From Dirinaria sp. TL-2023a (Eukaryota): a stretch of 36,240 nucleotides of DNA. A program made the position numbers and the translations under genes. The notes beneath the pieces were generated by a model that searched no databases, had not been told where the DNA came from, and saw nothing but the letters and a program-made list of their open reading frames with translations. Shown piece after piece: positions 1 through 36,240 of this stretch (the stretch's first letter is position 1; each line of letters starts with the position of its first letter). The DNA lies in the NCBI GenBank assembly GCA_051941275.1, contig JAVEBF010000063.1, positions 1 to 36,240 on the forward strand. Reading direction: 5' to 3'.

Positions 1-3000
1 CTTCGAGGATGAAGGAGAAGCTGATGGTGGTGGTGGCTTGGTTTTGCCTCGCGGGCTCGGTTTCACAGGGTCCGGTTCCTCCTTGATCTCCTCGATACCG
101 AGTTCATCGTCGCCGTCATCATCGAGGTCCATGGCTTCTTTCTCGGCCTTCGAGCCGCCGTCCAGATCGTCGTCGTCATCATCAGGGCTCTCGTCCTCGT
201 TCGGTGAGATGCTGATCGGGTTGCCGTCTTCGTCTTCGTAGATCCATGCCGCGACGCCTTCGTCCATCTCTTCATCGTCTTCCTCATCGTCCCGCTCGGT
301 GTACACCGCTGCGTGGTTGGAGACACGGCCGCTTCGGCGCCGCTGCTGCTGCTCGGAGGAATCTTTTCCCCCAGCAGCGGGTTTCTTCGCCTTGGCCGGC
401 TTCGCCGTAGCTGGCTTATTACGCTTCTTGGCTGCTGAGTCTGCGGCCGTCGAGGCTTTTCGGATGGGGAGCTTCGCTTTCTTCTTCTCTCCTCCGCCCT
501 CGTTGTCGGCTTCGCTTTTCCGCTTCTTGGTGCCGCCGTGCGGCCGCTCTTTCCGGAGTGATCTCCGGATCAGATTCTCCACACCCTCTTCCACGCCATC
601 GGGCAGGAAGTTCTTTTCGGCTACTTCGACTGCTTCCGCGTGGTCCTTCACCTCCGTGAAAACGCTGCTGGGGAGCCGCACTTTCAATGGCAGCGCCTGC
701 ACGCTCCACCCGTGCGCTTCTTCCACTTTTCTGATCGTCAGCTGCGCGAGGTCGGAAAGAGTGTACAGATTCTCGTCGAGGTTCGAAATAGCGTCATGGG
801 ATTGCTTCACGCGCTGCGCGATGTGGTAGATCAGAGACATGTTGTCCTCGTTGGCAACATTCTGGAGGTAGAATAGCAGGTAGCGCGTGAAGTCAATGAG
901 GTCCTCTGCATCGGCGTTGTAGTCTGGGTGGTGAGCTAGAAGGGACAGCAGGCGCCCGAAGACCGACTCAAGGATCTTGTTGGGCTTGGTGCCGGATCCT
1001 GAGGCGTGAGGTGGCATAGCAGTGAAGTATGCTAACCGGCTGCGGATCCAGGTCGTGGTATCGGATTTCAGGGCAGTGCTGGGTTCAAACGCGAGGAGGA
1101 AGGGGATGGTGTAAAAGCGCTGGGGAAGCCGGTTGCGACCCAAGTATTTCTTGAGGCGTTGGAGAAATGAGACTCGCACTGCGGCTTCGGCGTCTTGGGC
1201 TACAAGCGCGAGCTCGTTGAATGTGGCTGGCGTAAGGAGGGCGTCGTGGGATTTCTTGACGCAAAGTTTGAGATACAATCGTGCGGCAAGAAGGCGTAGT
1301 CGTGATTTGTGTGTCGGAGGAGTGTTCTTGGAACCGGATAGTTCGCCTCGTTTAGCGACCAATGTGGCGAGAAGATTGTACACAGGTGCAGCGACCTCGG
1401 CCAGTGTATCCGCGGATTCGTACGATCGAATGCGATTGACAAGGATCTTGAGTGCCCAGCATTTAGCGGTGCACTCGGTGTCAATGGTATCAGACCAGGC
1501 GTATTGTTCAGAGGATTCATTAGAGGGGGAGCGGACTTTAAGGAGGGTGTCTTTGATGGCAATGTCGATCACGGCATCGCTCTCTTCTTCGACTTCATTG
1601 GGGGCGAGCAACATAAGTTGCGATATGGTGGCGAGGCGCGCAAGGAAGCCTGAACCCCCGTACTGGAAGCCTTTAACGCACTTCTCGACAAGCTCCTTAG
1701 CCAACAGCTCTTTCTTATCCGATGAGGTCATCATGATGGACACGGCATACTTGGCTGTTTCGGCTGGTGTGCCATAAAGTGCGAAGCTTGTCAGGGCTTG
1801 AATGAATTTTCGGTCCTGTGGGACCTCTGTCGCGAACCTTGAAGCAAAAGACGCACATGCTTTGAGATTGTTCACTGCGCCAGGATCGTTCGCTTTTGTT
1901 GCACTTGGTGCCTCATCTTGGAGCATCTTGCAGATCTCTTGCACGTGTGCTTTGAGTACCTCAGGAGTTCGTGATGATAGCTCTCGAAGGACTTCGTGAG
2001 CTGTCGAGGCAAGCCCGTTCTCGTCAGTCCTTGCATACTCCATGATTGCGGGGACATGGCTTTTGTTGTACAGGATTATGCTACTTCTGTACACTAAGGG
2101 GAGTAGAGTGTCTATCAGGTCTCTTGGAGCGTTTGTGGCGGTCTCGATACGCTTCATAAGCTCTTTCTGCGTATCCCATTAGAACATAGGTCAATTTAGA
2201 ATGCTGATGCAGTCTGCACTTACAAATGCTTTAAACATAGTCCTGTAGTCACTTTCAGGAGCCATACAAAAGCGAATTAATTGATAACTTCGGCGATCAT
2301 GCGTCTTCGCAAATTTCCACAAGTCAGTTACTGCCTTTGTTCTTTCCGGCAGAAGCTGCGCGAAATGCTCAATGAGTCCTTTCATTTTGTCCTTGATTTT
2401 GCTCTCATTTGTGTCCATCACGCCTCCCTAGACCATGTCAATGATTGATCTACTATCTGGATTGAGCTACTCACGTTGTAGTCTTCGCACCTCTCTAAGA
2501 ATGCTTTCATAACCTTTGCATGCTGAGTCTGGCGAAAGGGAAACGCGAAGAAGGCCTTCTTGGCCTTCTCGTCCAAGCCCTTAACTAGCGTCAATAGACG
2601 TTCTGTTCGTATCTTGTCTAGATCAATGCTTCGTGGGTCGACCTCTCCAGCTACTTGGCTTCCATTAAGCTTTTGCGAATCTCCATTCGATGATTTAACG
2701 CTCTTAACTTTGATTGGAGGGTAGCTTAAGGGTAACAGTTGCTCATAGAGGACGTGTTCGAGAAGGATATTGATTTCCGGATCATTGGTGTAAGAAGTTT
2801 CTAGGATCTTTGTCGGTATGGGCCCCAAGATCGTAATGACATTGTTATTTCCCGCCATGATCTCCCCTGAGGCGACACCCCATAACTTGCCCAGGATCTT
2901 CATAGCCTCCATCCGCACGATATGTTTGCGATCGCGGCATCTCTCCGCGAGGGTCGCCAGAACAGAGCCTGCTTCCGCCACGCTACCTAAAGACCCAAGT

Positions 3001-4500
3001 TTGGAAAAAACATCCCTGAAGCTGAGTCTGCCCACAGCTTTCACAGCTGCGACACGGACTTTCTCGTCTGCATCGCTCATCATACGAGCAAGATCGTTGA
3101 CTATGCGTTCCTCCTCTTCGCGCCCTAACCCCACGCCACCCGCTGAAGTGGCTAATATTCGACCGATTCCAGTTGTCCACGTCGCTCTGACGATTGGTGA
3201 TTTGTCATGTTTCCTGCCGAGGAATGTTGCGTACGCATGAGGATGAGCCTGTGGGAAAGGTTGTGGTGAAGATGGCTTAGTAAGGAGATTCTCGTTTATT
3301 GGTTCGCTGGAGTTGTCGAGAGATCCTGGTGGATAGCAAGCAGGATCCATGGACGGCGCTGGCGGTAAACCAGCTGCACCAATACCAGAAATGATGTCTC
3401 CAAGAGTCTCCGTAGCTAGTAACCTGAGCTGAACGTTTTCCGCAGAAAGCTCGGCTTCCAACTGCGGTATGACATTTTGCAACACTGCTGGACTAGCACG
3501 CCATAGTTCTCGCAATAGCTGGTGGGCTTTCCGAAGCTCTTTCATATCCTCCTCTGTGTTAGGTCCGCCAGCGTTTTCTTCATCAGAATCCTCGATGCTA
3601 TTTCTTCTTGTCGTCTTCTTTGGTGCGGAGGTTGAGGCATCTACAATGACCTCATTGAAATATTGACTGATTTGCTGCGCCATCTTTTCTGGACAGGAAT
3701 TGCAAATAGTCTTAGCCATGTTATAGGCTGGTGGCAGGTCCTTCAGAGTCAATGTGGTTTGTCTTTCATCAGCTATCAATCCATTCTTCTTGCCCTTCAT
3801 ACCTAGCGCTCCTAGAGCTCTAGGGTCGGCTCGCAAGAACTGTGCTACGACTATGTCGATTACTTCCATGGGCAGAGTCGACGCCTCATCGACCATTGTA
3901 ACAAGCACCGCAGTCATGTTAAACTCCACAGTCTTACCCAACTGCTCGCCACTAGACGCTTTCGATGATCCAGAGAGGGTATCGAAGAAAGTGACGAAAA
4001 GATTGATAATAAGCGCCTCTGAAGAGGGTAGATCGGTGAGAAGGACAATGCTCTTTACTGTAGCTAGCGAACTTAGAGCATACAGGTGCTGGTTGTTGTA
4101 GGCATGAGATGGATCTGCTAGTGAAGGTAAAATGGTACTGATAAGGAGATCGAAAATATCCTAGGCTTCAATCAGCAAAGCCTGTTTCGATTTTTAAGTG
4201 TTCCTGGTCACTGCCAACCTTTAATTGCTGCTCCGTATATGGCGCATCCGGCGCGCACAACCTAAGTATATCCACCAGACAGCAGGCCACGAATGCTTTA
4301 ACGCCTTTATCTTTGTGCGCCAGTAGATTTGGGCTCACAAGCTCCTTTGCGACTTTGGTGAATGCCTCTCGTGGGATATCTTCCTGGTCCAGCTCGCGCA
4401 GCTCCTTGGCCAGCGCTTGCAGCCTTCGCAGGAGATCCGCTATGGCGATAGGATTGCCAGCGCGCCATGACAGAGACTCACTGAATCGGAGGCCGGACAT
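1..4500 (-). CDS. PDS5: Sister chromatid cohesion protein Pds5 (HEAT repeats). 3' end lies outside the window. Exons approx. 4500-4219, 4160-2475, 2427-2224, 2166-<1
   Basis: N-terminus LRFSESLSWRAGNPIAIADLLRRLQAL...LLAHKDKGVKAFVACCLVDILRLCAPDAPYT, and LLQ-type VIPQLEAELSAENVQLRLLATETLG, are typical of Pds5/BimD/Spo76. GT-AG introns at 4218-4161, 2474-2428 and 2223-2167 restore the frame. Acidic/basic low-complexity C-terminal region. The start may lie in a further upstream exon (~4600). Confidence 0.95.
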
Positions 4501-4709
4501 ACTGGGAGTAAATGCTTCTATCAAAGGAGTCGCAACAGTTGTAGCTGTTCAGCTGGCCATGCTCTTGCGCATTCCTTACTATTTTCGGTACATCTGCCTC
4601 ATATGATTTTGGACTTGATTGAGTTTCTCATGATCTTTGAGAATCCAAGAGATATTCTCAAAGGAAAGATCATTGAATTGCCTTGGACTGAGTGAGTTGT
4701 AAGTTCTTG

Positions 4710-4763
4710 GCGCGTGGGCGCGTAGACTCGCGAGGTGTAAAACTCCCAACCGGGCTAGCGCGT
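4710..4763. promoter_or_regulatory. Cluster of MCB-like (CGCG core) elements upstream of PDS5
   Basis: GCGCGT at 4710, 4718 and 4758, plus TCGCGA at 4728. Cohesion genes are classic MBF (G1/S) targets. Confidence 0.55.
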
Positions 4764-5175
4764 GAAGGGGAACAGCGCCCTAATCACTACTTCATCTGAA
4801 CGGTTGAACCTTGAAATGTACGGAGCACTGAAATGCCAATTTGTACGAATTTCTGCAGCAGTCCAGCTCACCACATTGCTTTCATTGTGTTCTATCATCA
4901 AAAACATCGATGTTGAAGCTACCGTCTGGAAAGGTCATAAATAATCTCCAAGTTTCAAATTATTTCTAACCACAAATCAATGGCTACATGCAGTGCGTGC
5001 TATGCACAATCTCGACTTTTAATGTCCATAACATAATCGCTGCAATCGTGAGTTTCTATCCCTTGAGACGTGCGCCACCGATGCTGTCCTGTCACCCTAG
5101 TATATACACGAAATTCCCGTATACCAAGTCGTCATACAATATTTACTAGAAGCATAATGCAGGCCTCAATAAAGC

Positions 5176-6509
5176 TTACTCGGTAGATGTAGGACTGGTT
5201 GTTGATGCAAATGGCGCAAATGACACTAACCGCTCGGCCTGGTTGAAGACTACGTACTGAGTCAGGAAAAAGGGATTGGCCAAGTTACCCCAACCGCCGT
5301 CCGTAAGCCCTTGCAGCGCGCCTATACAGTCTGTGATGGGAGTTGTGTCAGAAACGCGTAGTAGCACGAATAGTGGAGCACTCACCAGTGCCATTAGTAA
5401 CATTCGTGTTGAATAGATGACCCGGTATCAAGGCAATCCCGCTCCCGATGTGCAAAGTTAAATCTGGTGGAATACTTTGACACGGCATAGTCCATCCTTT
5501 GCCTTGGCCACTTGTGTCCACGGATCCTGGTACTTGTGCATAATAAGCCTGCGCTATTTTGGCGTCGACAGTCATTATGGCGTTTCCGCCTGTGTCTGTG
5601 GAAATTCAGCATCAGATACAAAACTAGTACATAAAGGAGTTGAGATTTGACTGTACCTGCCATCATAATAGGTTGAAGGTATCCAAGACTATTCCCACCG
5701 ATTGAGAAGCTCACATTGTTGACAGCCCAAGCAAGAATTGTGGGGTCAGATGGGACAGTGGTCAAACTTCCATTGTAAGCTGTCTGATCTACAGCTCCAA
5801 ATCCAATTGTAGGATTGGCTGCTGGATTGAGATTGATGGTAAAGACCGGCTGAGCTAGAGATGATTGAAGCACGTCCATGAAGCCCGGATATTTCTTTGG
5901 AGTAACTGTGTATAATTATTAGCTATCCTTCTCCACCAACTCCGCGAAACTCATAATACTAACAGCCACTCGAGAAGCCCAATCCCATAATGCCGTCAGG
6001 CCAAGTGCTAGTAGTAGCACTCGTCGCTACTCCGACGGCCACGCTGGGAACACGGGCCGCTCCTAAGGATACGCTGTCCGTCACCACATACCCTGAGGCT
6101 CCATTCTTGCCGCTTCCGTACCAGGATTTGAAAATTTCCTGAGGCACTGTCTTTGAATTTGGGCTCTTCTGAGGGTCGTAAATCGATTTGTTACCATTTG
6201 TATCCGGAGCTGTTGGCCCGTAAACCCATCTGCACAGACTTAGTGACAATCGATAAGGTCTTTGCGGATCTCATACAAGTCGAAAGAACCAGTGTCAATT
6301 TCCAAAAGTACTGTCTGGCCCCCAATTGAGACCTTTGCAGCCCATTTGCGATTGTAAGAAATGAGGGGGGCAGAACTGGTTACTCCACCGCGCGCGATAT
6401 TCTTGGTTGGCGTCTGGGCAGCGGGATCGTCACTTCGATAAGTGGGCAAGCACCTGATGGTTGAGATCAGCCACTCCAACACGAAGAACACCACGAGAGA
6501 GACAAGCAT
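5176..6509 (-). CDS. Secreted pepsin-like (A1) aspartic endopeptidase, 5 exons (introns 6276-6229, 5963-5906, 5656-5596, 5385-5331)
   Basis: Signal peptide MLVSLVVFFVLEWLISTIRC. First catalytic motif DTGSFDLWV, flap YGSG, DGIMGLGF, second motif A-DTGG formed across intron 3, and C-terminal QYVVFN...VSFA. Confidence 0.88.
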
Positions 6510-7143
6510 TGTGCTGCCGCCAGCACAAATGTAGAATACCAGAAGACATGATAGGAGAGGCGATGGTATTCATAGGGGATATATGGTCAATGCACGTTCG
6601 TAGCAGCGATATCGCAATATCGCATGCTCAAGCGGCAAAAAGAGTACTCGACTACTCGTACCTACTAACTCGTGCTAGTGACTATGCGCGCTGCAGGATC
6701 GCAGACTTCGCAGTCCGGCCAGAACAATAATGACATGTACGCGCGTTGAACTTGCATAAGGAGAGCGGGTAAATTCCTCAATAGGTAAAGATTGGCAGCG
6801 GCTCTGCTAATATCCCTCGTTGCGGAAGCATGAAAACTGAAAAGTGCGCTTCAGGAAGCGCAAGGACCTCGCTGGCCGCAGCATCTGTACCAGAGTTGAG
6901 CAACGATGATGCGTGTGGCTTGGATGTTTCGCTCTAGTATCTTAGTGGTATTGGCTCCAATAATCTAGTGCCATTGTGCCAAGCATCCAGTACAGTATTT
7001 TCCTTAATTCCCGTCATCTTATCAATCTAATGTAGGTATCAGTTCGTTTCTTATCTGCTCTACGATAAGCCCCCCACCAGGAGCAAAATGATACTGTTAC
7101 TGCGGGTTTCCGCATCGTTGGACCTTACGATCGAAACTTCATC

Positions 7144-8704
7144 ATGGCTAGGTATATCGTAGTACTTCTCACCATTTCCATTTACCACGGCCTCATCAAT
7201 GCATCGTCCTTTTACGACAATCCGGAACAAGATCCCATCCCATTGGCCGACTACCCACCTAGTAGTGCTGAAGACCTCCGGCGTAAATGGGATTCGGATT
7301 GGCCATTTTCTGGAATCTCCACTTTTGCGCATCTGAAACATGTCCGCTGCCTCAGCGATCGAGAGGCCTTCTTCGATGTTGGAATCATCGGTAATTTTCT
7401 CCTCGTGATTGGCGCCGCGCCAAGTATAAAAATCTGATTGGGCAATTGTAGGCGCACCATTTGATACTGCAGTGAGCTATAGGCCCGGTATGACGACACT
7501 GTGTCTTCGATTTGTATCTGATTGTCGTAATTCTCTGCTCTTCAATATCATGTCCGGCATGGGTTTCATGCTGAGAGACCTTGGACTCCTCAGCGCTGTA
7601 CGAATTCAAAGGGAGGGTCTGTGCTTTGGTTGATTTTGGCGCTGCTTCGAACATGTCCCAAGCACCAATTGACATATGCCGATCATGACTTTTGAAAAAC
7701 CTTAGGAGCACGCTTCGGCCCTCGAGCCATCCGTGCCGCGTCCGCTCGCCAGATTCCTTTCCGCGGCTTCAATCCTAGACGAGGCCTGAATCCGTACTCG
7801 ACGCCTATCACCATCCTCGACTGCGGAGATATTCCTATAACTCCTGTCGACAATGCAGTTGCTCTCCATCAGATGACAGCTGCCTTTCTCGAACTTGGGT
7901 CCCGCTCGCCGGCACTCTCAGATCCCACATGGCCGAGGCCGAAACTGCTGACGCTAGGTGGAGATCATAGTGTTGCCTTAGCATCTTTGAGAGCATTACA
8001 TAAGATCTACCAGCAGCCGATCGCAGTGCTGCATTTCGATGCGCATCTTGATACTTGGCATCCGGCAAAGTATCCGAGCGCTTGGATATCTGAGCAGAGC
8101 AAGTTCACGCACGGAACGATGTTCTGGATGGCTTCGAACGAGGGTCTAATTCTGAATGGTTCTTCTGCTCACGCTGGGCTAAGAACAAGGCTAAGTGGCG
8201 ATGACTGGGAGGATTTTGCAGATGATGAGCAGCAGGGATTTTTGAGGATCACGGCAGATGAAATCGATGAGATCGGAACCTCAGGCATCATTGATGTTAT
8301 CTTGGAGAGGATCGGAACGAAGGTGCCTGTTTACTTGAGTCTCGACATTGATGTTCTTGATCCTGGCATTGTAAGTTGAATTCTTGCTCGAATCTCTTTT
8401 CGGAAAGCGGCTGACTGTACTGTGGTGCCCTGGTACCGGCACTCCTGAGGCGGGCGGCTGGACAAGCCGAGAAGTAATACGGATTCTCCGAGGTCTCGAA
8501 GCATTGAACGTTGTCGGAGCAGATATCGTGGAGGTTGCACCTGCGTATGACGGCGCCGGAGAGCAGACTGCTTTAGTTGCGTCTCAGGTAGGCTACGAAT
8601 TACTGACTAGCATGGTTGGAAGAGGGTTGAAGGAGATGGGAAAGGAAGATGAATTTGACAAAGGTAGTATTAAGAACATTGGCAAGAAGCGGGAAGAGCT
8701 GTAG
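7144..8704 (+). CDS. Agmatinase/ureohydrolase (arginase family) with N-terminal signal peptide. Exons 7144-7390, 7452-7487, 7706-8370, ~8426-8704
   Basis: Motifs [22 protein letters not shown] (spliced), [31 protein letters not shown] and [10 protein letters not shown]. The third intron acceptor is atypical (see findings). Confidence 0.92.
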
Positions 8705-9670
8705 GTCGACCGATCATGCTTCCCTGTCAAAGCTCGCGATTGAACGGGATAAGATGCAGACTGAGGTAACTTCTGCGGTCAGAGAGGAAGTTGCACAAAT
8801 TGCTCGTATGCTGCTGCTAGTTACGTTGGAAAATTGTCGCTGGTTAGTGTTCACTGCAGTACCGCGTGAACGACGCCGGCAATGCACCCGCGCTATTGAG
8901 TAGGCAGATCTACAAATATAAAGGTGGCGTGTGTTCCAGACCATATGAAGCTTCGGATTGGTGTGAACGTGGGTTCACACGCTTTCCAGAATTCATGCCT
9001 GCAAATGGACGTTAGCATCAGTGGATCAGAAAATAGATGATGCTGGCAGGAGAACAGAGCGAGAACCTTGCTGCGCAGTAGAAATGCGTTTTGGCAAGCT
9101 ATTCAAGATCCACATAGACTGCTTTGGAAGGTAATTCCCAGTGACAACAAATAATTGTAAGAACAAGGTAGGTATTAGGTACCTCCGTACGGTGTGCAAG
9201 GTTTATTTGCATAGCGTTTCTCGTAACAACCATTGGACACCATACTCTCAGACACGGTACCTTAGCATTTCGGCAAGAGACTGGCATTCATGGTCTTGAT
9301 GGCTGGAATTGAGCGTAATACCTAACGGATTTTTGAGGTGGTACTTTAAGTACATGTACTGTAGTGGTTCATGTTCCTCAACCGTAGTCCGTAGTCCATC
9401 GGGACTTCAGGGGGGCTGTAAGCCGCTAGCCCGATCAGGCGACAGGACTGTTCCATTCAAGTTCCTGTCGGTTAAGGAAAGAAGCCTCCAAGATCCGCAG
9501 CGTCTCAGGATAAATCTTCAAAGACTGATGGACTTCAATCTACTTCCCTTGCGTGGTTTTTGGGCTCATACTTCATATGTAAATTCTATATTACACTTTA
9601 TAGAATTCCGCATTCATTGTTAGTGGTGCCAGATCTCCGTTTCCCCATATCCGTGGATCGCTAGTTGGCA

Positions 9671-10933
9671 ATGGGCTGGTGCCGTTGGGCAGCCTTTTTA
9701 GGACTGCTAGCATGCATCGTGAGCAGCGATGCTGCAGTAGACCCTTCGAAAGTCAGAAAGATACCCGTAAGTAAAGACCTTCTCCCAACTGCGCCACGAT
9801 CGTGATAGCTGAAGTTTTCTAGCTACGGTCACACAGCTTGTCCTCAGTTAGTCCACCTATTCAGTGCTCAAAAATGCGTCCAAAGGTACACAGCTCTGAC
9901 ATCCCATTGCTTTGTAGCCGTTTCTGGATTCCGAGATCTCAAGCCGTTTTTTTGAATTCGGGGAAGACACAATTGTCCGAACTGACCAGTATGTGCCCTT
10001 CGATCTATCACTCTATCAGTTTCTGAGGCAAGGCCGCTTGCAGATATGTCCGTCTCACATCGGATCGCCCTTCACAAGATGGATGGCTCTTCTCACGACT
10101 TCCTTTAACCGCAACAAATTGGATGGTACATCTCCCTATTGGCCCCTCACCCTCAGAAGTAAGCGACTGATTTCGTCAGATCGAAGTTGAATTTAAAATC
10201 CACGGAATTGGACATCTTCACGGCGACGGCATGGCGATCTGGGTGACTGAGGATCGTGCCTCGCCTGGGCCAGTCTTTGGACACAAAGATAACTTCAAGG
10301 GCCTAGGCGTCTTTATCGATACGTACAAGAACCACCGGCCAGGAACTGTGTTCCCATACGTCATGGCAATGCTGGGGAATGGTACTGAGAAATATGATAA
10401 AGACAATGATGGGAAAGATAGCGAACTGGCAGGCTGCTCGGTATGGTCGTCTATGAAATCGTTCACACCCATGTTCTGAGGACGTACTGATGCATGCACA
10501 GGCGAGAGGAATTCGGGGTGCGTCGGTACCTACAAAACTCCGGATGACTTACTATCAGGAGCAATCCTTCAAAGTTGAGCTGCAATACAAATCCGCAGAC
10601 GAGTGGACAGATTGTTTTGAAGTTGGGGCTATCAAACTGCCACCTGTCACCTATCTCGGATTCAGTGGTGAGACCGGTGAGCTGACGGACAACCATGATA
10701 TTATCCAAATATCATCACACAATATGCATATTAGTGAGGCATGGAAAAATAGCGAAAATACCGACAGAGGAGCACGAAGGACGAAGGGAAAAGGGTATGA
10801 TCCCAACCGTGGTAGACAGGGTGGGGGTTGGGTGTGGTTCTTTCTGAAGCTGTTATTGATACCAGTCATCGCTGTTGGCGGATATGTTGGATGGACTGCA
10901 TATAGGTCGTCAAAGAGAGGATCACGCTTTTGA
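9671..10933 (+). CDS. L-type lectin cargo receptor (VIP36/LMAN2/Emp46-like). Exons 9671-9766, 9823-9846, 9918-9988, 10044-10125, 10180-10440, 10502-10933
   Basis: Signal peptide, then LRSHSL..PFLDS, YVRLTSDRPSQ.GWLFSR.PLTATNW, HGDGMAIW, GLGVFIDTYKN and ETGELTDNHDI. C-terminal TM helix with short basic tail ...KRGSRF. All splice phases are consistent. Confidence 0.92.
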
Positions 10934-11942
10934 ACGCTACTGGAAAGCCCGGAAGCGGTCATACCAAGGCATGACTCGACCCCTTGACTTCTCATTTTCT
11001 ACAATCTTTTCAGATATCGGTGATGTGCGCAGTCTTTCGTTCCATTCAAGTGATTTGCCTCTGGGTCTCCTAGTGAGTCGGGAGTCTTATACTGAGTCTT
11101 GTATGCCAAAAGAGTGGTCTTCACGTTGAAATGGCAACCGCAGGACTTAATCTCTTGGTTTCTAACTGGGCCGATATAGGTGCTGCTTCCTGCCTCCGTG
11201 TCCGCTTCGATTCCCTCCTGTGAATCTATCAAATGCCAACAACATGTCTCCTCGATCCAGATGTGCCTCACGAAGAGAGCGATACGCCTTCGTAACCCGT
11301 CGTGTCTCTGCAAATAGAGGCAGAAAATATCTATGTGCTTGTGAAACGCTACAGGACCTCACTGATCCACGACTTCTCATCTCCTCTACATTACGAACCA
11401 ATCTCAATACGCTCTGCCGCGTGCCGGTTATTACGGAAGCGCCAGAGTCCATCATGACGAGAGGCACTTCCTGCACGTGCTTAAGATGAATCTCCCTTTT
11501 CAAGGGGTTCTAATTAGCGGAATAAGACCTAAGAAATATGTATTACGGTTTGAAGCACACCTGTCCGAAGTTCGATAGTCGAGAACGTGACGAAGAGGAC
11601 AATGTACATGGTCCGAATTTCTCAATGGCTAGTGAAGCACTAGATCAAGGGTCCATGCACTACCTCATTCCAGAATGCGTGTTAATAGCCGGCAAGGGGA
11701 CTGGAAAAGCTGGCGAAAGATAGGCTAGAATCACATGTGGCAGCAGAACAAGATTTTGAAGCATGCGAGCTGTGATTAAGAACACTCAGTATTTATAAGA
11801 ACCTTAGGTACTGTAAGTGCTTTGTGAACGCCAACTCCTTTTTTTCCCCCACCGTTTAGAGCGCTTGTCTTCTATATACCTTGCCAGCTTTTGTTTCTTC
11901 ACTGCCTTAGCTTGGTGCGGTGAAAGCCACACGAACACTTCT

Positions 11943-12541
11943 TTAGGGCATCGCCATTTTCCACCCTGTCCACGCGGCCATACCGATGAGCCCGAACTCA
12001 GGAAAGTAAAACCAACCTCCGATTTGACGACCCATTCCCTGCCCAGGCACCCCAGATACGTAACCGAACGCATACATGACCCTTGCTATACACCAAGCAA
12101 AGCCCATACCAGCGCTAGCTACCGGGTACCTCAGGCCAGCAATGAGTAAGGCTGTGAGGAATTGGGGTTGGTGTTCCAGAAAATTGGCATGTGAACGTTG
12201 AGCACAATTGAACGCCAACTTCGCCCGGTCCTCCTTGGCCTCAGCATGTGAAGCGTAAGCGTTGGGTACTACACAAACAACGGAGGATTAGAGAAAAAAC
12301 CCAAAGCGGTTGCAAAGCAAGGGGCCGAAGCGACATGAGAGAAAACAAGGGGACTCCAGTACATGGGACTTTGGACGCTCTACGATACCGGCCCACGAAA
12401 GTATTGTGCCAGACACCAACGATAGTTGAAGCTGTAGCACTCAGAAGTACGTATCTACTCGATCCATCAGTGACTTGCAGACAAGCTTGAATAGGTTGGT
12501 TCAAACCCATATTCCTGGGGGACTTGGAGTGTGAGGGCCAT
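11943..12541 (-). CDS. MAPEG family microsomal glutathione S-transferase (MGST3-like). Exons 12541-12507, 12454-12363, 12268-11943
   Basis: MALTLQVPQEYGYVLL..., FNCAQRSHANFLE, GLRYP and ARVMYAFGY motifs, with hydrophobic helices. Confidence 0.92.
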
Positions 12542-13364
12542 TGTAGCTAATATTTTCCTTGTGAGGCTCGATCAAGAACGTTATTATCAGACTGAAGCTG
12601 GTATGTTCGTAGATATAGTAGCTGCAGATAGTTTAAGTATCATTTTATCTCTTAGTTTAAAATTGAAGCCTAAAATCCTCGGAACCGGAAAAGCAGTCAT
12701 CCGACGCTCAAATCCAAAAATGCAAGCCGAAATGAGCGTCTCGGCGGAATTGAATAGCCCGACGGGCATGAGATTGATAATCGGAAAATATGAGACACGT
12801 TGCAAAAAAGTCGTCCGGCACTGAGAACAGTAATTATGTTCTATGCTAAACATGTAAAAACAGATACCTCAGGTAGTATATCTAGAATCTGATCAAGAGG
12901 ACGACACAGTCGTTAGACATTGACGGACGTCGGCTCAGGAACCCACATTAACCCTGGTAGACGTTAATTAGTATCGTTTATTAAGAATCGCGTTTTGATT
13001 AAAATAAAGCTATTAACAACGAGAATGTTTGTTCGTCTCTGTGAGACGCATCATGACCTCAGTTTGGCTTTTGAATAATAATGTATCTACTGATCTACTC
13101 AATACTCACTTCATCAGAACTTTCAAATTAGGGTTCGCGTTTGAAGACGCTCAGAGGCGGGATCTCCCGAAAATCTAAAATAGGTCTTGCTTTTCGGCAG
13201 TGGAGCTTTTGAGGCTCTGAGAGCAGTTAGAGATGCTTCTGTCAGACAAGCAACGGTCCGGCCGGCTCACTCCTTAATCCCTGTAAACCCCCACAATTGC
13301 CTGTAAGGACGAACTTATTTCCATTTGCCGACTGACATGATCTCGTCGTGGCAAAGGCAGCAAC

Positions 13365-15311
13365 ATGGGAACGGCAGCTCCGGACTTGAGCGCACTGCTA
13401 AAGCGAGCAAATATCGATGACCACGAAGCAGTTCTAAGAGCCTGCAACTCGACACTGAAAAAAGCGAAAGGAGACCTGGCTACCCAGCATGTGAAAACTG
13501 TTGCGCTCTTGAAGTTGGAACGTTTTGATGACGCATTACGGACACTGGAAGCAGGAGGAGACGAGTTGAAGCAAAGGGCCAAGTTAGAGAACGCGTACGC
13601 CTTGTATAAAGATGGCAAATACGACGAAGCTAGAGCGATTGTCAAGGATATTCCCAAGGATCGTGGGGCAAAACACCTCCATGCGCAGGTTTCCTATCGA
13701 CAAGAAAATTTCTCGGCGGCGGCAGACCTCTACCAGGAACTCTCCAGCACCCAGGCGACCATTGACAACGAGGTGAATGACCTACGTATCAATAGTGGAG
13801 CTGCCGATGCGCAGTTGGAATGGGACGGGCAGGGCAATTTGGTTCGGAAGAAAAAAGCTGGGAGGGAAGATCTGGAGGCCTTCGAAACTGCTTACAATGC
13901 TGCTTGCGGATCGATCGCCCGAGGAGAGCTAGAAAAGAGTGAAATCTTACTCAAAAGGGCAAAGGACCTCTGCAATGCATCTGACGAGCTTTCTGATGCC
14001 GAAAAGTTGGCAGAATCTCTTCCTATCAGCGTACAGCAATTGTATGTCCTGATCAAGGAAGAAAAATGTCTGGAGGCACAAAAGCTAGCAGAGGAGATTA
14101 CTTTCGTCGGGACTCCAGACCAGTCTACAAGGCAGATAGGACAAAATAATAAGCTTGCCTCAGCGGCGAGCCCGCCGAACCCATACCTCTCCCAGAGGCT
14201 CTTTCAAGACATGCCAGCCCTCCCAGAAAATGACCAATTCTTCCGATACCAAGCAGAGCGCATGAGGCAGAATAGTTTGGCACTAGATCTCTTCGTCGGG
14301 AAAGCTTCTGCGGTCGTCTCGTCTACCTTGAAAGACTTGTCATCCGAATCATCCCGTTCCTTGGGCCACATGAACAAACTCTCCGTAATTAACGCTGCTG
14401 CACAAGCCCAGAACGAGCTCGGTAAATTAGGGCTCAAAGAAATCCTTCCGTTGATGGAAAAGCGACCTACAGATGTAGGACTGGCTCTTACAATCGTCCA
14501 ACTGTACATCCTAACCAACAACCACGGATCAGCTCTTACCGTGGTGGAATCCCTCCTCAACCGTCTCTCGTCCTCTGATAAACCCAGCGACGCTGACGCG
14601 CGTTTTGCGCCGGGGCTTATCGCAACCTTTGTTTCACTTTGCAGGCATCAAAACCGGCGATCTCAAATCAAAGCTGAGCTCGCAAGGGCGGCTTCTTATT
14701 GGCGACACAAATCAAAAAGACCAGTATCTCTTTTAAATGCCGCTGGGCTTGCTTTGCTGGAGTCATCGAGATCGGATGATCAAGAAGCAGCTCGCGAAAT
14801 ATTCTTTACCCTGCACAACTCCGATCCCTCGTCTCCCTTCGCTATTGCCGGTTACGTCGCTTCTCAGGTTCAACTTCCACATGTACAAGCCACCAAGGAA
14901 GTGGAGTCTCTGACTCCTGTCCCCCGCCTTACCGCGGGTATCGATGTTTCCGCGCTTGAAGCCGCTGGTGTGCCTACGACATCAGCCGGAGACAATCAGT
15001 CTCTAAAGCGCAAGCGCGTTTTCGAAGAGAAGCCGAAACCGGCGAAGAAGCGGGTCAAGAAATCAAGGTTACCGAAAAACTACGATCCGGACAAGCAGCC
15101 AGATCCCGAGCGATGGTTGCCGTTAAGGGATCGATCGACATATAAGCCCAAGGGAAAGAAAGGGAAGAAGAAAGCCGAGCAATTGACACAGGGTGGAATT
15201 TCGGAGAGGGTCGAGGGTAACAAGGGAAGTGGGGAGGGGGTAATCCAGGCAAAAAGCGGAGGAGGTGGAGGAGGAGGGAAGAAAGGCGGCAAGAAGAAGG
15301 GAAAGAAATGA
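13365..15311 (+). CDS. SRP72: Signal recognition particle subunit SRP72
   Basis: 648-aa single-exon ORF. TPR-like N-terminus, ETAYNAAC motif, and the C-terminal RNA-binding motif LPKNYDPDKQPDPERWLPLRDRS with a lysine-rich tail. Confidence 0.96.
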   Translation: MGTAAPDLSALLKRANIDDHEAVLRACNSTLKKAKGDLATQHVKTVALLKLERFDDALRTLEAGGDELKQRAKLENAYALYKDGKYDEARAIVKDIPKDRGAKHLHAQVSYRQENFSAAADLYQELSSTQATIDNEVNDLRINSGAADAQLEWDGQGNLVRKKKAGREDLEAFETAYNAACGSIARGELEKSEILLKRAKDLCNASDELSDAEKLAESLPISVQQLYVLIKEEKCLEAQKLAEEITFVGTPDQSTRQIGQNNKLASAASPPNPYLSQRLFQDMPALPENDQFFRYQAERMRQNSLALDLFVGKASAVVSSTLKDLSSESSRSLGHMNKLSVINAAAQAQNELGKLGLKEILPLMEKRPTDVGLALTIVQLYILTNNHGSALTVVESLLNRLSSSDKPSDADARFAPGLIATFVSLCRHQNRRSQIKAELARAASYWRHKSKRPVSLLNAAGLALLESSRSDDQEAAREIFFTLHNSDPSSPFAIAGYVASQVQLPHVQATKEVESLTPVPRLTAGIDVSALEAAGVPTTSAGDNQSLKRKRVFEEKPKPAKKRVKKSRLPKNYDPDKQPDPERWLPLRDRSTYKPKGKKGKKKAEQLTQGGISERVEGNKGSGEGVIQAKSGGGGGGGKKGGKKKGKK

Positions 15312-15690
15312 CCCGAGTTTCTTTCATCCTTGAATGATCAACGACCATATCCTAGGAAAAGCCATGTAAAGCAGATATCAATTCATAGCGGTCACGTAAT
15401 TACAAATGTAGTAATTAGGAGGCGCTAGACTGGGTCTATATAAAATGACAGACTTGGTTAGACCCGCAGAAATATAGCGCCGTTCTGCGGAGGGCCGAGG
15501 CGGGCCTGGCCTGGAACCCGTTTCGGAATCTACTTTGATTAGCAGAAAATGAGCTACTACTGTACTATTTACGCGCCGCATCTTTCGGGCCTCCCTTCTG
15601 CTGGTCACATAGATCCTTGCCATAAGATGAGAAAGAAGTCGTTGAAGGTCACGGCGTCCTCCAAGTTGAACTAGCAATTCAACGCTATTC

Positions 15691-17811
15691 ATGTCGGCCG
15701 CTCAATCACCTTATAATGCTCACACGTCCCGGCCGCCATCCGATAGTTCACTCATGCAATGTGCAGACGCCGATGAGATTGACGAGTCTGAAAGCCGTAG
15801 AGCAAAATTGCCTACCTCGCTCCTTAGCCGCGATGTCCTCCAGCCGGCATTTCAATACAATGCTGCCCTTCATGTCCTCGACACCACTCCTGCACAAGCG
15901 CATCCGACGATAGTATCTCCACCACCGCATACCCCTCAGAGTGCCGGGCTTCGGATAGAAACAGAACCTCTCTCAGGCCGAAATTACATGAGCGAGACTA
16001 CCTCAAAAATACCATTTCCCTCATTACCAGAAAACACGCAGCAGACATTCGAAAACTCGGGTCTGCCTATCCGGAGAAGTTCGAGCGTACGATCAGCGCT
16101 ACCGGCATCGCGATCAAGAGTCAATTCCCTCACCCCTGGGTCCGCTGTATCCTCGCCCGGAGTAGGGCCGCTTGTTGACATAACTCCTTTACCATCTCCA
16201 CTGGCTTTATCTGCCTCTCCAGGACTGTGGACACGAGCTGCCGAGGCACTTCCAGCACAACCGACAACTCCGACAACAATTCCAACAGCAGGCATGACTT
16301 TCCCAGCGGAGCCCATCAATTTCGCACGGACATCCCCTCGAAAACGCAGAGGACCAATTGGTTTAGCTTCATCAGGCGATGGCGGATTTGGAATCGATTC
16401 ACAGATCAGTGCGTTCAATGCAACGAGCCACTCTAGGAATCGAAGCACAAGTGAATATGTTCCGGAGCCCATTCAAGTTTCTCGGCCCCGCAATATCGTG
16501 GTCTCAGGATCTAAAGTGCTGCCTAATCTAGAACCTCGTTCGCCTCCTCTCGACCACCTGCATAGAGAAGAGTACTTGGCTGTGCAGCGGGGCATAAGCG
16601 TCCCCATTGCGAAACCGCCTACGCCACCAAAGAGCAATCTGGGGACCGACAGCAGTGATCAGGAAAGTCCTCCCATAAGCCCGCAGGCAGCAGAATCCGT
16701 GCCCCTGCATTATGAAGCAACCATGATTCGAAGTAATCGTATTCGACGCTGGAGAGCTGTAAGACAACTTGGCAAAGGTACATTCAGCACGGTTATGCTG
16801 GCAACTAGCGAAGATGCGAAGAGAGAGGATGTTATAGCTGCTAGGGAAATATCGACTGGACTGCGTAGAGAAGACGAGCAAATGCTCGATCGTAAGAATC
16901 TGGTTGCGGTCAAGATTTGTGAGCACGGACCTGCGGGTGGTGCTGACGAAAAGAAAATCGAGGTGTCCTTGAAGAGAGAATTGGAAATACTGAAGTCTAT
17001 AGAGCATCCATCGCTAGTACACTTGAAAGCCGTCAACATCATGGAGCAACGAGCGCTCCTCGTACTGAACTATTGTGCCGGTGGAGATCTTTTCGATTTG
17101 GCCGTTTCAAAACCAGAAGTCCTTGTGCCTAGGTTGATCCGACGCGTATTCGCAGAACTTGTTGCTGCTGTGCAGTATCTGCATCTCCAATTCATAGTGC
17201 ACCGGGACATTAAACTTGAGAGTACGGGTTTTCTCGGTTGTCAGGACTAAGTTCCATTGCTGACGGCATTCTTAGATATCCTGGTGAATATACCCACCAC
17301 CCAACTCTCAGCCATTGATGACTGGCAGAGTTATCCTATCCCAGTCGTTACATTGACAGACCTCGGTCTTGGTCGCTGGATACCGAAACCACCAGAATCA
17401 CCTATGCTGGACACTAAGTGCGGCAGCGAGGACTACGCTGCGCCGGAACTTCTTATGGGACGGGAGTACGATGGTCGAGCAACCGATGCTTGGGCGCTTG
17501 GAGTCACGCTATACTGTATCATGGAAGGCCGATTACCATTTGACGCGATCCCCGGCGCTCGGCGAAACAGTCCACCAAAGCATCGGATTGCAAGGTGCGA
17601 GTGGAGTTGGGTCAAGTTCGCCGACACCGACGGCGAGTGGGACCCTGTGAAAGGAAAAGAATTCGAGGGCGCGAAAGAAGTGGTCGAAGGGCTCTTGGCT
17701 CGACTTCGAAACCGTTGGAGCTTAGAAAAGGTTCAGGGAACTGAGTGGGTCAGCAAAGGAATCGAAGTGGAAGGCGGCCTCAGAAGAACAGAGGAGGAAG
17801 ACGACAGCTAG
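15691..17811 (+). CDS. Ser/Thr protein kinase with long Ser/Pro-rich N-terminus (Prr1/Nnk1-like). Intron 17222-17275
   Basis: LGKGTFSTV, VAVK, HRDIKLENIL (spliced), DLG in place of DFG, CGSEDYAAPE and DAWALGV. Confidence 0.92.
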
Positions 17812-18160
17812 GAGCCCGGAAATTCGTGAACCAGACAGTTTTGGCATCGCAGGACGACGATTTGATATTTTTTGGTCTTTATGCTCTGGGTTCGCTTCAA
17901 TATGGCATTGTTTGCAGGAAAGAAAGCTAGAGTTTAGAATTCCATTGGCCGGGAGCACTTGGAGATTTCACTTCTGGACGCCTACTGTTTTAGAAGGCGA
18001 TGCGCTCAGGCGATTTTATCAAAGTTCTACTGAAATACCTATTCTTCATGCTAGATGGCAAATGCAATATCATCTTAGTACGAGTACCAACAATTCCTGA
18101 TCCTACATTAAGTTCGCATGCGGGGGGGCTTTAAGGGGTTAAATCCGGGCTCGCTAGCCT

Positions 18161-18170
18161 CCGGCATCGG
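18161..18170. promoter_or_regulatory. Leu3/LeuB-type Zn2Cys6 site CCG-N4-CGG upstream of ILV3
   Basis: CCGGCATCGG about 100-120 bp upstream of the ILV3 start. A second match, CCGGTTACGG, lies at 18322-18331. Confidence 0.55.
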
Positions 18171-18289
18171 CCTCGAGCACGACCTTACTTTAAGAGCTCG
18201 ATAATTGGTTGCTCTCTGCTCGAACCTTTTACTTGGGTGTCAAGTCATGGAACGTGCACCATGATATGGTCCATGAATCTTCCTTCAAC

Positions 18290-20192
18290 ATGGTCTGTCA
18301 TGGGCCCCGGAACCTGGCCGCCCGGTTACGGGTTGGCCTTCCTAGACCTCTAACCAGGCGGTAAGTAGTACTACGCATTTCATCATCACCATTATCTCTA
18401 TCAGCAATTGAAGTACTGGACTAAAATACTTTTTTTTCTCATTGGAAGGAAACGCTTTTTCTCGACCTCGACTGCGCGATGGACGGACGCGAGCAGTTCC
18501 CAGCAGCGCCTGAACAAAGTCAGCCAGCACATCACGCAGCCCAAGTCTCAAGGCGCGTCACAAGCCATGCTGTACGCGACCGGGCTGCGAGAAACGGACA
18601 TGTCGAAGGCGCAAGTCGGCATCTCGTCCGTCTGGTACACCGGCAACCCATGCAACATGCACCTCATGGACCTGAACAACCGGGTCAAGGAAGGCGTCGA
18701 GAAATCGGGGCTCATCGGCTACCAGTTCAATACGATCGGGGTCAGTGATGGGATATCCATGGGCACCAAGGGGATGCGGTATTCGCTCCAGTCTCGCGAT
18801 CTCATCGCCGACTCCATCGAGACGGTGATGGGTGGCCAGTGGTACGATGCCAACATCTCGATTCCTGGCTGCGACAAGAACATGCCTGGCGTCATCATGG
18901 CCATGGGCCGCGTCAATCGCCCGGCATTGATGGTTTACGGTGGCACGATCAAGCCTGGATGCGCGGCGCTGCAGAACAATGCAGATATCGATATCGTATC
19001 GGCCTTCCAGGCCTACGGGCAATTCATCACTGGAGAAATCAACGAAGAGCAACGCTTTGACGTGATTCGGCATGCGTGTCCCGGCAGTGGAGCTTGTGGA
19101 GGGATGTATACAGCGAATACTATGGCAACAGCTCTTGAAACCATGGGCATGACTCTTCCTGGCTCGTCATCTAACCCTGCAGAGTCGCGCGCCAAGGCGC
19201 TCGAATGCCTGGCCGCGGGCGGTGCCATCAAGAAGCTGCTCGAAGAGGATATCAGACCCTCTGACATACTCACGCGCGAGGCTTTTGAGAATGCTATGGT
19301 AGTTGTGAACATTACTGGTGGCTCGACCAACGCCGTTCTCCACTTGATAGCTATAGCTCATTCTGTTGGCATTGATCTCACAATCGACGACTTCCAATCT
19401 GTCAGCGACCGCACGCCTTTCCTCGCTGACCTTAAGCCGTCAGGGAAATATGTCATGGCTGACATCCATGCCATTGGCGGAACTCCTGCACTACTTAAGC
19501 TCCTGCTCAAGGAGAACGTTATCACGGGCTCTGGGATGACGGTCACCGGTCAGACGTTGGCTGAGAACTTGAAATCTGCACCCGATTTCCCATCGGATCA
19601 GACAATTATCAAACCCTTCAGCAATCCAATTAAACCGACAGGTCATATACAGATCCTACGTGGTAGTCTTGCCCCTGGCGGCTCTGTGGGTAAGATCACC
19701 GGTAAAGAAGGAACGCGATTTGTGGGTAGAGCCAAAGTCTACGATGATGAAGATGATTTTGTTACCGCTCTCGAACAAGGCTCAATCAAGAAGGGCGAGA
19801 AGACCGTTGTCGTCATCCGATACGAGGGGCCCAAAGGTGGGCCGGGCATGCCAGAGATGTTGAAACCTAGTAGTGCTATCATGGGCGCGGGACTTGGCAA
19901 AGACGTCGCTCTCATCACCGATGGACGATTTAGCGGCGGAAGCCACGGGTTTTTGATCGGCCACATTGTTCCTGAGGCACAACAAGGAGGCCCTATCGCG
20001 CTTGTCAGGGATGGGGATGAGATTACCATTGATGCAGAGACTCGAAAGTTAGACGTGTCTCTGTCAGAACAAGAGATGGAGAGAAGGCGAAAGGAGTGGG
20101 TAGCGCCGGCGATCAAGTACGAAAAGGGGACTCTAAAGAAGTATGCCAGTTTAGTGAGCGACGCCAGCCATGGATGCATTACAGACGCTTGA
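18290..20192 (+). CDS. ILV3: Mitochondrial dihydroxy-acid dehydratase. Exons 18290(or 18266)-18360, 18449-20192
   Basis: [47 protein letters not shown] and [13 protein letters not shown]. Arg-rich presequence in exon 1, GTAAGT donor at 18361. Confidence 0.97.
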
Positions 20193-21917
20193 ACACGGGG
20201 GCTGCGGCCGGAGAATCCCAACGCACTTATAGATCCCATGTTCTTGTGCAGTGAGAAGTCCAGATCCGGTTGCTGAGACCTCACATGTTGAATAAGGGCC
20301 TTGCAGTAGACAGTCCAAGTGGCTGCTGGCTGCTGGCTGCTCTCGACCGGATCTGTCATTGACAAAATTTCAAATCTAGAAGATACCCTTAGCATTGTCT
20401 AGCTGTAGATATGTCACTTCTGCGAAAAACTGCAATAAGATTCCGTATATCCCTGACAATCCGGGTTGGATGTTCTGGTTTCCGTAAAGTAAATTTATTT
20501 CGAAGGGTACCTTACAATACAATACTAGCGCGTTGGCGGGAACGAGCAGTCTTTAGCGGGTCTTGGCTGCGCTAAGCAGCGACGTCGTCTCTACCTTACC
20601 CTGAACGGCCGCCCAACTGTGCCTTCATTCGGCAACTTCAAGTTCAACAGTATCGCAACTTCCTCAACGTGAATCACGGATCCTGTGAAAGAGGATTCTG
20701 CAGTCCTCGAGGCTCGAGGCTCCAATCCCATCCATATTGAAGAAAGCGATCGGGCGACTCCAAATCGTGCATGACAACCATCCTACTCATAGGGCACGAA
20801 CGATCATCTGTCGGTCTGTTCTGAACTGGCCAGAAATCACAAGTATGTATCTTCTCAATTGGTTTCTTCCTCTTCAGTATTCTGCTATTCTACCATTTTG
20901 GACAAGAGCATGTGAAAAAGCGCGCCCAGCCAACAAGCATATATCTTGAGCAACGGCATTGGCCATTCCTCACCCGCATGAAATAATCCTATGCAATTCG
21001 TGGGACCCGGAAGTATCAGTGGAAATATTGCTAGAAATTCCTTGCGAAGCCTTCAAGGCGAGATTAAAGAGACGAGTAAACCCTGTCAAAGATTTGAGCT
21101 TGGCTTGAAAGTACTTGCATATTACCGGAGGCCCTTCTGTGAAAAGCGTTGCCTGGGATTACTGTAACATCTATCTACATACTCAAACGCCTTTGGAGCA
21201 AGCGAAAATCCACCCGAGTCTCGAAATGTCGTGGAACCCAGTCGGGAAGAATCCACGAAAACGGTACAAACGTTATGATGTACATCTTGACGATGATACT
21301 TCACCGGGAGAAGGTCCTAGTACCCCAATCCAAACGGTTAAGAAATGGCGCCACTACCATCCAAACTCTCAGAAATTTAAAAATCATAAATATCCCTTGG
21401 TTGGGATACCTCATCGAAAGATGGCGAGACTATTCCAATTCAAAGCGTCAAAGGATCGCGCTACTACTCTCCACCAGAGACTCCGAAGCATCAAGGTATG
21501 GTCTTATTCCGTCGACATATCGAGGCCAATGCAAGTCAATAACTCGCCGTCGATGACGTAGGGCCAAATAACACAATGGCCAGCTTTCGTGACCATCGCA
21601 AGACTTCGCCGTTAGCCCTTCGCGAACCAGCCAAGCCCGAAGCAACCAAACAAGTGTCACTGTTCACCAAAGATGCTTCTGACAACACGAATGCTGTGCT
21701 ATCTTATTCACCTCAACACAATGAAATGAAAAACCACTTCCCTGGGCGATCGGCCCGACACTCAGCGCTTGGCGCCGCCGTAACAAATGGCCCTCCATCG
21801 GATTCTTCTTCTGATTTATGTTGTTATATTGCTCATCCCCCTCGACCATCAGAATACCCCTTACGCAAGTTCTCTTTTGACAGACAATTCCCGCTCGCAA
21901 AGAATACTGGAGGTTCA

Positions 21918-22952
21918 ATGGCTAATAAGAAAACGCTTAAAGTGGCAGCAGGTGTTGTTCCGCCAACCCTACCTCCATCGGTGGAGGAAGCGTATCGGAA
22001 GAAATGCATCGAGCTGAGACGCCGCATGGCAGAGGTCGAGCAAAGCAATGACAGCTTTCGCCTTCGTAAAAACCGACTCCTACGAGGAATACGCAAGATA
22101 CGCTTAGAACGGACTATCCTCCTCGATCTTCTCGGAAAACGCATGCGCAAAAATGGGGATGATGGATACTACGACGATGACAGCGAAGACAGTAGCGAGA
22201 TTCCGGCCACTGTAGGTCCTTTCCAACATCACATCGTCTGAATCTTCAAATAACGCATTGAATGATAGCCGAATGACAAGCCTCTGCGCAATAAACGCAG
22301 CCACCGCCGCACAGTGATCTCTTCACCACCCATGCTTGCACAGCAAGTTTCAAGCTCGATCGGGGCACCTCATCAACATCATCGATCAGCCCTAGCACCC
22401 TACCAGTCTCACCACGAGATCTCATTCTCGGCCGTGCAGACCCCGAACGGGATCTCGCACTTGCAATCTCACCCTTCATCTCACCCGGAGCTATACTCGA
22501 CGCACAACCTCCTCCCGTCCGCGGACTCCCAAATCCACTACCCGGCCTCGGCCTTCGAATACTTCTTGGACGACCAATTCTACCAATCGGCGCAAGGGCA
22601 GAATTTCCGCAGCGAAGAGGAAATGATCGAGGCCGCGCACGCGGCTTGGTCGAAGCTCACCACGGACCAAATCGACACCTACGTCCAACATTGGACCCAC
22701 AACCTGACGAGGTGGCGGCAGGCGATGGAGGAAGAAGCCCTGCGCACAGGCGAACCCCCGAGAGGTCAGCTTGCCGCTGGTAGTGGTGGTGGTGGTGCCA
22801 GACTCGAGAGCGCTGCTCGCAGAGATTCGGACCTCGCGCAGCGAGAGCGAGACCGTGAGGCGGAGAGACAGCGGGATCTGGAGATGGAGAACCAGACCAA
22901 CAATGAGGACAGTAAGAGGGTTGGCGGTTCGGGCTTCACCTCCATTAATTGA
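21918..22952 (+). CDS. Nhp10-like INO80 complex subunit: coiled coil plus degenerate HMG box. Intron 22212-22268; an in-frame upstream ATG at 21576 is also possible
   Basis: LPPSVEEAYRKKCIELRRR...RLERTILL..L coiled coil, spliced PATPNDKPLRNKRSHR, and HMG-like PASAFEYF...AWSKLTTDQ..Y. Confidence 0.75.
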
Positions 22953-22967
22953 TTGATTGATTGATTG
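22948..22967 (+). repeat. (ATTG)5 microsatellite overlapping the stop codon
   Basis: attgattgattgattgattg. Confidence 0.9.
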
Positions 22968-23291
22968 ATCGATATGGGATCGGCGTGGCTGGCTGGTGTG
23001 GACCTAGGCTGTCTCGCGAGGGTCCTTTCCCCTCCCGACTTGGGCGTGAGGTTCCGGGTTCGATGGGTTTCTGTGGCGTGTATGTTGGGAAGACGGGGGA
23101 GAGGAGTAGGAGGGGAGAGGGGGGGAATTAGTTATTAGAGCTTTGTTCCCCCTCCCCTGCCTACTACCATGTTTTAATCTTCCGCAAGGACTCTCTGTAA
23201 AGTAAGGTATTGTTTTTAAATTAGATCGATTGCATGGCTGTTTATTCATATCCCTCAAGGTACCTTATTTAGAACTGGCTACCACTATCTA

Positions 23292-23405
23292 CTTGCTCTT
23301 GCTCTTGCTCTATGACGAGAATTGTGAATTGTAACCTAGATAGATGGATGGATGGATGGATTGATGAAAATCTTATGTATGTATTGTATGTGAGGTATGT
23401 ATGTA
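23292..23405 (+). repeat. Short tandem repeats: (CTTGCT)3, (GATG)4, imperfect (TATG)n
   Basis: Directly visible in the intergenic region between two convergent genes. Confidence 0.8.
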
Positions 23406-23553
23406 CAATGATCCAAGAGCACAGAGACACGCACATTTCCTCTCTCTTTACCTCTAGCGCTTATCTACCTTATCGGTGTATGTATGTACAAGTACTTGCT
23501 ACGACACAGGCACTGTATAGGGCACCTAATGCCGCCCGCCGTTAATTGACCGA

Positions 23554-25281
23554 CTAATCGACGCCGGCGTATAAATCGACCACGATATTGATGGCGGCGA
23601 CGAGGATCTCGGCTGCGATGAGCACGATCACTGGGCGGTTCCACGTTAGCGTGTCCTTTTTTTTACTTCCAAAAAAAAAAAAAAAAAAAAAAAAACAGGT
23701 ATTAGACGGAAAAAGAGGATGGACGAGGGAGAACTCACCGATCCACTCCAGATACTCGCCGTGCTTCGTGCCGACCTGATCCTTCAACACGGCCAGCAGA
23801 TCCGCGATGACGTCCAGCCGCTCGGTCAGCAGCCCGACGCGCTGGTCCATTTCCAGGTAGCTGCGCACGGCGCCGTAGACGGGCTCGAGCTGCGGTTCCG
23901 CCCACATCAGTTCCGGGCTGTCGAGCACGGAGCCCTGCAGGTGGATGTTGATCCGCAGGATGAACAGTTGCCCGATCTGCATGATGATCTGGCGGCGCGT
24001 GAGGGCGATGGAGCCCGTGAGGGCCAGCTGGGCGGGGAGGGGATGCGTGAGCGCGATGGTGGTGGAGAGGAGGTCTTCGAACAGGGAGGTTTTGACGCTC
24101 TGGGACAGCGCGTGCGAGATGGCGAGTTTCGTCATGTAGTTCCTCTTCTCGCGCAGGCTGATGAAGTCGTTGTAGATGCGCGCTTGGTACTCGCGCGTGT
24201 AGTAGAAGTTGAAGTTCTCCACCTGCACGTCGTCCGGGGAGAGTTTTTCGGTCTCGAATTTGGAGATTTCGCTCAGGAAGCGCGTTTCTTCCGACGGCGT
24301 CATCCCCCAGATCACGACCGTGCCGTATTCGAACAGGAACACTTCCGGTGTGTGCACTTGTGTGTCGAAGTCCAGCGTGTCTGGACGAGGGGTGTGCGGG
24401 GAGTCGAGCGAGCTGAAGTTACGATCGGGCAGGGAGCTGTCGGCGCCGTTTTCGAGCATTGCCGCTGTGTCCCCCGCCTCGGTGCTCAGGTCGATCAGCT
24501 CTTCTCGTGTTTGCTGCCGATTGGCTTCGACTTCCACGGCGCTGTCTGAGAAGCGCCGCTCTCGGTTCGGGCGCAGTGTCTCCACGTCCTCTGGCACATC
24601 TAGAACGGCCGCGTCGACATCGCTGGCCATGGGCGACTTTTTGGACTGGCTGTAGCTGTATGGAGAGTATAGGCATTCATCGAACTGCTTCGGATTCGTT
24701 CCTCGTGTCTTCCTTGCGCGGCCTTTTAAGAATTTCATGAGCCCCTCCAGCCGGTAGGCGCTTGCAGTGCAGTAGGCCGTGACTCGAGGTAACTTGCCCC
24801 TATCCGCTTTTCCTAGCCTTGCAGCGTCTCGACGGGCTGTTGGATCTTTTATTCGCGTGAACTGGGAGTATACATCGCGGCCGCTCTCTTCGTCTGATCC
24901 TTCATCCCCCGGGTCCGGGTTCGGCAGGAGCTTCAGCTTCTGCGCATTCTTCGTCGTTCTTTGTGGGCCAATCTTCGAAGCTGTTTGCGAGAACGTCGGG
25001 GTGGAGAGGGGTGCGCCATGACTGTTTCTTCTGCGGAGCTTGCTGTTGAGCGTTGACAGCACTGGTGGAGTGGACGAGCCGTGCTGGAGCACTGGATTTC
25101 CATGTTGCAAGGGAGGAGCGGGCCGCAAGGGTGATGTCGTTGCTGTCGCGCTGTCTGAGTTATTGATTGTGGTTTGAGGATTGAATGCGACGGTTCTCTG
25201 GGGTCGAGCAGGAGGAGGATTGGTCAGGGTAGGTGTCGGTGGAGGGAGCAGCGGTGACGACTCGGTTGCGATGGATGCCAT
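23554..25281 (-). CDS. RMD1: RMD1/Sif2 (DUF155) family protein. Intron 23738-23631
   Basis: LPRVTAYCTA, EVFLFEYGTVVIWG, ARIYNDFI, KLAISHALSQSVK, SVLDSPE, RSYLEMDQRV and LEWIVIVLIAAEI after splicing. Confidence 0.92.
   Translation of the reverse strand: MASIATESSPLLPPPTPTLTNPPPARPQRTVAFNPQTTINNSDSATATTSPLRPAPPLQHGNPVLQHGSSTPPVLSTLNSKLRRRNSHGAPLSTPTFSQTASKIGPQRTTKNAQKLKLLPNPDPGDEGSDEESGRDVYSQFTRIKDPTARRDAARLGKADRGKLPRVTAYCTASAYRLEGLMKFLKGRARKTRGTNPKQFDECLYSPYSYSQSKKSPMASDVDAAVLDVPEDVETLRPNRERRFSDSAVEVEANRQQTREELIDLSTEAGDTAAMLENGADSSLPDRNFSSLDSPHTPRPDTLDFDTQVHTPEVFLFEYGTVVIWGMTPSEETRFLSEISKFETEKLSPDDVQVENFNFYYTREYQARIYNDFISLREKRNYMTKLAISHALSQSVKTSLFEDLLSTTIALTHPLPAQLALTGSIALTRRQIIMQIGQLFILRINIHLQGSVLDSPELMWAEPQLEPVYGAVRSYLEMDQRVGLLTERLDVIADLLAVLKDQVGTKHGEYLEWIGEFSLVHPLFPSNTCFFFFFFFFGSKKKDTLTWNRPVIVLIAAEILVAAINIVVDLYAGVD
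23671..23695 (+). repeat. Poly(A)25 tract (poly-T in the RMD1 intron)
   Basis: 25 consecutive A bases. Confidence 0.95.
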
Positions 25282-25761
25282 TGCGGGACAGTTCGGGTGA
25301 GGCTCAAGACAATATCCAGTTCGAATGGATGAGTAATTATGGGCGTTCTGGGTTCTGCCCGTTCCGAGTACGGGAGCCGAACATTATACACCCTGTGTAG
25401 AAATTATTATTGTTACTCTGGTCTTTAAGATTTGAAGTGATATGCATGTTCAACGGTGTTGGGTTGCTTTAGCTTACCAGCAGCGTGGCTTTGGGCGTGG
25501 ACTGGCTACCTTAGGGCTGGGAGAGTTTGGGCACCTCGAAGCCACCGAATCCGGCGGGGTCAACCCTAAGTTGCATTAACACAACTCCATTGTTGGATTG
25601 ACTTGTGTCATCCTTCTTTTATTCTAAGGTAGCACATCTGTCTAGGGTTGCCTACTCACCACACAGCGCTGACAGCAGCTTGAAACTTTGTGAACTGCTG
25701 TTTGAAAGTTGGGAATGGGTATGCTCCATCTCCGAAGGAGTTATTATACCATGGTACTTAA

Positions 25762-27199
25762 TTAACAATGTTGCTGCTTTGTCCGAATAAATCCTCCACC
25801 CATCTTCCGGCGTTCAACACCTCCCTTGGGCCCGCGGTGGCCCAGCAGCCAGGACTCTCTCAATACCTTGCTTTCCGTGGAAGATTTCGGTGGTAAATTG
25901 CTTGAGATAGCTGGGAGTACCCGAATCTTATATGCGCCCTTTTGAATATCTTTGGGCGGTTTCGGAGGAATATTTGACAGTTTTCGCTTCTTGGCGACGT
26001 CCGACTTGACTACCGGTAGAGGTGGATGAGCGAGAGGTCTGGCTACTGGCTCCGCGTTAAGCAACTCTTCTGGTAGGAGACGCGGCAGGGGTTCTCTCCT
26101 AAGCCCGCTCGAGCTGGATCCGCGTGAGAGTGGATTCTGCATGTTCCCAAGCAGGGTCTCAGGCGATATCGGGCTTTCAGAATGCGATGGAATTTTCACG
26201 AGGCTGGATCGCGATTTCTTAGCCGCCTTGACCTGGTTCTTGAGACGTGTGTCGAGTTCCTTCCTTTTGCGCTTCTCTTTGGCTTTCTGCCTGTATTACA
26301 ATTAGCAATTAAACTCAGTCTAGATGTAAACCTGGGCATTCATGCCTTTCCACAACCTGAGCTGCTTCATTTGTGGCCCGCCGTGCCTCATCATGTCCGC
26401 GCAACGTTGTGACCGTCTCCGGCGCCTCATCATCGCTCGCAGTTTCGTCATTCACTGCCAGCAACGTGGTCTGAGCCATTTCATCCTTGGGACTGTCCTT
26501 TGTGGACGTCGTTGACAGTAGCAAAGCCTCTTCTTCGGAAAACTTCTTATGTGCAGCCTTGGGTGTCTGATCCACGTCTCTTGTGCTTTTATCTGCAGGC
26601 TGTCGAGTAGATTCAGATAAAGCGGTAGCATCTCGTTGCTCTTGCCGCTCTGCTGCTATGTCTAATACGCTATGCGGTGCATCTGGCTCCAAGGATTGGG
26701 CTGCATGCGTGCTATCACCAGCGTTGACAAGATTGGCTGGGAGTCCTCTCTCAGTAACGATGCGGACTTCGATGCCATCGTTCGGACGTTCAGTGCCATT
26801 TGCGTGGGGCAAAACAGGAGGATCTGCTTGATGGCGAGATTCAGACTTCTCTTGATGAACAGCCTTCTTGCTTGCGGAAATGCCCGAACGCTCTTTTGCT
26901 CCGCTCGTACGCCTCTTTTTAACCTGATCTCGTTGATTGGCAATACCTGCTTCCTGCGCGTCCCTTCTCTTCTGACTTTTGACCGATGGGATTGCACTAT
27001 CAAACTCTGTGATTTGATCTACATCGTCTGGCTTCTCCGGCGTATGGTCCTGGCTCCTGGTAGCAACCATTCCTTGCCTGGCGGCTGCCGCGAGCTCTGA
27101 CTGTATTTGTTCTTCTGGGTCTGCGCCAACCGCTGTACGACTAGCGCAACAAGCTGGGAAGAGGTGGCGGAAAATAGTGTTAGCGAAACGAAAGAGCAT
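25762..27199 (-). CDS. Probable U3 snoRNA-associated (Bud21/Utp16-like) nucleolar protein. GC-AG intron 26345-26291
   Basis: Charged low-complexity protein with HKKFSEEE, SDDEAPETVT, a basic coiled coil, RLLPEELL, and a C-terminal ..LRESWL.G..R...GGGF. The two ORFs are joined in frame by a 55-nt intron. Confidence 0.6.
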
Positions 27200-27467
27200 C
27201 GAATTCAAGGCTGTGGTGGCCAGAAGCAATATTAGGATGCCAAACGAATTTTCGTGGGGTTTACGCCAAGAAATTGGCCCGATTAGGCAACGGTGCCGAT
27301 GGTAAACCATTCCTCTCGATCCATCCTTCTTGACTTCTTTAGCACTCCGCTGCACTCTAGCCAGTTCGACGCTACTCATCTTGATAGATATCAAGAATTG
27401 CTCATCATATGAGAACTCTCGAGCTGTCTAAGATATAATGTCTGAGACCTTGTACTGAGATGTAATT

Positions 27468-28882
27468 ATGAGGGTTATTCTTCGTCCAAGACCAGTTTGC
27501 CAAGGTACTGGCACTTCAATTCCAAAATGGCATCATCAGTCGGCACGACGGTCCTTTACTAGCAAATTTCACAGCTCTTTGTATCTGAGCTCTCCGATCG
27601 ATAAGACTAGTTCGTGGCAAAGACTTAAAAGCACAAGTGCGATCCAGCGCATGAGAGTCAAAAAGGTCGCAAGCAAGGCTAATGATGATTTTTGGCCGTT
27701 GCGGATTCTGCTTGATGCTCATAAGCTTGGTCTTCTCAAGATAACTGTCGACGTAGCTGTGGGAGTCATGCGTGATTTCAATGGATCTCAGTTCCTGTCT
27801 GCAGAAAATATTTGCAAAAGTATAAAGAAATCCCTTTCCTCTGGATTCCGAGCGCTTATTGTTTTATGGTAGAGCACGATATTCGGCCAAACGATATCAC
27901 CCTTCTAGCTCGTGTACTACTTCGTACCGAGCGTACAAGTATGGCGCGAGACATGTTTATGGCTGCTGCCAGGCTTCGTGACGAGGAAGCAACTTTGTTT
28001 GTGGTTCAAGAAGCTATTCGGAGAGATAGCCTCCATGCTCCCGGAGTTGACGCAATCTACAAGGGACATTTCATGCAATTGATGGAAATAGAAAATCCGA
28101 GAGCTCTTCTCCTACAAGGCCAACTATATGAACGCCGTCGCAATCATCGCCAAGCAATCCACCTCTATGAGAAACTACTTGCGAGCGATCTTGAGAAAAG
28201 AGCAGAGACAGACAATAAGGTCGAATTTGGTGATGCTTGGGTAGCGTTGGGTAAATTGAGGCTTCGGGTCAAGAACGATCTTGAAGGAGCAGAGAGGGCT
28301 ATCAGTAAAGCAGCGCTCGAATATGACAACCCTACGGCATTTTCCGAGCTCGCTAAGGCTTTCACTCCGCCGTCATCCGCAGAGTATGAGAGTTACATGC
28401 TGAAAGCTGCAGCTTCCGGTGATGCCGAAGCTGCTCATGAGCTGGGGAAACTCTACTTCGACCAGGCGCAGGGTAAAATCCCATCTAACGACCTGGGTAG
28501 CACGAAAGCATCAACAAAAGCGACGTCAGGCGCGAACGGAGACGAAACCTTTGAAAAAGTCGGCCGGCTGGCTCTGAGTGCGAGTACAGCGTTGGAGAAG
28601 CGAAATCTCGCCCGGCAATGGTTCACTATCAGCGCAGAATCCAACATAACTGGCAGCCAGGTTTATCTCGCTGTTCTTCTTCACAGTCTTGGCAAATTCA
28701 CCGAGGGCTGGGAATGGCTTAAAGCAGCCTCAGATTCAAAGGATTACAAAGACTGGAAAAAAGCAGTCACTTTCCTTAGCGAAAAGTGGACCATTGACCA
28801 CTTTAGTTTTGCAGGCATGGATATTGAGGGACTTCGAAAAGGTCTTGTTGCTGACCGTACGGAAACTGAGCGTGTAGTTTAA
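27468..28882 (+). CDS. Sel1/TPR-like repeat protein with probable mitochondrial presequence (Mss2-like). Intron 27820-27872
   Basis: Arg/Ser-rich, acid-poor N-terminus. Helical repeats AWVALGKL, KAAASGDAEAAHELG and ARQWFTISAE. The intron joins the two ORFs in frame. Confidence 0.65.
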
Positions 28883-28948
28883 GCGAATCAGAGCAACGTC
28901 GCGCTCTCCTGTGAGTCTTCTAAACAGTTCATATTTTGTATGGACTTT

Positions 28949-30665
28949 TTAGCCTCGTCGTTTACTGGACGGAAGCTTATCTCGTCTTTTCACTTTCACA
29001 GGCAAGCCTTTGGCCATCGGGAGCGTCAGGCTGTTTTGGCTAAGTCTCTCCTTCAATATGGTATGGCCGCCGAGCTTCTCATCGTGGATTTCAACGAACT
29101 CGTAATCCCATGTCAAGGCGGCAATGACATATACTGCGAGCAGCTCTGCCAGCTTCTTACCAATGCATGCCCTAGCGCCGCCGTTGAAAGCCGGAAACTC
29201 GGAGGCAGACTTGGTAATAGGCTGCTCTGAGCTGGTATTGAGCCATCTTTCGGGGCGAAAATCGTTGGCATCTGGGCCCCATATATGCTGGGATCGCCCC
29301 ATTGCCCAAGGTACCCATATAACGACAGCGCCTTTGGGCAAGGACGTTCCGTCTGGGAAGACTGTTTCCATCGTGCACTCCTTAAGCTCGACAGGAACGG
29401 GTGGGTACAGGCGTACAGACTCGTTGAACGTCGCTGTGATGTATGGCAGTGATCCCGGCTGTACGGCGGAATAGGAAAGCGTAGGGCCGCAACCCTCCAC
29501 AAACCTCTGCTGAAGTTCCGACAATATTTTCTGAACGGTTTGGGGGTTCCGCAGGAGAAGGTATAACGTCCAAGTCAGCGCTTGAGCTGTTGTATCCCTG
29601 CCTGCGGAGAGGTAATTCATAGCAGCATCGGCAACAACTTCGTGATCTTCCAAATGGTCCAACAAAGAGTCAATAAGGATACACTTCGCCGAGCCCTGTC
29701 CTTCATTCGTCGGCTTTTCTAAAAGGGGGTCCCTCGCCTTGCGTCGCCTTACAGCGCCTGAGACTATCCCTCTGCCAAATTGCTTCACTTCCATCACTGC
29801 TTTCCGAAGGCGCTTGCCAAACAGCAGCTCCTTAAGCTTCCAAAATGGGTTTTGAAAGCGTTCTCCAATAGCTCCGGAAGCGAAACCAAAAGCCTGGGAG
29901 AATGGCAATGAATCTGGAATATCCATCTGTGAAACGGGCGTCAGCCTTCAACGCAGTGTATACCTAGTGTATGGGCTCACATCGTAAGCCACATTACCCA
30001 TTAAACGTGTTGTCAAACTGAGGAATGTCTCCTGCATGTCTATGGTTCTATTGCTTAGCGAAGCCGAATCCAGAATCTCCATGGTATCCTCAAGTAATGA
30101 TGGCAGAACATCATCAATGAAGGACTTCAACTGAGAATTACTAAAAAAGCGGAGTCCGGCTTTTCTTTGGATTCTCCAAAGATCGCCATCGGCATTAATG
30201 ATGCCATTACCTACGATCTCGGGGTCATTCCTATTCCAATTTGGGTCGCTGTCTGTGGTGTGCACCTACCGAAGAGATCCCAGGATCGGAGTTTGAAGAA
30301 ATCTCCTTTGATGAAAACATCAGTGTTCTTGAAAACATGCTCCACATTCTGGGGATCGTTGATCACAATGCCCGGAGGCAGAGAGGGCACAGAAATCTCA
30401 AAGGTGCTGAGTCCGACTTTGTGCTCACATTCGGTGAACCAATCGAGGAGCTTGTGCCTTGGCTGTAAGAACCATATGCCGTTACCGGCTAATGGGAGTG
30501 TTCCTGGTGGACGTCTGCAACGGATTTAGCGAGGATAAGCTTGAGGAGCGCACACAAGCCTGAAGCTCACGGTAGTCTCTTGCCATGACGTCGGATACTA
30601 GAGCTCTGGCCTTGGAGAAACCACGCAGCTATGAGCAAAACTAGACCTAGGACAAGCAGGTACAT
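28949..30665 (-). CDS. Cytochrome P450 resembling fatty-acid omega-hydroxylase-type enzymes (CYP52 clan / plant CYP86-94-like motifs). Exons 30665-30571, 30514-30270, 30210-29981, 29926-28949
   Basis: N-terminal TM anchor and PPG.LP, DLFGNGIINADGDLWRIQRK, I-helix AGRDTTA, ESVRLYPPVP, FRPERW, and heme motif FNGGARACIG. Confidence 0.95.
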
Positions 30666-31437
30666 GGCCTATGTCAAAGAGAAAACTGTATATATTCTAC
30701 ACAAGATTGAGAAAAAGAGAAAGCCATAGGTATACAAAATGAGCCCATAAACCATGACCTATGGTTGACCGAAGGATGATGAGAGCGTTCGATAGTTGAT
30801 CTCATCCAAATTCTGGGTACGTATCATTGAATCTCAGTGGTTCACACATGTAGGGTCCAGGTAGGGTCAGCAGAGTGTGCACCCACGAGATGACAACTCT
30901 TCACTACTTTACTCTGTATTGGCTTGGAAGTTGTTTATTTTATGCACTATGCCTGATTTTTCACTGGATACATAGCCTGAACGGAGTTGTACACCATGAA
31001 ACCGACAAGGACTCGAACCCATATTGTCAACGGCTCCGCCGCACAGTCAGTTTCGGAGGATATACGTAAGCCGGCGGTTTGATGGGGGGGCCAGATACCT
31101 TGCTCTACCACTCCAGCATCATGCGGGATGACGACTCTTCATCCATACCTACCTTAATGTACCTTACCTGTTGAATGCACCTAAGCACAAGATCGCTGTC
31201 TTAATCTCATCGATATCGTCTACTTCACTCAACCAATCATCCTTGCCCCCGTAGTGGTACCTGCCGATGCCTTGCCCTTGGCTCTTGTCGACTATGTTAT
31301 CATCATTATTTGCGACTCGCTAATTAGCCGTAATCCTGCTGCAACCTTTTCCTTCATTATGGTCCACTTTCTAGACTTGATATTGTTACAGTCGTTACAG
31401 ATGCGAGATCACCTGCTTTGAGATACTCTGAAAGGAC

Positions 31438-32803
31438 ATGTCTCCTTCTGCACTACCGAATGGTACTGCCAACGGCCATCTTACCAGCGACCTTAACCTG
31501 TCCATACTTGGGTTGGGCGTTGAATATCCACCGTACCGTGTCGGGCCCGACGCCCTCCAAACAATCGCCGAGCGTTATTATCCAGAGTCTCCAGCGTATG
31601 TGGAACCTTCCAGTACGACCTCATTTTCCTTTACCTCCAGCCTTCTTACTTATCGCTTGCCTTGATTGTCCTTGCTGAAAAGGCCTGTAGTCTGAGCAAA
31701 GTCCTTTCCATCAACCGCTATACAGGCATCGAGACCCGTGCCGCCATTGGCGAAGTCGACCATCCAATCGTTAATCAGCCGAAGGCACCCAGTATCACTG
31801 AGCTCAACAAGTGCTTTCGCGAAGAAGGCGTGCGACTTTCCGTCAATGCATGCAAGCAAGCCATCGCAGAATGGGGAGGACAGGTAGATGACATCACGCA
31901 CGTAGTATCAACTACCTGCACCAATTCTGCCAATCCCGGCTATGATCATTATGTGACGAAGCAGTTAGGGGTCAAGAGCAGCGCTGAGAAAGTTCTCTTG
32001 CACGGTATCGGGTGCTCCGGTGGTCTGGCTGCATTAAGGACTGCCGCGAACATGGCCTTGGGCTCATCTTTCCGCAGAAAGCCTGCGCGGATCCTGGTTT
32101 TGGCTTGCGAGATTTCAACAGTGTTGATACGGTCAGAGTTGGACTCAATAGATAAAGACCAAACAGTACGGATTGGAGCGTGTCTTTTCAGCGATTGCGC
32201 TTCAGCCGCGGTCTTGAGTAACGGTGTTGCTCTCCCAGATGAGCTCGCAGACCCGGTCTACGAAGTCCTGGGCTGGAAGCATGAAATCTTGGCAGATACA
32301 GAGACCGATTTGGGCTTTGACATTGACCCTTTAGGTACAAGCGCGTTCTATCATCTGGACGAAGCAGAACCAGACTAATTATGATTCCAGGGTGGAAAGT
32401 TGTACTGACTCCTCGAGTACCTGGACTAGCTACTGCCGCAGTAGCACCGGCCTTCAAAGATCTAGTCGAGTCACTGCCTGAACTCACTGAAGGCCAAGAA
32501 ACCCCGAATGCTCTTGATTTCGACTGGGCACTGCATCCTGGTGGCTCGACCATCATTACTGGAATTGAAAAAGCTATGGGCCTAAGCCCCGAACATCTGC
32601 GTGCGACTTACGAAATATACATGAATTACGGCAACAGCTCTTCCGCGACCATAATGAGTGTCATGAACAAACTCCGCGAGATGGGCGACGGCAAAGAAAA
32701 CGTGATAGCGTGTGCCTTTGGACCGGGCATATCGTTAGAAATGATGGTGTTAAAGAGGCGGAATAAGCTCTTGAACGGCCTTCCGCAAGAGGATGTGGAT
32801 TGA
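31438..32803 (+). CDS. Type III polyketide synthase (chalcone synthase superfamily, similar to Neurospora ORAS / Aspergillus CsyA type). Exons 31438-31595, 31691-32334, 32391-32803
   Basis: Catalytic triad Cys (GIGCSGG), His (WALHPGG) and Asn (YGNSSSAT). Also LFSDCASA, AFGPG and YTGIETR. Confidence 0.96.
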
Positions 32804-33136
32804 AGATTTGTCTGCATATTCTGCGATGGACATTGTCGCATATCTGGCGTTATAAATCCCCCCAATCCCCCCCTCCGGCCCGGCTCCGGCCTAAGGTACG
32901 TTTTAAGATCCCGCCCAAGGGTACGACCAATATGGCCCTACTTAGATATCATTCGATTTAGCAACTGGCAAACTTGCGAGCATAATAGAGAGCTTTTCGA
33001 CATATACCCCTCAGCGGTATTAGCTCTGGTATTTTTTCCATTTGCTCAAGCAGACGGCTTCTTATGTACAATTTCTTCTAGAATCAAGTATCTACACCCA
33101 ACACATGTTGGATCACATAGGGACAGCCAATATACC

Positions 33137-34211
33137 TCAGTCATCTTTCACCCCTACGAAATATATCAGCTGCCCCGTAGGCCACGTATGCATGCTTCGT
33201 CCACGCTCGAACCTCCAACCACGCATCTCCTTCTCCATCCTGCCCTTTCTCATCAACGCCATAATCTCATCCCCACTTCTCGTGCGCACGGCGCTCACCA
33301 AACCATCCAAAACCACTACGAGCGGTACTATGGGAATCACATACGTCCAGAATAAATGCATCCAGTCGCCCCAGAACCAGTACCAGCTACCGATCCATAA
33401 GCTCGGGCCAAGCGCCAGCATCGTAATCAGCGCCTCGAATGTCCGCTCCTGCAGCTCGACGATACAGAAACCGGACGAGGTGGCGAGCGTGTTGCGCAGA
33501 ATCTGGATCGCGGCGTCGTTATCGAAGTGATGGAAGGCGAGCGAGAAGAGGCGGAATATCTTTTTCCGCTGCTCGTCCGACGACAGCCCATCGACTTTCG
33601 CGAGGAGGTTCAGAGGTGCATCGCCTGCGTCGACGCTTTCCCGCACGAATTTCACGTGGTCGCTTCGTTTCGCCGCGCGTTCCCAGGCTTCTAAGTGCGG
33701 ATGAATGTCTGTGAGAACGAAGTCAACGGCTTCTTCTTCGATGTCTCTTTCTTCTTTGCCGGCGCCATTCAGTTGCACCAGTTCGATGTCATTGCCAGTG
33801 GTAGTGAGTTTATTATTCCTGCTCTCCCCCAAAACGGCATTTTCTCCTCTCCCCTTCGTCTTGAGATTGATCTCATGTTCGAGGATGGTGGTTGGCCCGC
33901 CGGCGCCGGAGCAGAAATCAACGAACGTGTAGGATGTGAGGGAAGAGCCGAGCAGGGAGCGGAGAGTGCATGCGAAACTCGATGCCGCGGACTGGGACTG
34001 CAGTAAGGGAACTTTGATCTTCCATAGAATGGTCAGGGAGGCTTGGACTTTTTCCCGGAGGATGGCTGGGAACCTGGAGGTTTCCCTTTTTTTTTAGTTC
34101 TTTTGGATCTTGGACGTGGTGGAGGAGGGTCTGAGAGAGGGAAGAGGATTACCAGGATTGGTCGGCGATCTCATAGAAATGGAAGCGAGGAAATGGAAGG
34201 GGAAAGCGCAT
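33137..34211 (-). CDS. Class I SAM-dependent methyltransferase-like protein. Exons 34211-34153, 34073-33137
   Basis: Reconstructed MRFPLPFPRFHFYEIADQSW|FPAILREKVQ. Motif I FVDFCSGAGGP, motif II VLTDIHP, SVDA and FSLAFHHF, plus a hydrophobic C-terminal hairpin. The ORF track captures only the last 231 aa. Confidence 0.8.
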
Positions 34212-34797
34212 GGTTAGGAGAGTTGGAAGGGAGGTGGTCTGGGAGGCGGAGGATCTGGGAGGAGATGATGTCTTGCTACCGTGGTCATCGCATAGTTGAA
34301 GGCATCACTCGCCACGCTTTCACCGGAGAGACGAGAGGAAGATGCATATCCTTTTTGTTATTTGTTAAGGTGTACGCCTATTCCAAGGACACTCAGAAGC
34401 CTTTGAGGATCTACCCAGACTCGCCAGAGCGCATCTTTATTGCATCTACTGTACGAGTAGCTGTCAGACCGGATCAACCTCGGCCCGACCGTTACGCTTC
34501 AGAAGCAATCGATGTCTTACAATCCTACTATACCGAGCTACCTTACTTTCTTTGCTTTACATTGCAGGAAAAATCGAAAGCAGTCACTACATACTACGAA
34601 GAAGACCAAATACACAGTCAAGTCTCATTATACTCCGTACCGGGGGAAAGTGATTTTCCAAAAGCCAGAAATGTTTTCAAAAAGACCAAATATTTACGGC
34701 TTCCAATACTTGAAGTTATACCAATACTGATCCTAGGGCGCAATGAATTCTGCGGACAACCACACCTGTCTTCAGCGGCGAAGTCTTAGATATCACT

Positions 34798-35907
34798 ATG
34801 CCGCCCCGGCTTATCACTTCTTCGTTCTCCGCCCTCAGCTCTTTTCGTCCCCCCTTTCCATACACATGCCAAAGACTGAGACAGCCCCACGGAGCAGCTT
34901 CTTCTTTCTGGAAATCTAACACTGGACGACGTGCCTCTTCGTATAATCGCTTCGCGAGGGAGGCCCGCACTTTCGGTAATCAATGGAGAAGGTCGCCCAA
35001 TTTCTATTACCATCTGGTCGCTTTGGGCGTTGGCGGCGTGGGAGTATACGCCTACAATCTAGAGAGAGTACCCGTGACAGGACGGCTACGGTTCAACTGC
35101 GTACGTGAAAGCTGGGAATTGCAGGCGTCCAAAAGTGTATACTGGTCGACACTACAACAATACAGAAATCAGATCCTACCTCCGAACCACCCGGACAGTA
35201 TCATGGTGAACCGGGTCTTGCAGAGGCTGATCCCAGCGAGCGGGCTCGGGAATGAAAAGTGGGAAGTGCGGGTGATTGACGACAAGGAGGAGAAAAACGC
35301 ATTCGTGCTGCCGGGGGGCAAGGTCTTCGTGTTCAGCGGGATCCTGCCCCTCTGCCAAGGCGAGGGCGGGCTCGCTGCCGTCCTGGGCCACGAGATCGCC
35401 CACAACGTCGCGCACCATGTCGCGGAGAAAATGAGCCACGGAGCCATCCTCTTCGTGGCGCTCTTTGCTATTTCGAATTTATTGGCTCAGCTGTCTATCG
35501 ATCCCCAGCTGACCGCCCTCGCCTTCCAATACTTGCTCTTGAGCCCGCGCAGTCGCGCCATGGAGAGCGAAGCCGATCACATCGGGCTGCTGATGATGGC
35601 GAAAAGCTGCTACGAGCCGGAGAAAGCCGTCGGCTTCTGGGAGCGCATGACGAAAGCGGAAAAGTTCGCCCCGCCGCAGTGGGCGTCCACGCATCCGTCG
35701 AGCAAGAACCGGATTCTGGCCATCCGGGACTGGATCCCTGCGGCGCAGGAGGCGAGAGCGTTGAGTGGGTGTTCGGGGATGTCGAATCATGCCGATGATT
35801 TCGCGAGGGCGTTTGCGCAGGATCCGGTTGCGAGACAGGTACAGTCGAGGAGGCCGGTGGCCCGGCAGCTCGAGCGGAGAGACGACGATGATGATTATTT
35901 CTTCTGA
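34798..35907 (+). CDS. OMA1: Mitochondrial metalloendopeptidase Oma1 (peptidase M48)
   Basis: Presequence, VPVTGRLRF, NAFVLPGGKVFVFSGIL, LAAVLGHEIAH (HExxH), ESEADHIG and STHP. Confidence 0.94.
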   Translation: MPPRLITSSFSALSSFRPPFPYTCQRLRQPHGAASSFWKSNTGRRASSYNRFAREARTFGNQWRRSPNFYYHLVALGVGGVGVYAYNLERVPVTGRLRFNCVRESWELQASKSVYWSTLQQYRNQILPPNHPDSIMVNRVLQRLIPASGLGNEKWEVRVIDDKEEKNAFVLPGGKVFVFSGILPLCQGEGGLAAVLGHEIAHNVAHHVAEKMSHGAILFVALFAISNLLAQLSIDPQLTALAFQYLLLSPRSRAMESEADHIGLLMMAKSCYEPEKAVGFWERMTKAEKFAPPQWASTHPSSKNRILAIRDWIPAAQEARALSGCSGMSNHADDFARAFAQDPVARQVQSRRPVARQLERRDDDDDYFF

Positions 35908-36240
35908 GATCTAAGGAGAGCGACCATCTTGAATCGATCGGAATCGCCTCTAATTACCTATTCTAGAGGGGCTACACCGCTTTCACGCCACGTGGACTGG
36001 ATCATAGACGCGCTGGAGTAAACCGTCCTATATTTACATATGCAACACGGACAGACAAGGGATCCTGACAGCCAAAAGGAAAGGATTAATTAAAACTCCA
36101 AACCAGCCGAGTGCTGGAGCAAATCCACCCACATAGTTTGGGATAGAAAAAACCCAAAAAAACCCCCCCAACCTCCACTCCAAATATCCCCATGAGATAA
36201 AAATCCGCTCACCTCTTCTCCTTCCACTCCCCCTTCATTG

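Follow-up and report, generated by a model that had tools for sequence, protein, structure and literature searches.

Do the three neighbouring genes that lie within positions 28949-34211 of a contig of the lichen fungus Dirinaria sp. TL-2023a, and that encode a cytochrome P450, a type III polyketide synthase (PKS) and a methyltransferase-like protein (hereafter gene 3), serve one pathway, or does each of them have a role of its own? We addressed this question in a window of 36,240 nucleotides (the whole stretch of DNA analyzed, contig JAVEBF010000063.1 of assembly GCA_051941275.1), and the answer that we hold to be the probable one, if only with measured confidence, is that the three genes, which are conserved as a group and expressed, act together as a biosynthetic cassette that makes a tailored phenolic lipid.

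Organization and transcription of the locus

The layout of the three genes had been predicted from the nucleotide sequence, with the P450 and the PKS divergent and gene 3 convergent to the PKS, and it was borne out to the base, start and stop codons being located for all three genes (Table 1), whose spliced models are open frames. The region between the divergent genes, which the prediction put at about 770 bp, is 772 bp long, corresponding spacers in 13 related loci measure 634-1179 bp, and this segment is presumed to be the shared promoter region of the P450 and the PKS. A domain scan of the 36-kb contig, which covered the 40 longest among 123 open reading frames (ORFs) of at least 90 amino acids, agreed with the description of a compact cassette flanked by housekeeping genes (PDS5, arginase, SRP72, a kinase, ILV3, INO80F, RMND1/DUF155, a TPR-like gene and an M48 peptidase; the gene immediately upstream of the cassette is TPR/Sel1-like) and, again as predicted, found no transporter or transcription-factor domain in these 40 ORFs. 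The flanks had also been called mitochondrial on both sides: their housekeeping nature holds, and the mitochondrial label has its sole basis in the known roles of the M48 and DUF155 families.

Table 1. Position, strand and structure of the features of the cassette (numbering of the window)
Feature	Position	Strand	Details
P450 gene	28949..30665	-	stop 28949-28951, ATG 30665
P450 exons	30665-30571, 30514-30270, 30210-29981, 29926-28952; stop 28951-28949	-	4 exons, 515 aa
Divergent spacer P450/PKS	30666..31437	.	772 bp between start codons
Type III PKS gene	31438..32803	+	ATG 31438, stop 32801-32803
PKS exons	31438-31595, 31691-32334, 32391-32800; stop 32801-32803	+	3 exons, 404 aa, ORAS-like
PKS/gene 3 gap	32804..33136	.	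333 bp between convergent stop codons
Gene 3	33137..34211	-	stop 33137-33139, ATG 34211
Gene 3 exons	34211-34153, 34073-33140; stop 33139-33137	-	2 exons, 331 aa

Transcription was examined in RNA contigs from four runs of one lichen metatranscriptome sample, derived from a relative 92-99% similar. These contigs cover all three genes in spliced form and confirm five of the six modelled introns: both introns of the PKS, that of gene 3 (joint 34073/34153) and introns 1 and 3 of the P450 (joints 30514/30571 and 29926/29981), the support for intron 2 of the P450 coming from orthologues only (P0352). Within the divergent spacer, the contigs on the P450 side reach approximately 30753 and those on the PKS side begin at approximately 31202-31351, with almost no cover between 30824 and 31191, contigs of this kind being incapable of defining transcript ends. 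One contig (X3 record 16) spans 32680-34071 and crosses the ends of the PKS and gene 3, and further contigs stop or start at approximately 33032-33037 in the gap between both genes; the 3' ends of the PKS and gene 3 abut or overlap. All three genes are hence transcribed and spliced in the four runs, and because the data are contigs of one sample, devoid of expression levels and of conditions to set against each other, they demonstrate the presence of the transcripts and not their co-regulation.

The type III PKS and the cytochrome P450

The PKS model, identical letter for letter to the deposited protein P0121, contains the domains Chal_sti_synt_N (E 6e-26) and Chal_sti_synt_C (E 3e-21), both past the curated Pfam cut-offs. 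Its assignment to the ORAS type in the original prediction was supported by the similarity to the solved Neurospora crassa enzyme (E 5e-149; 4.7e-149 to PDB entry 3e1h and 1.4e-147 to 3euo), the alignment spanning residues 11-392 with the motifs GIGCSGG, HPGG and GNSSS identical in both proteins. The residues of the Cys-His-Asn catalytic triad (C161, H316 and N349) are invariant among 28 PKS orthologues, and the protein has its family and fold in common with N. crassa ORAS and with the clade-1 enzymes BPKS, CtPKS and SmPKS. Clade-1 fungal type III PKSs are described, in the available excerpts of PMC6985275, as preferring long starter units, forming resorcinols and often having P450 genes adjacent to them; because of this statement and of the similarity to ORAS, we infer that the starter would be a long-chain acyl-CoA and the product a resorcylic acid or resorcinol.

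The P450 protein (Pfam p450, E 1e-39) shows a hydrophobic N-terminus as membrane anchor, the I-helix motif AGRDTT and the heme-binding motif FNGGARACIG, which follows the heme-ligand pattern FxxGxRxCxG and whose Cys is invariant among 15 orthologues. Both motifs on which the original prediction drew were recovered, AGRDTT in the sequence as it stands and LFG.GI..ADG..W..QRK only once intron 2 is removed. Our 515-aa model fits the orthologue better (334 identities and 45 gap columns) than does the deposited 503-aa protein P0241 (298 and 109). The nearest solved structures are those of CYP97A/C (E 7.5e-38), with CYP4B1 at 6.9e-21, and the cluster at rank 3 of an atlas search carries the automatic name "putative cytochrome P450 alkane hydroxylase". 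This name, the CYP97A/C relatives and the motifs, which we take to resemble those of CYP52/CYP86, are leads only towards a putative fatty-acid omega-hydroxylase.

Gene 3 as a candidate methyltransferase

The gene 3 model is letter for letter that of the deposited protein P0001. A Pfam search with this protein retrieved 0 families at E <= 10, none of 43 members of the gene-3 family reached the Pfam threshold (the best match being Methyltransf_23, E 0.01, in one member), and a sequence search of the PDB gave no match. With the AF2 structural model (pLDDT 85, pTM 0.82), the top Foldseek matches were SAM methyltransferases, with E values of 3e-6 and below to Coq5, CyaF, CysG, PsoF and NovO, and the VIA structural comparison yielded Z scores of 14-15 and rmsd values of 3.2-3.6 over 175-210 residues with RedM, SibL, DnrK, CouO, NovO and COMT, non-methylating enzymes of the methyltransferase fold being also present among the structural matches. 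Residues D72, G76, G79, D142, D168-A169 and F200-H201-H202 are invariant in the 43 fungal members, as are the motifs VDFCSGAGGP, LTD, D168-A169 and AFHHF, which are also retained in 6 distant members. They include the glycine-rich motif I of a SAM site, the acidic residue that follows beta-2 and other motifs of such a site, and by analogy these conserved positions would serve SAM binding. A hydrophobic helical insert at approximately residues 232-285, with its Kyte-Doolittle peak at 257-285, probably dips into the membrane. By its structural model, the protein has the class I SAM-methyltransferase fold, its family is unannotated, and methyl transfer is a candidate activity; of the earlier label "SAM-methyltransferase-like", the fold and the motifs stand, and a curated family model is missing, Pfam giving no match.

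The family comprises 2213 representatives at E <= 1e-3. Homologues are common in bacteria (at least 574 loci), where no PKS or P450 lies within 6 kb of the gene in any of the 80 loci kept and no neighbour family occurs in more than 15 of these 80, so that the gene 3 family does not need a PKS.

Conservation of the linkage in other fungi

The P450 and the PKS are at most 2 locus tags apart in all 12 lichen species named in both match lists. Gene 3 and the PKS are at most 5 locus tags apart in 11 of the 15 species named among the matches listed, including Sclerophora amabilis (Coniocybomycetes, another class) and Lignoscripta (Ostropomycetidae), and on separate contigs in 4 of the 15, and gene 3 and the P450 are at most 6 apart in 10 of 12 species, also among the matches listed. 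Physcia stellaris and Heterodermia speciosa have gene 3, with the PKS and the P450 not among the best 120 matches listed, which is a weak negative. Much of the linkage evidence from lichens is synteny inherited within one class.

Metagenome loci anchored on gene 3 were also compared (80 loci, forming 57 groups at >= 95% nucleotide identity), and the 23 groups with at least 3 kb on either side of gene 3 were taken as informative. A P450 of the same family (42-72% identity) was present in 19 of them, a PKS in 15, both in 14 and neither in 3; 8 groups had no PKS in reach and 4 no P450, and the P450-gene 3 pair occurred without a nearby PKS in 5. The housekeeping neighbours of the cassette in the window, which served as internal control, were retained far less often in the same 23 groups (M48 in 6, UNK26 in 3, TPR in 2, RMND1 in 1 and ILV3 in 1), and co-localization of the cassette genes across lineages (14-19 of 23) hence exceeds general synteny (at most 6 of 23). 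At least three gene orders were seen (G3>/<PKS/P450>, <P450/PKS>/G3>, <P450/G3> and <PKS..<P450/G3>), and the linkage reaches down to 32-40% gene-3 identity. The P450 and gene 3 are the tightest pair of the cassette, often divergent and approximately 0.4-1.1 kb apart, the PKS being usually, though not always, adjacent. Linkage in relatives, on which the original prediction depended, is widely conserved according to both the locus tags and the metagenome loci, and because fungi of many distant lineages keep the three genes side by side, a single modified phenolic lipid is their probable common product.

Two proteins present gene-3-type domains in fused form. In P0436 a linker of approximately 15 residues connects a type III PKS from a different clade (approximately 40% identity) with a gene-3-type domain, both of them complete, and P0407 is a gene-3-type domain fused to a FAD_binding_3 aromatic-ring hydroxylase domain; the two may be merged gene models. 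We count their junctions as an independent association in support of the cassette reading, and on the opposite side we count the informative loci without the PKS (8 of 23), the P450 (4) or both partners (3), the 4 named species with gene 3 and the PKS on separate contigs, the bacterial loci without either partner, and the want of any match between gene 3 and a curated model of a methyltransferase family.

Proposed pathway and alternative explanations

To the observed gene identities, fold, linkage and spliced transcription we would fit the following pathway, in which the substrates, the sequence of the steps, the regiochemistry and even the transfer of a methyl group are predicted. A cytosolic ORAS-type PKS would use malonyl-CoA to elongate a long-chain fatty acyl-CoA, yielding an alkylresorcylic acid or an alkylresorcinol, a step suggested by its closeness to characterized clade-1 enzymes. 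The ER-anchored P450 would oxygenate this lipid or its alkyl chain, and the gene 3 enzyme would methylate the product, most simply at a hydroxyl or carboxyl group made or exposed by the P450 step.

A regiochemical variant of this explanation, in which the alkyl chain is not oxidized by the P450, is possible, although we give it clearly less credence: the P450 would hydroxylate the resorcinol ring and gene 3 would O-methylate the phenol, leading to a methoxy-hydroquinone or benzoquinone lipid. The tight pairing of the P450 and gene 3 suits hydroxylation followed by methylation, gene 3 has its nearest structural counterparts in O- and C-methyltransferases of aromatic natural products, and P0407 joins a gene-3-type domain to an aromatic hydroxylase, but this protein may be a merged model and the nearest labelled relatives of the P450 point to aliphatic hydroxylases, if only by the automatic cluster name and the presumed CYP52/CYP86 motifs. 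According to the available excerpts, equivalent trios of alkylresorcinol synthase, methyltransferase and ring hydroxylase make sorgoleone in Sorghum (PMC5887931) and the srsABC lipids in Streptomyces (PMC6669644); however, SrsB is of the isoprenylcysteine carboxyl methyltransferase (ICMT) type, SrsC is a flavoprotein and CYP71AM1 is in a different P450 family, and because these enzymes are of other families the resemblance is one of analogy and not of homology. It is unlikely that gene 3 is a passenger, that is, a membrane-lipid methyltransferase with a role of its own, whose place near the P450 and the PKS would reflect inherited microsynteny or the sharing of a promoter and not a common pathway. 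The antiquity and spread of its family, the bacterial loci without PKS or P450 and with no neighbour family in more than 15 of 80, and the 3 informative fungal loci without both partners are what such a passenger would leave, but the linkage has persisted through three or more rearrangements and even where every housekeeping neighbour has gone, it still holds at 32-40% gene-3 identity, and P0436 provides a separate PKS-gene 3 junction in a different PKS clade.

Another order of the steps, rather unlikely in our view, would resemble the plant sporopollenin module, with the P450 hydroxylating fatty acids at the omega position or in the chain, the PKS extending the hydroxy-acyl-CoA and the methylated product being a precursor of a wall or spore-coat polymer. 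The likeness would consist in a fatty-acid-type P450 and a type III PKS acting on long-chain acyl substrates, and it gains from the motifs that we take as CYP52/CYP86-like, from the atlas name "alkane hydroxylase", from the 5 of 23 informative loci that pair the P450 and gene 3 without a nearby PKS, which would suit enzymes working on common lipids, and from the breadth of conservation in lichen fungi, which speaks more for a structural function than for a niche one. The plant module (CYP703/704, ACOS5, PKSA/B and TKPR) needs, however, an acyl-CoA synthetase and a tetraketide reductase, and no domain of either enzyme was found when the 40 longest among the contig's 123 ORFs were scanned, the cassette holding a methyltransferase-fold gene in their place; in addition, published in-vitro assays of ORAS and BPKS used plain acyl-CoAs, as the available excerpts of PMC6985275 and PMC9920419 have it. 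Highly improbable, finally, is that gene 3 would put the methyltransferase fold to a use other than methyl transfer, for example SAM-dependent hydroxylation, a decarboxylation such as that of the resorcylic acid, or a pericyclase reaction (compare RdmB, TamK, LepI and PdxI). RdmB, TamK, the pericyclase entry 6inw and HpiI/PdxI do appear among its structural matches and its family is too diverged for the Pfam methyltransferase models, but ordinary methyltransferases outnumber these exceptions, and fungal and bacterial members alike keep the motif-I-like, acidic post-beta2 and "FHHF" positions without change, as would be expected of a working SAM site.

Relation to known systems

The favoured cassette also has counterparts of similar composition outside the fungi. 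Those of Sorghum are, to our knowledge, unclustered. The sorgoleone pathway combines an alkylresorcinol synthase (ARS1/2), an O-methyltransferase (OMT3) and a P450 (CYP71AM1), like the cassette, but with plant enzymes of other subfamilies and a P450 that dihydroxylates the ring (excerpts of PMC5887931 and PMC8048663). The srsABC genes of Streptomyces griseus comprise, like the trio here, a type III PKS, a methyltransferase and a hydroxylase acting on alkylresorcinols (excerpt of PMC6669644). An operon of the srsABC type was considered for the locus and rejected, gene 3 having a class I Rossmann fold and the oxygenase being a P450, as opposed to the ICMT and the flavoprotein monooxygenase of that source.

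Among the published arrangements of type III PKS genes, the one with an adjacent P450 is the commonest, and in clade 1 it occurs frequently, according to the available parts of the sources for such "core clusters" (Navarro-Munoz & Collemare 2020, PMC6985275; Angew Chem 2025, PMC12559476; the Evernia/Pseudevernia comparison, PMC6337363). The suspicion that similar linkage might already have been noted was therefore right for the P450 and the type III PKS (PMC6985275) and not for gene 3, of which those parts make no mention, and the 40 longest ORFs scanned here encode no transcription factor or transporter. Published cluster surveys list Pfam domains, and domain-less genes are stated to be missed (available part of PMC6985275); gene 3, for want of a Pfam domain, is invisible to Pfam-based surveys, and as a partner of a P450 and a type III PKS it appears to be unreported in these parts of the literature. 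The N. crassa ORAS locus shows no obvious cluster in the same part of the survey (PMC6985275), whereas in Dirinaria the PKS lies between the P450 and gene 3.

Gene models, transcripts and surroundings

The window, an entire contig of 36,240 bases, derives from a metagenome-assembled genome of Dirinaria sp. (Caliciales, Lecanoromycetes), and the interval between 28949 and 34211 contains, in agreement with the original prediction, three intron-bearing genes whose spliced frames are open: a P450 and a type III PKS together with a third gene (gene 3) encoding a protein with a putative SAM-methyltransferase fold. Our script-spliced models of the PKS and gene 3 are identical to the deposited ones (P0121 and P0001, respectively). 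The divergent P450 and PKS are separated by a spacer of 772 bp, and the convergent stop codons of the PKS and gene 3 have 333 bp between them. The deposited P450 (P0241) is wrong, two introns being read through and the start lying inside the gene, and it consequently lacks the membrane anchor and the PPGT region. In the comparison with the Stereocaulon P450 orthologue (P0352), our four-exon model yielded 334 identities and 45 gap columns as against 298 and 109 for P0241; this model fits the orthologues and the RNA joints and is the better of the two.

Coordinates of the trio (window positions) and of additional genes at fungal loci anchored on gene 3 (locus:positions)
Feature	Position	Strand	Product
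P450, four-exon model	exons 30665-30571, 30514-30270, 30210-29981, 29926-28952	-	515 aa spliced
P450 gene as a whole (deposited protein P0241)	28949-30665	-	503 aa
Type III PKS	exons 31438-31595, 31691-32334, 32391-32800	+	404 aa spliced
Gene 3	exons 34211-34153, 34073-33140	-	331 aa spliced
Small hydrophobic protein	L038:9029-9502, L034:4296-4763, L067:9077-9523, L080:7254-7652	-	
Small hydrophobic protein	L074:4987-5460, L049:8632-9159	+	
Alpha/beta hydrolase	L052:6405-7271, L058:6037-6960	-	

Transcripts were examined in four RNA-seq runs of one lichen metatranscriptome sample from one study, using Logan contigs that are 92-99% like the window. RNA contigs are present over the P450, the PKS and gene 3, and their joints confirm five of the six introns (P450, 29926/29981 and 30514/30571; PKS, 31595/31691 and 32334/32391; gene 3, 34073/34153), the exception being P450 intron 2 because cover is next to none over 30088-30271. 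The productive donor of PKS intron 1 (31595 on the forward strand) is used in run X2, while runs X1 and X3 carry an alternative donor at 31612 that adds 17 bases and leads to a stop at codon 60; either unproductive splicing under regulation or a peculiarity of the related strain may account for this. A single contig spans 32680-34071, from the 3' end of the PKS into gene 3, so that the transcripts of these two convergent genes must meet or overlap, at about 33032-33037. As contigs hold no expression levels, these data speak for transcription and splicing in a close relative rather than for co-regulation.

The contig has 123 ORFs that reach 90 aa, and the surroundings were scanned in the 40 longest of them, which include PDS5, an aspartyl protease, arginase, a lectin, SRP72, a kinase, dihydroxy-acid dehydratase, INO80F, RMND1/DUF155 and a U3-associated protein, the trio itself being flanked by a TPR-like gene immediately upstream and an M48 peptidase immediately downstream. 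The noted absence of a transporter and a transcription factor was borne out among these 40 ORFs, and they include neither an acyl-CoA ligase nor a reductase. A k-mer search for promoter motifs in 14 P450-PKS and 16 P450-gene 3 spacers, which is confounded by unmatched first exons, gave a top 7-mer present in 11 of 14 spacers and missing from the window's own, and we claim no motif.

Identity of the three proteins

The PKS has both chalcone/stilbene synthase domains and matches the solved 2'-oxoalkylresorcylic acid synthase of Neurospora crassa (ORAS) over residues 11-392 (E = 4.7e-149) with identical catalytic contexts, Cys161, His316 and Asn349 being invariant in 28 orthologues. The P450 carries the Pfam domain, the heme-binding cysteine loop, a hydrophobic N-terminal anchor and the AGRDTT I-helix motif that had been attributed to it. 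Its motifs appear to resemble those typical of CYP52/CYP86. A profile of 15 orthologues found its best solved relatives in CYP97A/C (7.5e-38), with CYP4B1 scoring 6.9e-21; because no solved PDB chain is close enough in score to show membership of the CYP52/86 type, the PDB does not place this P450 in a CYP family. In an atlas search with the Stereocaulon orthologue, the third-ranking cluster is auto-named 'putative cytochrome P450 alkane hydroxylase'.

The description of gene 3 as SAM-methyltransferase-like holds for fold and motifs and fails for Pfam family membership: the protein has zero Pfam matches even at E 10, none of 43 family members reaches the Pfam threshold, and PDB sequences gave spurious repeat matches only. 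The AlphaFold model built from 43 homologues (pLDDT 85, pTM 0.82) shows a class I SAM-methyltransferase fold, with Foldseek E values from 3e-6 downward to Coq5, CyaF, CysG, PsoF and NovO, and VIA-align Z values of 14-15 over 175-210 residues to RedM, SibL, TnmH, DnrK/RdmB, CouO/NovO and COMT. Invariant in gene 3 are VDFCSGAGGP, which is motif-I-like, the acidic LTD that follows the second strand, D168-A169 and AFHHF. Strands 5 and 6 are separated by a helical insert of hydrophobic character, whose Kyte-Doolittle peak falls at residues 257-285. Complex prediction for the PKS and gene 3 returned a score of 0.00, a 'no answer' that tells neither way.

Conserved linkage of the trio

In named genomes, linkage was assessed by comparing locus tags across three protein searches, taking the best 120 matches of each. 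Within these lists the P450 and the PKS lie at most two tags apart in all 12 species found in both, gene 3 and the PKS at most five tags apart in 11 of 15 species, and gene 3 and the P450 at most six tags apart in 10 of 12. Gene 3 directly adjoins the PKS in Dirinaria, Lecanora helva, Psora crenata, Caeruleum heppii and Sclerophora amabilis, the last belonging to another class (Coniocybomycetes); the two genes are on different contigs in Pyrenodesmia, Kuettlingeria, Villophora and Circinaria, the contigs being short in two of these. The tags imply the order PKS-P450-x-gene 3 in Teloschistales. Among the matches listed, the closest named relatives with gene 3 are Physcia stellaris and Heterodermia speciosa (65-66% identity), for which neither a PKS nor a P450 appears among the best 120 matches; this may be a loss of both genes in Physciaceae or only an effect of lists of that length.

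Metagenome contigs scanned with the gene-3 alignment provided 80 fungal loci, forming 57 groups at a nucleotide identity of at least 95%. Irrespective of flank length, the P450 is found in 30 and the PKS in 18 of all 57 groups. Where at least 3 kb was available on both sides (23 groups), 19 have the P450, 15 the PKS, 14 both and three neither, the corresponding figures for at least 5 kb (18 groups) being 15, 13, 12 and two. The same 23 groups served as an internal control, in which the housekeeping neighbours that the trio has in the window are far rarer (M48 in six, UNK26 in three, TPR in two, RMND1 and ILV3 in one each), and the trio has thus been kept as a unit. Chance linkage of a PKS beside a common P450 was rejected, as every linked P450 is 42-72% identical to that of the window. 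Besides the order of the window (gene 3>/<PKS/P450>), metagenome loci show <P450/PKS>/gene 3>, a divergent pair, <P450/gene 3>, separated by 0.4-1.1 kb and lacking a PKS in between, and <PKS...<P450/gene 3>. Gene 3 and the P450 make up the most constant pair within the trio.

The wider gene-3 family

When 1.84 billion representatives were searched with a profile, 2213 family members at E<=1e-3, counted as representatives at 50% clustering, came to light in fungi and many bacterial phyla. Searching genome contigs with the fungal alignment (A1) gave zero relatives, and with distant members (A4) at least 574 bacterial loci from Gemmatimonadota, Acidobacteriota, Verrucomicrobiota, Myxococcota and other phyla. 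Within 6 kb of gene 3, none of the 80 bacterial loci kept has a PKS or P450; these 80 share no conserved neighbour family and give no functional lead, the commonest neighbour family being ABC transporters (15 of 80), and a ketoacyl synthase and a GT2/lipid A acyltransferase occurring in six loci each. This lack of conserved neighbours points to an uncharacterised methyltransferase-fold family in its own right. The bacterial homologues (loci L081-L160), common in soil and marine phyla, are about 270 aa long, with the same 'E..DQ.WFP..LR'-like beginning at the N-terminus and the motifs CSGGGGP and FHHF.

The gene-3 tree separates a bacterial-type from a fungal-type clade (support 100/99), and two composite proteins fall inside the latter. 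In P0436 (679 aa), a linker of about 15 residues connects a complete type III PKS with a complete gene-3-type domain, the PKS part sharing no more than about 40% identity with the PKSs at the fungal loci, and P0407 (687 aa) combines a gene-3-type domain with an FAD aromatic-ring hydroxylase domain. Neither has a close locus among the 80 fungal ones. They may be real fusions or merged gene models, and even in the latter case they show same-strand adjacency in other lineages.

Proposed pathway and significance

The linkage and expression observed here, together with the modelled fold, are the setting for a pathway whose substrates, step order and regiochemistry we infer. In the reading we favour, the PKS would produce either an alkylresorcinol or an alkylresorcylic acid with a long chain; the ER-anchored P450 would oxygenate this product, and the putative membrane-dipping gene-3 enzyme would methylate it. 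Were the ring hydroxylated and then O-methylated, the sequence of steps would mirror the sorgoleone pathway and srsABC and would suit the tight pairing of hydroxylase and methyltransferase. Oxidation of the alkyl chain by the P450 agrees with what little labels this enzyme. A sporopollenin-like order with the P450 acting first is possible, against which stands the absence of the other enzymes of that module from the 40 longest ORFs of the window. Finally, gene 3 may have a role independent of the PKS, with which the family's bacterial members and those fungal loci that lack partners would be compatible.

A P450 beside fungal type III PKSs has been published, especially for clade 1, the group of ORAS, in a domain-based survey which says that genes without Pfam domains are missed (PMC6985275), and gene 3 is one that such surveys miss. 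A shared cluster containing both P450 and a chalcone synthase is noted in a lichen genome paper (PMC6337363), and a 2025 study covering over 1000 enzymes from fungi names P450s, reductases and dehydrogenases as neighbours (PMC12559476), the terms 'methyltransferase' and 'lichen' being absent from its main text. The article texts searched yielded no description of the gene-3 family or of the trio. The expectation that the linkage might already be noted is correct for the P450/type III PKS pair and found no counterpart for gene 3.

To our knowledge, next to nothing has been characterised in the type III PKS pathways of fungi apart from the synthase, and we know of no product attributed to the type III PKS present in most lichen genomes. 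With its gene models corrected, the trio is a compact and defined unit of three genes, directly expressible, and would give the first functional handle on an unannotated methyltransferase-fold family. Conservation of a pathway among lichen orders and outside them would bear on whether lichen fungi have any conserved secondary metabolism in common. A bolder reading, which we consider improbable, sees in the P450/gene-3 pair, usually accompanied by an ORAS-type PKS, an ancient module found in filamentous ascomycetes, maybe near-universal in lichen-forming fungi, whose product is a methylated and oxygenated phenolic lipid with a structural role in membranes, on hydrophobic surfaces of the thallus or in spore walls. 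If true, this lipid would correspond, in fungi, to the cyst lipids of Azotobacter, the Srs lipids of Streptomyces or the precursors of sporopollenin, and with gene 3 a new family, invisible to Pfam, of lipid methyltransferases associated with membranes and common to many bacteria would be founded. The module would also be a second widely conserved biosynthetic cluster in lichen fungi, none that is ubiquitous having been reported, according to the 2024 paper on a squalene synthase cluster, before that cluster (PMC11457338, in whose text 'type III' is absent).

Additional genes at the fungal loci

Two further genes, both absent from the window, recur at distant fungal loci. A small hydrophobic protein of about 130-160 aa (alignment A2, no Pfam match) adjoins the PKS in 13 of the 80 loci, and other lineages may have in it a fourth member of the cluster. 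The second gene encodes an alpha/beta hydrolase (Abhydrolase_1, E = 4e-34) and adjoins the P450 in nine of the 80, mostly at loci with the divergent P450/gene-3 pair.
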